From Candidatus Cloacimonadales bacterium (GTDB lineage: Bacteria; Cloacimonadota; Cloacimonadia; Cloacimonadales; JAIOQZ01): 64,000 nt of DNA. Below the pieces are notes generated by a model that was not told the origin of the DNA, made no database searches, and worked only from the letters and a program-made list of their open reading frames with translations. Numbering within the stretch: position 1 is the first letter of the stretch; each line of letters starts with the position of its first letter. The position numbers were made by a program, and so were the translations under genes. Positions 1 through 64,000 of the stretch are shown here, in pieces. The stretch spans positions 416,001 through 480,000 of the forward strand of contig OY771587.1 of assembly GCA_963674825.1 (NCBI GenBank), read 5' to 3'.

Positions 1-1
1 C

Positions 2-457
2 AAAGCGTGGGAATACAACTGGGGATTCGTTCCTATGACCCGTGCGGAGTTCGACCACACTGTGCAGCAGCTTCTACCAATTGTCGACACCGACCTGGTG
101 TTTATCGCCGAAATCGACGGCAACCCGGTGGGCTTCTCGGTTGCGCTGCCGGACTACAACCTTGTGCTCAAAAAAATGAATGGACGACTCTTCCCATTCG
201 GCTTCATCAAAGCGCTATACTACAAGAATAAAATCAACCGGGCGCGCATCATCACGCTCGGAATCATCAAAGAATATCAGCGACGCGGTATCGACTCCGT
301 TATGCACTATATGACCTATAAAAACGGACAAGCAAAGAACTTCTACGACGGCGAACTCTCCTGGATCCTCGAGATCAACACCGTCATGAATCAGGCAGCC
401 GCCAAGCTTGGCGCCACCATCCATAAAACCTACAGATTATACGACAAGAGCTTATGA
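2..457 (+). CDS. GNAT-family N-acetyltransferase (YghO-like), 5'-truncated by the window edge
   Basis: The frame is open from position 2 (KAWEYNWGFVPMT...). It has the acetyl-CoA motif EYQRRGID and the C-terminal ELSWILEIN...KTYRLYDK typical of this family. Confidence 0.75.
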   Translation, partial: KAWEYNWGFVPMTRAEFDHTVQQLLPIVDTDLVFIAEIDGNPVGFSVALPDYNLVLKKMNGRLFPFGFIKALYYKNKINRARIITLGIIKEYQRRGIDSVMHYMTYKNGQAKNFYDGELSWILEINTVMNQAAAKLGATIHKTYRLYDKSL

Positions 458-1473
458 AACACAAACTCGTTACGCTGATCCTGCTGCTCGCAGCCACTCT
501 ATACTGCGGCGAATTCCCCGACGGTGAATTCGACTTCCACATTCCGACACGCCAGGTCTCCGGTGTCATATCCTCCATGGGCGCTATGAGCGTCACTTAT
601 CAGGATGAACCCGGTATCATCTACAACAATCCAGCTATGCTGGCTTATGCAACTGCGGGTGTTGTGGGAACCGTGCTTAAAATCGATTCCGACGAGGAAA
701 AGTCGTTCTCGCAGATGATCAAATTCAATAGCATGTTCAAAGCTGCCCGATTCGATTACCTCACTATCTATAGCGAAAAGACGGGCTTTGCCTATTACCC
801 GTTGCATCGCGAGTACGAAAACGACATTTGGGTGGACGACAACGATATCTCGCATCGCGTGTTCAAAGATTATAAGATCGATACCTTCCACCTCGGTTTG
901 GGCGACATTAAGGAAAAGATGGCCTGGGGACTCGGTATCAAGTATTACAACGGCAACATGACCTATCTTACAGAGACACTTCAGGATAGTATCTGGGTTC
1001 GAAACGACTTCGCCAAAGACGACCTCGTGGGGTATTCAGTCGATCTCGGTATGCTCTATAACTACGAGTATATCAGACTCGGACTCACCTTTTACGATCT
1101 CTTCTCACACCTTTACTGGAAAAAGCACTCCGATCACGTCATGCAGCAGCGTGCCGCTCTGGGTATGCAGTTGGGCAACAATGCCTACAAGCTGATCATC
1201 ACCACCCAGGCAAAACTGGACAAGCATCCGCAAGCCACATATCATGTTGGCCTGGAACGCGGTTTCTCCTTCAGCGAAAACGAGAAAGTGCCAAGCTCGC
1301 TATTTCTGCGCTTCGGTATTTTCAGCGAAGAATACGATAACGAGGACAATGTTTTTCAGAGCTGGGGATTCGGGTACTATTACTCGGCGGTACGGTTCGA
1401 TTTTTCCATGCTGTCTCGCGGCTTTAAGGGCAACACCAGCCGTTACCAACTCAGTATGTCCATGGGTCTGTAG
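454..1473 (+). CDS. Outer-membrane beta-barrel protein, PorV/PorQ/FadL-like
   Basis: N-terminal signal peptide, SMGA...IYNNPAMLA motif, amphipathic beta-strands and a terminal YQLSMSMGL strand. ATGA overlap with the upstream gene. Confidence 0.6.
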   Translation: MKHKLVTLILLLAATLYCGEFPDGEFDFHIPTRQVSGVISSMGAMSVTYQDEPGIIYNNPAMLAYATAGVVGTVLKIDSDEEKSFSQMIKFNSMFKAARFDYLTIYSEKTGFAYYPLHREYENDIWVDDNDISHRVFKDYKIDTFHLGLGDIKEKMAWGLGIKYYNGNMTYLTETLQDSIWVRNDFAKDDLVGYSVDLGMLYNYEYIRLGLTFYDLFSHLYWKKHSDHVMQQRAALGMQLGNNAYKLIITTQAKLDKHPQATYHVGLERGFSFSENEKVPSSLFLRFGIFSEEYDNEDNVFQSWGFGYYYSAVRFDFSMLSRGFKGNTSRYQLSMSMGL

Positions 1474-3378
1474 ATGCTTCAATTCCTGAACTCCAGCATT
1501 CTTTTCATCGCGGCGGCAGCAGCGATCCCGATCTTGATCCACCTCTTTGCCAGGAGACGGCCACAAGTTGTCGTTTTCAGCAGCATACGTCATATCAAAA
1601 ACAGTATGCAGAAGCAGAATCGACGCATCAACATCAAGAATCTGCTGCTGCTTTTAATCCGAACGCTGATTATTCTTTTCACCATTCTGGCGCTGGCACG
1701 TCCCACCCTCAAGCTTGGCTTTCTGAAGAGTAGTGCTCGGCATCCGCGAACGGCAGTTGCCATTATCCTCGATAATTCCTATTCAATGGAATACCTCGTG
1801 GAAACCAGTACAGCGCTCGATATCGCGAAGGGTCAGATTATCCAGGCCGGCGGGGTGCTCAACGAAAACGACTACACCGTCCTGATGACACTCGATGCTC
1901 AGTGGAACCGGATCAACAGCTATCTCAAGACCGGCAGTCCCGACGAAAAGACACTGCGCAACATCGAGATTTCACCCATGACCATCACACCCGAAGAGGC
2001 TGTACAACAGGCCGAAGAACTTCTGCGAGAATCACAGCTTCCCAACCGCGAGATATGGTTTTTCACAGACCGACAGTTGCAAAAATACCCTGCCTCAACC
2101 GAGACGCCGCTGCTGGTTATACGTGCCGGCAACTACGATAGCCAGAACAACCTCAGTTGCCAAAACGCTCGTTTCCTCGTCGAACTGGTTGATCGTTCGG
2201 TGGATCACGAACTGCAATTCGACGTGGTCAATCACTCACCCAACAACCAGACAGGCATCATATGCCAGCTCAATCTCGACGGTAGAACCATCGCTGAGCA
2301 GGCAATAGACGTGGCCGCAATGCAGACTAAAACCTCGTCGTTCAAGATCGGTCTGGATCGCCCGGGCTGGCACAGCGGATTCGTTTCGATCAAGAACGAA
2401 CGACTGCTATACGACAATCGGAGCTGGTTCACCTTCTACAACGAGCCCAACCCGCGCGTTGGCGTCATTTCGGATTCGGCAGCGCTCCCGCTTACGCTGA
2501 ACTCCATCCTGGATGTTTTTGCAGGTTCGATCGATTTCCTCCCCGACAACATAGACAGCGGTGATCTGGCATCCTATCATGCGATCATCGTCTACAGAAA
2601 AGCATGGTCACCAAAGCTCGATTTCCTCATGCAGGGCGCGACAGACAAGACGCTCTTCATTGCCGATTCGCTGCTTTCAAGCGATTGGAAAACCTTTATT
2701 ACTGGCCGCACCGGCGTAACGCCTACTCTTTATTTCGACGACGCACTGCGCACTATCGATCAGATCAGCGGATTCCATTCGATCACTTCCGTGTTCGATC
2801 GTGAGAAGCTGCGCAACACACGTATCAGCGGCTTCTGGCAATCGATATCGGGAAAGGTCAATGGCGATATCCTCATGCAGGCGGGCAATTCGCCCCTTGC
2901 GATAGCCTCAGATTCCGGCCTCTTCTGGCTGTTCGATCCCGCTGATATAACCGATCCGTTCCTGCTCGATTCCAGCTTCCCGGTTTTCGCGTATCGCTGC
3001 CTGCAATATCAGTCCACCACCGGACTGCTGCAAAGCGATCTTCGCATCGGCGACCTTATGCCTCGCAGCTATCACCAGGTGAAGCAGCCCGATGGATCGA
3101 TCATTCGAACCGGGACTCTTACCCAACCCGGAATATACAACGACGTGGAGAGCGGCGCACAATTTGCCGTCAACCTCCGCTATGACGAAAGCCGCTTCCA
3201 GCCCATACAAGAAGAGGGTAAGAATATTTACTGGCTGGACGACAACTGGCAGCAGGAAATTCTGCAATCACGCTACGGCTTTGAACTATGGAAATATCTG
3301 CTGATCGCTGCGCTTGTGCTTTTCATCCTCGAGATGGTGCTGGTTCGCAGCCTGGAACGCTCCGGAGAATCAAGATGA
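1474..3378 (+). CDS. BatA (aerotolerance regulator N-terminal) and vWA domain membrane protein
   Basis: N-terminal FLN...AIPILIHLF.RR...LLLLIR...LALARP, MIDAS motif LDNSYSM, and a C-terminal TM ELWKYLLIAALVLFILE. Confidence 0.85.
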   Translation: MLQFLNSSILFIAAAAAIPILIHLFARRRPQVVVFSSIRHIKNSMQKQNRRINIKNLLLLLIRTLIILFTILALARPTLKLGFLKSSARHPRTAVAIILDNSYSMEYLVETSTALDIAKGQIIQAGGVLNENDYTVLMTLDAQWNRINSYLKTGSPDEKTLRNIEISPMTITPEEAVQQAEELLRESQLPNREIWFFTDRQLQKYPASTETPLLVIRAGNYDSQNNLSCQNARFLVELVDRSVDHELQFDVVNHSPNNQTGIICQLNLDGRTIAEQAIDVAAMQTKTSSFKIGLDRPGWHSGFVSIKNERLLYDNRSWFTFYNEPNPRVGVISDSAALPLTLNSILDVFAGSIDFLPDNIDSGDLASYHAIIVYRKAWSPKLDFLMQGATDKTLFIADSLLSSDWKTFITGRTGVTPTLYFDDALRTIDQISGFHSITSVFDREKLRNTRISGFWQSISGKVNGDILMQAGNSPLAIASDSGLFWLFDPADITDPFLLDSSFPVFAYRCLQYQSTTGLLQSDLRIGDLMPRSYHQVKQPDGSIIRTGTLTQPGIYNDVESGAQFAVNLRYDESRFQPIQEEGKNIYWLDDNWQQEILQSRYGFELWKYLLIAALVLFILEMVLVRSLERSGESR

Positions 3379-4409
3379 TACTGAAAGAATATATAAACGC
3401 AATAAAGAAGACCTATACCCCATCACGCCTGATGAACCTGATCAAGTCGTTTTCCGCGTATGGCTTGTCGCTGGTGCTCAGAAAACCGATCGTGTGGGGA
3501 TTTCCACCGTTTCTGATGCTCGAACCGACCAATAGCTGCAACCTCAAATGCCCGATGTGTCCATCCGGAAACGGCACCCTGAAGCGCCCCAAAGGCTTCA
3601 TGGATTTTGAGCTTTATAAGAAGATTATCGACGAGATCCAGAAACGCACCAGCCTGATTTGCTTCTGGAATCAGGGTGAACCATTCCTGCATCCGCGCAT
3701 CATCGACATGGTGAAGTACGCGTCCGAAAAAGGAATCTTCACCCAGATATCCACCAACGCCAACATTATGCCCGATGCCGAAGAACTGGTTCGATCTGGC
3801 CTCGATTCGCTGATCGTCTCCCTCGACGGAGCGCAACAGGAGAGCTACAATCGTTATCGTGTCAATGGTGACTTTAACAAGGTGATCGAGAATGCCCGTA
3901 AGCTGATCGAAGCAAAGAAAAAGCTTCACGCATCCACACCAGTTATCAAGTGGCAGTTCATCGTGATGAAGCATAACGAAAACGAGATCGAGATCATTCG
4001 CGACCTCTCGAAGAGCCTGGGCGTCGATCAACTGATCCTTAAGACAGTGCAGGTCTATACGAAAGATGATATACGCAATTTCATGCCTGAAAATCCGAAA
4101 TACAGGCGCTACAAAGTGGAAGGCGATCACTTTGAACTCAAGCACGAGGTGAAGAATCGCTGCCGCCGCATCTGGACCAACCCGGTAATCAATTGGGACG
4201 GCGAGATGGCTGTCTGCTGTTTCGATAAAGACGTCGATGTCAAAGTCGGCAACGTCAATGACGAGCGCATCAAGGATATCTGGAAAGGCAAGGCGTTCAA
4301 CCGTATGCGTCAGCGTATCCTTACCAATCGCAAAAGCATACCGATGTGCCTGAATTGCGGCGAGGGAATCAAGCTTCGTATCAGCGAGACCAGTGTTCAG
4401 TCCGATTAA
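3375..4409 (+). CDS. Radical SAM protein with SPASM/twitch domain
   Basis: CNLKCPMC (CxxxCxxC), GEPFLHP and C-terminal C..W...CCFD...CLNC. Start reassigned to the ATG overlapping the upstream TGA. Confidence 0.9.
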   Translation: MILKEYINAIKKTYTPSRLMNLIKSFSAYGLSLVLRKPIVWGFPPFLMLEPTNSCNLKCPMCPSGNGTLKRPKGFMDFELYKKIIDEIQKRTSLICFWNQGEPFLHPRIIDMVKYASEKGIFTQISTNANIMPDAEELVRSGLDSLIVSLDGAQQESYNRYRVNGDFNKVIENARKLIEAKKKLHASTPVIKWQFIVMKHNENEIEIIRDLSKSLGVDQLILKTVQVYTKDDIRNFMPENPKYRRYKVEGDHFELKHEVKNRCRRIWTNPVINWDGEMAVCCFDKDVDVKVGNVNDERIKDIWKGKAFNRMRQRILTNRKSIPMCLNCGEGIKLRISETSVQSD

Positions 4410-4411
4410 TC

Positions 4412-4441
4412 TTGACGTGATATTAGCAAATACTGTATCAT
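4412..4441 (+). promoter_or_regulatory. Putative sigma70 promoter for the lipoprotein-lon genes
   Basis: TTGACG-N18-TATCAT upstream of a GGAGG RBS. Confidence 0.5.
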
Positions 4442-4470
4442 CGAATTAGATTCATTTCGGGAGGTTTACA

Positions 4471-4824
4471 ATGGTTCGAATACTGGTCATAATGGTTGCA
4501 ATATCTGTTATTTTCCTTGCTGGCTGTGAGTTGTCAAAGTACAGCAAAACGGAAGTCAAAGAATACACACAAGCATACGGCGAAAGGGGTTACACTCTTG
4601 GCAGAGCTATCGAGAGAGCTCAGGAATCCCTGACGCCATCCAATTCCAATTCCGAACTGGAATGGAAGATATCTCACAAAGGTGAGGACGTATTCAACGT
4701 CACCATCGAGATTCTTGTGGACGACATCAACGAAGACGAATTGGAATTTGAAGTAGATATGCGCAAAAAGGTCATCCGTGGATTGAACGAAGACTCGGAG
4801 AAGATCATGCGTAATTTCGAATAG
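4471..4824 (+). CDS. Hypothetical lipoprotein
   Basis: Lipobox FLAGC after a hydrophobic stretch; GGAGG RBS. Confidence 0.75.
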   Translation: MVRILVIMVAISVIFLAGCELSKYSKTEVKEYTQAYGERGYTLGRAIERAQESLTPSNSNSELEWKISHKGEDVFNVTIEILVDDINEDELEFEVDMRKKVIRGLNEDSEKIMRNFE

Positions 4825-4853
4825 AAAAAAACGTACAGTAAACGGAGGATTTC

Positions 4854-7202
4854 ATGTCAAGCCTGCGAACAGGCAGTAATAGATCGCTGGAATATCCAGT
4901 TATACCGCTACGTAACGCACTGATGGTGCCCTATGTCATCACACCGATTTTGGTAGGGAGACCAGGCTCGCTCGATGCACTCGAGCAAGCATATCTGGGT
5001 GATAAAACCGTCATCTGCGTTACGCAAAAAAACAACCTTCAAGGCGAGGAAGATCCACCTGCGAAGGATATGTACCGCATCGGAACCATCTGCTCGGTAC
5101 TTCAGATCTTCCGCATGCCGGACGGCAACGTCCGTGCGCTGATAGAAGGACGCGAACGTATCTCCATCAAGCGCTTCAAGCGTACCAAGACGATTATGAA
5201 GGCGCAGATTTATCCCGCCGGATTCATTATGGGCAGCATCGATCACGAGCTGGAAGCCATGGTACGCTCACTAAAGCGCTCGTTCCAGGAATACGTACAC
5301 CTTTCGCGCACCATCCCGGAAGAATCGCTCGTGCCGCTCGACGAGATCGAAAAGCCGGAGGAGTTCTTCTACTTCGTGCTCACCAACCTCGATATCGACC
5401 TCAAGACCAAGCAGCAGATATTCGAGATGGACGATTTCCATACCGCCATCAACGAGCTTTATGAGCTTTTGATAAACGAAATAGAGATTCTCAAGCTTGA
5501 AAAGAATATCGACATAAAGGTCAAGGGTAAGCTCGGTAAGCTTCAACGAGAATATTACCTGCACGAACAGCTCAAGATCATCCATAAGGAACTCGGCATT
5601 TCGGAAGAAGAGCAGGAAGACCTGATCCGTTTCCGACAACTTCTGGAAGAGACGCCGCTGAACGACGAAGCCAAGAAGCGCGCGCAGGAAGAGATCAAGC
5701 GGCTCTCTCGCCTCACACCGCACGCGCAGGAATACTCTGTCGTTTACCACTATCTCACCTGGATGTTCGATCTGCCTTGGAGCAAACCTGCCAAGACCGA
5801 TATCGATATCGTTAAAGCGCGTGGCATCCTCGACGAAGATCACTACGGGCTGGAGAAGGTCAAAGAACGAATCCTCGAACACCTTGCCGTAATCAAGCTG
5901 GCTGGAGGATCGAAAGGGCAGATATTGTGCTTTGTAGGCCCTCCCGGCGTTGGCAAAACATCGCTGGGTAAGTCTATCGCACGGGCACTGGGACGGAAAT
6001 TTGTCAGGCTTTCATTGGGTGGCGTTCGCGACGAAGCGGAAATCCGAGGACATCGCAGGACCTACATCGGCGCGCTGCCGGGTGTCATCATCCAAAGTAT
6101 GAAGAAAGCAGGTACTACCAATCCGCTCATCATGATGGACGAAGTCGATAAAATGAGCGTCGATTTCCGCGGCGATCCTTCGGCCGCACTACTGGAGGTG
6201 CTGGACGCGGAGCAAAACCATGAGTTCCGCGATCACTACCTGGATTTCGGCTACGATCTCTCCAAGGTGCTATTCATCACTACCGCGAATCAGCTCGGGC
6301 CTATACCGAAGCCACTTATCGACCGCATGGAAGTGATTCACATTCCTGGCTACACCAGTATCGAGAAACTGCACATCGCCGAGGAGCATCTGGTTCCGAA
6401 GCAGATCGAACACCACAATCTCAACGAGCACATCGACCTTACCTTCGAAGCAAAGGCGATCGAGGGGATTATCGAAAGCTACACCCGTGAAGCCGGTGTT
6501 CGCGACCTCGAACGCAAGATTTCTACTGTTGTACGCAAGGTGATCCGCACGTACCTCGAGAAGCCAAAGAAAAAGAAATACACGATCAAACCCACTGAAC
6601 TCAAGAACTGGCTGGGCGTCCCGCACTACCTTTACCCTGAGATTGATCGCACACCACAGGTTGGAATCGTGACCGGCCTTGCATGGACTGCTGCCGGAGG
6701 CGAAATCCTCCAGGTTGAGGTTATCAAGCTGCCAGGAGAAGGGAAAGTCACCCTGACCGGTAAGCTGGGCGACGTGATGAAGGAATCGGCGCAAGCAGCG
6801 ATCAGCTACGCGCGTCTGCATGCCGAAGAGCTTGGAATCGATGCAGATTGCCACAAGAAGTGCGACTTGCATCTTCACATCCCGGAGGGAGCTATCCCCA
6901 AAGATGGACCATCAGCAGGCGTTACAATGACCACCGCAATCGTCTCAGCACTTTCGGGCCTGAAGGTAGATTGCGATGTTGCCATGACCGGCGAGATCAC
7001 CTTATCCGGAAAAGTGCTGCCCATCGGCGGACTGGAAGAGAAGCTCATCGCGGCAAAGCAAGCGGGTATCAAACGTGTGATCGTACCGAAAAAGAATGAG
7101 CCGCGCATCAGTGAGATCAAAAAGGAAGTGCTCAAGGGTCTCAAGATTATATTCGTAGAGCGGATCGAAGAAGTACTCGAAATCGCGCTTATTAAATCAT
7201 GA
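4854..7202 (+). CDS. lon: ATP-dependent protease La (Lon)
   Basis: Lon N-domain, Walker A GPPGVGKTS, GHRRTYIGA, catalytic PKDGPSAG and IGGLEEK. Confidence 0.98.
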   Translation: MSSLRTGSNRSLEYPVIPLRNALMVPYVITPILVGRPGSLDALEQAYLGDKTVICVTQKNNLQGEEDPPAKDMYRIGTICSVLQIFRMPDGNVRALIEGRERISIKRFKRTKTIMKAQIYPAGFIMGSIDHELEAMVRSLKRSFQEYVHLSRTIPEESLVPLDEIEKPEEFFYFVLTNLDIDLKTKQQIFEMDDFHTAINELYELLINEIEILKLEKNIDIKVKGKLGKLQREYYLHEQLKIIHKELGISEEEQEDLIRFRQLLEETPLNDEAKKRAQEEIKRLSRLTPHAQEYSVVYHYLTWMFDLPWSKPAKTDIDIVKARGILDEDHYGLEKVKERILEHLAVIKLAGGSKGQILCFVGPPGVGKTSLGKSIARALGRKFVRLSLGGVRDEAEIRGHRRTYIGALPGVIIQSMKKAGTTNPLIMMDEVDKMSVDFRGDPSAALLEVLDAEQNHEFRDHYLDFGYDLSKVLFITTANQLGPIPKPLIDRMEVIHIPGYTSIEKLHIAEEHLVPKQIEHHNLNEHIDLTFEAKAIEGIIESYTREAGVRDLERKISTVVRKVIRTYLEKPKKKKYTIKPTELKNWLGVPHYLYPEIDRTPQVGIVTGLAWTAAGGEILQVEVIKLPGEGKVTLTGKLGDVMKESAQAAISYARLHAEELGIDADCHKKCDLHLHIPEGAIPKDGPSAGVTMTTAIVSALSGLKVDCDVAMTGEITLSGKVLPIGGLEEKLIAAKQAGIKRVIVPKKNEPRISEIKKEVLKGLKIIFVERIEEVLEIALIKS

Positions 7203-7444
7203 GAAATTGTTTTCATTTCGTCGGGGAGCAGCAGCTCTCCGACGGTTCTTTGAGGCTTAAGCTGGATATCGATCCTTCGCTGTTTGTTACAGTTGGATTT
7301 ATACTGGAATCGTTAGAAGGTTGTTGTATTTACACAACGGTTTTCGAGGAGAAAAAACAATTCTTGCAGGTGGATATTCCGCCTGATTACATCACGACGA
7401 CAAAACAACTGATGGACGCGATTGAATCGTATCTCGACAGCTGA
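7199..7444 (+). CDS. Small protein, DUF4911-like
   Basis: GFILESLEG..IYTT pattern; ATGA overlap with the lon stop. Confidence 0.55.
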   Translation: MRNCFHFVGEQQLSDGSLRLKLDIDPSLFVTVGFILESLEGCCIYTTVFEEKKQFLQVDIPPDYITTTKQLMDAIESYLDS

Positions 7445-7445
7445 T

Positions 7446-7838
7446 TCAGACTTTATTGATCCAGCGCTCCAGCTGGCTTACGGCGTTTTCGACGCGTTGT
7501 AGTAAAATCTCGAGATTCAGCGGTTTCCGGAAATAATCGTCGAAACCAGCTTCGCGAGATTCCTTCAATTCATACGCTGTAGGGTAACCGGTCATCGCAA
7601 TGCGGATCATATCCGGAACCTGCTTCATCAGCTGCTTCCCCAGATTAAGCCCACTCTCGTGCAGTAGCTTCAAATCGATGATCGCGAGACGTATCGATTC
7701 TTTTTCCACCAGATCGACAACTCCTTTTGAACTGGCTGCCTCAAACACTTCGAAATTGTGATTTGAAAAGAACCGGGAAAGCATTACGCGCATGAGTTCT
7801 TCGTCGTCAACGATGAGTATTTTTCTGATATTTTGCAT
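7446..7838 (-). CDS. Single-domain response regulator (REC)
   Basis: ILIVDDE, phospho-acceptor AIIDLKL, MTG and DYFRKP. Confidence 0.92.
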   Translation of the reverse strand: MQNIRKILIVDDEELMRVMLSRFFSNHNFEVFEAASSKGVVDLVEKESIRLAIIDLKLLHESGLNLGKQLMKQVPDMIRIAMTGYPTAYELKESREAGFDDYFRKPLNLEILLQRVENAVSQLERWINKV

Positions 7839-8015
7839 GACAAAATGATCATTGACCGATTAAAAGATGTCAATCCATTTATTTCCCTCTTTGATACAGA
7901 TTCTTATCTGGAAAGCGTAATGAACGATTTTTCAGCATATTACATCAATATAGAATTTTGAATAATATTCTTTCATGAGAGAACAGCAAGCTGAAAAATT
8001 CAGTAACAAGGTCGG

Positions 8016-9353
8016 TTATACAAGGAAGATCGAGGCAAGGCCAAGGAATGAAGCGAATCCGCCGATGTCGGTCAGCATGGTGATGATAACGCTTGATGCA
8101 AGTGCCGGATCGATCTTCAGTCGTTTCATGATAATGGGAACCAGCGAACCGCACAGCGCAGCGATGAACATGTTGCAAACCATCGAGATGCCCAGCACGA
8201 TACCCAGCTTGAAGTTGCCCTTGAGCACAAAAGCGATACCCATGGCGATCGTTCCGATCATGAATCCGTTCATGATGCCGACGGACACCTCTTTAAAAAG
8301 TGCTTTCCAGGTGTTGTAAATGGTCAGTTCCCCCAACGCGATACCACGTGTAATGACTGTAAGTGTCTGAGTACCGGAGTTTCCGCCGAGTCCAGCAACG
8401 ATCGGCATGAGCACAGCGAGTACGGGATGCTGACCAATGAATCCCTCAAATACGCCCACAACGCTCGAAACAAGCAGCGCAGTGAAAAGATTCAGCACCA
8501 GCCATGGAAGACGTTTCAGGACAGAATTCAGGGGCGCAGTGAAGACTTTATCCTCACTTTCTAGCCCGACCATCTTGTAGGCGTCTTCGGACGCCTCTTC
8601 GTCGATAACGTCGATAATATCATCAACTGTGATTCGGCCGAGTAGATGGCCTTCATCGTCAATTACCGGAAGCGCGTAGATGTCGTACTTACGGAAAAGC
8701 GTCGCGACCTCTTCCTGGTCGGTATCAACGTGAGTGCTGATCACATCTTCGCTCATAAGGTCTTTGGCGCGTTTACTCGGCGAACAGAGGAGCAATTGAA
8801 CCAGATCCAGACCGCCGATCAAACGATTCTCGTCGTCCACCACAAACACGTAGTGGATGTTCTCGACTTCTTCGACGTTTTCGCGGATCAGTTCGATAAG
8901 CTCATCGCGGCGCATATCCTGATTTACCGCGATAATCTCGGTTTGCATCAGACCGCCGGCGCTGTCCTCTTCGTAGTTGAGCAGTCGCCTCAGGTTTTCG
9001 GAATCCTCTTGGTCGATGTTTTCCAGGACATGACGCGAAACATCGTCGTCGAGGTCGGAGATGATATCCGCTGCCTCGTCGGTATCCATTTCGTCGATGA
9101 TGCGGACAAGTCGCTCGCTGTTAAAATGCTCGAGGATCTCTTCACGAACCTCTTCGTGCATTTCGGCGAGTACTTCCGAGGCGATCTCGTCGCTCATGTT
9201 CTTAAAGGCGTAGATCTGAAATTCTTCGGGCAGGTCATTGATAACCACAGCGATATCGGCAGGGTGCGTTTCGTCGAACACCTGGCGCAGCTGTTCTGCC
9301 TGTTCCTGTTCGATCAGATCATAAATCAGATCGAAGTTCAGCTGGTTATCCAT
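8016..9353 (-). CDS. mgtE: Magnesium transporter MgtE
   Basis: HPADIA N-domain, CBS pair, RLPWL, GGNSGTQT and DPALAS...TDIGG. Confidence 0.97.
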   Translation of the reverse strand: MDNQLNFDLIYDLIEQEQAEQLRQVFDETHPADIAVVINDLPEEFQIYAFKNMSDEIASEVLAEMHEEVREEILEHFNSERLVRIIDEMDTDEAADIISDLDDDVSRHVLENIDQEDSENLRRLLNYEEDSAGGLMQTEIIAVNQDMRRDELIELIRENVEEVENIHYVFVVDDENRLIGGLDLVQLLLCSPSKRAKDLMSEDVISTHVDTDQEEVATLFRKYDIYALPVIDDEGHLLGRITVDDIIDVIDEEASEDAYKMVGLESEDKVFTAPLNSVLKRLPWLVLNLFTALLVSSVVGVFEGFIGQHPVLAVLMPIVAGLGGNSGTQTLTVITRGIALGELTIYNTWKALFKEVSVGIMNGFMIGTIAMGIAFVLKGNFKLGIVLGISMVCNMFIAALCGSLVPIIMKRLKIDPALASSVIITMLTDIGGFASFLGLASIFLV

Positions 9354-9415
9354 GAATACCCCTTTGTTACTATTTGCCCTTCAGATACATGCGAAAAGCG
9401 TGTATAATACATGGC

Positions 9416-9442
9416 AAAAAAAAAGGCTGCGTAAAGCAGCCT
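9416..9442 (-). terminator. Intrinsic terminator of the ribosomal cluster
   Basis: AGGCTGC-N5-GCAGCCT hairpin followed by a T-run on the minus strand, after rplQ. Confidence 0.85.
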
Positions 9443-9455
9443 GATTGAAGTTCTT

Positions 9456-9839
9456 TTATTTCTTCTCGTCGCTTTCGATAACGACGCGATCTACAACTTC
9501 GATGATCGCCATCGGTGCGTTATCGCCCCGACGATGACCTTTTTGCATGATTCTCGTATAGCCACCATTGCGATTCTCATAGCGTGGGGCCAGCTCGTCA
9601 AATACTTTTTTCACGAGTGTACGATCTGCCAAAATCTTGTATGCAAGCCTGCGATGATGGACTTCACCACGTTTTCCGTAGGTGACGACACGTTCGAAGA
9701 GTCGGCGTGCTTCTTTGGCTTTTGCATGCGTGGTTACGATACGTTCGTGACGGACAAGCTCTTTCACGAGGTTGTTCAAGAGGGCTTTCCGATGGTCAGC
9801 CTCCCGTCCGAATTTCCTGCCTTCTACGCGATGTCGCAT
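9456..9839 (-). CDS. rplQ: 50S ribosomal protein L17
   Basis: MRHR...RKFGR...RNGGYTRI...RRGDNAPMA. Confidence 0.98.
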   Translation of the reverse strand: MRHRVEGRKFGREADHRKALLNNLVKELVRHERIVTTHAKAKEARRLFERVVTYGKRGEVHHRRLAYKILADRTLVKKVFDELAPRYENRNGGYTRIMQKGHRRGDNAPMAIIEVVDRVVIESDEKK

Positions 9840-9840
9840 G

Positions 9841-10863
9841 TCAAACCTTCCTTCTCTTGGTTACTCTCTTCTTCCAACTATCGATTTCATTATTGATTTT
9901 ATCGATGTCCATTCCCAGCGAAAGTTCGTATTTCGCAAGAAGATTGGTGATCTCATCCAGTGACTTTTTACCGAAATTGCGATACTTGAGCATCTCGTTT
10001 TCGGACTTGGCAACCAGTTCGCCGATGGTCTCGATCTTTGCAGCTGCGAGGCAGTTGCTGGACCGTACCGTCAGTTCCAGTTCCTTCACGCTCATATTCA
10101 GGAGCTTGTCGAGGCGGTCGAGTTCTTCCGGCATCTCTACTTCTTCGATGTATTCGGGCTCTTCTTCGAAGAGTACAATCTTGTCGTAGAAATCTTTCAG
10201 AATCTTTCCCGCGAGGTACAGAGCGTCCTTGGGCGTGATGCTGCCATCAGTTGTCACTTCGATGGTCAGCTTGTCATAGTCGATCTTCTCACCAACCCGC
10301 TGATGTCCCGCGTGGTAATTCACTTTGAGAATCGGCGAATAAACCGAATCGATCGGGATGACACCAACGGGGCGATCTTCCATCTCGTGCTCATCAGCAG
10401 AGACGTAGCCGCGACCGGTTCCGATCCAAATTTCCATATGGAATTCGCCGTCTTCGGTCATTTCGAGAAGTTCCAGATCTTCATTGACGATCTTCACTTC
10501 AGGATTGTCGGCTCTTAATTCACCCGCGGTGATGACGCCTTTACCTTTATGATCAAGAACCATGCGCTCTTCGCCAACCGTATCGGTGTTGATGATCAGC
10601 TTCTTCAGGCGCAGGATCAGATCGATGTAATCGGTCTTGGTTCCCGGGATCGGTACAAACTCATGATGGAGACCTTCGATCTTCACGTAGCGAACGGCTG
10701 CTCCCTGAATCGAGGAGAGCAGGACACGGCGCAACGTGTTACCGATCGTGGTCGCAAAACCAGGTTCCATCGGCCCAATTTCGAATTTCCCATAAGTGTT
10801 CGTGTATGTCGATTCGTCGACCGTTACCTTTTCAGGCATTTGTATGGGTTCGAGAAGCATCAT
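9841..10863 (-). CDS. rpoA: RNA polymerase subunit alpha
   Basis: GNTLRRVLLSSIQG and alpha-CTD LELTVRSSNCL...RNFGKKSL. Confidence 0.98.
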   Translation of the reverse strand: MMLLEPIQMPEKVTVDESTYTNTYGKFEIGPMEPGFATTIGNTLRRVLLSSIQGAAVRYVKIEGLHHEFVPIPGTKTDYIDLILRLKKLIINTDTVGEERMVLDHKGKGVITAGELRADNPEVKIVNEDLELLEMTEDGEFHMEIWIGTGRGYVSADEHEMEDRPVGVIPIDSVYSPILKVNYHAGHQRVGEKIDYDKLTIEVTTDGSITPKDALYLAGKILKDFYDKIVLFEEEPEYIEEVEMPEELDRLDKLLNMSVKELELTVRSSNCLAAAKIETIGELVAKSENEMLKYRNFGKKSLDEITNLLAKYELSLGMDIDKINNEIDSWKKRVTKRRKV

Positions 10864-10878
10864 ATAAACTCTCCTGGT

Positions 10879-11490
10879 TTACTTGGAATAGAATTCCACG
10901 ATCAAACGTTCATCAACGTTCACCGGTATCAGTTCTCGGGAAGGGATATCCTTAAATTCGCCACGCATGTGCTCTTTGTCAACTTCGAGCCATTCGTATG
11001 CGTTCGAGGTGATCTCGATCGCTTCGAGGATCTGCGGGCACTTCTTGCTCTTGTCGCAAATCTCCACAACGTCGCCCGGCTTCAGCAGGAATGACGGGAT
11101 ATCGACCCGACGGTTGTTCACCATAACGTGTCCGTGGTTCACGAACTGGCGTGCCTGCGGACGGGTCACGGCGAATCCCATTCTGAAAACGGTGTTGTCA
11201 AGACGGCGCTCAAGGAGCTTCAGCAGGTTTTCACCGGTAATACCGGTCATCTGGTCTGCTTTCTTGAAGTATCTACGGAACTGTTTTTCCAGAACCCCAT
11301 ACATATAGCGCAGTTTTTGTTTTTCTTTCAGGTGAATACCGTAGTCGCTGAGTTTGCGACGGAAACCCTGTCCGTGCTGTCCGGGCGGGTATTTACGGCG
11401 TTCAAGAATCTTATCGTATTTCGGGCTTTCGTATATGTTTTCACCGAATTTTCTGCATATCTTAGCCTTCGGTCCGGTATATCTTGCCAT
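10879..11490 (-). CDS. rpsD: 30S ribosomal protein S4
   Basis: MARYTGP...PPGQHG...LERRLDN...IVEFYSK. Confidence 0.98.
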   Translation of the reverse strand: MARYTGPKAKICRKFGENIYESPKYDKILERRKYPPGQHGQGFRRKLSDYGIHLKEKQKLRYMYGVLEKQFRRYFKKADQMTGITGENLLKLLERRLDNTVFRMGFAVTRPQARQFVNHGHVMVNNRRVDIPSFLLKPGDVVEICDKSKKCPQILEAIEITSNAYEWLEVDKEHMRGEFKDIPSRELIPVNVDERLIVEFYSK

Positions 11491-11503
11491 TCATTCGCCT
11501 CCG

Positions 11504-11899
11504 TTAAATTCTTCTCTGTTTGGGCGGTCTGCAGCCGTTGTGCGGAATCGGTGTCGCGTCACGAATCATAGTGACATAGAGCCCGGCACTGTTGAGTGCG
11601 CGGATCGCGGATTCGCGTCCGCCACCGGGGCCTTTAACGATCACAGACACCTTGCTGATACCCATATCCATGACAGTCTTGGCGACTTCGGACGCAGCGA
11701 CCTGTGCCGCATACGGGGTACTCTTACGAGAGCCCTTGTTACCGATCTTGCCGCCGCTAGACCAAGCCAGGACGTTACCGCCGCGATCGGCGATGGTCAC
11801 GATAGTATTATTGAAGCTGGAATGAATATGAGCAACAGCTTCGTCGTACGCTACACGTGTTTTTTTCTTTTTAACTCGTTTAACAGCTTTCTTTGCCAT
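11504..11899 (-). CDS. rpsK: 30S ribosomal protein S11
   Basis: SFNNTIVT...RKSTPYAAQ...[11 protein letters not shown]. Confidence 0.98.
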
Positions 11900-11910
11900 A
11901 TCCGTTCCCC

Positions 11911-12282
11911 TTATTTCTTCCTTCTACTGATACCGCCTGGCTTCGGACCTTTGCGTGTACGCGCATTGGTATGGGTGCGCTGTCCATGCACAGGAAGCCC
12001 TCTTTTGTGGCGTGATCCGCGGTAGGAACCGATTTCCATTAAACGTTTGATATCCATCGTAGTGCGCGTACGAAGTGTACCCTCGACGATATATTCGTTC
12101 GTTACGATGTCTCTGATCACTTTTTCTTCTTCAGCGGAAAGATCCTTTACGCGTTTGCTTTCGTCTATGTCAGCTTTTGCAAGGATCTTCTCAGCGGTCG
12201 TTCTTCCGATTCCGAAAATATAGGTCAAACCTATGACGATCCGCTTGTTCTTCGGTAGTTCAACACCAGCGATATGTGCCAA
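11911..12282 (-). CDS. rpsM: 30S ribosomal protein S13 (TTG start)
   Basis: IAGVELP...LTYIFGIG...[18 protein letters not shown]. Confidence 0.98.
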
Positions 12283-12297
12283 CCGATTCCTCCTTAT

Positions 12298-12414
12298 TTA
12301 TCCTTGTCTTTGTTTATGTCTTGGATTACTCGGGCAGATAACCCGAATCACGCCTTTGCGTTTAATGATTCTGCAATCTCTGCAGATCGTTTTTACAGAT
12401 GCTCGAACCTTCAT
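12298..12414 (-). CDS. rpmJ: 50S ribosomal protein L36 (zinc-binding type), absent from the ORF track
   Basis: Manual translation gives [46 protein letters not shown]. Confidence 0.97.
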
Positions 12415-12429
12415 GATATAAACTCCTGC

Positions 12430-12648
12430 TTATTTATAGCGGTAGATTATCCGACCCCGGGTCAGGTCGTAGGGTGACAGTTCAAGTTTCACCTTATCTC
12501 CCGGTAAGATTCGGATATAGTTCATTCTCATCTTACCCGAAGTGTGAGCAAGGATTTCATGCCCGTTCTCCAGCTCGACGCGGAACGTCGTATTGGGAAG
12601 CGCTTCCTTGACTACGCCTTCGACTTCGATAACACCCGCTTTTGCCAT
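12430..12648 (-). CDS. infA: Translation initiation factor IF-1
   Basis: [13 protein letters not shown]...[15 protein letters not shown]...[10 protein letters not shown]. Confidence 0.98.
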
Positions 12649-12650
12649 AT

Positions 12651-13433
12651 TTATATTTCCTGTTGTTGTATCATATCCGGTAATGTAAGTATTTCCGGTT
12701 CGTTATCCGTCACCAATATCGTATGTTCATAGTGTGCTGACAGGCTTCTGTCTGCCACGTATACATTCCAGCCATCATCCATTACCCGATGCGTGCCGAT
12801 ATTCACCATCGGTTCGATTGCGAATACCATGCCCTTTTGAATCCGGGCTCCGAATCCTTTTCTTCCGATGTTCATGATAGTTGGCTCTTCGTGTAGAGCC
12901 CTACCGATGCCGTGTCCGGTCAGCTTCTCAGCAGCGTAGTAACCGTTTTCACGGATATAACTGCCGATGGCATGCGAAATATCTCCGATGCGATTTCCCG
13001 GGCGTGCCTGAGCGATTCCCTTGTATAGGCATTCTCTCGTCACGCGCATCAGCCGCTTCGCATCATCTGATATCCCACCGACCGGGTAGGTTTTTGCGCC
13101 GTCTCCATAGTATCCGTCAATGAAGGTGCCGACATCCACACCGATGATGTCACCTTCTTTGAGGACTACCTTGTTGGAGGGTATTCCGTGAACGATCGCT
13201 TCGTTGACCGATGCACAGATCGTTCCCGGAAACGGCGGCAAACCTGGTACACTATATCCTTTGAACGCCGGCTTGGCACCGTTGTCGCGGATAATTTCTT
13301 CCGCGATATGATCCAGCTCGAGAGTCGTGACTCCTGGACGAATCCATTTGTCCATTTCTTCGAGTACAAGCGCTACGATGTGGTTGCTTACCCTCATCTT
13401 CTCGATTGCGCTGGCGTCCTTGATATATATCAT
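12651..13433 (-). CDS. map: Methionine aminopeptidase type I
   Basis: CASVNE..VHGIP, DVG...GD, GHGIG..LHEEP, IEPM and SAHYEHT. Confidence 0.97.
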
Positions 13434-13481
13434 CGGTTTACCTTCTCACTATGTTCGAACAGTAAAGATCGATTCGGGGAT

Positions 13482-14795
13482 TTAGCCCCTGCGACCCCGC
13501 AGTTTACCTTTCTTCATGAAACCTTCGTAGTGTCGCATCACGAGGTGGGATTCGATCTGCTGAAGCGTATCAAGCGCCACACCCACGATAATGATGAGAC
13601 CCGTACCGCCGAAATAGAACGGCAGCTTGGTGAACTTGGTCATGAATTCAGGCAGCACGGCGATGGCTGCGAAAAAGATCGCGCCAGGCAGCGTGATGCG
13701 GGTAAGTACGCTGTTAATGTATTCTGCCGTCTTCTTGCCAGGCTTTCTTCCCGGAATGAATCCACCGTAGCGCTTCATGTTGTCGGCGATTTCGGTGGGG
13801 TTCATCACGATCGCGGTATAGAAATACGCGAAGAAGATGATCAGTGATACATACAGTACGGTATAAAGGAACTCACCAGGTGAGAGCCACCGGGCAAGTG
13901 TCATCATCGCGTCATTCTCGCGAAAGAACATAGCGATGGTCCGCGGGAACATGATGATTGACTGCGCGAAGATAATCGGAATAACACCGGCAGTGTTCAC
14001 GCGAAGCGGAATGTGAGTGCTCGAGCCACCATAAACTTTTCGGCCGACCACTCGCTTGGCGTATTGAACCGGAATCTTGCGCATCGCCTCAGTTACCAGG
14101 ATGACGGATGCGGTTACGAGTACCATGATCAGGAGGTTCAGGACAGCCATAAAGATGCTGAGCGAGCCGACCTTGACCAGTGAGAACATCTGGAAGAATC
14201 CCTGCGGGTAACGTGCGATAATACCGGCGAAGATGATCAACGAAATACCGTTTCCGATACCGTTCTCGGTGATTTGCTCACCAAGCCACATGATGAAAAT
14301 CGTACCAGTAATCAGGGTTACCACAGTAGTGAACATGAAGCCGATTCCCTGGTCTGCCACTGCGGGTACGCCAGCTGCACTTCTCATGCTCTTGAGCCAG
14401 ATGCTGATCGTAATCGCGTTGAACGCGCCGATGGCAACTGTAAGATACCGTGTATATTGGTTAAGTTTTTTCTGACCTTCAGCGCCTTCTTTTTTCAGCT
14501 TCTCAAGGAACGGCAGGATGCTGCCAAGAAGCTGGAAGACGATGGATGCTGTGATGTAGGGCATAATACCCAAAGCGAAGATGGATGCTCGACCAAAGTT
14601 ACCTCCGGCAAAGAGGTCCACCAATCCGAAGATGGTGTTTTTATTTGTAGAAAACGCTTCCTGTAAAATCTGAGGATTCACACCAGGTACCGGGATGAAA
14701 CTTCCCAGACGATAGATTACCAATATCAGCGTCGTGAACAGTATCTTCTTCTTCAGGTCCGGTATTTTAAAAACGTTTTTTATACTATCGAGCAA
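13482..14795 (-). CDS. secY: Preprotein translocase SecY
   Basis: SIFALGIMPYITASI, WLGEQIT..GIGNGISLII and FGGTGLII. Confidence 0.98.
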   Translation of the reverse strand: MLDSIKNVFKIPDLKKKILFTTLILVIYRLGSFIPVPGVNPQILQEAFSTNKNTIFGLVDLFAGGNFGRASIFALGIMPYITASIVFQLLGSILPFLEKLKKEGAEGQKKLNQYTRYLTVAIGAFNAITISIWLKSMRSAAGVPAVADQGIGFMFTTVVTLITGTIFIMWLGEQITENGIGNGISLIIFAGIIARYPQGFFQMFSLVKVGSLSIFMAVLNLLIMVLVTASVILVTEAMRKIPVQYAKRVVGRKVYGGSSTHIPLRVNTAGVIPIIFAQSIIMFPRTIAMFFRENDAMMTLARWLSPGEFLYTVLYVSLIIFFAYFYTAIVMNPTEIADNMKRYGGFIPGRKPGKKTAEYINSVLTRITLPGAIFFAAIAVLPEFMTKFTKLPFYFGGTGLIIIVGVALDTLQQIESHLVMRHYEGFMKKGKLRGRRG

Positions 14796-14796
14796 C

Positions 14797-15249
14797 TTAG
14801 ATTACCTCCGCCTTGCCACCATTCTTCTCGATCAATGTTTTCGCCGCTTCGGAAAATGCGTGGGCGCGAATCGTCATAGCCTTATCAAATTTGTCCTTAC
14901 CGTTCGCCAGAACTTTGACGGGACGGGGATTCGATTTGCTTGCTTTTTTGACGATGCCCAGCTCTTCCATCTTGGCAACATCGATTTGTTCTACATCGAC
15001 ATTAACTAACTGTTCAAGTTTGACTATACGGTAGTATACCTTGAAAATATTCTTGAATCCGCGTTTGGGCAGACGACGCTGGATAGGCATCTGACCGCCT
15101 TCAAACCAATCGGGAATATTTCCGCCGGAACGTGCTTTCTGACCTTTATGTCCACGTCCCGCGGTTCCACCGGTACCGCTACCCTGACCCTTACCGAGTC
15201 TCTTTTTATTCTTTTTGATCTTAGGACGTTTGAGTTCATGAAGCAACAT
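14797..15249 (-). CDS. rplO: 50S ribosomal protein L15
   Basis: GRGHKGQKARSG...FEGGQMP..RRLPKRGF. Confidence 0.98.
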   Translation of the reverse strand: MLLHELKRPKIKKNKKRLGKGQGSGTGGTAGRGHKGQKARSGGNIPDWFEGGQMPIQRRLPKRGFKNIFKVYYRIVKLEQLVNVDVEQIDVAKMEELGIVKKASKSNPRPVKVLANGKDKFDKAMTIRAHAFSEAAKTLIEKNGGKAEVI

Positions 15250-15250
15250 G

Positions 15251-15436
15251 TTATTCTCCTTCTACAGGTTCGACCTTTACGAGATGGGAAACCTTGCCCA
15301 CCATCCCGCGGATCACATCGTTATCTTCGTGGACACGCGATTTGGAGATGCGTCCGAGGCCAAGCGCCTTGAGTGTTCTCTTCATCGGTTCCTTCTGTCC
15401 GATCATGCTTCCGGTCTGCGTCACTTTAATCTTCAT
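15251..15436 (-). CDS. rpmD: 50S ribosomal protein L30
   Basis: IKVTQ..S.IG...TLKALGL...IRGMV.KV.HLV; position in the spc operon. Confidence 0.96.
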
Positions 15437-15950
15437 GCTTCTCCTCCTGTCCGGTCAGCTCGGAAACTTTCTTTCCGCGCAGACGGGCAACATCCTGAAT
15501 GGTACGAAGGCTCTTAAGACCGCGAACCGTAGCTTTAACTACGTTCACCGGTGTGTTGGAACCCATCGATTTGGTCAAGATGTTTTCGATTCCAGCCGCT
15601 TCCATGATGGCGCGCATCGGGCCACCAGCGATTACGCCGGTACCGGGAGAGGCCGGTTTCATAAGGATCTTGCTCGCACTGAACTTAGCCAGAACCTCGT
15701 GAGGAATGGTACCGCGAACGATAGGCACGCGGAACATGCTCTTGCCAGCTTTCTCTTTCGCTTTGCGAATCGCGTCTACGATTTCGTTGGCCTTGCCGTA
15801 GCCTACACCCACGTTACCGTTACGATCGCCAACGACGACAGTCGCGCTGAAGCTGAAGTTTCTACCGCCCTTAACGACCTTCGCCACACGGTTGGTATCG
15901 ATGATCTTCTCGATCTCGTATTCCTGAGTCATTTGTTTTTTCTGAAACAA
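15426..15950 (-). CDS. rpsE: 30S ribosomal protein S5
   Basis: [15 protein letters not shown]...[12 protein letters not shown]; exact start uncertain. Confidence 0.97.
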
Positions 15951-15960
15951 GATTCCTCCC

Positions 15961-16377
15961 TTAGAACTCTAAGCCAGCTTTGCGAGCGCCGTCAGCCAGC
16001 GCTTTCACTCGACCGTGGTATTTGTATCCGCCACGATCGAAAGCGATCTTGGTGATTCCAGCGGCGACGGCTTTTTCGCCGAGCTTCAAGCCAACCTGGT
16101 AACTCTGTTTCACTTTCCTGCCAAGACGCACTTTCTTCTTGTCGTCGGCAGCATCTTCTTTAATCTGTGCGAGCTCGTTCCGCAGATCTTTAGCCACAGA
16201 AGATACGGCAACCAGGGTCTTACCCTGTTCATCGTCGATGATCTGTGCGTAGATGTGATTCAAGCTGCGGAATACAGCCAGACGCGGACGTTCACAAGTG
16301 CCGGAAAGGTGCTTGCGGATCGCAACACGACGTCTTGCTCTCGCCTTGGCTTTCTTATATGTTGTACCTTTTTCCAT
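15961..16377 (-). CDS. rplR: 50S ribosomal protein L18
   Basis: [18 protein letters not shown]...[16 protein letters not shown]. Confidence 0.97.
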
Positions 16378-16391
16378 CTCAATTGCTCCCG

Positions 16392-16967
16392 TTATTTAGC
16401 ACTGGATTTACCAGGCTTGATCTTGACGAATTCATCAGCGTAACGGATGCCCTTACCGGTATTGTAGTTGATCGGGGGACGGCATTTTCGGACTTCCGCG
16501 GCGAACTTGCCAACATCTTCCTTGCTGATTCCCTTGACCTTGATGATAGACTGAACAGCCAGACGGGAACCCTTGGAGCGGGGAACCGCTTCCGCTTCGA
16601 CCGTAAGGTGTTCAGGGATTTCGATAAGAATATCGTGCGAGTAGCCGACAGCCAGCTTGAGCCAGACATTGACGACCTCTGCGGAGTAGCCGGTTCCGAT
16701 CAGGTGCAGGACCTTCTCGAAGCCAACGCTTACGCCGGTGACCATGTTGCTCAGTAGAGCGCGGGTCAGGCCGTGACATGCTCTAAGCGGCACGGAATCG
16801 TCTTCGCGAGTCACGACAAGCTGATCGTCTTCGTAGTTGACATTGATACCGGGGAGAATCGCATACTGCAGTTCACCCAGCTTGCCTTTCACGGTGACCA
16901 GATTGTCGTCAAACTTTATGGTTACGTCTTTGGGGACCGAAATGGGGATCTTACCTACTCTTGACAT
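16392..16967 (-). CDS. rplF: 50S ribosomal protein L6
   Basis: Start reassigned to MSRVGKIPI after a GAGGAG RBS; GKGIRY..E. Confidence 0.97.
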
Positions 16968-16980
16968 CTCGTTCTCCTCA

Positions 16981-17394
16981 TTACCACACTTTACAGATAT
17001 ACTCGCCGCCGAGATTCTGCGCTCTGGCAACGCGGTCGGTGCAGACACCGCCGTTTGTCGAGATGATTGCGCAGCCAGTGTTGTTGAAGACCGAAGGAAC
17101 TTTTCCGGCTTTCAGGTACACACGGCGTCCGGGACGGCTAACGCGTTCGATTCCGCGCATGACCGAGTCACCGGTATTGGTATATCGCAGGTTGATAGAA
17201 ATTTGCTTACGGTTGATGTCTTTCTGGGGGTCCCGCTCGATGAGATCGTAGTTGTTTACGTAGTTCTCTTCTGCGAGAATTCGAATGATCGACTCAACCA
17301 CACTACTATGATTCACGCGAACAGTCATGTGTTTCGCGCCATATGCGTTACGAATCTTTGTCAATGCATCTGCAATCGGATCGGTTACGCTCAT
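16981..17394 (-). CDS. rpsH: 30S ribosomal protein S8
   Basis: TDPIADALTKIRNA...SRPGRRVY...GGEYIC. Confidence 0.98.
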   Translation of the reverse strand: MSVTDPIADALTKIRNAYGAKHMTVRVNHSSVVESIIRILAEENYVNNYDLIERDPQKDINRKQISINLRYTNTGDSVMRGIERVSRPGRRVYLKAGKVPSVFNNTGCAIISTNGGVCTDRVARAQNLGGEYICKVW

Positions 17395-17402
17395 TCTTCC
17401 TC

Positions 17403-17588
17403 CTACCAGCTCGACCGCTTAACTCCGGGGATCTGTCCCTCGGAGGCAAGTTTACGGAAGCACAGACGGCACATGCCGAAGCGACGGATATAAGCCCGGG
17501 ATCTTCCGCAGAGTTTGCAGCGATTGTACTTACGCACGCCGAACTTCGGGTCGCGCTCTTGCTTTACTCTAAGTGATTTCTTAGCCAT
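17403..17588 (-). CDS. rpsN: 30S ribosomal protein S14 type Z
   Basis: RCKLCGR...CRLCFR...IPGVKRSSW, 61 aa. Confidence 0.97.
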
Positions 17589-17617
17589 TGAATTCCATCC
17601 TTCTATTTACAGATGAC

Positions 17618-18160
17618 TTATTTCTTACGGAAGGGCATTCCGAGAAGCTTCAGCAGCTGGAACCCTTCATCGTCGGTTTTGGCCGAAGATACGATGTTGA
17701 TATTCATACCGCGAACCTTGTCCACCTTATCGTAATCGATTTCGGGGAATACGGTCTGCTCTTTGATACCCATCGAGTAGTTACCGCGGCCGTCGAAGGA
17801 GTTCTTCGAGGTTCCGTGGAAGTCACGGATGCGCGGGATAACGATGGTGATCAACCTGTCCAGGAATTCGTACATGACTTCGCCGCGAAGCGTAACCATG
17901 CAACCAATGGGCATGCCCTGGCGCAGCTTGAAATTGGAGATCGATTTTGTCGCCTTGGTGATGACGGGCTTGCGTCCAGTAATAGCTGTCATATCTTTGA
18001 CTGCAAAGTCAAGAACAGCCTTGTTCTGAATCGCTTCGCCGACACCCATACTGACGATGACTTTCTCCAGCTTCGGCACCTGGTTTATATTCTTGTATTC
18101 AAAGTGTTTCATCAGGGCAGGAACGATTTCCTTCTGATACCTTTCTTTGACCCGGTTCAT
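17618..18160 (-). CDS. rplE: 50S ribosomal protein L5
   Basis: Start reassigned to MNRVKERY after an [18 protein letters not shown]...FDGRGNY. Confidence 0.97.
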
Positions 18161-18170
18161 TCCTAACTCC

Positions 18171-18488
18171 TTAAATCTCGTCGCCGGTCTTCTGGCATAC
18201 GCGGATACGCTTGCCGTCTGTACCTTTGCGGAATACCGCACGGGTTACGCTACCGGTTTTTTCGTTGATCAGTTTGACGTTCGAAACGTGAATCGGGGCT
18301 TCCTTGGTGACAATTCCACCCTGGGGATTCTGCTGATTGGGCCGGATATGCTTCTTGATGAAATTCACTTTCTCCACCACGACGCGCTGGGTTTTAGGGA
18401 AAGCCTTCAGGACCTTGCCCTTCACGCCTTTATATTTTCCGGTAATCACGACAACCGTGTCCCCTTTCTTGATTCTCATCTTTTCCAT
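18171..18488 (-). CDS. rplX: 50S ribosomal protein L24
   Basis: [13 protein letters not shown]...EAPIHVSNV. Confidence 0.97.
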
Positions 18489-18497
18489 TGTATTCTC

Positions 18498-18866
18498 CTA
18501 CAGCACTTCTGGAGCCAGCGAAATAATCTTGGTGAAGTGTTTTTCCCTGAGTTCACGGGCTACCGGACCGAAGATACGTGTGGCTTTGGGTTCGCCGCGG
18601 TCGTCGATGATCACAGCAGCGTTGTCCTGGAAACGGATATAGGATCCATCAGGGCGACGGACTTCTTTTGCAGTCCGTACGATCACTGCGTGCTCAACGG
18701 TCCCCTTCTTGACCTTGCCGGTCGGGGTCGCGGATTTAATCGCAACAATGATAATATCGCCCACCGTTGCATACTTACGGCGCGTTCCACCAAGGACTTT
18801 AATGCACATGCATTTCTTAGCCCCGGAGTTATCAGCGACGTTTAAAATTGTCTGGGCCTGTATCAT
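18498..18866 (-). CDS. rplN: 50S ribosomal protein L14
   Basis: MIQ...VADNSGAK...[12 protein letters not shown]...SLAPEVL. Confidence 0.98.
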
Positions 18867-18877
18867 TTGTATGCTCC

Positions 18878-19132
18878 TTATTTACTTCTTTCGATAATCT
18901 TGGAAAGTTCCCAGCGCTTTTGCTTGCTCATGGGACGGCATTCCTGAATCTCGACCGTGTCGCCGATGCGGCAGTCGTTCGTTTCGTCATGCGCTTTGAA
19001 CTTTTTGTCCAGGCGGACGAATTTTTTATACAGCGGGTGCATGAACTGACGTTTCACCCGGACTACGATCGTTTTGTCCATCTTGTCGCTAACGACAACA
19101 CCGACTTTGGTAACCTTGCGTCCTGTTGCCAT
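18878..19132 (-). CDS. rpsQ: 30S ribosomal protein S17
   Basis: [14 protein letters not shown]...HPLY.K...RPMSK.KRW. Confidence 0.98.
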
Positions 19133-19134
19133 TA

Positions 19135-19329
19135 TTACCTCTTTTCCGCTCTCTCGGTCTGCAGTGTTTTGATCCGAGCGATGTCCTTGCGAACGCTCTT
19201 CATACGAAGCGGGTTCTCCAGGCGATTCATCGCTTTCTGGAATCTAAGTTTGAAATACTCTTCCCGAAGGTCTTCGAGCTTCTGGTTCAATTCTTCGTTG
19301 CTGAAATCGCGAAGTTCTGCAATCTTCAT
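19135..19329 (-). CDS. rpmC: 50S ribosomal protein L29
   Basis: ELR...LRFQ...L.NP...RKDIARIKT. Confidence 0.96.
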
Positions 19330-19745
19330 ATCTCAACTCCTTCCCGGCACACGACTTTCGTCTTGATCGGGAGCTTGTGCATCGCAAGACGGAATGCGTC
19401 TTTTGCGATCTGGGTATCGACACCTTCGATCTCGAAGAGGACTCTTCCCGGTTTGACAACCGCTACCCAATATTCAGGAGCGCCCTTTCCTTTACCCATA
19501 CGGGTCTCGGCGGGTTTTTGTGTCACGGGCTTGTCCGGGAATATACGAATCCAGACTTTACCTTTACGTTGCATCTTACGGGTGATCGCCACACGAGCAG
19601 CCTCGATCTGACGGCTTGTGAGCCAGCCATCCTGCAGAGCAATGATTCCGTAATCGCCGAAATCTACATTGCTACCGCGCCATGCCAGACCTGTACGGCG
19701 GCCCCGCATTTTTTTTCTGTATTTTACTTTTTTCGGTGCTAACAT
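19326..19745 (-). CDS. rplP: 50S ribosomal protein L16
   Basis: RQIEAAR...WIRIFPDKP...RMGKGKG. Confidence 0.98.
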
Positions 19746-19773
19746 TCCCTAACTCCTTTATCCTGTAAGGTAA

Positions 19774-20424
19774 TTACCTTTCCAGGATCTCACCTTTATT
19801 GATCCACACCTTGATGCCGATCACGCCATAGGTTGTCTGGCATTCGGTTATAGCGTAGTCAATATCAGCCCGGAGGGTGTGAAGAGGTGTTCTGCCTTCC
19901 TGATACCGTTCGGTACGCGCCATATCTGCGCCGCCGAGACGACCGGAACACTGAATCTTGATTCCTTCAGCACCGTCGCGCTTGGCGTTACGGATTGCCA
20001 TCTTCATCGCGCGGCGGAACGAGACCCTCTCGCGAAGCTGACGGGCAACTTCCATGCCGACGAGTTTCGCATCCAGCCAGGGCTTTTTGATTTCGTGAAT
20101 GTTAATGAACACATTCAATTTCGCTTCTCTGTCCTTGTTCAAGAGAACAGTTAGCTCATTACGCAGCGCTTCGATCTCGGCGCCTTTCTTTCCGATCACC
20201 TGTCCGGGACGGGAAGTGTGGATATCCACGTTGATCGAGTTTGCTTTGCGCATCAGGCGAACCTTGGCAACCATGGCTCCGCGCAGACGCTGCTCAATAT
20301 ACTTCTTTACCTTAAGGTCTTCCATCAGATTATCGACATATTCTTCGCCTTTGGCAAACCATATGGAGTCGTAATCTTTATTTATACCGAGACGGTACAA
20401 TACCGGATTTATCTTCTGACCCAA
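19774..20424 (-). CDS. rpsC: 30S ribosomal protein S3
   Basis: GQKINP...RPG.VIGKKG...SGRLGGA...PLHTLRADIDY. Confidence 0.98.
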   Translation of the reverse strand: MGQKINPVLYRLGINKDYDSIWFAKGEEYVDNLMEDLKVKKYIEQRLRGAMVAKVRLMRKANSINVDIHTSRPGQVIGKKGAEIEALRNELTVLLNKDREAKLNVFINIHEIKKPWLDAKLVGMEVARQLRERVSFRRAMKMAIRNAKRDGAEGIKIQCSGRLGGADMARTERYQEGRTPLHTLRADIDYAITECQTTYGVIGIKVWINKGEILER

Positions 20425-20435
20425 GTTAATCCTCC

Positions 20436-20774
20436 CTATTCGTCATCGGAAATTCCGAGCGTGATGTGACAGGTTTTCCTGCGAATTATCGTTGCTCTGC
20501 CATGTGCACGCTCACGATAACGCTTCATGATCGGGCCTTCATCTGCGAATGCTTCGTGCACGCGCATGTTTTCGATTTCAGCCTTACCTTCTTTATTCTC
20601 GGCATTAGCGACAGCCGCATTCAGCAGCTTCTGGATATTTACAGACACTCGCTTTTCTGAAAAAGCCAAGATTGTCTGAGCTTCCGTTACACGCTTACCG
20701 CGAATCAGATCGAGAACCAGCCTTGCTTTTCGGGCTGAACCTCGTAAGTTTCGTACTCTTGCGAAAGCTTCCAT
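20436..20774 (-). CDS. rplV: 50S ribosomal protein L22
   Basis: SARKARLV.DLIRGK...RAHGRA..I...TCHI. Confidence 0.97.
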   Translation of the reverse strand: MEAFARVRNLRGSARKARLVLDLIRGKRVTEAQTILAFSEKRVSVNIQKLLNAAVANAENKEGKAEIENMRVHEAFADEGPIMKRYRERAHGRATIIRRKTCHITLGISDDE

Positions 20775-20795
20775 TCCATATACCCCTTGCTGCTA

Positions 20796-21068
20796 TTAGC
20801 CTTTTTTCTTCTTCTCTTTGTGCCCACGGTAGGTGCGTGTCGGCGAGAATTCGCCAAGCTTGTGTCCCACCATGTTTTCGGTTACGTAAACAGGCACAAA
20901 TTTCCGACCGTTGTGAACAGCGAAGGTGTGTCCGATAAACTCGGGGAGAATCACCGAGCGTCTCGACCAGGTCTTCACGACCTGCTTCTTCTCTTCTTCG
21001 TTCAGCTTTTCGACTTTGACCATCAGATGATCGTCAACAAACGGTCCTTTCTTGATCGAACGAGCCAT
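20796..21068 (-). CDS. rpsS: 30S ribosomal protein S19
   Basis: [10 protein letters not shown]...KTWSRRS...MVGHKLGEF. Confidence 0.98.
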
Positions 21069-21080
21069 ATATCCGTACTC

Positions 21081-21908
21081 CTATTTCTTGGACGACTTGA
21101 TAATGTATTTATCGGAATATTTCTTATGCTTACGTGTCTTTCCACCCTTGGCAAGAACGCCCCAGGGGGATACTGGATGACCGCCACCAGAGGTCCTTCC
21201 TTCACCACCACCCATCGGGTGATCGACCGGGTTCATCACAACACCACGAACGGTCGGGCGGATACCCATCCAGCGCTTTCTTCCTGCTTTACCGATAGTA
21301 ATCAGGTTGTGCTCGAGGTTTCCGACCTGTCCGATGGTCGCGTAGCATTCTTTACGAAGCTGATAAACGTCGCCGGAAGGAATACGTACGTGCACGTAGC
21401 CGCCTTCTTTTGCGATAACCTGTGCGCTCGAGCCTGCACTGCGGGCAATCTGGCCGCCGCGACCTGGCTTGAACTCGATATTGTGAACGATCGTACCGAG
21501 CGGAATCTTCGTCAGAGGAAGTGCGTTGCCGGTACGAATCGGTGAATTCTCACCGGAGATGACAAAATCGTCCACTTTCAGGCCGACCGGAGCGAGGATA
21601 TAGCGCTTCTCGCCATCGACGTAATGAAGCAGTGCGATACGAGCGCTGCGGTTCGGATCGTATTCGATCGAAGCCACTCTTGCTTTGATATCGAGTTTGT
21701 TGCGCTTGAAGTCGATGACACGGTAATGTCTCTTGTGACCGCCACCACGATGACGACAGGTAATGCGACCCTGGTTATTGCGACCAGCTTTCTTGGGCTG
21801 AGGTCTCAGCAGGGTTTTCTCCGGCGTTGAGGTGGTGATTTCCTCAAAGGTATAGCCGGTCTTGAATCGCTGTGTCGGTGTGATCGGTTTATACTTTTTG
21901 ATCCCCAT
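21081..21908 (-). CDS. rplB: 50S ribosomal protein L2
   Basis: [15 protein letters not shown]...EYDPNRSA...[13 protein letters not shown]. Confidence 0.99.
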
Positions 21909-21923
21909 TGTCTGTCTCCCTTA

Positions 21924-22211
21924 TCATAGCTCGAGCTGCGGGATGCTCTGACCCTGCTCGAGTGTAACAATCGCCTTTTTCCAGTCCGGGCGCTTACCTA
22001 ATTCTCTACGGACGCGGCGCATCTTGCCACGCATGCGGATGGTGTTAACGCAATCGACTTTTACCGAAAAGACTTTCTCTATTGCCTGCTTGATCTCGAT
22101 CTTGTTCGCATTGATACTCACGCGGAAGGTATAGCAATTCTGCTTTGCTTTCAGCGCGGAACTTTTCTCTGTGAGGATCGGGGAAATGATGATTTCGCGT
22201 TCGTGTTTCAT
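21924..22211 (-). CDS. rplW: 50S ribosomal protein L23
   Basis: P.LTEKS...ANK.EIK.A.E..F.VKV...WKKAIVTL. Confidence 0.97.
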   Translation of the reverse strand: MKHEREIIISPILTEKSSALKAKQNCYTFRVSINANKIEIKQAIEKVFSVKVDCVNTIRMRGKMRRVRRELGKRPDWKKAIVTLEQGQSIPQLEL

Positions 22212-22843
22212 TTTCCGAATACCTCCTCGACTTTTTTGAGTGCCTGGGTGGTGAGAATCAGATGCTCACAGTTCAGGACTTCGTAGGCGAATACGCCGTC
22301 GGCGCGATCAAGCTTCATGTCGGTCATGTTTGCAAATGAGCGAACGATGCTGACATCGCTGCCATCGATAAGCATGAGCTTCTTTCCACCGTTCGGGAGC
22401 ATCTTCTCGATGATCTGGCGAGCGGCCTTGTAGCTCGGCTTCTCGAAATTGATATCTTCGATCACGTAAACGTTTCCGCTTTTTGCGCGGTCGCTAAGCG
22501 CGATCTTGAGAGCTAAACGTTTCTTCTTGCGGGGGATGTTGCGGGTCCAGTCTTTCGGGATAGGACCGAAAGCGTTTCCACCACCAACACGGACGACCGT
22601 ACGACGGTTACCCACGCGAGCGTTACCGGTACCTTTCTGACGGTAAAGCTTGCGACCGCTTCCCTTGATGTCAGAGCGGAACTTCACCGCGGCTGTTCCC
22701 TGACGCTGATTGCCAAGATACATCTTGATGACCTCGTAGATCACCGTCTCAGGATGTTTGGCTTCAACGGCAAACAACGATTCCGGTAACTGAACGGTTC
22801 CGATCTGGTCCCCGGCTGCCGAATATTTTTTTGCCTCTATCAT
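22208..22843 (-). CDS. rplD: 50S ribosomal protein L4
   Basis: RQGT...RQKGTGNAR.G...GGG.AFGP. Confidence 0.97.
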   Translation of the reverse strand: MIEAKKYSAAGDQIGTVQLPESLFAVEAKHPETVIYEVIKMYLGNQRQGTAAVKFRSDIKGSGRKLYRQKGTGNARVGNRRTVVRVGGGNAFGPIPKDWTRNIPRKKKRLALKIALSDRAKSGNVYVIEDINFEKPSYKAARQIIEKMLPNGGKKLMLIDGSDVSIVRSFANMTDMKLDRADGVFAYEVLNCEHLILTTQALKKVEEVFGK

Positions 22844-22878
22844 TACTTTTACCTCACGATTTTCTCGTAACCCGCAGG

Positions 22879-23502
22879 TTACAGTTCCTTCTTCAGAAGC
22901 ACGATGCTGTCTTTGTGACCTGGTACCGCGCCTTGAACCATAACGAGGTTCTGCTCGGGGATCACTCTGATAACTTTCAGGTTCTTGACGGTGACGGTAT
23001 CAACACCATAGTGTCCAGCCATCTTACGGCCCTTGAACACGCGTGAAGGTGTTGCGCACTGACCGATCGATCCCGGTCCGCGATAGGATTCGTGAACACC
23101 GTGAGTTGCTTTGAAGCCACGGAAGTTGTGACGTTTCATCACACCAGCGAATCCACGACCCTTGGATGTTCCCTGAACCGAAAGAAGTTCGTTTTCCTGG
23201 AACATGGTCACGTTAAGAATTTCACCCTCGGCGATGTCCTTGTAAAGTTTCAGACGAAACTCGCGAAGGAAACGGTAAGCCGGGCTATTGTGCTTCTTAT
23301 AATGATTGCGTTGAGGTTTCTTTGCCTTTTTATCTTCGATTTTTTCAAATCCGAGCTGCACAGCGTCGTATCCATCTCTATCCATGGTCTTCTTCTGCAC
23401 TACCTGGCAGGGACCAGCCTGGATAACAGTCACCGGAGTAACTTTTCCGGATTCGTCGAACACCTGTGTCATTCCTACTTTCTTACCAATCAGTCCGATC
23501 AT
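22879..23502 (-). CDS. rplC: 50S ribosomal protein L3
   Basis: GKKVGMTQVF...SKGRGFAG.MKRH...GAVPG. Confidence 0.98.
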   Translation of the reverse strand: MIGLIGKKVGMTQVFDESGKVTPVTVIQAGPCQVVQKKTMDRDGYDAVQLGFEKIEDKKAKKPQRNHYKKHNSPAYRFLREFRLKLYKDIAEGEILNVTMFQENELLSVQGTSKGRGFAGVMKRHNFRGFKATHGVHESYRGPGSIGQCATPSRVFKGRKMAGHYGVDTVTVKNLKVIRVIPEQNLVMVQGAVPGHKDSIVLLKKEL

Positions 23503-23512
23503 GATTCACCCC

Positions 23513-23830
23513 TTAAGCCTTGATCTCCACGTGAACGCCTGCCGGCAGGCTGAGCTTTTTAAGTGCTCCAGCTGTTTGCGGTGTGGGATTCACGATATCG
23601 ACCAAACGTTTGTGAACCAGCATTTCGAACTGGTCTTCAGATTTCTTGTCAACATGAGGCGACCGATGAACGGTATAGATCGTGCGTTCAGTCGGAAGTG
23701 GAATCGGACCCATGATCTTTGCGCCCGTGTTCCTGGTGCTCTTAATGATTTCAGCAACGGATTTGTCCAGCAGACGATAATCGTATGCTTTCAGCTTGAT
23801 CCGAATTCTATTTTCTTTGGATTTACCCAC
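23513..23830 (-). CDS. rpsJ: 30S ribosomal protein S10 (GTG start)
   Basis: IRIKLKAYD...GPIPLPT...RSPHVDK. Confidence 0.98.
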
Positions 23831-23842
23831 AATTCCTCCAGA

Positions 23843-25027
23843 TTATTCGAGGATATCACCGACGACGCCGGCACCGATGGTGCGTCCACCTTCGCGGATA
23901 GCGAAGCGGAGACCCTGTTCCATAGCGATCGGGGTGATCAGTTCAACGTTGACCTCTACGTGGTCACCAGGCATTACCATCTCGACGCCTTCAGGAAGGG
24001 TCAGGGAGCCGGTAACGTCCGTGGTGCGGAAGTAGAACTGCGGACGGTAGCCACTGAAGAACGGCTTATGACGTCCACCTTCGTCTCCGGTCAGCACGTA
24101 GGTCTTACCAGTGAACTTGGTGTGAGGGGTGATCGACTTCGGTTTCGCAAGTACCATACCGCGTTCGATATCGGTCTTGGCGATACCGCGAAGAAGCATA
24201 CCCACGTTGTCGCCTGCCTGGCCTTCGTCGAGGATCTTACGGAACATCTCGACACCGGTACAGGTGGTTTCGATGGTTTCACGGATACCAACGCGCTCGA
24301 TCTTCTCGCCAACTTTCACGATTCCGCGCTCGATACGGCCCGTAGCTACTGTGCCACGTCCCTGGATCGAGAACACGTCTTCGACCGGCATGAGGAAAGG
24401 CTTGTCAACATCGCGCTCGGGAAGCGGAACGTAACGATCGACTTCGTCCATCAGTTCCTGAATCTGGGCTTCACCTTCCGGATCTGCGTTCAGACCTTTA
24501 AGTGCAGAACCCTTGATCACGGGAATATCGTCGCCCGGGAATTCGTATTCGGAAAGAAGCTCGCGAACTTCAAGTTCCACAAGCTCAAGAATTTCTTCGT
24601 CGTCCACAAGGTCGCATTTGTTCATGAAAACGACCATTGCGGGTACGCCTACCTGACGGGCAAGCAGGATGTGCTCGCGGGTCTGGGGCATTGGGCCGTC
24701 AGCTGCGCTAACCACAAGGATAGCTCCGTCCATCTGGGCGGCGCCGGTGATCATGTTCTTGACATAGTCAGCATGACCAGGGCAGTCTACGTGCGCGTAG
24801 TGACGATTTGCTGTTTCGTATTCGACGTGCGCCGTCGCGATGGTGATACCACGCTCGCGCTCTTCCGGTGCGTTGTCGATACTATCGAATGAACGGAATG
24901 CAGCACCGGTCTTCTTGCTAAGATAAAGCGTAATCGCCGCGGTAAGTGTCGTCTTACCGTGGTCAACGTGACCGATCGTTCCTATGTTAACATGAGGCTT
25001 CGTTCTCTCAAATTTCGCCTTTGCCAT
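23843..25027 (-). CDS. tuf: Elongation factor Tu
   Basis: [22 protein letters not shown] and NKCD. Confidence 0.99.
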
Positions 25028-25531
25028 GATTCCTCCTTGGCTCTAATGATCGATAACTCTGCACTTTATGCAGAATTTCCCTTCGGCAGATTCCTTTTGA
25101 ATTTGCCTGTGAGCGCTGAAATTCTCCCATTGAGATTTTATGTCAAACGTTTTTTTCTTTTTTCGCTATTTTGATCAAAAACAAGGAGTTAACCTTGAGT
25201 GCGGCGGACTCAAGGAAGTCTCTTTTTCAACGTTTTCCTGACAACAAACATACAATTGATTTTCTACGTGGAATCCCCACTTTTCCTGCTGAGAATGGCT
25301 GTCTTCGCTCCGAAGAAGCATGAAAATTAGATTTCTATTTAACGATTTATTATCGAATTTTATTTTAGCGATAAACCTCACCCCGAAGTCCCAACCTTTT
25401 CACTGTACATTATATATGCGCGAATGAAGAGTTTTCGACTCCCTGATAATACGTAACCGGCAGAAACGAATTGACAATCCTTCCGAACGCAGAATTCTTA
25501 CGTCAAAATCAAGCAAAACAAGGAGCGAACC

Positions 25532-26371
25532 ATGGAATTCGTTACCATACGTAAGTTTCAAAACGATATCGAAGCCACCCTCGCAATGAACCTCCTGAAA
25601 GACAGCGGGATCGAAGCAATCCTCACCGACGAGCATATCATCGGTATATATCCGTCCCTCAGTACAATGGGCATGGGCATCAGCCTCAAAATCCCGCCGG
25701 ACCGTGAACAGGAAGCACTGGCGATTCTTGAAAGATTCGAGCAATGCAAGGATCAGGAATGCGATGACGAAGAAGTCGAAGGCTTCACCACGCTTCTTAA
25801 CGACGAATCGATCATCGAACTACTTCGTGAAAGCGGCGCACTTCTGACCGGTCATTTTAAACTGACTTCCGGCAGGCACAGCGAACGCTACGTAGAGAAA
25901 ATCCGTCTGATACACCATCCGGATAAAGTTGCTGTACTCTGCCGCGAACTGGCAATGCGCCTCCGCAATTTTGATCCCGACATCGTAGTTGGCCCAGCAA
26001 TGGGCGGTATCGTGTTGGCGTATGAAGTTGCAAAGGTTCTCGGCAAACGCTTTGTATTCGCACAGCGCAAAGACGGCGAGATGACCATCCGCAGCGGTTT
26101 CCCGCTCAAGAAAGGCGAGAAAGCTATCGTCATCGAAGACATTTCCACCACCGGTGGCAGCATCATCGAGGTCAACGAAGCGCTCAAGAAGCGCGACATC
26201 GATGTAATCGCGGTTGGGCTTCTGGTCGATCGCTCTTGCGGCAGGCTCCAGCTCGAAATGCCACTTGTCTCGCTCCTGCAACTCGATATTCCTTCATGGG
26301 AACCGGACGAATGTCCGTTATGTGCCGAAGGTAAGCCCATTACTACTCCCGGATCGAGCGACAAGAAATGA
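25532..26371 (+). CDS. pyrE: Orotate phosphoribosyltransferase with an N-terminal DUF2007-like domain
   Basis: The C-terminal ~190 aa carry GALLTGHFKLTSGRHS and the PRPP motif VIEDISTTGGS. The N-terminal ~70 aa (EATLAMNLLKDSGIEA.L.DE...EALAIL) fit DUF2007. Confidence 0.88.
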   Translation: MEFVTIRKFQNDIEATLAMNLLKDSGIEAILTDEHIIGIYPSLSTMGMGISLKIPPDREQEALAILERFEQCKDQECDDEEVEGFTTLLNDESIIELLRESGALLTGHFKLTSGRHSERYVEKIRLIHHPDKVAVLCRELAMRLRNFDPDIVVGPAMGGIVLAYEVAKVLGKRFVFAQRKDGEMTIRSGFPLKKGEKAIVIEDISTTGGSIIEVNEALKKRDIDVIAVGLLVDRSCGRLQLEMPLVSLLQLDIPSWEPDECPLCAEGKPITTPGSSDKK

Positions 26372-28050
26372 TCAGGCTCGCGATTACAACGGGCGACCCG
26401 ACTGGGATCGGGCCCGAGATCACTGTAAAAGCTTTGCAGTTCTATCCGCTTCGAAAGGAAATCTGTTACGTCGTGTACGGAACGCTGCCGGAGTACGAGG
26501 ACGGCACGAAACCAATACGAATTGGCAGTCTCAACGAGGCGGAGAGAACTGGCGTTATCTATCATCTTCCCATCGAAGAGCAAAGCGACTCTGGTGCGAC
26601 CGCGCTGAAGATCCTTACTCAGTGCCGCGACGATCTCCGCAAGGGTGATTTGCATGGCGTGGTAACCTGCCCGGTCTCCAAGCATGAAATCCGCAAAACA
26701 CAGCCAGATTTCATAGGCCATACCGAGTTCTTCGCCGAAAATCCCGACAACGTGGTGATGTCCTTCTGGGGTGACGTGTTCAACATCGCGCTGCTGACTA
26801 CTCACATGCCCGTCTGCGAGATCGGCGGCCACCTCGATCCAGAGGTCGTGATCCCGAAACTGCGGTTGATCCACAAAGCTGCGGCCGAGATGATCGAAAA
26901 GCCACGACTGGCAATACTGGGCGTAAATCCTCACTCCGGTGAATCGGGAGCATTCGGCACGGAAGAAGCCATGCTGACGCATTCGCTCGAGACTCTGAAG
27001 CAGGAAGATATTGTAATCGATGGGCCGTTCCCGGCGGATACATTCTTTGCCGCAAAAGCCTCACAATACAATATGATCATCTCCGCGTACCACGACCAGG
27101 CGCTGATCCCCTTCAAGATGCTGCACCCCAACAGCGGCGTGAACATGACGCTGGGACTGCCGTTCGTGCGTACATCTGTTGACCACGGAACCGCGTTTGA
27201 CATTGTCGGCAAGGGTATCGCCAACGAAGGCAGCCTGGAAAACGCCATTCGCCTCGCAGAAAAGAAGCTGTTGAGCAAAGAGATCAGCTTCGAGCCTATA
27301 TACAACGCTTTCGCGCCCTATTACGATCAATACATGGAGCACGTACGCTACGACGCTTGGACAGGGCTGATTCTCAACCAGTACAACAAGCTGCGCAAGA
27401 ATAAGCCGCAGAAGGTGCTTGAACTCGCCTGCGGAACCGCGAATATCGCTTGCCGCCTGGTGAAGAAGGGTATCTCTGTCGATGCGTGCGACCTCGCCAC
27501 CGCGATGGTCAAGGCTGCTTCACGCAAGCCGTTCAAGCCAAACCTTTTCCGCCATGATATGCTCGATCCGCTGCCGCGCTCCGGGTACGACCTCGCCCTG
27601 ATGATGTTTGATAGCCTCAACTACCTGCAAAGCATCGAGCAGATCGCGCCCGTGCTGAATCACATCCACGACGCTCTGCTGCCCGAAGGTGTTCTTATAT
27701 TCGATATCACCACCATCCGCAACTGCCGCGACAATTTTGATGGATTCGTAAACATTGACGATGATGGCAAATGCTATATGGTGCACACCAGCGAACTGGA
27801 CGAGAACGAGAAAACGCAGATAACCAGACTGACTTTTTTCCACAACAGGAAACTCTTCTACACGCGCGACGATGAAGTGCACTACCAGCGCATCTTCCCC
27901 ACTTCGATCGTGCTGGACGAGATTGCTAAAACGCCGTTTAATCTTGCAGGTATCTATTCCATCGATGGGCCGGACAACCTCCTGCGCACCAGGCCGCGCA
28001 AGCTCGACGAATCGTTCGACCGCCTCTTTTTCGTACTGGAGAAGGCATGA
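26368..28050 (+). CDS. pdxA: PdxA (4-hydroxythreonine-4-phosphate dehydrogenase family) fused to a class I SAM methyltransferase
   Basis: TTGDPTGIGPE, GHTE, NPHSGE, GPFPADT, YHDQ and RTSVDHGTAFDI, followed by VLELACGTA and FDSLNY in the same frame. Confidence 0.88.
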   Translation: MIRLAITTGDPTGIGPEITVKALQFYPLRKEICYVVYGTLPEYEDGTKPIRIGSLNEAERTGVIYHLPIEEQSDSGATALKILTQCRDDLRKGDLHGVVTCPVSKHEIRKTQPDFIGHTEFFAENPDNVVMSFWGDVFNIALLTTHMPVCEIGGHLDPEVVIPKLRLIHKAAAEMIEKPRLAILGVNPHSGESGAFGTEEAMLTHSLETLKQEDIVIDGPFPADTFFAAKASQYNMIISAYHDQALIPFKMLHPNSGVNMTLGLPFVRTSVDHGTAFDIVGKGIANEGSLENAIRLAEKKLLSKEISFEPIYNAFAPYYDQYMEHVRYDAWTGLILNQYNKLRKNKPQKVLELACGTANIACRLVKKGISVDACDLATAMVKAASRKPFKPNLFRHDMLDPLPRSGYDLALMMFDSLNYLQSIEQIAPVLNHIHDALLPEGVLIFDITTIRNCRDNFDGFVNIDDDGKCYMVHTSELDENEKTQITRLTFFHNRKLFYTRDDEVHYQRIFPTSIVLDEIAKTPFNLAGIYSIDGPDNLLRTRPRKLDESFDRLFFVLEKA

Positions 28051-28658
28051 TTCGCTATCGTGCCGAGTGGGACGAGTTTCAAGAATATACCCACATCGCG
28101 GGGATTGATGAAGCTGGACGCGGACCGCTGGCCGGGCCGGTGGTGGTTGCGGCGGTGATTCTGGATCCTGCAAATGAAATCAAGGGGTTAAACGACTCCA
28201 AAAAGTTGTCGGAAAAGAAGCGCGAGGCGTTGTTCGGAGAAATCCGGCAGAAGGCCCTCGCCTTCCGGATTGTCGAGATATCGCCCGAGACCATCGACGA
28301 GATGAACATTCTGTGGGCAACCATGCACGGCATGACCCTGGCTGCGACAGGCCTTGATACCGAGCCGGAGTTTTGTCTCATCGACGGTAATCGTATCCCG
28401 AAAGGCTTTCCTTTCAGCGCCGAATTCGCGATCAAGGGCGACGGACGCTACGCGTCAATCGCCGCGGCGTCCATTCTCGCCAAGGTAACCCGCGACCGCA
28501 TCATGATCGACTTCCACCAGAAATACCCGCATTACCATTTCGATACAAACAAGGGCTACCCCACCAAAGAGCATCTCGACGCCATCGAACAGCATGGTAT
28601 CTGCCCCATCCACCGTAGATCATACGCCCCGGTGAGCCAGATGCGGCTGGGGTTTTAG
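28047..28658 (+). CDS. rnhB: Ribonuclease HII
   Basis: GIDEAGRGPLAGPV, LNDSKKL, IAAASILAKVTRD and KGYPT..H. Confidence 0.97.
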   Translation: MIRYRAEWDEFQEYTHIAGIDEAGRGPLAGPVVVAAVILDPANEIKGLNDSKKLSEKKREALFGEIRQKALAFRIVEISPETIDEMNILWATMHGMTLAATGLDTEPEFCLIDGNRIPKGFPFSAEFAIKGDGRYASIAAASILAKVTRDRIMIDFHQKYPHYHFDTNKGYPTKEHLDAIEQHGICPIHRRSYAPVSQMRLGF

Positions 28659-28670
28659 TCTACATACTTC

Positions 28671-28859
28671 AATTCTAGTAGAACGAGACATCATTAGCCC
28701 GGTGCGTGAGCGCCGGGAGCATAAAGCACCAGCCTCACACCCTCCGCCCGATAGGTTCGTTCGAGATCGAGCAGCGTGTTCATTCCCGACGAAGGCGGGG
28801 TGTTACACGGCGTCGCGAGGGGGGATCGGACGAAGATACGGGTGGATGTGATAACACCA
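28671..28859. repeat. Structured direct repeat, copy 1 (REP-like GNRA hairpin plus ~130-bp long stem-loop)
   Basis: 28726-28859 is nearly identical to 30098-30230. The preceding hairpin CCCGGTGC-GTGA-GCGCCGGG corresponds to the one in copy 2. Confidence 0.9.
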
Positions 28860-28881
28860 ATCTTCTGGATGTTTGGCGTGA

Positions 28882-29823
28882 TCACACATTAGGCTGATTG
28901 GCAAATCGTTCGTTCATTTCAGAAATGAACTCGGCGAGCGAAACAGGTTTTATTATACAACCGAGTAGCTTGTAGCCAATTTCAGCTTTTCGTCTAAGTC
29001 TTTTATCTTCAGTGATGAAGTACTCGGACTGGCCAAGAGCTGCATATGCTGCATGGCTTGCATCCACAAACATTGTACTGCATATAGAATCAGATGCGAA
29101 TCTAATAGTATCTAGAAAGAAGAAAAGACCTGTCATTTTTGCAACTAGATCATCCTCTGCAAAGTATTGAAGTATACCGATCTCTTTAGTCAGAAAATCC
29201 AAATCACCATCATCGAGCATTGATCTGCATTTATTTACGTCCTTTTCATACAACTTGCTCCACTTTTCCATTCTGTCCTTATACATGCTATATTCACTTT
29301 TACTATTCATCCATCGTAGTAGATTGCGAGATAATAATTGCATGTATTCAAATGTATTGTCAGGTATATCACCATCCTCTTCCACAATCAGGGAGTTCTT
29401 CGCGAAATCAGACATTTCTTTACTTATTTTTTCATGTTTCATGAAATCGATTTTGAAAGATTCAGTTCTCTCTAACATATCTAAGACCTCCTTAAATACG
29501 CCCCCATACTCCCCTGTTACAATATATATGTTTTCATTACTATACACCTTGACATATTCTCCATCAGACTGATCCCTTACAATACAACACCCTTTTGTTA
29601 ATATCTGAATAATGTCTCGTACAGATACCGTTTCTTGATATTCACCGGCAGACAGATCCTCAACATGCGCCACAGAGAAATACGTAATAAGTTCATTGCT
29701 TATAATGCGAAACAGAAAATCCTCGATTCCATCATCCATATCTGATTCGCGCTTATCGAGATAATTATTCAGCTTAATAAACTCGTTCGTATCAAGATAG
29801 AAAAGCGTTGGAAGTCTCTTCAT
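28882..29823 (-). CDS. PIN-domain-like protein, AT-rich and probably horizontally acquired
   Basis: N-terminal FYLDTN and C-terminal DASHAAYA...YFITEDKRL are PIN-fold acidic motifs. The gene is visibly AT-rich relative to its flanks; GAGG RBS. Confidence 0.65.
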   Translation of the reverse strand: MKRLPTLFYLDTNEFIKLNNYLDKRESDMDDGIEDFLFRIISNELITYFSVAHVEDLSAGEYQETVSVRDIIQILTKGCCIVRDQSDGEYVKVYSNENIYIVTGEYGGVFKEVLDMLERTESFKIDFMKHEKISKEMSDFAKNSLIVEEDGDIPDNTFEYMQLLSRNLLRWMNSKSEYSMYKDRMEKWSKLYEKDVNKCRSMLDDGDLDFLTKEIGILQYFAEDDLVAKMTGLFFFLDTIRFASDSICSTMFVDASHAAYAALGQSEYFITEDKRLRRKAEIGYKLLGCIIKPVSLAEFISEMNERFANQPNV

Positions 29824-30041
29824 TGTACCTCTTTGTTAATCCCCGAAATCGACAACAGGCTCTTTATTGTTAATTACTAAACCACCATATATGTCAATAA
29901 ATTATTCTATAGATCACAAACATGCATATATTTCAATCCACCTCATCACCCCTTAAAGAATGTTACAAGCAAGAGTACTGCGGTGCCAGATCATAATGCC
30001 ATAAAACCAACATTCGGAAGACCTCCGTGCTCCATGAGAAA

Positions 30042-30230
30042 AATCCTGTAGGAACGACAGATACGTAGCCCAGGGTGTAAACCCTGGGTAAACGATCGCA
30101 CCAGCCTCACACCCTCCGCCCGATAGGTTCGTTCGATCGCGAGCAGCCGTGTTCATTCCCGACGAAGACGGGGTGTTACACGGCGTCGCGAGGGGATCGG
30201 GCGAAGATACGGGTGGATGCAATAACTCCA
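30042..30230. repeat. Structured direct repeat, copy 2
   Basis: GTAG followed by the CCCAGGGT-GTAA-ACCCTGGG hairpin, then the ~130-bp segment shared with 28726-28859. Confidence 0.9.
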
Positions 30231-30288
30231 GCGGTGGGCATCCGCGTAACTTGTCAGAGAACCACCATTTGAGAACGATCTCTCTCTA

Positions 30289-30334
30289 CTCCCTTCTACC
30301 TCTACCCGCTTGCGGGAGAGGGCTGGGGTGAGGG
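30289..30334. repeat. Extragenic palindromic element (CTCCC...CCCGCTTGCGGGAGAGGGCTGGGGTGAGGG type)
   Basis: Resembles a widespread REP-like element often seen near DUF559 genes; contains a CCCGC-TT-GCGGG hairpin. Confidence 0.6.
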
Positions 30335-30338
30335 CAAC

Positions 30339-30365
30339 AAAAAAAGGCGACCCTTATGGATCGCC
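30339..30365 (-). terminator. Intrinsic terminator after iorB
   Basis: GGCGA...TCGCC stem with a T7 tail on the minus strand. Confidence 0.75.
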
Positions 30366-30389
30366 CTCAATATATTCAGCGTAATTAGC

Positions 30390-30965
30390 TTATTGACTAA
30401 CGGCTTCTTGTCCTGCTCTGAGCGCTTTGATGTTGAGATCTACGACCTCTTCACCTTTGCGACCGAAGATGAAACGAATACCGTCTTCGAGCTTCTCGAT
30501 GGGAATATCGAGGTAATCCGCGGCGGCACCGAGCATCACGATGTTGGATGCGCGAGCATTGCCGAGATTTTTCGCAATCGCTTCCGCGTCGATGAGTTTG
30601 AAGTTCTTGTGCTTCTTCACTTCCGCGTAGATGCCTTCTACTTCCGGGTAGTTTGTAATGTTCTTGAAGGGATTGGAGCTGGTAATCATCCAACCTTCTT
30701 CCGAAAGGTACGGTACGTAGCGAAGTGCTTCGAGTGGTTCAACGGCGAGGATCATGTCCGCACTTCCGTGCGCGATAAGATCGGAATAGATCGGCTTGCT
30801 GGAGATACGAAGGTGCGACTGAACGTCGCCACCACGCTGGCTCATGCCGTGAACTTCCGCCTGTTTCAGGTGAAGCTCGTTTTCCACAGCGGCGTAACCG
30901 ATAATGGCAGCGATGGAGAGGATACCCTGTCCACCGACTCCGGCGAGGATGATATCTTTCTTCAT
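30390..30965 (-). CDS. iorB: Indolepyruvate ferredoxin oxidoreductase subunit beta
   Basis: IILAGVGGQG and AEVHGMSQRGG.VQSH.R; start reassigned to MKKDII after AGGAGG. Confidence 0.93.
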   Translation of the reverse strand: MKKDIILAGVGGQGILSIAAIIGYAAVENELHLKQAEVHGMSQRGGDVQSHLRISSKPIYSDLIAHGSADMILAVEPLEALRYVPYLSEEGWMITSSNPFKNITNYPEVEGIYAEVKKHKNFKLIDAEAIAKNLGNARASNIVMLGAAADYLDIPIEKLEDGIRFIFGRKGEEVVDLNIKALRAGQEAVSQ

Positions 30966-30975
30966 GACTGGCCTC

Positions 30976-32562
30976 CTACCGTTTCTTCTTGTTGTAGACA
31001 TGGATACACGGCCTGCGCGGGATGATCACCGAAACGCCTTCGTACGCGATTTCTTCTTCGATCACCTTCACGTTTTCGTCGTGCAGTCTGCTGAGCGGGT
31101 TGAGCACGCGGATGTGTTCTTTTTCCACGCCAATGCCTTCGCAAATCTTCTCGAGACGGCCGGTCACGGAGGAATCCTGCATACCGGTCATCGCGGTGGT
31201 ATCGTTGTCGAGGATTACAACCACGACATTCGCTTTCTTATAAATCGCGTCGAGCAACCCGGTTATTCCCGAGTGACCGAAGGTCGAATCGCCAATAACA
31301 GCGACAGCCGGGAACAGACCGGCATCGGCAGCGCCAATCGCCATGGTGATGGACGCGCCCATATCGACGCAGGAGTTGATCGCCTTGTACGGAGGCATGA
31401 AGCCAAGAGTGTAGCAGCCGATATCGGAGAAGATGTGTCCTTGACCATACTTCTCGACGACCGCTGCCTTCAGCGCTTTGTAGCTATCGGCATGTGGGCA
31501 GCCAACACAAAGTGCCGGTGGACGTCCTACCATCAGTTTGGGCATCGGCTGAGACGGAAGCGCTGGCATTCCGAGTGCCTTACGCACTGTCGCAGGGTTG
31601 AGCTCGCCATCCCAGGAGAGGGTTCCGTCCATGCGTCCTTTGATCTTCAGGGTGTTGTCGAGGTAGCCGCGAAGCATCTCTTCGACCAACGGCATTCCTT
31701 CTTCTACCAGAAGAAGCTCGTCACATTCGGCGGCGATCTTTTCGATCATCTTTCTCGGCAGCGGATACTGACCGATCTTGACCAGCGGATGAGGACAGCC
31801 ATCAGGATAGTTTTCCATTACATAATTATATCCGAGTCCACAGGCGATGATGCCCAGCGACCTATCCGCACCGTCGAAATAGTGATTGAACGGTGATTCT
31901 TCAGAGGCTTTGACCATCTCGGCCTGTTTCTCGAGGTGATTTTTGTACTTAGCACGAGCAAACGCTGGAAGCAGCATGAACTGATTCGGATCGGTCGGTT
32001 TGCTCATCTCGTTTTCAGGAACTTCATCGCGACAGGTGACACCGGCTCTCGAGTGTGCGAGGCGGGTCGTTACCCTGAAGAGTACCGGAAGATGGAACTT
32101 CTCGGAAAGCTCGAATCCATGTTTCGCCATGTCGTAGGCTTCCTGCTGGTTCGATGGTTCCAGTGACGGAATCATGGCGAATTTCGCGAAGAAGCGAGAA
32201 TCCTGTTCATTCTGGGATGAGTGCATGGACGGGTCGTCCGCAACCGCGACAATCAGGCCACCGCTTGCGCCTGTGAGCGCTGAATTCATAAACGGATCGG
32301 CCGCAACATTGAGACCCACGTGTTTCATGGTCACAATCGCGCGCTTGCCGGCATACGACATACCGATCGCGGCTTCCATTCCTGTTTTCTCGTTGGCGTG
32401 CCATAGGCGCTTGACATCGCGCTGCTCTGCTTGCTTTGAAGCCTGGATATATTCGCCGATCTCCGTAGAGGGGGTTCCCGGGTATCCGTAGAAACCGGAA
32501 AGGCCGGCATCCAATGCTCCCTGCGCGAAAGCCTCGTCGCCTAACAACATCATTTTCTGCAT
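30976..32562 (-). CDS. iorA: Indolepyruvate ferredoxin oxidoreductase subunit alpha
   Basis: GYPGTPSTE, MKHVGLNVAAD, SSQNEQDSR, RPPALC.GCPH, DIGCY and TPP motif GDSTF.HSG; start at MQKMM after AAAGGAG. Confidence 0.94.
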   Translation of the reverse strand: MQKMMLLGDEAFAQGALDAGLSGFYGYPGTPSTEIGEYIQASKQAEQRDVKRLWHANEKTGMEAAIGMSYAGKRAIVTMKHVGLNVAADPFMNSALTGASGGLIVAVADDPSMHSSQNEQDSRFFAKFAMIPSLEPSNQQEAYDMAKHGFELSEKFHLPVLFRVTTRLAHSRAGVTCRDEVPENEMSKPTDPNQFMLLPAFARAKYKNHLEKQAEMVKASEESPFNHYFDGADRSLGIIACGLGYNYVMENYPDGCPHPLVKIGQYPLPRKMIEKIAAECDELLLVEEGMPLVEEMLRGYLDNTLKIKGRMDGTLSWDGELNPATVRKALGMPALPSQPMPKLMVGRPPALCVGCPHADSYKALKAAVVEKYGQGHIFSDIGCYTLGFMPPYKAINSCVDMGASITMAIGAADAGLFPAVAVIGDSTFGHSGITGLLDAIYKKANVVVVILDNDTTAMTGMQDSSVTGRLEKICEGIGVEKEHIRVLNPLSRLHDENVKVIEEEIAYEGVSVIIPRRPCIHVYNKKKR

Positions 32563-32670
32563 TGGCAACTCCTTTGATATTTCTGTATGTATGTGTTTTG
32601 ATTTACCTGAATGACAGGCTGCAATCCACTCATATCATGAGAGATACACCCCGAGTAAAGAATGTGGGCA

Positions 32671-32698
32671 ATCATATTGGATGTCGAATATCTGTCAA
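32671..32698 (-). promoter_or_regulatory. Putative sigma70 promoter of iorAB
   Basis: TTGACA-N16-TATGAT on the minus strand. Confidence 0.6.
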
Positions 32699-32714
32699 CC
32701 GAATCTGCGTTTTT

Positions 32715-33794
32715 CTAACCCTTGCAGTGATTACAACGAAGAATCTTCACCAACTTCCGGATACTCAACGCCGTTATCCTGCGCAGAGCTGGATGATTTG
32801 CAATGAACTGTGCCAGTTTCGGTCCCTTTCGATAATACCATGCGATAAATGCTCTTCCGGGAGCCGTTCTCACCAATATGTGGTCGCGAACGTCTCGCAA
32901 GATGTCCAGATCGGGATGGTCGCAACTGCCATAAGCCACGGTCGCGACGAAACAGTCTTTGAGCAATTTCGGAATCCGCGATTCGAAGAGCGTGCGGGAC
33001 GGTATCTTGCCTTCGTTGTTCTTTATATTCTGATCAGCGCCATGCTGTTGCAGCATTTTGATGATAGGTTGTCTATTAAGGTAATAAGCCAGATGCAGCG
33101 CGGTATCGCCTTTGTTGTCCTGGACATTGGCATTCGCATCGCGCGAAAGCAGGTATTTCGCCATCGCTGCCTGATCACCGAATACGGCATCTTGAAGCGG
33201 TGTGCGGCCCGACTTGGTTTGGGCGTTTATATCGGAACCAGCCTCCAAAAGTTTCTTTCCAAGGCTGATATCACCAAATCTCGCCGCGACATGCAACGGT
33301 GTGGCATTTTCTTTATTGGCGATGGATACATCAGCGCCTTTGCTGATGAGCAGCGCGGCAATATCCTCCATATCGTGTTTGAGAGAGAGAAAAAGCGCAG
33401 TTTCATTCTGATCGTTCACACCGTTGAGATAAATCCCTGATTCAATCATCTCTTTCGCAATGCGTGTCAGGCCTGTATCGATGGCAAGCAGCAGCGCTGT
33501 GGAGTCGTCGGGATTCATGCTGTTTTTCGTATCGCTGATGCGCGACCACAGGTAGGTTGAAGTGCTGTCCAGGTGACTGGCCAGCGATTGCCGGAAGAGC
33601 TTGCGAATGATCCGGTCATCCGGTTGATAGCGCGAGAAGAGACGTTTTGCGATCGTGTCCGCCATCTCTTTGCGTTGTGTTGCGATCGCCTGCTCCATGG
33701 TTTCTACCCACGGAATGTCCTGTCCTGTATCCAGAATCTGGCAAAGTGTATGCATGTCTCCGGTGCGGATCGCTTCTTTCAGCCGATCGTTCAT
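32715..33794 (-). CDS. Ankyrin-repeat protein with a C-terminal CFI-box-CTERM domain
   Basis: About five TALLLA/TPLHVAA/TALHLA ankyrin repeats, then CFVATVAYGS...LRDVRD.IL....GRAFIAWYY..GP.LA; GGAGG RBS. Confidence 0.85.
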   Translation of the reverse strand: MNDRLKEAIRTGDMHTLCQILDTGQDIPWVETMEQAIATQRKEMADTIAKRLFSRYQPDDRIIRKLFRQSLASHLDSTSTYLWSRISDTKNSMNPDDSTALLLAIDTGLTRIAKEMIESGIYLNGVNDQNETALFLSLKHDMEDIAALLISKGADVSIANKENATPLHVAARFGDISLGKKLLEAGSDINAQTKSGRTPLQDAVFGDQAAMAKYLLSRDANANVQDNKGDTALHLAYYLNRQPIIKMLQQHGADQNIKNNEGKIPSRTLFESRIPKLLKDCFVATVAYGSCDHPDLDILRDVRDHILVRTAPGRAFIAWYYRKGPKLAQFIANHPALRRITALSIRKLVKILRCNHCKG

Positions 33795-34063
33795 GAAGCT
33801 CAACCTCCGTTGAATAATATACCGTGTGTGTTCAATGTGCTTTCCAATCTCAGCAAGTCAGGTGTGCGTGTTACCAAAAAGTGGTCAGCGCTGCGAAATC
33901 TGTCAAATGAAATTCGGAGTACGAGGCATTCAAGAATGTTATGCAACAATTCTTCTTCAACTCGTTTGATATGTCCGCATATATATATACACCATCGCGA
34001 CGATATTAATCTTGACAGCTTTTTTTCAACAGCCATTAAATTGAACAAGTCAAGGAGGAATTT

Positions 34064-34777
34064 CTGGATCAACTTAAATTTGAAATTTGGGATGTTTTTG
34101 CAAATATCCTATCATACTTTCTGACTGGAACGATGGTGTTTTTGAATGTACTATTATATCGACACTCCATTATTCAGAATCTCACTCAGTGGATTTTCAA
34201 CAATGATACTCCAGCACCAACACTCATGCTTTTCATCATGATTGTTCCCTATGTCATAGGATTACTTCTTGAACCTTTCTCAGCATTTCACTACAGACTG
34301 ATAAGGTATCTCTTTACCACATTTGCGCTCCACAGAATCCAAAAAAGCAACGAGACTGCGGAAGATCCGCATGATTTCCGTATCTATCCTTTTATATCCC
34401 AATTTCGGCTCATTAACATTCTAAAAAATGAGGTAAAGAATTTCGTTCCCCATAAAAATATGATCTCCATAGAATTCTGTGAATCATATCTACAACAAAA
34501 AGGCATTGGAACAAGATTTCTTAGAAAACGCAGTATGGTGCTAATATATAGAAATATTGCCTTAATAATATTTGCCAACACGTTCTTTATTTTTTGCACA
34601 GGACTACTTATCTGGGAAAAAATCCTTATTGGATTCATTCTCGTTTTACTTTCAGTTGGCTTTGAGTTGAGATGCATTTCGTTCTGGCTCCAGTACTATT
34701 CCGAAACATACACTCTGTTTTTTATTACTCAGTCTCAAACAGGCGCGATTAAACAAGTACTTGATAAGACAGATTAA
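34064..34777 (+). CDS. AT-rich hypothetical membrane protein with about four TM segments; possible CTG start
   Basis: Hydrophobic segments. The ORF track starts it at 34133, but an AGGAGG RBS lies 5 nt before an in-frame CTG at 34064. Confidence 0.6.
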   Translation: MDQLKFEIWDVFANILSYFLTGTMVFLNVLLYRHSIIQNLTQWIFNNDTPAPTLMLFIMIVPYVIGLLLEPFSAFHYRLIRYLFTTFALHRIQKSNETAEDPHDFRIYPFISQFRLINILKNEVKNFVPHKNMISIEFCESYLQQKGIGTRFLRKRSMVLIYRNIALIIFANTFFIFCTGLLIWEKILIGFILVLLSVGFELRCISFWLQYYSETYTLFFITQSQTGAIKQVLDKTD

Positions 34778-34804
34778 AGCCTGCCCATTTCTGAGCAGGC
34801 TTTT
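34776..34804. terminator. Bidirectional terminator
   Basis: AAAGCCTGC-N10-GCAGGCTTTT between convergent genes. Confidence 0.8.
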
Positions 34805-34823
34805 CTAGAAAATAGTCAGGCTT

Positions 34824-35360
34824 TTACGCCTTGTATTCCATTCCTTTCTTGATAGCGGTTTCGTTGAGTTCGAGCAGATCCGGGCGTTTCTTACCCAGAG
34901 TAGCTTCAAGCTCAGCGATAACGGTTTCGTATTTCACCAGATCGATGTTCGCCAGCAGCGTTCCGATCGCGACCATATTCAGCACCTTCTGGTTACCGAT
35001 CTCGGTTGCGATCTTCGACATCGGGACATTCACGATTCTAACATCGTCTTTCTCGATACCGCGCGGACACATATCTTCGTTGGCGATGATCAGTCCACCG
35101 GGGCGCACGGAAGGTCCGAACTTGTCCAGCGACGGCTGATTGAGTGCCACAAGGACATCCATCTTGGTTACGAGGGGAGAAGCCACGGGCTCATCGGCAA
35201 TAACGACAGCCACGTTTGCAGTACCGCCACGCATTTCGGGCCCATAAGAAGGCAGCCAGGAGACGTTCTTGCCGTCTTTCATGCCTGCCAGCGCAAGGAA
35301 CTTACCGAATGTCAGAGCGCCTTGTCCACCGAATCCTGAGCAGATGATATCAGCTTTCAT
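34824..35360 (-). CDS. 2-oxoacid:ferredoxin oxidoreductase gamma subunit
   Basis: GFGGQG and SWLPSYGPEMRGGTAN; start reassigned to MKADII. Confidence 0.92.
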   Translation of the reverse strand: MKADIICSGFGGQGALTFGKFLALAGMKDGKNVSWLPSYGPEMRGGTANVAVVIADEPVASPLVTKMDVLVALNQPSLDKFGPSVRPGGLIIANEDMCPRGIEKDDVRIVNVPMSKIATEIGNQKVLNMVAIGTLLANIDLVKYETVIAELEATLGKKRPDLLELNETAIKKGMEYKA

Positions 35361-36112
35361 TTGTCTTCTCCTTCTGCACCGCGATCGCGGAACAAGCCGA
35401 GCTTGAAGAACGGCAGCATGTTTTCTTTCGCCCACTGCAGCGAGTCAACCGGCGTTAAACCCCAGTTGGTCGGGCAGGTCGAGATGAATTCGATGAAGGT
35501 GAAACCGCGGTTTTCTTTATTATAGGTAAGCGCTTTCTTCACGGCTTTCTTTGCCTTCATGATATCCGGCGCGGAAAGCAGCGACACCCTTTCGATATAA
35601 TAAGGCGCGTTCAGAGAATTGAGAAGCTCGCTGACCTGAATCGGATAGCCGATATCTTTCGCGTCGCGTCCGTACGGAGAAGTACTGGTCTTCATTCCGG
35701 GCAGCGTGGTCGGAGCCATCTGGCCACCGGTCATGCCGTAAATCGCGTTGTTGACGAAGAATACGGAGATTTTCTCACCACGATTGGCAGCGTGGATAAT
35801 CTCGGCTGTACCGATCGCCGCGAGATCGCCATCACCCTGATAGGTGAATACATGCATGTCGGGTCTGGCTCGTTTCATACCGGTGGCAACCGCCGGAGCG
35901 CGTCCGTGAGCGGCTTCCGCCATATCGATATCGAAGAATTTATAAGCGAACACGGAGCAGCCGACCGGAGCGACACCCATCATCTGATTGCGAAGTCCCA
36001 GTTCATCGATGGATTCCGCGATAAGACGGTGCGCCACGCCGTGCGTACAGCCCGGGCAATAGGTGAAATTGAGCTTTGTCAGTGATTCGGGGCGTTTTGC
36101 TATAACCTCCAT
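35357..36112 (-). CDS. 2-oxoacid:ferredoxin oxidoreductase beta (TPP-binding) subunit, Vor-type
   Basis: YCPGC.HG, AAHGRAPA, QGDGDLAAIG, YGMTGGQMAPT and CPTNW. Confidence 0.92.
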   Translation of the reverse strand: MEVIAKRPESLTKLNFTYCPGCTHGVAHRLIAESIDELGLRNQMMGVAPVGCSVFAYKFFDIDMAEAAHGRAPAVATGMKRARPDMHVFTYQGDGDLAAIGTAEIIHAANRGEKISVFFVNNAIYGMTGGQMAPTTLPGMKTSTSPYGRDAKDIGYPIQVSELLNSLNAPYYIERVSLLSAPDIMKAKKAVKKALTYNKENRGFTFIEFISTCPTNWGLTPVDSLQWAKENMLPFFKLGLFRDRGAEGEDK

Positions 36113-36121
36113 GTGTTCCTC

Positions 36122-37198
36122 CTACAAATTCTCTTCGATTTTAGCTTTGGCTTCTTCGGGTGTGAAGACGATTCCGCCGACCTTACCGAGGAATTCGACT
36201 TCCTTCTTACCGTTCACAGCCAGCTTTACGTCTTCGATCATCTGTCCCGAATTGTATTCGAACACGATCACTTTCTTGATTCCATCGTGCAGCGCGTCTT
36301 CGATCGCCTTGTACGGATAAGGCCATACGGTGATCGGACGGATCAGGCCGACATTCTTGCCTTCTGCCTTGAGCATATCGACAGCCGACTTCACGATACG
36401 GGAAGCGGTTCCGTATGCAACGCACAGAATCTCATTATCTTCGGAAAGATTGTATTCTTCCCAACGTTGTTCATTCTCTTTGATCTCATCGTAGACCCTC
36501 AGGAGGCCTTCGACGTGTTTTTCCAGCACTTCAGGATCGATCTCGAGCGAGTTGATCTCGTGGTGATGGTGATTGGGCTCGTCTTCGTTCGGACGCATCG
36601 CCCATGCTTCGTGCTGCTTGTTCAGCGCATCGATCTCTTGCTGGGTTTTCGGTTCCGCAAATTCCACCGGTTCCATCATCTGGCCAAGAAGACCATCCGA
36701 CAGGATCATCGACGGGGTTCTGTATTTATCGGCCAGGTCGAACGCGAGGCTTGCCATGTCGGCGAATTCCTGCACGGTGCTCGGTGCGAGAACGATGCAG
36801 TGGTAGTCGCCATGACCGCCACCCTTGGTAGCCTGGAAGTAGTCACCCTGTGCAGGCGCGATATCGCCTAGACCAGGTCCGCCACGTTGCACGTTGACGA
36901 TTACCGCGGGTAACTTTGCGCCAGCGATGTATGAGATACCTTCCATCTTCAGCGAGATTCCGGGTGAAGATGAAGAGGTCATGGCTCTTCTGCCGCATCC
37001 GGCAGCGCCATAAACCATGTTGATAGCGGCAACTTCACTTTCCGCCTGAAGAAATGTTCCGCCCACCTTGGGCATCATCTTCGCCATGTACTCGATCAAT
37101 TCGCTCTGCGGCGTGATCGGGTATGCGAAATAAAGACGACAGCCGGCACGAATGGCGGCTTCCGCTACGGCTTCGTTTCCTTTCATCAAAACCTTCAT
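36122..37198 (-). CDS. vorB: 2-oxoacid:ferredoxin oxidoreductase alpha subunit (VorB-like, 2-oxoisovalerate type)
   Basis: MKGNEA, YPITPQ, QAESEVAAINMVYGA and ATKGGGHGDY. Confidence 0.88.
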   Translation of the reverse strand: MKVLMKGNEAVAEAAIRAGCRLYFAYPITPQSELIEYMAKMMPKVGGTFLQAESEVAAINMVYGAAGCGRRAMTSSSSPGISLKMEGISYIAGAKLPAVIVNVQRGGPGLGDIAPAQGDYFQATKGGGHGDYHCIVLAPSTVQEFADMASLAFDLADKYRTPSMILSDGLLGQMMEPVEFAEPKTQQEIDALNKQHEAWAMRPNEDEPNHHHHEINSLEIDPEVLEKHVEGLLRVYDEIKENEQRWEEYNLSEDNEILCVAYGTASRIVKSAVDMLKAEGKNVGLIRPITVWPYPYKAIEDALHDGIKKVIVFEYNSGQMIEDVKLAVNGKKEVEFLGKVGGIVFTPEEAKAKIEENL

Positions 37199-37210
37199 GA
37201 GAGCCTCCGT

Positions 37211-37414
37211 TTATTTCTCAATTGTTATTGCGACATCAGGGCAGATCGTGTAGCAAAATCTGCAAGCGATACAGGAATCCGGATCGAAACACTCCGAATA
37301 GTGGTAACCCTTCTGGTTAATATTCTCGGAAAATCGCAGGATCTTTTTGGGACATGCATGAATACATAACCCGCAGCCCTTACAATAGTTCGGATCGATT
37401 GTAACTCGCGGCAT
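37211..37414 (-). CDS. 2[4Fe-4S] ferredoxin (oxidoreductase delta subunit)
   Basis: CKGCGLCIHACP and CIACRFCYTICP. Confidence 0.93.
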   Translation of the reverse strand: MPRVTIDPNYCKGCGLCIHACPKKILRFSENINQKGYHYSECFDPDSCIACRFCYTICPDVAITIEK

Positions 37415-37771
37415 GACGTTCTCCTTTCTAAATGATCATGATTAGGACACCCCTACTTCTGGACGCGGATTTGTCAACTGGAAATAATTGTTTTCATGCT
37501 TTCAAGATGTGCAAAATCCATTGTCCTCTCGATTGGGCAAGACTTCCGTCAGTTTTCACAGATTCGCTCGCAAATGTCAAGCGGGAAATCAATGTACGAG
37601 TGCTAAAACGTTTACTGGAATTCGTGTGTCTGCCATACTGGTTAACCACATCTAAAAAAGATTGACAATCAATAGAAATTGGGGAAAAATAATTTTCGTG
37701 GAACAGAATATGCAATAAATAAGAGAGGCATTTTTACAAACCGTTCCGGCGTAAACAGAGAGGAGGAATTT

Positions 37772-39859
37772 ATGCGTTATGCACTGTTTACTGGTATGCT
37801 GGTACTACTGATGTGGGGTAACCTTTTTGCCAACGGCGTAACCATCATTGATGGTGAGGATGGCGAATGTTTCGAACTTCGCGAGAGCCACGTGGATGTG
37901 GTTGTCGATAACCAGATTGCGATCGTAACAACAACCCAGAGATTCCGAAACCAGTACGGCTGGACTTACGCGCCCAAATACGGCTTCCCGCTCCCAGAGG
38001 GAGCCAGCGCGACTCAACTCCGCTGGTTGTATGAAGGCGATTGGCACGAAGCGGTTATCGCACCGGTTGTGCAGGATTCAACGCCACCAGGTCCCGGCGA
38101 AGAATGGGCTGACAACCTTGTTAACTATCTGGGTGCAACGCCACTGTACTACAATCTGAATGAGTACCCGATTTTCGCCAATCAGGACATCACCATCGAG
38201 CTGACCTACGTGATGCTTCTGCCCTATGAATTCGGCGTTGTAACCTTCGGTTACCCAAATGATTACGACCTGATCCAGAGTTCCGCACTCGAATCGGCAT
38301 CGCTGCATTTCGAGCTGGATTCCGTTCGGCAGATTTCGAGCATCCAGGCCACAAGCCACAATCCCTCACTACTTACCAACGACGGGCATCATGCCGTTCT
38401 GGAGGTGACGGAAACCAATCAGCCAGCCGACACGGACTACCAGATCGAGTACTCGCTGAGTACAGATGAACTGGGGTTATTCGGCTTCAGCACCATGCTC
38501 GATTCGGTCCCGGATCTTCATGGAAACGGATTTTTCACCTTTATTGCCGAGCCCGATCCCAGCGAGAACGTGGTGATCAACAAGGTCTTTACGCTGATCG
38601 TCGATCGCTCCGGAAGTATGTCCGGCAATAAAATCGTTCAGGCTCGCAACGCCGCGAGCTATATCGTCAACCACCTGAACGAAGGCGATATGTTCAACAT
38701 CGTCTCTTTCTCCAGTTCGGTGTCGGAATTCCGGGACGAACATGTCATGTTCAATTCAACGAACCAGCAAAGCGCGTTATCATATATATCGGAATTGAAC
38801 GCCAACGGTAGTACGAACATCTCCGGCGCATTCAGCACCGCAGTTCCCGAGTTTGACGCCGCTTCCGACGACACAGCGAACATCATCATTTTCTTCACGG
38901 ATGGTGAGGCTACGGCCGGTATTACGAGTACTCCGCAGCTCGTTCAGCACGTTCACGATCTCGTAGCAGAAACCGAAACCAACATCTATCTCTTCAATTT
39001 CGGCATCGGTGATGACGCAAACGAACAGCTTCTGACCCTGCTCGCGCAGGATAACCAGGGCATGGCACAATTCCTCGAGGACAATGACCTCGAAGAGATG
39101 ATCACCGAATTTTATATGCTGATCCAGAACCCTGTATTGATCGACCCGGTCATCTCGTATTCTCCGACCGGGATCGTGGAAGAAACCTATCCCGATCCAG
39201 TCCCGAACCTATACCAGGGCCGCCAGTTGATCGTCAGCGGCCGGTACAACCAGTCAACAAACATCAACATCACCTTCAGCGGTATGGCTTACAATCAGGA
39301 GATGGTTTACGAATACGAAATGGGGCTGATCGATTACGCCGATCCGGATAAACAGTTCCTGCCGAAAATCTGGGCGAAAGAGAAGATCGAACACCTGATG
39401 ATCCTCTACTACACTTACGATGAAGACAGCATCGAGGCGGAAGAGATCAAGCAGCAGATCATCGATATCAGCATCGCCTACGGCGTGATGAGCCCATTCA
39501 CAAGCTTCCAGGACGATTATGGCATCGATAATGAGGGCGAAGAAGGCGAAGAGATGACTGATGACGCCCCGGCTGTCACTTTCAAGCTGCTGGGCAACTA
39601 TCCGAACCCGTTCAATCCCAGCACCGCGATCCGTTTCCAGATCAACACGAAGATTGACCAGATCGTAAAGGTGAAAATCTACAACGTGAAAGGACAGCTC
39701 GTTCGAGTTCTTGCGCTGCATGTCGATAATCCCGGCACCTACGAACTCATCTGGGATGGTCGCGACATGAAGAACAACCTGTGTGCCTCCGGTACCTATT
39801 TCTATATGATCGACTTCGGCGATGCGATTCTGTCATCCAAGATGTTGATGTTAAAGTAA
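37772..39859 (+). CDS. Secreted VIT + vWA domain protein with a C-terminal FlgD-Ig/T9SS-like sorting domain
   Basis: Signal peptide, VIT (Y.FPLPEGA), MIDAS DRSGSM, TDG, and NYPNPFNP...WDG...SG.YF...KMLMLK; start at the ATG after AGGAGG. Confidence 0.85.
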   Translation: MRYALFTGMLVLLMWGNLFANGVTIIDGEDGECFELRESHVDVVVDNQIAIVTTTQRFRNQYGWTYAPKYGFPLPEGASATQLRWLYEGDWHEAVIAPVVQDSTPPGPGEEWADNLVNYLGATPLYYNLNEYPIFANQDITIELTYVMLLPYEFGVVTFGYPNDYDLIQSSALESASLHFELDSVRQISSIQATSHNPSLLTNDGHHAVLEVTETNQPADTDYQIEYSLSTDELGLFGFSTMLDSVPDLHGNGFFTFIAEPDPSENVVINKVFTLIVDRSGSMSGNKIVQARNAASYIVNHLNEGDMFNIVSFSSSVSEFRDEHVMFNSTNQQSALSYISELNANGSTNISGAFSTAVPEFDAASDDTANIIIFFTDGEATAGITSTPQLVQHVHDLVAETETNIYLFNFGIGDDANEQLLTLLAQDNQGMAQFLEDNDLEEMITEFYMLIQNPVLIDPVISYSPTGIVEETYPDPVPNLYQGRQLIVSGRYNQSTNINITFSGMAYNQEMVYEYEMGLIDYADPDKQFLPKIWAKEKIEHLMILYYTYDEDSIEAEEIKQQIIDISIAYGVMSPFTSFQDDYGIDNEGEEGEEMTDDAPAVTFKLLGNYPNPFNPSTAIRFQINTKIDQIVKVKIYNVKGQLVRVLALHVDNPGTYELIWDGRDMKNNLCASGTYFYMIDFGDAILSSKMLMLK

Positions 39860-39888
39860 CTTACCAAACGTTTCACATCCACATAAAA

Positions 39889-39928
39889 TGCCCTTCTCCG
39901 CTATTCGCGGGGAGGGGCGCTCCTTTTT
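39889..39928 (+). terminator. Terminator after the VIT-vWA gene
   Basis: GCCCTTCTCCGC-TATTC-GCGGGGAGGGGC followed by T-rich sequence. Confidence 0.6.
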
Positions 39929-39955
39929 CAGGCAATGATTCCTGCACTCCAATAG

Positions 39956-39985
39956 AAAAGACCCGGCAACCGAAGCTACCGGGTC
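39956..39985 (-). terminator. Terminator after MCP1
   Basis: GACCCGG...CCGGGTC with a T-run on the minus strand. Confidence 0.7.
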
Positions 39986-40004
39986 ATTATTTTTAGCGAT
40001 TTAA

Positions 40005-43000
40005 TCAGAAATCCTTACCGTCGTATTCGTAACCATCATCCATGGGGAGAACGATTTCGATGTCGTCACCGGCGTATTTGTTTGAGGGTCCCGGAAGCGC
40101 TTTCTGCTTACCGGGAGCAGCGACTCTCGGCTGACGGTCTTCGAAGCGTCTATTCATCGCCGCATTTCTCGACTTGGTTAGCGTGAATTCGTTAACCATG
40201 GCTCGCAGCTCCGAAGCCTGAGAGTTCAGCTCTTCAGCCGCGCTTGCAGATTCCTCGGCGTTCGCGGCGTTACCCTGCGTGACCTTATTCAGTTCACCAA
40301 CTGCAAGATTCACCTGGCGGATCCCCTTTGCCTGTTCATCGGACGATACCGAGATTTCCTTCACGATGTCGTTCACCTTCGAGAAGCTTGTCTGGATGTT
40401 GCCAAACGACTTCGTTACTTCTTCTACGATCTTCGCACCTTCTTCGGAGTTTTTAAGCGAGGTTTCGATCAATTCATCTGTATTCCTGGCCGCCTCAGCG
40501 CTACGCAACGCTAGGTTTTTCACCTCTTCCGCCACGACTGCAAAGCCCTTTCCGGCTTCACCGGCGTGAGCGGCTTCCACTGCGGCATTCAGGGCGAGAA
40601 GATTGGTTTGGAACGCTATATCGTTAATCGTTTTGATGATGTTACTGGTCTCGTGTGCCGACTGCGTGATCGAGGCCATGGCGCTATTCATGCGGAACAT
40701 CGCGTTATTGCCAGAATCAACATGCTTCAGGGACTCTTCCGAAAGCGACATTCCCTGTTTGGCACTCTCTGCGTTGTTCAGGGTAAGCGAGTTCATTTGC
40801 TCAAGACTGGCAGCGATTTCTTCCAGCGAACTTGCCTGCTCTGACGATCCCGACGCAAGCGACTGACTACCGTTCGCGATCTCACCCGATGCCGACGATA
40901 TCTGCTGTACCGCGCGATCAACCTGAGAAAGCGCGTCTTCCAGATTATCACCCGCGTTGTTGATATTCTGCTTGAACGTGTTGAGATCACCTTTGTAGTT
41001 GTTACGCACACGAGCCGTCATATTCTTGTTTGCCAACTCGTGCATAACCTCCATCGCCTCGTTGATCGGATTGATGACGGCATCGAAAAGGCTGTTGATA
41101 CCTTGGACCAGGTCTTTGTAAGCCCCATTGTGCTTATCGGGATTTACGCGCTTTTTCAGTTTGCCGTCAGTCGCGGAATGGACAAGTTCCTGCGCATCTG
41201 TGATCAACTGCCCAAGAGCGTTCTTGACTCCCACTACACTCTTATTGATCGCAATGAAGTTCTTGCTGGTCTGCTCGGTGTCCTCGTCCGGCTTGGCTAT
41301 CGTCGTCTCGAAATCAAGCCGACCTGCAGCGAGAAGCTCCAGACGATCAAGGAGCTTCTTTACTTCCACCTGCTGGTATGCGCCGATCTTTTCCGTCTTT
41401 CGTTGGGCTGCCTTGATCGCGGTCAAGTCCATCACGACTTCAAGCGCTCCGATGATTTCACCATCACGATCTCTTACCGGAAGGCCTCGATACTCAATGT
41501 CAAGGTCTCTGCCTTGCGGATGCGCTTTTGTCTCACTTGTATTGGCCTGTCCAGTCCGCATGCACTTGCCGAGTGCGCAGTTTTCATTCTGACAATCATC
41601 CGTTTTGAAGTGATCGTAGCATTTCAATCCAACGAGTTCCTTCTGCGTCTTCCCAAGGATTTCAGCTCCACTCTTGTTCATGAACTGGATATTGAAGCCC
41701 TTATCAACGATCATAAAGGGTGTAGGTGCCAGATCAATCAGCGTGATGATTGAATCCATGATCTGGTTGATGCCCTCGACGATTTTACGATAGTCACCTT
41801 GCTGTTTTGTCGCCTCCGCACGCATCAGTAGCCGTCCATTGATTCCGGCATCAACGAGCCCGTCGATATCAGCCATCAGCGTATTGAGTGTTCTGATACA
41901 CTGATTGAGGCTGTCCTTGATTCTATTGAAGTCCCCATGGTACGTATCGGTAATCTCCGGAGGAATATCTCCCTTCGCGATGTGATCGACGTAATCGAGT
42001 GTCATGACGATCGGATTGAAGAAGGCTTCAATGAGGTTGTTGATCTGGCTTGTCATATCCCTGAAATCGACGATCACAGATTCCGGACTGAGGCGTTGCC
42101 TGAGATCACCGTTTATAACAGAGGCAGCAACATCCCCGACCAGATCTGCGACCTTCTGAATACTGTCTGCTATCTTTTTCCCAAACCATATTGCAATGAA
42201 TAAAACGATGATGATGACCAGGACCATTATAATCAATATGTGCATCATTAGCTGATTAACCGGCTGATCTACCTCAGCCATATCGATTTCGGAAATGATC
42301 GCCCATTGAATACCGCTTGGCAAATCGATGAGCGAGTATGACGATAGAACGTATTCGTTCCTGTAATCCTTGATGATGAAGTCTTCCTCGCGGGTTGCGC
42401 CATCGTTTGTGCGCCCGGCCAATGCGCTTCTCGTTGCCTCGGTATCTACTTTGTTGCCTTGCTCCATCGAAGCCTTGACCGAGAAATTCACATTGTCCAG
42501 GAAGGAGTCGGATCTCATCATTTTATCCTGTCCGACGAGATAAGTCTCACCGGTTTCGCCCATTCCAACCCGTTCCTGCGTGATTTTATTAATAAGCCCC
42601 AGCGACACTTGCAGCGCCATGAAGCCGATCAGACGGGATTTGTTTTCAGGATCCATCATCGGAGCAGCAATGAAACACGCGACATCATTTGAAGGTGGGT
42701 ACCATTCGAAATCCGCCAGTGACGGCTTCCCTTTTCGTGCCTCCTCGACTGCCACCCGAAGCGCTCCATCCACCGGTTGACCCAAATCGCTCTCTTCTGC
42801 AACCGTAAACGCGACTTCGCCGCCCGGCGTTATGAAGAAGAAATCATAGTAGCCGTACGTCTCTATAAATTGCCGATATAATCCGGCATATTGACCCTTC
42901 AGATCAGCCCATCGAGGACCACCAACAACATGCCCTTCTTCTTCGAACGCGGAAATGAACTTCTTCCCAATCTCTTTCAAGGCAGGATTCGTGGAATTTA

Positions 43001-43196
43001 CTTCGAGATCGTGCATTCTCTCTTCAAAGAAGGTTACTACCTGTTCCTTACGGATCGACTGATTTGCATTCAGCATGCGGAAGGATTGCTGCCTGAGCTC
43101 ACCTTTACTCTGGTAGAATGAAATGATGCTGACAATGATCAAGGGAATGAGGCCAATCAATAGAAATCCAATGATCAGTTTCTTACGGATCGTCAT
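40005..43196 (-). CDS. Methyl-accepting chemotaxis protein 1 (Cache sensor, HAMPs, PAS, signalling domain)
   Basis: Two TMs, Cache motif GETGETYLVG.D.MMRSDS, PAS and [17 protein letters not shown]; start at MTIRKK after AAAGGAG. Confidence 0.93.
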   Translation of the reverse strand: MTIRKKLIIGFLLIGLIPLIIVSIISFYQSKGELRQQSFRMLNANQSIRKEQVVTFFEERMHDLEVNSTNPALKEIGKKFISAFEEEGHVVGGPRWADLKGQYAGLYRQFIETYGYYDFFFITPGGEVAFTVAEESDLGQPVDGALRVAVEEARKGKPSLADFEWYPPSNDVACFIAAPMMDPENKSRLIGFMALQVSLGLINKITQERVGMGETGETYLVGQDKMMRSDSFLDNVNFSVKASMEQGNKVDTEATRSALAGRTNDGATREEDFIIKDYRNEYVLSSYSLIDLPSGIQWAIISEIDMAEVDQPVNQLMMHILIIMVLVIIIVLFIAIWFGKKIADSIQKVADLVGDVAASVINGDLRQRLSPESVIVDFRDMTSQINNLIEAFFNPIVMTLDYVDHIAKGDIPPEITDTYHGDFNRIKDSLNQCIRTLNTLMADIDGLVDAGINGRLLMRAEATKQQGDYRKIVEGINQIMDSIITLIDLAPTPFMIVDKGFNIQFMNKSGAEILGKTQKELVGLKCYDHFKTDDCQNENCALGKCMRTGQANTSETKAHPQGRDLDIEYRGLPVRDRDGEIIGALEVVMDLTAIKAAQRKTEKIGAYQQVEVKKLLDRLELLAAGRLDFETTIAKPDEDTEQTSKNFIAINKSVVGVKNALGQLITDAQELVHSATDGKLKKRVNPDKHNGAYKDLVQGINSLFDAVINPINEAMEVMHELANKNMTARVRNNYKGDLNTFKQNINNAGDNLEDALSQVDRAVQQISSASGEIANGSQSLASGSSEQASSLEEIAASLEQMNSLTLNNAESAKQGMSLSEESLKHVDSGNNAMFRMNSAMASITQSAHETSNIIKTINDIAFQTNLLALNAAVEAAHAGEAGKGFAVVAEEVKNLALRSAEAARNTDELIETSLKNSEEGAKIVEEVTKSFGNIQTSFSKVNDIVKEISVSSDEQAKGIRQVNLAVGELNKVTQGNAANAEESASAAEELNSQASELRAMVNEFTLTKSRNAAMNRRFEDRQPRVAAPGKQKALPGPSNKYAGDDIEIVLPMDDGYEYDGKDF

Positions 43197-43744
43197 AATG
43201 TCTCCTTTCCAGTTCAACTCTGAATTTCTGTAGGGTTTTCAGATTCTTTTTTTGGCGTCTGCGCTGAGAGTTCCATTTTCTCCAGCAAGGTCAATTCAGA
43301 TTCGGCACCACATGACATGTTTCTTGATTGATGTGTCTTGATTATCCGTGCGTAAAATGCCTCCATGATTGGATATCATACAGTGTCAAAAAAAAAGGAG
43401 AACTGCCTGTATGGAAGGACATTGTGGCTAAATGAAATGCTGTCTGGAATCATGATGTCTCTTCGATCTACATCAATGATCTCTTTGGTTTTAAATGAAA
43501 AAGTTCGCTATATATTTAATGCAATAAATCCACCAATCTCACCCCAGACATTCGGTGGTAAAGCCTATCAATACGCTTCATCATAGATAATCAATGATCA
43601 ATTGTAATATCACCCCGGCATTACAATATTACTCGGTGTATCACAATATTCGTTGGTAGCACACCTCAAATCTCGTGATACATCCTATGAATTAAATTAA
43701 GCGAATACTTTGGAATGACAAATTATAATTGAATATCGATGCAG

Positions 43745-43772
43745 AAAAACCCGGCAGCAGAGGCCACCGGGT
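43745..43772 (-). terminator. Terminator after MCP2
   Basis: ACCCGG...CCGGGT with a T-run; similar to the MCP1 terminator. Confidence 0.7.
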
Positions 43773-43793
43773 CGTAATAAATCAGCGTTCTAA

Positions 43794-46490
43794 TCAGAAA
43801 TCCTTACCGTCGTCGTCGTAACCATCGTCCAAGGGGAGAACGATTTCGATGTCGTCGGCCGCATACTTGTTTGACGGTCCCGGAAGCGCTTTCTGCCTAC
43901 CGGGAGCAGCCAGCTCTGGTTGACCTTCTTCGAATCGTCTACTCATCGCGGTATTGCTCGAATTGGTGAGCTTGAACTCGTTGACCATCGAACGAAGCTC
44001 GGAAGCTTGAGAATTCAGCTCTTCAGCAGCGCTTGCAGATTCCTCGGCGTTGGCAGCATTACCTTGCGTGACCTTGTTCAGTTCACCAACAGCAAGACTA
44101 ACCTGGCGGATACCCTTAGCCTGCTCATCGGACGATACAGATATCTCTTTTACAATGTTGTTCACCTTCGAGAAGCTTGTCTGAATATTTCCGAACGACT
44201 GGGTTACTTCATCAACAATCTTCGAACCATCTTGAGAATTCTTGAGAGAAGTCTCAATCAGTTCATCCGTGTTCTTTGCAGCTTCAGCGCTGCGAAGTGC
44301 AAGGTTCTTTACCTCTTCCGCTACTACGGCAAAGCCTTTTCCTGCCTCCCCGGCATGAGCAGCTTCCACTGCGGCATTGAGAGCCAGAAGGTTGGTCTGG
44401 AAAGCAATATCGTTGATCGTCTTGATGATGTTACTGGTCTCATGGGCGGATTGAGTAATCGCAGCCATGGCGCTCGTCATTCTTGTCATTGCAGTATTAC
44501 CCGATTCTACGTGCTTCAGCGACTCCTCGGAGAGTGTCATTCCCTGACGTGAATTCTCTGCGTTGTTTAGCGTAAGTGAATTCATCTGCTCGAGACTGGA
44601 TGCGATTTCTTCCAGCGAGCTTGCCTGCTCCGAAGATCCCGACGCAAGTGATTGGCTGCCGTTGGCGATCTCACCGGAAGCAGAAGATATCTGTTGGACC
44701 GCACGATCCACCTGGGAAAGTGCGTCTTCCAGGTTATTCCCCGCGTTGTTGATGTTCTGCGTGAAGGTATTCAGATCGCCTCTATAAGTGCCACGTACCC
44801 GGGCTGTCATGTTCTTGTTCGCAAGCTCATGCATGACCGTCATTGCTTCGTTGATTGGGTTGATGATAGCGTCCATCAGTTTATTGATTCCACCTACCAT
44901 TTCGCGCCAGGAGTTCTTGAACTTTTTCTCTTCACCACGTGCTTTCAACTGGCCATCGGTTGCGGCTCTGATTAGGGTTCCTGTTTCTTTTAATAGCGAA
45001 TCCATGATGTTGATCATCTGATTCAGATTGCTGATGATGATGTTGAAATCGCCCTGGTATTTATCCTTGATGAGTGGTGGCAAATTGCCCTCGGATATGC
45101 GTTGCAGGTAGTCCGAAGTGAGATTGATTGGGGTTACAAAGGCAACGACGAGATCGTTGATTCCCACAATGAGTTCTTTCCACGAATTCTGGAATTGATT
45201 AGCCTTACCACGCACATCCAGCTTTCCAGCCTTGATAGCTGCTATCAACACATTCGTCTCTGCAAGCAGGCCATTAATGTTGCTAATACACAGGTTCACA
45301 CTGGTTTTGATCTTGTTGAAATCACCTTTGTATTCCTCTGTGATAAGCGGCGGCATATCACCCACGGAAATCCGCTGTATAAGATTGGTTGTCGTATTGA
45401 TCGGCTTGACAAATGCATCGACGATATGATTAATTCCCGAGATCATTTCTTTCCAGGAGTTTTCGAATTTTTCTTCGTTACCACGAACTGCAAGGTTGCC
45501 GTTAGTAGCTGCGTTGATCAGACTGTCCGTTTCTTTCAAAAGTCCGTTGATGATTCTGATCAGATTGTTGACGCTATTCTTCAAAGTATCGAAGTCTCCT
45601 CGAACTTCAGCAGTAATTTCCGGCGGAATATCCCCTTTGGCAATTTTATCAAGATATTCGAGGATGATCTTTATCGGTTCATGGAAGGCAACGATGATTT
45701 CGTTCACGCCAATGCTAATGGGCCTGAACTCGGGAGCAATCATCGATGTATCAACACGTTCTTTTAGCCTGCCATTGACAACATTGTCTGAAATGTTTGC
45801 AATTCCATCGATAACACCTTTAATGGCTTTTGTTACAGTAAAGTGAATGAAGAACGAAAGCCCGATCCATGCCAGAATACCGATAACCAGAAGCACCATG
45901 AAGAGACTTTGATTACTCGTGTAAATCGCTTGAGATTCAACCTTCACCGCTTGGGCATGATCCCACTCTTTCTGACCAAGAACATCGATAACATCACGCA
46001 TCGCCTCAAACTCAACAGCCGCTTGTCCCCGGCTGAGAGCTAAGGCTTCCTGATAGCTGGTTTCAGTCCTTTTCATCAGTACATTGGGGATACTTCTTGT
46101 CAGAGGTAGCCATTTCTCGCGATTCGATTCATATTCTCGAATCAATTCATTCTCCGTGGTAAGATCGAATACTTTTTTAAATTCCTGCCACCGCTCATCA
46201 GTCTGCTGAATATTCTCTTCCATGTCGGCAACAAAATTATTAAAAGCTTCAGTACCCGGTTCTTCTTGCAGTATCGATCGCTCGGCGACCAGAACCTGCT
46301 GCAAGTCTCGATCTATTTCTGACAGTAGATGAACGGAAGGAAGTATATTCTCCACTGTCTGCTTTACATTGCCATTGAGCGTATTATTTGCTCTTATGCT
46401 GAATATTGTAATGACGAGCATAAGAGCAAAAAGAAGCGTAAGGCCAATAAATGCTTTAACGCTCGATTTCAAATTAATGAAGAAATCCAT
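43794..46490 (-). CDS. Methyl-accepting chemotaxis protein 2 (four-helix-bundle sensor, poly-HAMP)
   Basis: Two TMs, three repeats of I..G..PP.I...Y.GDF, and the signalling hairpin; start at MDFFIN after AGGAGG. Confidence 0.93.
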
Positions 46491-46683
46491 CTTTCCTCCT
46501 GGATTGTGTTCTTTCATTTAAATCTAATCCGATATTCTGTCAGGCACAGAATAATCGTGTATTCCCGCAAAGATTATTTTAAACACAACACAGCCTTAAA
46601 TGACGATGAAGCAATATATTAGCGACAAACTGACGAACCATATTCAGCCATGAGCACCATTCAGTATAGATTGATGATTCAAT

Positions 46684-46715
46684 AAAAAAAAGCCCGGAAA
46701 GTGATTTTCCCGGGC
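46684..46715 (-). terminator. Terminator after MCP3
   Basis: GCCCGG...CCGGGC with a T8 tail on the minus strand. Confidence 0.75.
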
Positions 46716-46736
46716 CTTGTTTATATTCCTGATTAT

Positions 46737-49601
46737 CTAGAAATCCAGCTCTCGTTCCTCTTCCCCATGTTCTTCGTCCATGGGAAGAAGAATCTCGATT
46801 TCTCCACTCGTATATTTGTCCTTTCCTGGACCTGGTAGTGATTTGAGGCTCGGAAGCGAAGAAACCTTACTCGGCCCAACTTCGAAACGTCTGTTCATTC
46901 CAACGTTCGCCATTGACTGGCTCAGCTTGAATTCTCCAACCATCGAACGCAATTCAGCGGATTGAGAATTGAGCTCTTCCGCTGCGCTTGCAGATTCCTC
47001 TGCATTCGCAGCATTACCCTGGGTAACCTTGTTCAGTTCGCCTACAGCAACATTCACTTGGCGAATTCCCTCCGCCTGCTCATCTGATGAAACAGAGACT
47101 TCCTTCACGATGTTGTTCACCTTCGAGAAGCTGGCCTTGATATCCTCGAACGCCTTTGTTACTTCGGAAACGATACGTGCACCTTCAAGCGAGTTGCGTA
47201 ACGAGGATTCGATAAGCTCATCCGTGTTCTTTGCTGCTTCGGCACTGCGGAGCGCGAGATTTTTAACCTCCTCAGCAACCACTGCAAAACCCTTACCGGC
47301 TTCGCCGGCATGGGCAGCTTCAACTGCCGCGTTCAGCGCCAGGAGATTCGTCTGGAATGCGATATCATTGATCGTCTTGATGATATTGCTGGTCTCTTTC
47401 GCGGATTTTGCGATTGCCTCCATTGCGTTGTTCATATGAGACATGGCATCGTTACCCTTCTTGACATGTACCAGCGATTCTTCGGAAAGCGCCATGCCCT
47501 GACGAGAGTTATCCGCATTATTGAGCGTAAGAGAGTTCATTTCTTCAAGGCTTGATGCTATCTCCTCCAGCGAACTCGCCTGCTGGGAAGATCCGGAAGC
47601 AAGTGACTGGCTTCCGTTGGATATCTCACCGGCTGCTGTAGATATCTGTTGGACAGCACGATCAACTTGGGTAAGGGCATCTTCGAGGTTGTCACCAGCG
47701 TTGTTGATGTTCTGCTTGAACTCATTCAAATCGCCCTTATAACTGCCCTTCACACGCATGGTGAGGTTCTTGTTTGCCAATTCGCGCATCACATCCATTG
47801 CTTCGTTAATCGGATTGATAATCGCATCGAGCAGATTGTTGATACCTCTCATCAGCGCTTGATACTCACCTTTGTGTTTATTGGCCTGAGCGCGTGTGCT
47901 CAGCTTGCCATCCAGCGCTGCCTTGACAAGCACCTGCGCATCCTCTGTCAGAAGGCCGATTGCCTTTTTAACCTGCGCCAAACTGCTATTGATCGCCTCA
48001 AACCTGCTTCCAGTCTCATAGGTATCCTTATCTGTTGCAGCAATGCCGGTCTCGAACTGGAGGTTCCCATCCGCGAGATTTTGAAGACGATTCACCAGCT
48101 TCCCCACTTCTTCCTTCTGATAGGCAGTTATCTTATTGGAAAGCCGTTGCGCATTCTTGATATCTGTTTGATCTATGACCACTTCAAGTGCTCCATTGAT
48201 CTGACCATTACGATCACGAATAGGAACCCCCTCATATTTGATATCCAGATCCAATCCACCTGGATGCGCATCTGTCTCAGCGCTTTGCATCTGTCCCGTC
48301 TTCATGGCTCTGCTGAGAGCGCAGCGCTCGGTGTTGCAATCGCCCGTTTTGAACTGCTCATAGCATTTTTTACCCACGAGCTCACTCTGGCTCTTATTTA
48401 CAACATTAGCGCCAGTCTTGTTCATGAACTGAATATTGAACTGTTTATCGACGATCATAAAAGGACAAGGCGCACTATCGACCAGCATAACAATACGATC
48501 GATCGTATCATTAAGCCCAATGACGATATCTCTGTAACTTCCCTGATGCGCATCGGCGTTGGCACGCTCTAACAGACGACCGTCAACTGCGGCCGAAACA
48601 AGGCCTTCGACATCTGCCATCAGTTTGTTGAGAGTATCGATACATTGGTTCAGATTATCCTTTGTGACATTGAAATCACCGTGATATGTCGCCGTGATCC
48701 TTTCAGGGATATCGCCCTTCGAGATCCGCTCAATATAGTCTGCCGTCTCTTTGATTGGTTTGATGAAAGCCTCGATCAGTTCGTTTGCGTTTTCGACGAT
48801 CCCCCGAAAATCGATCGTTGTGGCATCCGGGTCACCCCGGCTATCAAGCCGACCCTGTTGTACATCGTGAGAAAGTGATGCAAATTGACGCACGATACCC
48901 TTGATCTGCCCCATGATTTTTCGAGGCAAAATCACAGAAATGAGTATGCCCAGAGCAATACCGAACGCCGACATAAAAATGATCAATATCATGGAATGAT
49001 GACTGTTCGCAACGCTCTCTTCTACCATGATATGAGTATTCCCGGTGTTTGTTTCCGTCAACTCGGTGAACGTATTACCCATTGCGTTGGATATAGGTAT
49101 CATGCGATCGATTGCTACCTGATATTGTGCATAGAGCCCTGCACGTTCCTCATCATTTGAGCTGTTCGCAAGTTGCAGTATTGTGCCGTCCAGTTCCTCA
49201 TAAACATCACGCCAGGCTTTGTACTGACCTTCAAGCTTTGCCATCAAGTCCCGCCCCTTCTGGGTTGCGCGAGGTATTTGCTTCAGCTCAGCCATGGCTG
49301 CATCCACTGCTTCCCAGCTCTTCTCCCGTTGTTTCTGAATGTTGCGAACATACGCCACGGCAGCCGACTGCTCCATTTTCTGTGAGAGCCAGACATCGAG
49401 CGTTTGCGCTCTGATGCTCATATGCTCCGTATTGAGCACGCCGATCAGTTGCATGTCTGGAATGCGATGGTGCCCGATGTTCTCCAGTTCAGTGCCAAGC
49501 ATCTCAAGCGAAGTGAAGCTCTCCAGTGAAATCGCTCCCACCACGATCAGCATGAGAATGAATACAGTGATTAAAATTGTCCCGATTGATAGTTTCTTCA
49601 T
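46737..49601 (-). CDS. Methyl-accepting chemotaxis protein 3 (four-helix-bundle sensor, HAMPs, PAS)
   Basis: Two TMs, a PAS similar to that of MCP1, and [17 protein letters not shown]. Confidence 0.93.
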
Positions 49602-49653
49602 GATTGTTCTCCCCCATCATGTAAGATACGCCATACGGCTATTAGGTGTTGCG

Positions 49654-50157
49654 TTAATGAGCCTTCTGCAGATTTTTCATCTTCAGCAGTTCCTCTTTCG
49701 AAAGGATGTTGTCCGTATCCAGAAGCGTTATAACCTTGCCTTTTACCTTTGCCATGCCCTCTACATACCGGTTTTCGATTCCGGTCCCAACAGAAGGAAG
49801 TTCATCTACCTGGTTGTTGTGAATGTCGATAACTTCCAGCACATTATCGACAATGATCCCCATTACGACTTCGCCGTCATTGATGTGGGCTTTGATGATA
49901 ATAATACTGGTTCTGTCGTCATACTCCCGTACCGGCAGTGTAAGTCGCATCCGTAAATCCATGACCGGTATGATCCTTCCACTTCGGTTGATCACACCTT
50001 TGATGTAATGCGGCGTTTGAGGAATCGGAGTGATTTCAGGAATTGCAATGATCTGGATGATGTTTTCGACGTGAATCCCGTATGGTTGCTGTTGAAGGAG
50101 AAAGGTCAAATACTTGTTGTGTTCCTGTTTAGAACCTTGTCCATATTGATTATCCAT
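49654..50157 (-). CDS. cheW: Chemotaxis coupling protein CheW
   Basis: YLTF.L....YGI...ITPIP..P.YIKGVIN..G.IIPVMDLR...GIIVD.V.EV. Confidence 0.95.
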   Translation of the reverse strand: MDNQYGQGSKQEHNKYLTFLLQQQPYGIHVENIIQIIAIPEITPIPQTPHYIKGVINRSGRIIPVMDLRMRLTLPVREYDDRTSIIIIKAHINDGEVVMGIIVDNVLEVIDIHNNQVDELPSVGTGIENRYVEGMAKVKGKVITLLDTDNILSKEELLKMKNLQKAH

Positions 50158-50367
50158 GTAGCCTCCTGAGTCAATTTCCCTATATAGCTAAAATGAAAAT
50201 TTTTTCGGGTAAATTGTTGATCAAGTAGCGCAAAACGAATTTAAAGGTCGATAATCAGTTACGAATCCTATCAGTTTTCATGAACAAATCTTTTCCCAAC
50301 ATCAGCATAAGCTACAAGAAGATACTATCGTGATAGCGAAAAGCAAACTATAAATATTATTTATATG

Positions 50368-50395
50368 ATATCGGCATAATTGCATTGTATTATTA
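50368..50395 (-). promoter_or_regulatory. Possible sigma28 (FliA)-type promoter for cheW-MCP3
   Basis: TAAT(A)-N15/16-GCCGATAT on the minus strand. Confidence 0.4.
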
Positions 50396-50422
50396 ATATT
50401 TCAATCTCATCTTAATAAATGA

Positions 50423-50456
50423 ACACGGCTCGATATCAATAGATATGGAGCCGTGT
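50423..50456 (-). terminator. Hairpin after the GNAT gene
   Basis: ACACGGCTC...GAGCCGTGT inverted repeat. Confidence 0.55.
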
Positions 50457-50468
50457 CTCTGATAACCG

Positions 50469-53400
50469 CTATTTTATGATTGAGCCTTCACCCGGAAACA
50501 GCCCGAACAGGCTATATAGAGCTCGCTCATCAACAGGATGGTCTGTGAAAATGAAGAATCGCGGTTTGTTACTGACCATCTCACCCTTTGGAAGATCGAG
50601 AAAATCGTTGAACCAAATCCCAAGCAATTCGGGATCGCCAAGCACCTCAATTTCCTTCTCTTCCGGTTGCCAAAGCACTTGCAGTGAATCCTTACGTCTC
50701 TGGTGAACGTAGCGATAACTGCGATTCGGATGGATCTCCCAGTATTCTTCGCCCCAGAAGAAGCGCTTCGTCTTACCGTAGCGATTCGTATATTCCACGC
50801 AGACATCACCCGGATCGTTGCCCGGATTGATGAAGGTAATGGTTTCCGAGTGCTGCTCGAACGCATGCCCGATAGCTTCTTGCGAATAGGTTGAGAATAC
50901 CGCCATGATCGGAACTCCCGGCAGGCTCAAGTAATACTGGCTCCAGCTCTGACCTTTCCAGGCTTCAAGCTTTTCGATGCGACAATCTATACGGATGCCG
51001 CTCCAGCGATTACCCTTTCTATCGGAGACCTCGACGAATTCCGCACCCGTTTTCTCACCGATAGCCTTGAAATGTGAGATACCTTTAGGCTGTGCATACA
51101 TACCGCCATACCAGGGATTCCACCAACTGAAGGGTCGTGCCTCCGGGAACGAGCAGCTCAGCCATTCATTGCCGTTGTTCTTCAGTGAGATCAGGCCCAG
51201 ATTGAACGCAGGCGCTGCTTCGAAACGCACCTTACCATTGTCGTATGTCCATACATCGAATCCATTCCGTTCTTCTGTCGAAGTGCGAATATCTCCATTG
51301 ACAGTGAACATGGCCAATTGCCGCTGAATGCTTTCAGTTCCGTCATTGCGTTCCAGGGATAGAACTTCGATGGAAGGTGACGCTTCGCGCTTCAACTGGA
51401 CCGATTTCAGTTGTGCGTTTTCTTCTTTCGTGACCTCGAAGGATTCATTCTCGAACGAACCATGCTCGCTTTCGAGATGAAATTTACCGCAAAGCGGAAA
51501 TGCGCGATGTTCCACGATCTCGACCTTCGCATCACCGGTGATGAACGGGTTTCCATTCTCGCATGCCAATCGGAAGCAATCGACTTCCACAAGCTCCTGT
51601 TTGTTCTTCAATTCAGGCCTGATATACGCTCTGTACGATCGCCAATCGGCAAACCGGTTCATGGATATCCACATTGGATCGAGGCGCACATTTTCCCCTG
51701 TATCGGGCATCCCGGCGCAGTACTCGAAGTTTAATTTCCAGTCGTCCGCGTTTGGGTTGTCACCGAGCCAGCGAAAACCGAAGGATGTATCGAGCTTCCG
51801 CAGATAGCACCAGTTGCCGGTTACCGCACGCATATCCATGACATTGCCGTCAACCTGGATATCATCGGACGCTGTTACGACATACTCACCAGCTTCGTAG
51901 GCGTAATTGCTTCTGGGTACCCACACACCGCTGTGTACATGGATATCCTGTTCCGGCTCGACAGGCCCGGTGTTTTCGACCTCAAACCAGCGCTTGAAGT
52001 CGCCCGTAGCAAACAACTGCACAACTTGCTTCAGCACGATGCCCTGATATCGCTCGCTCCTGTAATGCAGCGTCATCTGCACGTATCTGGCTTCCTGCTT
52101 GAATTCGCATCGATCATACTTCCGGTTGTGAAACTCCTTGTTGTATGGCTTGCCCAGCATGGGAGCCAGGAAGAAGGCCTGTCCTTTGCGGGTCACGTCA
52201 TAGAGATTCGCCTCGTTATTCTGGTACGCGATATAGTGCCAGCGATCAACTCCAATGCAGGTCGCATAGCGAGTCTCGCCATAGAACATCTGCCCCGCTA
52301 CCGGAAGAATAACATCCGACTCCCGCAGGAATTTCACTTCGCCGCCACTTTCTGGCATAGCTGTGACTGCAATCTCCGGACGATACATGCATGCTTTTTT
52401 CACAATGGCGCGAATCGAAACGGTCGTCTTTTCATCGGCATCCAGCGTGATGTCGTGTTCGGACTGCATGAGCTCGATATCTGGAGTATCTTCCAGCTTA
52501 CACAGGAAGCGCGCTTTTTCGTCATAGCCATTACGGGCGTTCAGGTAAAGCGTGATCTCCTCACCGGCATGATACAGCCTCGTCTGCGCACCAAGCCACA
52601 GATTAAGCGGATACTTCGGGAAGATTCCCAATCGGAATTCCGCCATTTTCCGATCGATCGAGATATTCGCGCAGATGTTCGGGTGAATCTTGTTATCCTG
52701 TTGAGCCGATTCGATCGCTCCAACTTTGTATTGCGCCTTCAACTCGATTTTGTCGGCTACTTCGCCACTCCAGCTGAAATCGAACTCAATGTTGCGATCG
52801 CTGACCCCGTTGACCTCCACTGTTAGCGGCGTGTTGGTCTTGTTTTCGATGACAATGCGAGCTTCGTACTTCCTGCCGAACGGCTGTTTGAATTTATCAG
52901 CCAGCAGCCTTACCGTGAATCGCTCGTTTTCCACTGCACAGAGTCCCCGGCCATGGCGTGAATAGGCCAGCTTCATGAAACGCTCGCCATGCTTCCAGTG
53001 GTAGTCGTACAGCTCAAAGGTGTTTTCTTTACGGCCATCGGGGTTGATATCGATCTCGCGCACACTGTCCGCGTACCAATCGGCCTCCATGAAGAAGTCC
53101 TTCAGCAGATCCTGCTGCATAACGTTCGGAAGAAAGTTCATCAGGTGAGTACTGCCGTCTTTATCTTCGAAGAAGAAGCCGCATTTCTTGTAGAGCGGCA
53201 TAGCTTTCGTGTTTCCTGGCCAAGTGTAGAGATCAAGCCGGCTCCAGCCCAATTCGATGGAGCGCTCCACAGCTCGTTTGACCAATACCTTGCCAACCTT
53301 CTTGCCAAACCAGTCCGGGCGACAATTCAGCATTGCGATGTACAGTGTGTTCTTGTCACCGCTGAACTCCATCAGCGAACAATAGCCAACCACATCGTCA

Positions 53401-53585
53401 TTTGCCACTGCCAGAAAGACATTGAACGCCGGTGAGGCCGATTCCATGGCAAGCACGCGCTGTTCGGTCTGGTTAAACGTCTCTCCCAGCCAGCCTTCCG
53501 AGCTTTGGTTCCACATATCAGCCACTTTCGCGGCCCATTTCGGTTCATATTCAACTATTTCGAATGGATAGTTTTCCAGTTTCAT
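50469..53585 (-). CDS. Large (~1040 aa) protein with an N-terminal GNAT acetyltransferase domain
   Basis: LYIAMLNCRPDWFGKKVGK...LDLYTWPGNTKAMPLYKKCGF, then a beta-rich region of unknown function; start at MKLENY after GGAG. Confidence 0.8.
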   Translation of the reverse strand: MKLENYPFEIVEYEPKWAAKVADMWNQSSEGWLGETFNQTEQRVLAMESASPAFNVFLAVANDDVVGYCSLMEFSGDKNTLYIAMLNCRPDWFGKKVGKVLVKRAVERSIELGWSRLDLYTWPGNTKAMPLYKKCGFFFEDKDGSTHLMNFLPNVMQQDLLKDFFMEADWYADSVREIDINPDGRKENTFELYDYHWKHGERFMKLAYSRHGRGLCAVENERFTVRLLADKFKQPFGRKYEARIVIENKTNTPLTVEVNGVSDRNIEFDFSWSGEVADKIELKAQYKVGAIESAQQDNKIHPNICANISIDRKMAEFRLGIFPKYPLNLWLGAQTRLYHAGEEITLYLNARNGYDEKARFLCKLEDTPDIELMQSEHDITLDADEKTTVSIRAIVKKACMYRPEIAVTAMPESGGEVKFLRESDVILPVAGQMFYGETRYATCIGVDRWHYIAYQNNEANLYDVTRKGQAFFLAPMLGKPYNKEFHNRKYDRCEFKQEARYVQMTLHYRSERYQGIVLKQVVQLFATGDFKRWFEVENTGPVEPEQDIHVHSGVWVPRSNYAYEAGEYVVTASDDIQVDGNVMDMRAVTGNWCYLRKLDTSFGFRWLGDNPNADDWKLNFEYCAGMPDTGENVRLDPMWISMNRFADWRSYRAYIRPELKNKQELVEVDCFRLACENGNPFITGDAKVEIVEHRAFPLCGKFHLESEHGSFENESFEVTKEENAQLKSVQLKREASPSIEVLSLERNDGTESIQRQLAMFTVNGDIRTSTEERNGFDVWTYDNGKVRFEAAPAFNLGLISLKNNGNEWLSCSFPEARPFSWWNPWYGGMYAQPKGISHFKAIGEKTGAEFVEVSDRKGNRWSGIRIDCRIEKLEAWKGQSWSQYYLSLPGVPIMAVFSTYSQEAIGHAFEQHSETITFINPGNDPGDVCVEYTNRYGKTKRFFWGEEYWEIHPNRSYRYVHQRRKDSLQVLWQPEEKEIEVLGDPELLGIWFNDFLDLPKGEMVSNKPRFFIFTDHPVDERALYSLFGLFPGEGSIIK

Positions 53586-53676
53586 TTCAATCTCCAAAAT
53601 CTTTAACGTGTTAATCATCTATGCGTAAACGCCTCCATTCCGCGACGCCGACCGGCGTCCTGTTTCCATCCGATCT

Positions 53677-53754
53677 AAAAAGAAAAGGCTCGCAAAGAAT
53701 CGAATCTTCACGAGCCAAAATTTATCGTGAGCACCTAACAAGATCGATTCTTCG
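53677..53754 (-). promoter_or_regulatory. Terminator/antiterminator (attenuator) in the 5' leader of the GNAT gene
   Basis: GGCTCGTGAAGA...TCTTTGCGAGCC plus TTTTCTTTTT. The upstream AAGAATCGATCT..TCACGA can pair with the 5' arm of the terminator. Confidence 0.65.
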
Positions 53755-53810
53755 ACAGACCAATCCCGTCAGTGCAATGCTAATCAATGTACAGACCAAG
53801 ACCGGACGGT

Positions 53811-53846
53811 TTAACTCCTACTGCCAAGGTTGAAATCGTGACTCAT
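53811..53846 (-). CDS. Putative leader peptide MSHDFNLGSRS
   Basis: 11-codon ORF preceded by AAGGAGG, upstream of the attenuator. Confidence 0.5.
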   Translation of the reverse strand: MSHDFNLGSRS

Positions 53847-54046
53847 CTTTCCTCCTTTTTTCTTTGATGCACCAAACACTGGCTATGAGTTCATTTCTGG
53901 CAATCTTTTTTTTGTTACAAACCAGAAATATTGAATTGACACCTTTGAAAACAGATTGCAAAATACGGACTCGAATGCAATATAAACAGCGTATTGAAAA
54001 TGACGAGGTTCTGGACATTAACCATGCTAACTGAAACGAGGTATTG

Positions 54047-55240
54047 ATGAAGTACAATTGTCCCGCTGATGGAACTGAACTCGAACCGAAATCGAAGTAC
54101 AACGGACTGGTGCATGGCTGCTCGCATTGTGGCGGCGAAATGCTCAATATAACCATCCTGAAGAAAGACCCTGAACTGGAAGAGACAGCCCATACGATCT
54201 GGAAACTCTCCAAACCGGCATCGGATTCTGCCGGTTTCCAGTGTCCAGAATGCCATCGCGACATGAAGCGAGTCTATTATGAGGAAGCCGGTATTACCCT
54301 GCGTCTGTGCAGGCATTGTCAACTTATCTGGTTCGAGGAAGGACAGTACGACAAGCTTCCCAGGATCGATCCGGAAGTGGCCGCTCAGAACGCAGCATCC
54401 GTACTTTCCGAAAAATCGATCGAAGCGCTGCTGAAAGCGGAACGAACCATCGATGAGGAGATCAAGGAAACAATAGACTCACCGCCCCCGCCCAAGTTTA
54501 ATAACCTGTTCGAGGCGGTCTCCAACCTCCCGACTATCAACGATGACTTGGATCAGTCCGATATACCCTGGATCAGCTGGGGATTGATAACCATTTTCAC
54601 AATCGTGTTTCTATCCGCACTGAGCCATCTGGGCAAGAATGTGATGCATTTTGGCTACAGACCCACCGATCCATTCAGGATGTATGGCCTCACCATTTTC
54701 ACATCGTTCTTTCTGCAGCGAAACTTTCTCCACCTCTTTGCCGGTGTTTACTTCCTGAAACTGTTCGGCGAAAGGCTTGAGAAAAAATCCGGCTCACTTC
54801 TCGTGCTGCTCTTGCTTGCAGTAGGACACATAGCAGGGATACTGTTTCTTACGCTGTTCAACTTCGGTGACAAAGTTACCGAAATCGGCATCGGTGCAGG
54901 GCTATCGGCTCTCATCGCCTACTATGTTGTCCTTACACCAACCGAGAAGTTCAGCTTCATTCTGCTGTCCAGATTCCATAAACGTACGCCAACGCTCAAG
55001 CAAAGGCTGTTCGGAAGACCGGCAGTGTACCGGATCCCGGCATACTGGAGCCTCATTTCCTGGATCGTAATCCAGCTCTTCCTGCAATCGATTGCCAGCA
55101 TCTTTCTGGCGAAACATACAAGCTTGCTACCGGTCGTTGGCGGCACACTCGTCGGCCTCATGTGGGGATATGTTGTGCGCATCCGAAATAGTGAAGAACC
55201 CCTTGATGAAGGGAGATATCACAACATCACGATCAAGTGA
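54047..55240 (+). CDS. Zinc-ribbon rhomboid-like protein, catalytically inactive
   Basis: CPADG..CSHC..CPEC..CRHC N-terminus and a rhomboid TM core (TSFFL), but GIGAG replaces GASxG and LPVVGG replaces AHxGG. Confidence 0.8.
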   Translation: MKYNCPADGTELEPKSKYNGLVHGCSHCGGEMLNITILKKDPELEETAHTIWKLSKPASDSAGFQCPECHRDMKRVYYEEAGITLRLCRHCQLIWFEEGQYDKLPRIDPEVAAQNAASVLSEKSIEALLKAERTIDEEIKETIDSPPPPKFNNLFEAVSNLPTINDDLDQSDIPWISWGLITIFTIVFLSALSHLGKNVMHFGYRPTDPFRMYGLTIFTSFFLQRNFLHLFAGVYFLKLFGERLEKKSGSLLVLLLLAVGHIAGILFLTLFNFGDKVTEIGIGAGLSALIAYYVVLTPTEKFSFILLSRFHKRTPTLKQRLFGRPAVYRIPAYWSLISWIVIQLFLQSIASIFLAKHTSLLPVVGGTLVGLMWGYVVRIRNSEEPLDEGRYHNITIK

Positions 55241-55283
55241 TAAATATGGATTTCTGAACAATACCATGAATGGAAGAGAATAA

Positions 55284-56414
55284 ATGACGTATAAATGTCC
55301 ACGTGATGGAACCGAACTGGAAGTCGAAGTCATCCACGGCAGCAGGTTCTACACATGCTCGACTTGCGGCGGCGAGATGGTGAATTACGCAGTATTGCGA
55401 AAAGAACCGAAGCTTGCGAAAACCGCGAGGGCGATCTGGGATACATCGAAAGAAATACTGAACAACGAAGGTGTAGTATGCCCGGAATGCAACCAGCGAA
55501 TGGCTAGGGTTTATTACAAGGAAGCCGATGTAATGTTGGATCTCTGCCAGCATTGCCATCTTATCTGGTTCGATCGAGGCGAATACGAAGTGCTTCCCCG
55601 CGAAGAAATCAAGCCGGTTCAGCCAAAAGAGCTTTCGCAGAAATCGATAAAAGCTTTGCTTCAGGCGGAACGGGCAATCAATTCGGAGATTCTCGAAGCT
55701 TCCGCTACAACAGACCGACTGGAGCAAGAGTCCTACCCGACTACACAGGACGACCCTCTCGGGCAAGATATTCTGCCATGGATTACCTGGATTCTGCTCG
55801 CGGCATGCTTCGCGGCATACATTTTTGTTTTCAAAGATCCCGGTAAAAATCTCCAGCTATTCAGCTTCGACCCCGAAAATCCACTTCGCATTTACGGCCT
55901 GACCTGGATTACCTCGTTCTTTGTGCAGGAAGGTTACATCGAGCTGTTTCTTGTTCTCTTGTATCTGAACCGGTTTGGAGCGGTTACTGAAAAGGACTTC
56001 GGGCATTTGCGTCTTGTCATGTTGTTTATCGTCGGACATATCGTGGGTTTGATCCTGCTGACGGTATTCGATCTCGGTGAAAAGGGGCTTTTTACCGGCA
56101 TGATAGCAGGGCTGACAGCGGTTATGGTCCATTACATTACGGTACTGCCCAAGCAAATACTCGAGATGCCACTATTTCTCAAATACCTGGGTAGATACCT
56201 ACTCCCAGCAAATCAATTCGCAACGTATGGCTTACGTGGATACTGGGCTGTTCTCCTGTGGGCGCTGCTCCATATGTTTTTCAAGATGCTGATCGATGTA
56301 ACGACAAAAGAGCCTTACAGCCTGCTCCCGATGTTCGGCGGCGCGCTTGTCGGCTATCTGTGGGGCTTCATCGTCCGCCTGAAGCGCAGCGACAACAGCA
56401 TGAGGTACCAATGA
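55284..56414 (+). CDS. Zinc-ribbon rhomboid-like protein, catalytically inactive
   Basis: CPRDG..CSTC..CPEC..CQHC N-terminus; GMIAG and LPMFGG at the catalytic Ser and His positions. Confidence 0.8.
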   Translation: MTYKCPRDGTELEVEVIHGSRFYTCSTCGGEMVNYAVLRKEPKLAKTARAIWDTSKEILNNEGVVCPECNQRMARVYYKEADVMLDLCQHCHLIWFDRGEYEVLPREEIKPVQPKELSQKSIKALLQAERAINSEILEASATTDRLEQESYPTTQDDPLGQDILPWITWILLAACFAAYIFVFKDPGKNLQLFSFDPENPLRIYGLTWITSFFVQEGYIELFLVLLYLNRFGAVTEKDFGHLRLVMLFIVGHIVGLILLTVFDLGEKGLFTGMIAGLTAVMVHYITVLPKQILEMPLFLKYLGRYLLPANQFATYGLRGYWAVLLWALLHMFFKMLIDVTTKEPYSLLPMFGGALVGYLWGFIVRLKRSDNSMRYQ

Positions 56415-57517
56415 GTTACTTCTGCCCGGTCGATGGAACCAAGCTGGAAGCGATGGCCTTGAATAGCAGCCAGGTGTTTCGCTGCCCTCAATGCGGTGGT
56501 GAGATGGTCAACTACGCCACGTTGCGCAAAGACCCGAAGCGATTCGACAGCATGAAAGGCCTATGGAACGCCGCGCTTCAGATAACCGAACTCAACGGCA
56601 AGACATGCCCACTATGCGAACGCCATATGACGCGCGTCCATCTGCCGAACAGCGAGTCGTACGTCGATATTTGCAAGCCATGCCAGAATATCTGGCTCGA
56701 CAAGAGCGAATACGAGCTGATACCCACAAATGAGAACGCAAAGAACGTGCCGTTCGATCTCTACGAAGGCCTTTCCGAGAAAGCCAAAGACGAATTGCTG
56801 GCAGCCCAGCTTGAGGACTACCGGCGAGACAGAAAAGAAATGGAGAGTCCCATGCCGCGCGGATGGAAGCTGATACCGGCATTTCTCGGCTTACCGACCG
56901 AGGACGAAGGGATTCAGATCAGCAAGATGCCAATCGCAACCTGGATACTGGCTTCCATTTGCGTCATCGTGTACCTGTTCACGCGCGAAAATCCCGACTA
57001 CTATTATCAAACTTGGGGATTTATTGCCAACGGCCCAGTTATACACTCCATGATCACGGTCTTCACTTCGTTTTTCCTGCACGCTGGATGGTGGCATCTG
57101 ATCGGAAATATGTATTTCCTGGTGGTTTTCGGTGATAATGTGGAGGACGAAATCGGTTCACTACGTTTCTTGATTCTTATCTTTCTGGGTAACTTTTTCG
57201 GAACAATGCTCTATGCGCTCCTAGCGCTTTCGAGCGATATCCCATCGGTGGGAGCAAGCGCAGGGATATCGGCCGTCCTGGCCTATTACGTTGTGCTTTT
57301 TCCACGTTCGTACTTGCGGTTTCTTCTGTTCCGCTTCGTACCGTTCAAAATGCAAGCCTACTGGTTTCTCGTAATCTGGCTGATCATGCAGATAATCAAT
57401 TCAAGCTACCAGATGCGCTTCGAAGGGGGAGGTGTTAACGCACTGGCGCACCTTGGCGGCGCAGCGGTGGGACTTGTTTGGGGAATCGTCATGCGAAATC
57501 AGTATTCGAGAGAGTAG
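56411..57517 (+). CDS. Zinc-ribbon rhomboid intramembrane serine protease, active site intact
   Basis: Start at MSYFCPVDG (ATGA overlap); HAGWWHLIGNM, VGASAG and AHLGG. Confidence 0.92.
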   Translation: MSYFCPVDGTKLEAMALNSSQVFRCPQCGGEMVNYATLRKDPKRFDSMKGLWNAALQITELNGKTCPLCERHMTRVHLPNSESYVDICKPCQNIWLDKSEYELIPTNENAKNVPFDLYEGLSEKAKDELLAAQLEDYRRDRKEMESPMPRGWKLIPAFLGLPTEDEGIQISKMPIATWILASICVIVYLFTRENPDYYYQTWGFIANGPVIHSMITVFTSFFLHAGWWHLIGNMYFLVVFGDNVEDEIGSLRFLILIFLGNFFGTMLYALLALSSDIPSVGASAGISAVLAYYVVLFPRSYLRFLLFRFVPFKMQAYWFLVIWLIMQIINSSYQMRFEGGGVNALAHLGGAAVGLVWGIVMRNQYSRE

Positions 57518-57575
57518 AATGCCACGGCTTTGATACGCTCAGTGTTATGTGAACACGCTATTCTAATGGAAAAAC

Positions 57576-57602
57576 AAAGGCAGGTCTCTCGACCTGCCTT
57601 TT
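57576..57602. terminator. Bidirectional terminator
   Basis: AAAGGCAGGTC-TCTC-GACCTGCCTTTT. Confidence 0.85.
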
Positions 57603-57624
57603 ATCTAAATCGAAGATAATTCCG

Positions 57625-57838
57625 CTAACATGACTTCTCTTCGCGAAGTCACAACGTTCGACCATTTCGTTTCTGCTATGCAGAAGCTAACGATCCACTC
57701 TCGCTATTTCGCTTCGCGAAAGGCTTTCGTTCGATGTTTTCGTTTTCGCTTCGCGAAAGCCGACGTTCCACTAACATGACTTCTCTTCGCGAAGTCACAA
57801 CGTTCGACCATTTCGTTTCTGCTACGCAGAAGCCGAAA
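57625..57838. repeat. Tandem array of six alternating 37/36-bp hairpin units
   Basis: A 63-bp repeat at 57625-57687 and 57771-57833 (one mismatch). Each unit contains a short hairpin, and the five complete units end in CG(T/A)TC(C/G)A. Confidence 0.85.
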
Positions 57839-60367
57839 TTATTTCATCAGCATCGCTTTTCTTGTGAAAGACTTACCGGCTGAAGTCATGCGAATCAGAT
57901 ACAATCCGCTGGCTACCGGTTTCCTTCTTGCATCTGTTCCGTCCCAAATATAGCTGTGCGCACCTGAAGTCAGATTCTCATCGACCAGTGTCGTAATCTT
58001 CTGACCACGTGTATTGTATATCTCCACGCAAGCATGGCCGGCATTCTCGAGCGAGAAGGATACGGTCGTCTCGGGGTTGAACGGATTCGGATAGCATGCG
58101 TTGAGTGCTGTAGTATAACCAGGCGCCGAAGGGTCATCGCTACCGAGGTAGTCGATATAGACTTCGGTGACAGCGGGATCTTCCACCAGCTCCATCTCGT
58201 TCCACTTCGCAGACTGGAAGTAAACGTTGGTGTAGGTGTCGCTGAGTCCACTTACAGAGCTGCTGAAATTCAGTACGATGGTTGCTTCTTCCACGTTGAT
58301 CGGGCTTGACGAACTGCACGATACATGCACGATCCCGTTATCGCCACTGTATTCGATGCTGTTGAAGCTCATCCCTGGATATTCGATCGATTCGAACGCA
58401 AGGAGGCTGGCATCGTAAGTGAACGTCCAGCTACAAGCATATACGTTATCGACATTCGCCAATGTGAAAGGTACTTCGATGTAAGAACTTCCGCTGATCG
58501 TAACATCTTCGCCAAGAATCTCTGCCGAAGCATCGAATTCACCATCGAGAACCTCGTATGGCAGCTCGGTGATCGCGCCGACAACGTATTTCAGGATCAG
58601 TGTTGCGTCCAGTGACGTAATTTCACCATCGAAGCTCGCGTCTGCAATGACCATCTGAATTTCATCGAAATCAACCTGGCCCGTGAGATATTGCAGGATC
58701 AGAGAAGCATCCCAGGCCTGTACATCACCATTCATATCCACATCGCCGAACATGTCTTCCAGCCCAACCAGGATACGTCCTGGATGCGAAACAACCGGAA
58801 CGATACCGGTATTCACTGTTACCGGACCAAATGTCACATCTACGACATTCAGTTCGGGGGTAGACGGGATATCGAACACTATATTCGCCAGCAGGCCTTC
58901 GCCATTGATCGGTGTTGAGCCTGCGCACGCGATATAAAGGTCATCGCCTTCAAGATTCCATTCGGTTATCCAGTTGTTTGCATCCGGCATCGAGTCAGTA
59001 AACATCACATCCACCGGTGTTGCTTCTGTGCCAAAGCCGTTTACAACGATCTCAAAAGCCTGAATGTTCAACTCATCCGGAATAACACAGGTAATCGGAA
59101 CCGTTGCTGTAGAGCCTGCATCGGCAAACACCTGTCCTGCGTAGATATCGACCACAACATCATCTTCTTCCGGCTGGAATTCATAGCAGCCCATATCGAT
59201 ACCGACCACGCTGTCCAAATTGCCATCGACGAAGCGAGGATTACCCAGCAAATCCAGTTCGCAGAACGGATAGCCGATGTTCTCGTCGCTTCCGGCATCG
59301 ATGCAGGGAGAGTCTGAGCTCAGAGTAAATACGAAGTCCGTCGGTGCGACGAACATCGGATCCTCGGAGATACAACCAGTCCCAGCTGAACAGCCATAGT
59401 AGTTACCGGCAGTGTTGTTCCAGACGTCGTTATTATTAATCTGTAAGGCGTTTGTCGTACTGTAAATGCCATAATCGTCGTTGCTAGCCACAATGTTATT
59501 GTAGATAATGGGGTTACTATAGACCACACCGATACCGCCACCTGTGGGGGCATAGTGGGTTGATGAATTATTGACGATGATATTGTTCCTGATTACGGGA
59601 GCATTACTGCAGAGGCAGTAAACACCACCACCATGATCATCTGTTGTGTTTCCATAGAAGAGGTTGTTTTCTACCAACGCATCTGAGTAATAAATGGTAA
59701 TACCACCACCACCACCCATATAATCATGCCACGCTTCATTGTAGCGAATGATATTGTTGCGAACAATCGGGTAATCTCCAGGAGTATTTTGCGTGTGGTG
59801 TAAGCCAATTGCACCGCCTCCTGCAAAGTCTGTCGCGTCTGCTACGTTATATTCAAGAAGACAGTTCTCGATGATACCGTCTGCTCCATCGTTAAAAAAA
59901 ATCGCACCACCACACCCTCTGGCAGCATTCCCTGTACCGGCAATACAATGCCGAATGATACAGTTTCGGACGATAATTGATCCAGCCGTACAGAAGATAC
60001 CACCACCGTGTCTTCCTGCATTTCCATTCTCAATTGTAAAGCCTTCGATCACATCATCACGAGTCTGATTCGAATAGTTAAAATAGAAAGCCCGTCCCTG
60101 GTCTTCGCAATCGATGATACAGTTTTCTGGACCATTCTGAGACCTTACGATAAGGTGCTTTACAGCTCCATCCCAGCCCATTTCACGATTCGATTCACCA
60201 GTGTAGATTCCATCAAGAACAACAATTTCATCGCCATCGGACGCTTGAGCAATCGCTTCTGAAATCGATGTGAAGTCTCCTGTACCATTGACATCGACTA
60301 AGATCGTTTCAGCATATGCCCAGCTGCACAATAGCATGATGATCGTGAGGAAAAACGTTCGTTTCAT
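57839..60367 (-). CDS. Secreted protein: right-handed beta-helix, cohesin-like, dockerin, cohesin-like and FlgD-Ig/T9SS-like C-terminal domains
   Basis: Signal peptide, GGGI/NNII beta-helix repeats, DSPCIDAG...IDMGCYE, dockerin GDVDMNGDVQAWDASLILQY and ADASFDGEITSLDATLILKY, and CYPNPFNP...KAMLMK. Confidence 0.85.
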   Translation of the reverse strand: MKRTFFLTIIMLLCSWAYAETILVDVNGTGDFTSISEAIAQASDGDEIVVLDGIYTGESNREMGWDGAVKHLIVRSQNGPENCIIDCEDQGRAFYFNYSNQTRDDVIEGFTIENGNAGRHGGGIFCTAGSIIVRNCIIRHCIAGTGNAARGCGGAIFFNDGADGIIENCLLEYNVADATDFAGGGAIGLHHTQNTPGDYPIVRNNIIRYNEAWHDYMGGGGGITIYYSDALVENNLFYGNTTDDHGGGVYCLCSNAPVIRNNIIVNNSSTHYAPTGGGIGVVYSNPIIYNNIVASNDDYGIYSTTNALQINNNDVWNNTAGNYYGCSAGTGCISEDPMFVAPTDFVFTLSSDSPCIDAGSDENIGYPFCELDLLGNPRFVDGNLDSVVGIDMGCYEFQPEEDDVVVDIYAGQVFADAGSTATVPITCVIPDELNIQAFEIVVNGFGTEATPVDVMFTDSMPDANNWITEWNLEGDDLYIACAGSTPINGEGLLANIVFDIPSTPELNVVDVTFGPVTVNTGIVPVVSHPGRILVGLEDMFGDVDMNGDVQAWDASLILQYLTGQVDFDEIQMVIADASFDGEITSLDATLILKYVVGAITELPYEVLDGEFDASAEILGEDVTISGSSYIEVPFTLANVDNVYACSWTFTYDASLLAFESIEYPGMSFNSIEYSGDNGIVHVSCSSSSPINVEEATIVLNFSSSVSGLSDTYTNVYFQSAKWNEMELVEDPAVTEVYIDYLGSDDPSAPGYTTALNACYPNPFNPETTVSFSLENAGHACVEIYNTRGQKITTLVDENLTSGAHSYIWDGTDARRKPVASGLYLIRMTSAGKSFTRKAMLMK

Positions 60368-60501
60368 TGCGCACCTCCTAAAAGATATACGGTAAGATAC
60401 ACTGAATAGTTAATTGTTGTCAAATCTTTTTTGCTGAAAAAGATAAGGTTTCGCTAAGATGAGGTGATAACATGATTTTGGATTCTTATTTTCGAATGAA
60501 A

Positions 60502-61296
60502 TTAGCTAGTTCTTCGGTATAATCCAACTCCGCGCGTTGGTAGATCTTCAAGAACTGATACCAGTTTAAACCCCATAGATTCAAGGCGATTCGTCATCTC
60601 TTCCCGCGAGATAATCCAGTCATGCCACTCTAATAATACAGCATCAACTCGATCGAAGAAACTATTGCCAGGAACAAGAAAATCTTTTTCTCCACCCTCG
60701 ATATCGATCTTTGCAAGGCTGCATCGTACATCTCCGAAAGCTTTTAACCACTCTTCTTCGACATCGACTGTCGAAACCATTATCTTGTGCCACTTGCCTT
60801 TCTGCGGCAATCCTGGTTCTCCTTCCGGAAAGCGAGATGAAATAATGTGAGAATCACTTACAAAGAATTCTTCAATAGTCGTTTCTCCGGGAGCAGAAAC
60901 AAGCCCATTAACAACATGCAGGTTACTCAATCGATTTTTCTTAGTCATCCACCGAGTCTCTTCGCACATCTCAGGATTGGCGTCTATCGCGATCCCTTTC
61001 AAGGCCTTATTCTTTGTCTTATCCGCAACCAAAGCCGAAAAGTACCCTATATTGCAACCAATATCGATAAAAGAACCGATCGTTCCGTCGAATGCTTGTC
61101 CATAGACACCAGACGAAAACACTTCGCTTGCCAGTATGAATGATTCAACGTGCTTGATTCTATATCTTGTACCATTTGGCAAAGCTTTCACGATCGGAAA
61201 TTTATGTAGCAGCCACGTGATCAGGTAGCGGAAACCAAGCTTATTCAGCATAAAATGCACTATGCCAAGTCGATTCAGAAGCTCAACTACGCTCAT
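60502..61296 (-). CDS. FkbM-family methyltransferase
   Basis: FIDIGCNIGYFS and KIDIEGGE...LLEWH; start at MSVVELL after GGAGG. Confidence 0.85.
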   Translation of the reverse strand: MSVVELLNRLGIVHFMLNKLGFRYLITWLLHKFPIVKALPNGTRYRIKHVESFILASEVFSSGVYGQAFDGTIGSFIDIGCNIGYFSALVADKTKNKALKGIAIDANPEMCEETRWMTKKNRLSNLHVVNGLVSAPGETTIEEFFVSDSHIISSRFPEGEPGLPQKGKWHKIMVSTVDVEEEWLKAFGDVRCSLAKIDIEGGEKDFLVPGNSFFDRVDAVLLEWHDWIISREEMTNRLESMGFKLVSVLEDLPTRGVGLYRRTS

Positions 61297-62302
61297 TGGC
61301 GTCCTCCGTTTCATCAAGTAATTCTTTACCGGAAAATATCGAAGTACCTGTCCAGCTCAAAGCGATCACCCCGAGAATGACGATCAGTAATCCCGTCAGC
61401 AAATGCCCGAAAGTCATAACGGCACTAACGAGGTTTTTGTCCAGCCCAAATCCAACACTGAAAATCAACACCATCAGTAACTCATTGCTGCCGATTTGTG
61501 CCGGAGGATGAGGCAAAACATAGGATAGATAGATCAAAGTGTAGCCGAAAAGCACAGTGAAAAATCCAATTGGTGTACCGAACGCCCAGAACAAAAGAAT
61601 AACAACAAGCGTATCGGTCAGCACAGCAAACAGAGTCAGAAAGACAATTTGCGGGATCAGCATATAATGGTGACGAAACAAGCCTACACCCTGCATAAAG
61701 AGCGAAAAGACTTCCTTAACTTTCATCTTCTGCTTTTCAGGCAAAAAGAAAAACAAGTTGAGGATCACAGCCGTCGTCTTTTCATGAGCCAATGACGCTG
61801 CAATAAGAATGAAGATGCCGATCAATACGATTCCAAGAATTATTGAAATCAGTCCCCACAGCGGTTTGCTTATATGAATAGGCAAGAAAGGAATCAACAA
61901 CAGCACAATGAAAATCGCGATAGAATCGAACAGCTTATCAATAAAAACCGTTGGCAGCGTTCGCGATACACGCAAGTTGTATTTTCTTTTCAGGAAATAG
62001 CATTTCGCAATCTCACCTGCACGAATAGGGATAACATAGTTTATGAAATTACTGCCCATGAAGATGTTGTATGTCGATAATGGGGGAACTCTTTGCACCG
62101 TGGAAAGTATCACATTCCAGCGCAGGGATCGTATCAGATATGATATAACATACACCAATGCAGATAACAGCGCTATACGAACGTCTATTTGAAGGAAATA
62201 TCCCACTAAAATCGAAGGATCAATCACATAGAACCAGATGCCCAGAAAGATAAGCCCGAGCAAAAAACTTAAGGCCATGCGCATATATTTATTTTTCAAC
62301 AT
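61283..62302 (-). CDS. Lysylphosphatidylglycerol-synthase TM / flippase-like (UPF0104) membrane protein
   Basis: RSLRW..IL, N.VIP.RAGE, D.LFD and P.PP.QIGSNE. Confidence 0.85.
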   Translation of the reverse strand: MLKNKYMRMALSFLLGLIFLGIWFYVIDPSILVGYFLQIDVRIALLSALVYVISYLIRSLRWNVILSTVQRVPPLSTYNIFMGSNFINYVIPIRAGEIAKCYFLKRKYNLRVSRTLPTVFIDKLFDSIAIFIVLLLIPFLPIHISKPLWGLISIILGIVLIGIFILIAASLAHEKTTAVILNLFFFLPEKQKMKVKEVFSLFMQGVGLFRHHYMLIPQIVFLTLFAVLTDTLVVILLFWAFGTPIGFFTVLFGYTLIYLSYVLPHPPAQIGSNELLMVLIFSVGFGLDKNLVSAVMTFGHLLTGLLIVILGVIALSWTGTSIFSGKELLDETEDANERS

Positions 62303-63404
62303 AGTGTTCGGGATTGGAAAAGCCTTTTACATGAATTCGTTGATGCGGACAGTGATCGAAACAGCGAAGACAACGAAGGCATTTCTTGGTATCAATTGAC
62401 CAATCATCCTTGATTGCTTTTACCGGGCAGTTATCGATACATATCCGGCAAGTATTACAGATTGGAAAGGAATTGATGTATGGATGTGTTCCAAAATATC
62501 CTGTTTTATACATGAACTCGTTGAAGTGGGTCTTGAACACAAGATTCCAGAAAATATCCACAACATACAGACCACGATAGAATAGCCGATAAATCCCACT
62601 TTGCTGTGGTAGTTCATACTTTCGCGGTACTATATCACCCTGAATATCGATATTTGATGGCGGCTGAGCCAGTCGGATGTATTCGATTGAGCGCCAATCG
62701 ACCTGCATAAAATCACAGAGAACCTTATCGAGCGCTTGTTGATGAGTCGATGCGAAAAGCATGTTCGAGCGAACCACCGTGCCGTAAACCGCACCATCGC
62801 CCTCCATGCTATTGAGTGCGTCACAGATGGTGATCGTCGGGGTTAAAAGCTTTGCCAGATCCGCAACACATCCATGTATGCCACGAACATGCATCTGTTT
62901 GCGAGTACGATTGTTAACCAGCCCCATGAGGTTCTTCATGCCAGTCGTTACTGTCGTTATGACATGTGTTTTCAGGATTGGCAGATTAACAAGCTTGGCA
63001 TCTTTGAGAAGCGGATTGACATAAGCTCGCTTAAGGAGTTTACCACCTGGAATCTTACGGCAAATGTAGTCTCTTTCATCTGGAATAGATACTTCAAGTC
63101 CACATGTCTCTGCAAGCTCCTTGATTCCGAGAAAATGAAAAACTTCTTGCGATCTGAATTCCATGCCGGGTAACTCGGTAAGATATGGCTTTGCCCCTAA
63201 TTGATTTAGACGCAAGGCAACAGCTTTTATTAAATCCAAGTTTGTTGTCGCTCCCGCAGTGCTTACACGCGGCGCAACAAAATTTGGCTTTAATATCACC
63301 TTATCGCCCCGATTGAATAGCGCATCGAATCCGATTTCGTCCAGAAATCGTACTAAATCTACATCTAAGTTATCAATCTTCCTTGCAAAAACAATGGGAT
63401 TCAT
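62289..63404 (-). CDS. DUF362 domain protein with a C-terminal 2[4Fe-4S] domain
   Basis: VILKPN, NLPILKTH...MKNLMG, MEGDG, CNTCRICIDNCP and CLRCLRCFDHCP; start at MNPIVF after AGGAG. Confidence 0.88.
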   Translation of the reverse strand: MNPIVFARKIDNLDVDLVRFLDEIGFDALFNRGDKVILKPNFVAPRVSTAGATTNLDLIKAVALRLNQLGAKPYLTELPGMEFRSQEVFHFLGIKELAETCGLEVSIPDERDYICRKIPGGKLLKRAYVNPLLKDAKLVNLPILKTHVITTVTTGMKNLMGLVNNRTRKQMHVRGIHGCVADLAKLLTPTITICDALNSMEGDGAVYGTVVRSNMLFASTHQQALDKVLCDFMQVDWRSIEYIRLAQPPSNIDIQGDIVPRKYELPQQSGIYRLFYRGLYVVDIFWNLVFKTHFNEFMYKTGYFGTHPYINSFPICNTCRICIDNCPVKAIKDDWSIDTKKCLRCLRCFDHCPHQRIHVKGFSNPEHYVEK

Positions 63405-63500
63405 TCTCTCTCCTGTTTGCTTCACAGCATCAACCATTCCAGAATTGAAAACCGGTCAAGCATTTTATTCAGCGCGATGCCAGCCCGACATGGCTGGAAG

Positions 63501-63527
63501 AAAAAACCCCGCCGAAACCGACGGGGT
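63501..63527 (-). terminator. Intrinsic terminator
   Basis: ACCCCG...CGGGGT with a T-run on the minus strand. Confidence 0.7.
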
Positions 63528-63549
63528 CGAGAACATATCGTCACATGCT

Positions 63550-63999
63550 TTATTTCAGCATGAGCGCTTTGCTTGTCATAACGGCACCGCCAGCTTCGAG
63601 CTTGAAGAGATAGATACCAGACGCAGCTGTTTTACCGGATGCATCGGTTCCATCCCAGATGGCTTCGTTCATGCCCTTCTGACCCGATCCGTAAACGAGT
63701 GTTCTCACCTTGCGACCACGAAGGTCGTAGACGGTCACGTTGACATGCATCGGTTCGGACAGCGTATAGCTGAGCCTGGTGGAAGGATTGAACGGGTTGG
63801 GATAGATCGCCTGGATCGCTGTTGCGAAGCTGGCATCAGGTGTATCATCCGGTTCTTCATCCTGCGTGATCGTAACCGTTGTGGGGCCGTACAGAGATAC
63901 GGATCCACTCAGGTCGATGCATTCGAGCCAGTAGTAGTACTGATTATCTTCGATCACATCGTTATCCACGAACTCGTAGCTCGTCTCGGATGTGCTATT
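63550..63999 (-). CDS. C-terminal part of a secreted protein with a FlgD-Ig/T9SS-like domain, 5'-truncated
   Basis: The frame is open to the window edge; YEFVD...YYYWLE..D..G...YGP, then IYPNPFNP...WDGTD.SG...SGIY...KALMLK. Confidence 0.85.
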   Translation of the reverse strand, partial: NSTSETSYEFVDNDVIEDNQYYYWLECIDLSGSVSLYGPTTVTITQDEEPDDTPDASFATAIQAIYPNPFNPSTRLSYTLSEPMHVNVTVYDLRGRKVRTLVYGSGQKGMNEAIWDGTDASGKTAASGIYLFKLEAGGAVMTSKALMLK

Positions 64000-64000
64000 C

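Follow-up and report, generated by a model that had tools for sequence, protein, structure and literature searches.

Two putative rhomboid pseudoproteases beside a predicted active zinc-ribbon rhomboid in a Cloacimonadales genome

The window, the whole 64,000-nucleotide stretch of DNA that we analyzed, carries three rhomboid genes on the plus strand, each encoding an N-terminal double zinc ribbon, and two of the three lack the catalytic dyad. We conclude that these two are a real, lineage-restricted pair of bacterial rhomboid pseudoproteases that likely bind clients without cutting them. Gene 1 (54047..55240, 397 residues; assigned from PF13453, PF01694, alignment and a structural model) and gene 2 (55284..56414, 376 residues) encode the dyad-less proteins, and gene 3 (56411..57517, 368 residues) encodes a rhomboid with a complete active site that is predicted to be active. 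Genes 1 and 2 are separated by 43 nucleotides, and genes 2 and 3 are joined by an ATGA overlap at 56411-56414; the open reading frames and this overlap agree with the coupled tandem of paralogues described in a first-pass annotation of the DNA. That all three proteins combine a double zinc ribbon with a rhomboid core, as also claimed there, was upheld by the Pfam profiles: PF13453 matched above its cut-off over two stretches of each protein, and PF01694 scored 34.6, 27.2 and 105.1 bits for genes 1, 2 and 3, respectively (Pfam cut-off 22.6). Pairwise identity among the three is 30-38% (BLAST). They account for every PF01694 match in the closed 3.89-Mb genome, of which gene 3 is the sole predicted active rhomboid. 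Two runs from a single sample each yielded one contig that matches positions 53000-57654 with 0 differences; this sample is possibly the source of the window and so is not independent. Sequencing runs carrying the locus numbered three, all from one study, and no RNA run was listed among them.

Gene 3 has H224, H229xxxN233, GAS283AG and AH347LGG, and hence the GxSx of TM4, the A/GH of TM6 and the HxxxN motif, just as first described (H229, N233, S283 and H347). Such motifs do not prove activity, because YdcA is reported to have all the rhomboid motifs yet its activity was not detected (PMC7231995). In gene 1 the loop-1 histidine is replaced by Gln, HxxxN has become H-xxx-G and the remaining motifs read GIGAG and LLPVVGG, and in gene 2 the corresponding elements are Gln, E-xxx-V, GMIAG and LLPMFGG. 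The dyad positions are thus Gly and Val in gene 1 and Ile and Met in gene 2 (whose active-site positions are now Q/E/V/I/M), and the dyad is absent from both. Gene 1 lost only the Asn of HxxxN and retained the His, whereas gene 2 lost both. The alignment confirms the earlier statements that genes 1 and 2 lack the HxxxN Asn, the catalytic Ser and the catalytic His, and that each has a Pro in the column directly preceding the catalytic His. Members of the dead clade carry Q224, L360 and P362, which ~0% of active members carry, and gene 1 has a basic insert in the TM4-TM5 loop that is nearly identical in its orthologue from genome G003.

The dyad does not appear to have been displaced along the chain, a point raised in the first-pass annotation. 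TM4 begins at residue 283 in the AlphaFold models of both gene 3 and gene 1, and the active-site register is therefore not an alignment slip. That the dead copies remain enzymes by use of a relocated or different catalytic set seems to us extremely improbable. The His229 retained in gene 1 and the Asp found at the Ser position of the G003 orthologue would speak for such a set, but the copies have no polar active-site residue in common (they carry H/Y/E/Q at the His150-equivalent, G/N/V/G at the Asn position, G/D/I at the Ser position and V/M/M at the His position), and the TM4 register is unchanged in the models.

The gene 1 double zinc ribbon (54047..54364, plus strand; PF13453 twice) would pair C5-D8 with C25-C28 and C66-C69 with C88-C91, bind zinc and lie in the cytoplasm. 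Its first knuckle is CPxD, giving seven Cys and one Asp, gene 3 has the same arrangement, and the ligands are invariant within the dead clade. For the membrane domain, the match to the six-helix GlpG fold comes from the models of genes 3 and 1: the gene 1 AlphaFold model aligned with GlpG at Z 17.0 (3odj; rmsd 2.6 over 154 residues) and that of gene 3 matched GlpG 2nr9 with a Foldseek E value of 2.6e-07. The ribbon domain gave no usable Atlas match and only weak Foldseek matches (ZifS 8yoz and RNA polymerase subunits), and a wide fold search barely covered it. A PDB sequence search gave no match. The array resembles GlpG of E. coli and H. influenzae in its six-helix fold and in the HxxxN, GxSxG and AHxGG motifs of gene 3, but differs in the N-terminal double PF13453 ribbon and in the missing dyad of genes 1 and 2. 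Gene 3 scored 18.5 bits with the NCBIfam GlpG model TIGR04239 (cut-off 250) and 27.2 bits with the rhombosortase model TIGR03902 (cut-off 84), and all three proteins fell far under both cut-offs.

As judged by sequence comparison, genes 1 and 2 are pseudoenzymes under purifying selection, firmly so for gene 1 and less so for gene 2, the relative of which is only partial and possibly paralogous. The G003 orthologue of gene 1 is 57% identical and likewise dyad-less. For this one full-length orthologous pair, with synonymous sites near saturation and several fits divergent, maximum likelihood gave a dN/dS of 0.138 (profile upper bound 0.22, LRT 152.7), far below 1 on the very check that had been proposed with the first-pass annotation. 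The membrane domain alone gave 0.05 (upper bound 0.12) and the ribbons 0.22 (upper bound 0.38), these regions being 60% and 61% identical, respectively. By the counting method the pair had a dN of 0.325 and a dS of 1.35, and the comparison pairs gave dN and dS of 0.354 and 2.0 (active pair) and of 0.191 and 1.34 (flanking GNAT gene). The likelihood fits for the gene 3 domains and for gene 1 versus gene 2 diverged owing to saturation and were not used. We also scored the 23 positions whose conservation reaches at least 95% across 138 active members, a set in which Ser and His are conserved by definition. The three full-length dead copies share none of the five active-site positions and 16 of the 18 others (Fisher p 0.0006). 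Individually, gene 1 retains 1/5 and 18/18 and gene 2 retains 0/5 and 16/18, and both gene 1 orthologues hold 18/18.

The low dN/dS, the selective loss of the active site and an intact tandem in a second species bear out the original view that the dead copies are maintained rather than decaying. The contrary reading, in which genes 1 and 2 would be redundant copies in slow decay that currently have no function, is hardly credible and already largely refuted. It would fit the restricted distribution (3 genomes, all of one genus, out of the 232 genomes of the phylum searched), the lack of a gene 2 type in G003 and the loss by gene 1 of family motifs that include WFDxxE and GLPxE, but the frames remain open at near-saturated synonymous divergence, dN/dS is far below 1 and the structural positions are held in full by both gene 1 orthologues.

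The dead clade has support of 100/100 and a stem of 1.02, beyond which the tips measure 0.39/0.44 compared with 0.40/0.40 for the active pair; that is, a long stem was followed by a rate as slow as that of the active gene. As reconstructed in these trees, the active site was lost once along the dead clade's stem and a second duplication followed. The nearest relative of gene 2 is the cut gene of G002 (support 93/80). An AU test did not reject a grouping of all of the local clade's 7 dead rows (p 0.056), which leaves room for one or two losses there. P0017 and P0018 were left out of the trees because they duplicate the genes of G001 and G006.

The dead-plus-live array was seen in one genus only, as two complete loci and one cut locus. 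In 3 of the 3 genomes that have the site, its first gene belongs to the dead clade and lies at the same place next to a GNAT gene, and the dead-to-active junction is ATGA in the window and 1 nucleotide in G003. G003 carries the gene 1 type without the gene 2 type, the array of G002 begins with a gene 2-like copy, and genes 1 and 2 look partly interchangeable. The active gene stands alone in G001, of the same genus, and in G004, whereas the sole PF01694 match of G006 (same family, 98% complete) is a dead copy, and in G388 and G379 dead copies were found without any active zinc-ribbon rhomboid. Outside the genus none of 80 active loci had a dead neighbor (55 of the 80 had >1.3 kb on both sides, and 50 of the 80 genomes were searched whole). 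Extra rhomboid open reading frames in L101 and L124 turned out to be ordinary active rhomboids that lack ribbons. The proposed synteny of dead and active copies was hence upheld in part: a second species has the tandem intact, but the pairing fails in G001 and G006 and was not found beyond the genus.

These distributions bear on an iRhom-like reading, unlikely in our view, in which the products of genes 1 and 2 would bind that of gene 3 directly and control its activity or its choice of substrate. In each of the complete loci (2 of 2) the live copy lies next to a dead one and is tightly coupled to it, and Derlins are reported to make homo- and hetero-oligomers (PMC12615303). However, adjacency follows from tandem duplication alone, the unpaired copies of G001, G004 and G006 and the 80 active loci that lack a dead neighbor argue against the reading, and the same source describes active rhomboids as showing no significant dimerization in bilayers or in vivo (PMC12615303). 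Predicting a complex between the products of genes 3 and 1 gave a score of 0.00 with the controls not folded, so the result is no evidence either way. We are equally doubtful of a natural protease-pseudoprotease module, arisen by tandem duplication, in which one cutter would be bound by two re-specialized dead subunits that choose or gate its substrates upon a cytoplasmic signal read by the ribbons, a convergent counterpart of iRhoms and Derlins with the repeated dyad losses as independent births of the same device.

The iRhom-like label of the first-pass annotation did not survive comparison, as the GPx motif and the IRHD by which iRhoms are defined in PMC6451368 are both missing. In place of GPx, gene 1 has GIG and gene 2 has GMI; the Pro precedes the His position rather than the Ser position; loop 1 is ~30 residues long and lacks Cys, whereas the cysteine-rich IRHD between TM1 and TM2 has ~230 residues (PMC6451368); and there are six core helices rather than seven TMDs. 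The origin also differs from that of iRhoms and Derlins, being a separate bacterial one inside the zinc-ribbon family. What is shared with those proteins is a rhomboid fold that is under selection without catalysis (PMC6451368, PMC12615303), and the gene 1 model aligned with iRhom1 (Z 15.5), iRhom2 (13.9) and Der1 (7.8). As for the Derlin motifs, WR of loop 1 and GxxxG, Arg211 and the GGxxxG of TM6 are kept, with Phe or Leu in place of Trp before the Arg; these motifs are superfamily-wide.

We favor, at roughly even odds, the reading that genes 1 and 2 are selected dyad-less duplicates, likely co-expressed with gene 3, that hold or present membrane-protein clients without cutting them. The comparisons show a single loss of the active site on the dead-clade stem, the fixation of Gln224, Leu360 and Pro362 around the old pocket, a second duplication, and lasting constraint on both the ribbons and the six-helix membrane domain. 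The dead membrane domain may still recognize client transmembrane helices (TMD recognition has been proposed as the rhomboid fold's core function, PMC6451368), and the cytoplasmic ribbons may link that domain with a partner or a signal. The dead copies would share the membrane-protein pathway of gene 3 with no need of a stable complex, although this sharing is not obligatory because dead copies occur where no active zinc-ribbon rhomboid was found (G006, G388, G379). B. subtilis YqgP is likewise a bacterial rhomboid; its N-terminal domain is cytosolic and binds metal, it acts as an adaptor with FtsH independently of catalysis, and its Ser-to-Ala mutant is still an FtsH substrate adaptor (PMC7231995). 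YqgP is active and has both roles in one chain (PMC7231995), whereas the dead paralogues here are separate natural genes; by analogy, the protease and adaptor roles joined in YqgP may be split between genes in this array. Counting against the client-binding reading, the adaptor role of YqgP requires an unobstructed active site (PMC7231995), whereas in gene 2 the Ser position is taken by Ile and the His position by Met.

Alternatively, the zinc ribbons would do the work and the dead rhomboid domain would mainly anchor or scaffold them in the membrane, in a role that does not depend on gene 3. The double ribbon is also found in the phylum on ~220-residue proteins with a short hydrophobic tail (e.g., in G007, G145, G160 and G187) and on rhomboid-like domains that are strongly degenerate (three matches in G018 and three in G036, a genome with no PF01694 match), so the ribbons may carry the function. 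S. aureus ActH is another bacterial rhomboid-domain protein with its known function in an appended domain, and its rhomboid domain can be replaced by a single TM helix for LytH activation, but its appended domain is composed of extracellular TPRs (PMC9245657), whereas the ribbons here are predicted to be cytoplasmic. We think this alternative improbable, since the membrane domain is constrained at least as much as the ribbons (dN/dS upper bounds of 0.12 versus 0.38), and the residues newly fixed at the old active site together with the near-identical basic loop insert are more than an anchor needs.

Rhomboids of the identical PF13453 plus PF01694 architecture are widespread: 536 representatives matched the profile at E <= 1e-30 (the architecture was checked for the best 150 of them), and Atlas clusters contain as many as 2683 members. 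They are usually single and active, the dead-plus-live tandem having been found in this genus only. The dyad is missing in 11 of 146 representatives (P0151, a fragment, and P0153, with its C-terminus unaligned, are left out of this count), which indicates repeated loss across a widespread and unstudied family. A literature search found no paper on zinc-ribbon rhomboids or their pseudoproteases, although older rhomboid surveys may list inactive bacterial ones. In the accounts of PMC7231995 and PMC9245657 the characterized rhomboid pseudoproteases are eukaryotic, the bacterial cases being an engineered dead YqgP and a remark on rhomboids without catalytic residues, and the route from rhomboid to pseudoprotease is described as unclear (PMC7231995). 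Here a parent lies next to its dead daughters, with 30-38% identity among them, and a second species has an orthologous pair of dead and live genes, so that this transition becomes testable by co-expression of three small genes. Interest is tempered by the limitation of the array to one genus known here from genome sequence alone. Word-indexed protein searches, which are insensitive, found no further full-length dead-clade member, and two metagenome scans gave 601 and 595 pattern matches with zero confirmed relatives. At least one dead member is labeled 'serine protease' in a database. The IMG name of the architecture is 'membrane associated rhomboid family serine protease/Zn-finger nucleic acid-binding protein', and the protein cluster of gene 2 has a 44-residue fragment as its representative.

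A candidate sigma-70 promoter at 53936..53964 on the plus strand (TTGACA, 17 nucleotides, CAAAAT; a 10/12 match) faces the array and may act as its promoter, but the scan returned 5 sites versus 5.0 in shuffled sequence. All three genomes compared (3 of 3) retain the sequence GAATTGACA, whereas the spacer that follows it diverges, and the -35 box is common to the arrays. Downstream of gene 3, between convergent genes, lies a GC-rich hairpin at 57576..57601 that was called on the minus strand; on the plus strand its stem is followed by TTTTAT, and it is possibly a terminator.

The three tandem plus-strand genes lie at 54047-55240 (gene 1), 55284-56414 (gene 2) and 56411-57517 (gene 3), as first annotated, and each product scored over the cut-off for two PF13453 zinc ribbons and a PF01694 rhomboid domain. 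The genome, which is closed and 99.6% complete, contains no other rhomboids. Gene 3 has the full set of active-site motifs (H224, H229xxxN233, GAS283AG and AH347LGG), in which H224, H229, N233, S283 and H347 were mapped by motif to GlpG His145, His150, Asn154, Ser201 and His254 (numbering as in PMC2989971). The five positions read Q, H, G, G and V in gene 1, and Q, E, V, I and M in gene 2. Hence, the first-pass annotation was correct that both genes lack the asparagine of HxxxN and the catalytic serine and histidine (G/G/V and V/I/M, respectively), to which it must be added that gene 1 retains the histidine of HxxxN and gene 2 has glutamate there. AlphaFold models of gene 3 and gene 1 (mean pLDDT 93.0 and 88.9) both matched GlpG and had the same helix register, and thus the register is not a product of misalignment.

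A family profile at E ≤ 1e-15 matched 26 of 232 genomes of the phylum. In G003, a genome of the same genus, a two-gene tandem occupies the same site adjoining the large GNAT gene; its first gene is orthologous to gene 1 (57% identity) and likewise dyad-less (GIDAG and LVPMVGG), and its second, which starts 1 nt later, is active and orthologous to gene 3 (59% identity). G002 of the same genus has at this site a dead-clade gene already lacking HxxxN that runs off its contig ahead of the Ser and His positions, and the remainder was not found in the G002 assembly (90% complete). GNAT identity was 86% between G002 and G003 versus 71-73% between each and the window genome, and thus G002 and G003 are sisters. 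As their first array genes share only 39% identity despite this kinship, several dead types, at least two, were likely present in the ancestral array and have been lost differentially since. Synteny of dead and active genes was only partly conserved: a third genome of the genus (G001) has one active gene only, at a different site, G004 of the same family has one active copy, and in G006, also of the family (98% complete, 60 contigs), the sole PF01694 match is a dyad-less copy with GLGAG and NVGG. These solitary live and solitary dead copies weaken the proposal that the dead copies directly regulate gene 3, as does the reported lack of significant dimerisation of active rhomboids in bilayers (PMC12615303), and we consider such regulation improbable.

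The first-pass annotation had also inferred that the dead copies are maintained, and dN/dS was indeed far below 1. By a counting method, gene 1 and its G003 orthologue gave dN 0.325 and dS 1.35, the active pair (gene 3 and its G003 orthologue) 0.354 and 2.0, and the GNAT gene 0.191 and 1.34. In a pairwise codon model, for which the codon alignment was made through protein and saturation softens the point values, dN/dS was 0.138 for the gene 1 pair (upper bound 0.22; LRT 152.7 against neutrality), with 0.05 (upper 0.12) in the membrane domain and 0.22 (upper 0.38) in the ribbons, and 0.11 (upper 0.22) for gene 2 and the G002 piece, which are possibly paralogues. Independent of the saturation, codon-alignment and paralogy caveats is the pattern at the 23 positions (18 non-catalytic and five active-site) conserved at ≥95% across 138 active members. 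Gene 1 and its G003 orthologue each kept 18 of 18 non-catalytic and one of five active-site residues, and gene 2 kept 16 of 18 and none of five. The dead copies have lost catalytic residues with both modules, ribbons and membrane domain, under constraint, and decay of genes 1 and 2 is unlikely. The former catalytic positions vary within the dead clade (H/Y/E/Q, G/N/V/G, G/D/I and V/M/M), Q224, L360 and P362 are fixed there and nearly absent from active members, and alternative catalysis by genes 1 and 2 is also unlikely. In both gene 1 orthologues the loop between TM4 and TM5 contains a common basic insert (36 residues versus a median of 23). A tree of 23 rows united the four dead genes with 100/100 support above a stem that measured 1.02, with tips of 0.39 and 0.44 for the gene 1 pair and 0.40 and 0.40 for the active pair; a long stem with ordinary tips fits what may have been a burst of change followed by new constraint.

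The PF13453 plus PF01694 architecture is common, and IMG names it by both domains. Thirteen of 148 outside representatives lacked Ser or His in the alignment, or 11 of 146 after removal of two truncated rows (five with both residues gone), and the dead members that bear a name belong to Planctomycetes, Acidobacteria and Zixibacteria. The 16 dead rows of a 156-row FastTree require 11 changes, at least seven forced by starred branches. Dead-live pairing is not common in the family: none of 80 outside active loci, chosen by catalytic motif and mostly from Planctomycetota, Verrucomicrobiota and Lentisphaerae (55 with >1.3 kb on both sides), had a dead neighbour, and one had a second active copy in tandem. 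Whole-genome searches of 50 of those genomes gave further ribbon-bearing copies in two, one active and the other with Ser kept and cut before His. A 401-genome sample of another phylum gave 38 matches; two of the 36 regions retrieved were dyad-less (Ser to Gln, His to Tyr), both lacking a family neighbour and having other rhomboids elsewhere in the same genomes. The dead pair is real, selected and lineage-restricted.

Genes 1 and 2 would resemble rhomboid pseudoproteases in mode of working. The iRhom label given them earlier was not sustained: they lack GPx and IRHD, which are iRhom features, and, unlike iRhoms, arose within a bacterial family. Literature searches, with subscription papers mostly outside coverage, found nothing on rhomboid protease with zinc ribbon, zf-TFIIB/PF13453 or Cloacimon-, and none of the titles listed by broader searches concerned a dead rhomboid that occurs naturally in bacteria. 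By analogy, we give an even chance to genes 1 and 2 being non-cutting client binders that work alongside gene 3. The three genes would be co-transcribed; gene order is conserved with a common -35 box in three genomes, the promoter scan by itself being at chance level. Standard rhomboid topology suggests cytoplasmic placement of the N-terminal ribbons, which would be zinc-bound. The dead fold would bind clients without cutting them, as YqgP deprived of catalysis continues to present MgtE to FtsH (PMC7231995) and TMD recognition is regarded as the rhomboid fold's central role (PMC6451368). A working role for the ribbons on a membrane anchor, for which ActH is a precedent (PMC9245657), leaves the membrane-domain constraint unexplained and seems to us doubtful.

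Several related proteins were encountered. G388 (L179:2538-3632) and G379 (L180:2489-3574), both of another phylum, encode a distinct dyad-less zinc-ribbon rhomboid type in which identical replacements (Pro at the His145 position, Ser to Gln and His to Tyr) suggest what may be another conserved pseudoprotease subfamily. Strongly degenerate zinc-ribbon rhomboid-like proteins with no recognisable dyad are encoded at three dispersed loci each in G018 (L036, L055, L170) and G036 (L038, L056, L171) and in G141 (L037); G036 had no PF01694 match. Besides such degenerate domains, the double ribbon in the phylum of the window also occurs, with its linker helix, on proteins of ~210-250 aa in which only a short hydrophobic tail follows, which probably forms two TM helices (L044-L052, from G145, G010, G160, G007, G187, G196, G181, G195 and G144). 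An active zinc-ribbon rhomboid has as its immediate upstream neighbour, at L076:4352-4972, an ORF of 207 codons that encodes the double zinc ribbon but no rhomboid domain.

The minus-strand leader (53640-53870) that precedes the 1049-aa GNAT gene shows strong conservation across three genomes (counterparts L021:7120-7355 and L023:10500-10735). As it contains an upstream ORF of 11 codons (53846-53811) as well as a long stem-loop and, at 53716-53687, a terminator-like hairpin, it may act as an attenuator or a riboswitch. The only match in Rfam was a weak one to the trpB motif (28.8 bits versus 59 gathering, E 0.48), and one of 54 predicted pairs was compensatory. The interval separating gene 3 from the gene that follows holds a REP-like dispersed repeat (57601-57860), for which blastn gave 59 hits spread over 27 distinct 2-kb bins of the genome; in sequencing runs, depth spiked and contigs broke at this region. 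The minus-strand gene at 57839-60367, whose 842-aa product is predicted to be secreted and carries cohesin, dockerin and FlgD/Por-tail domains, sits between gene 3 and a flippase-like gene (61283-62302), the orthologue of which directly follows the rhomboids in G003. Elsewhere in the genome, ARAGORN identified a tRNA-Sec (C1:1971717-1971811) and a tRNA-Leu (C1:3854377-3854464) with anticodon AAG, which is unusual in bacteria.
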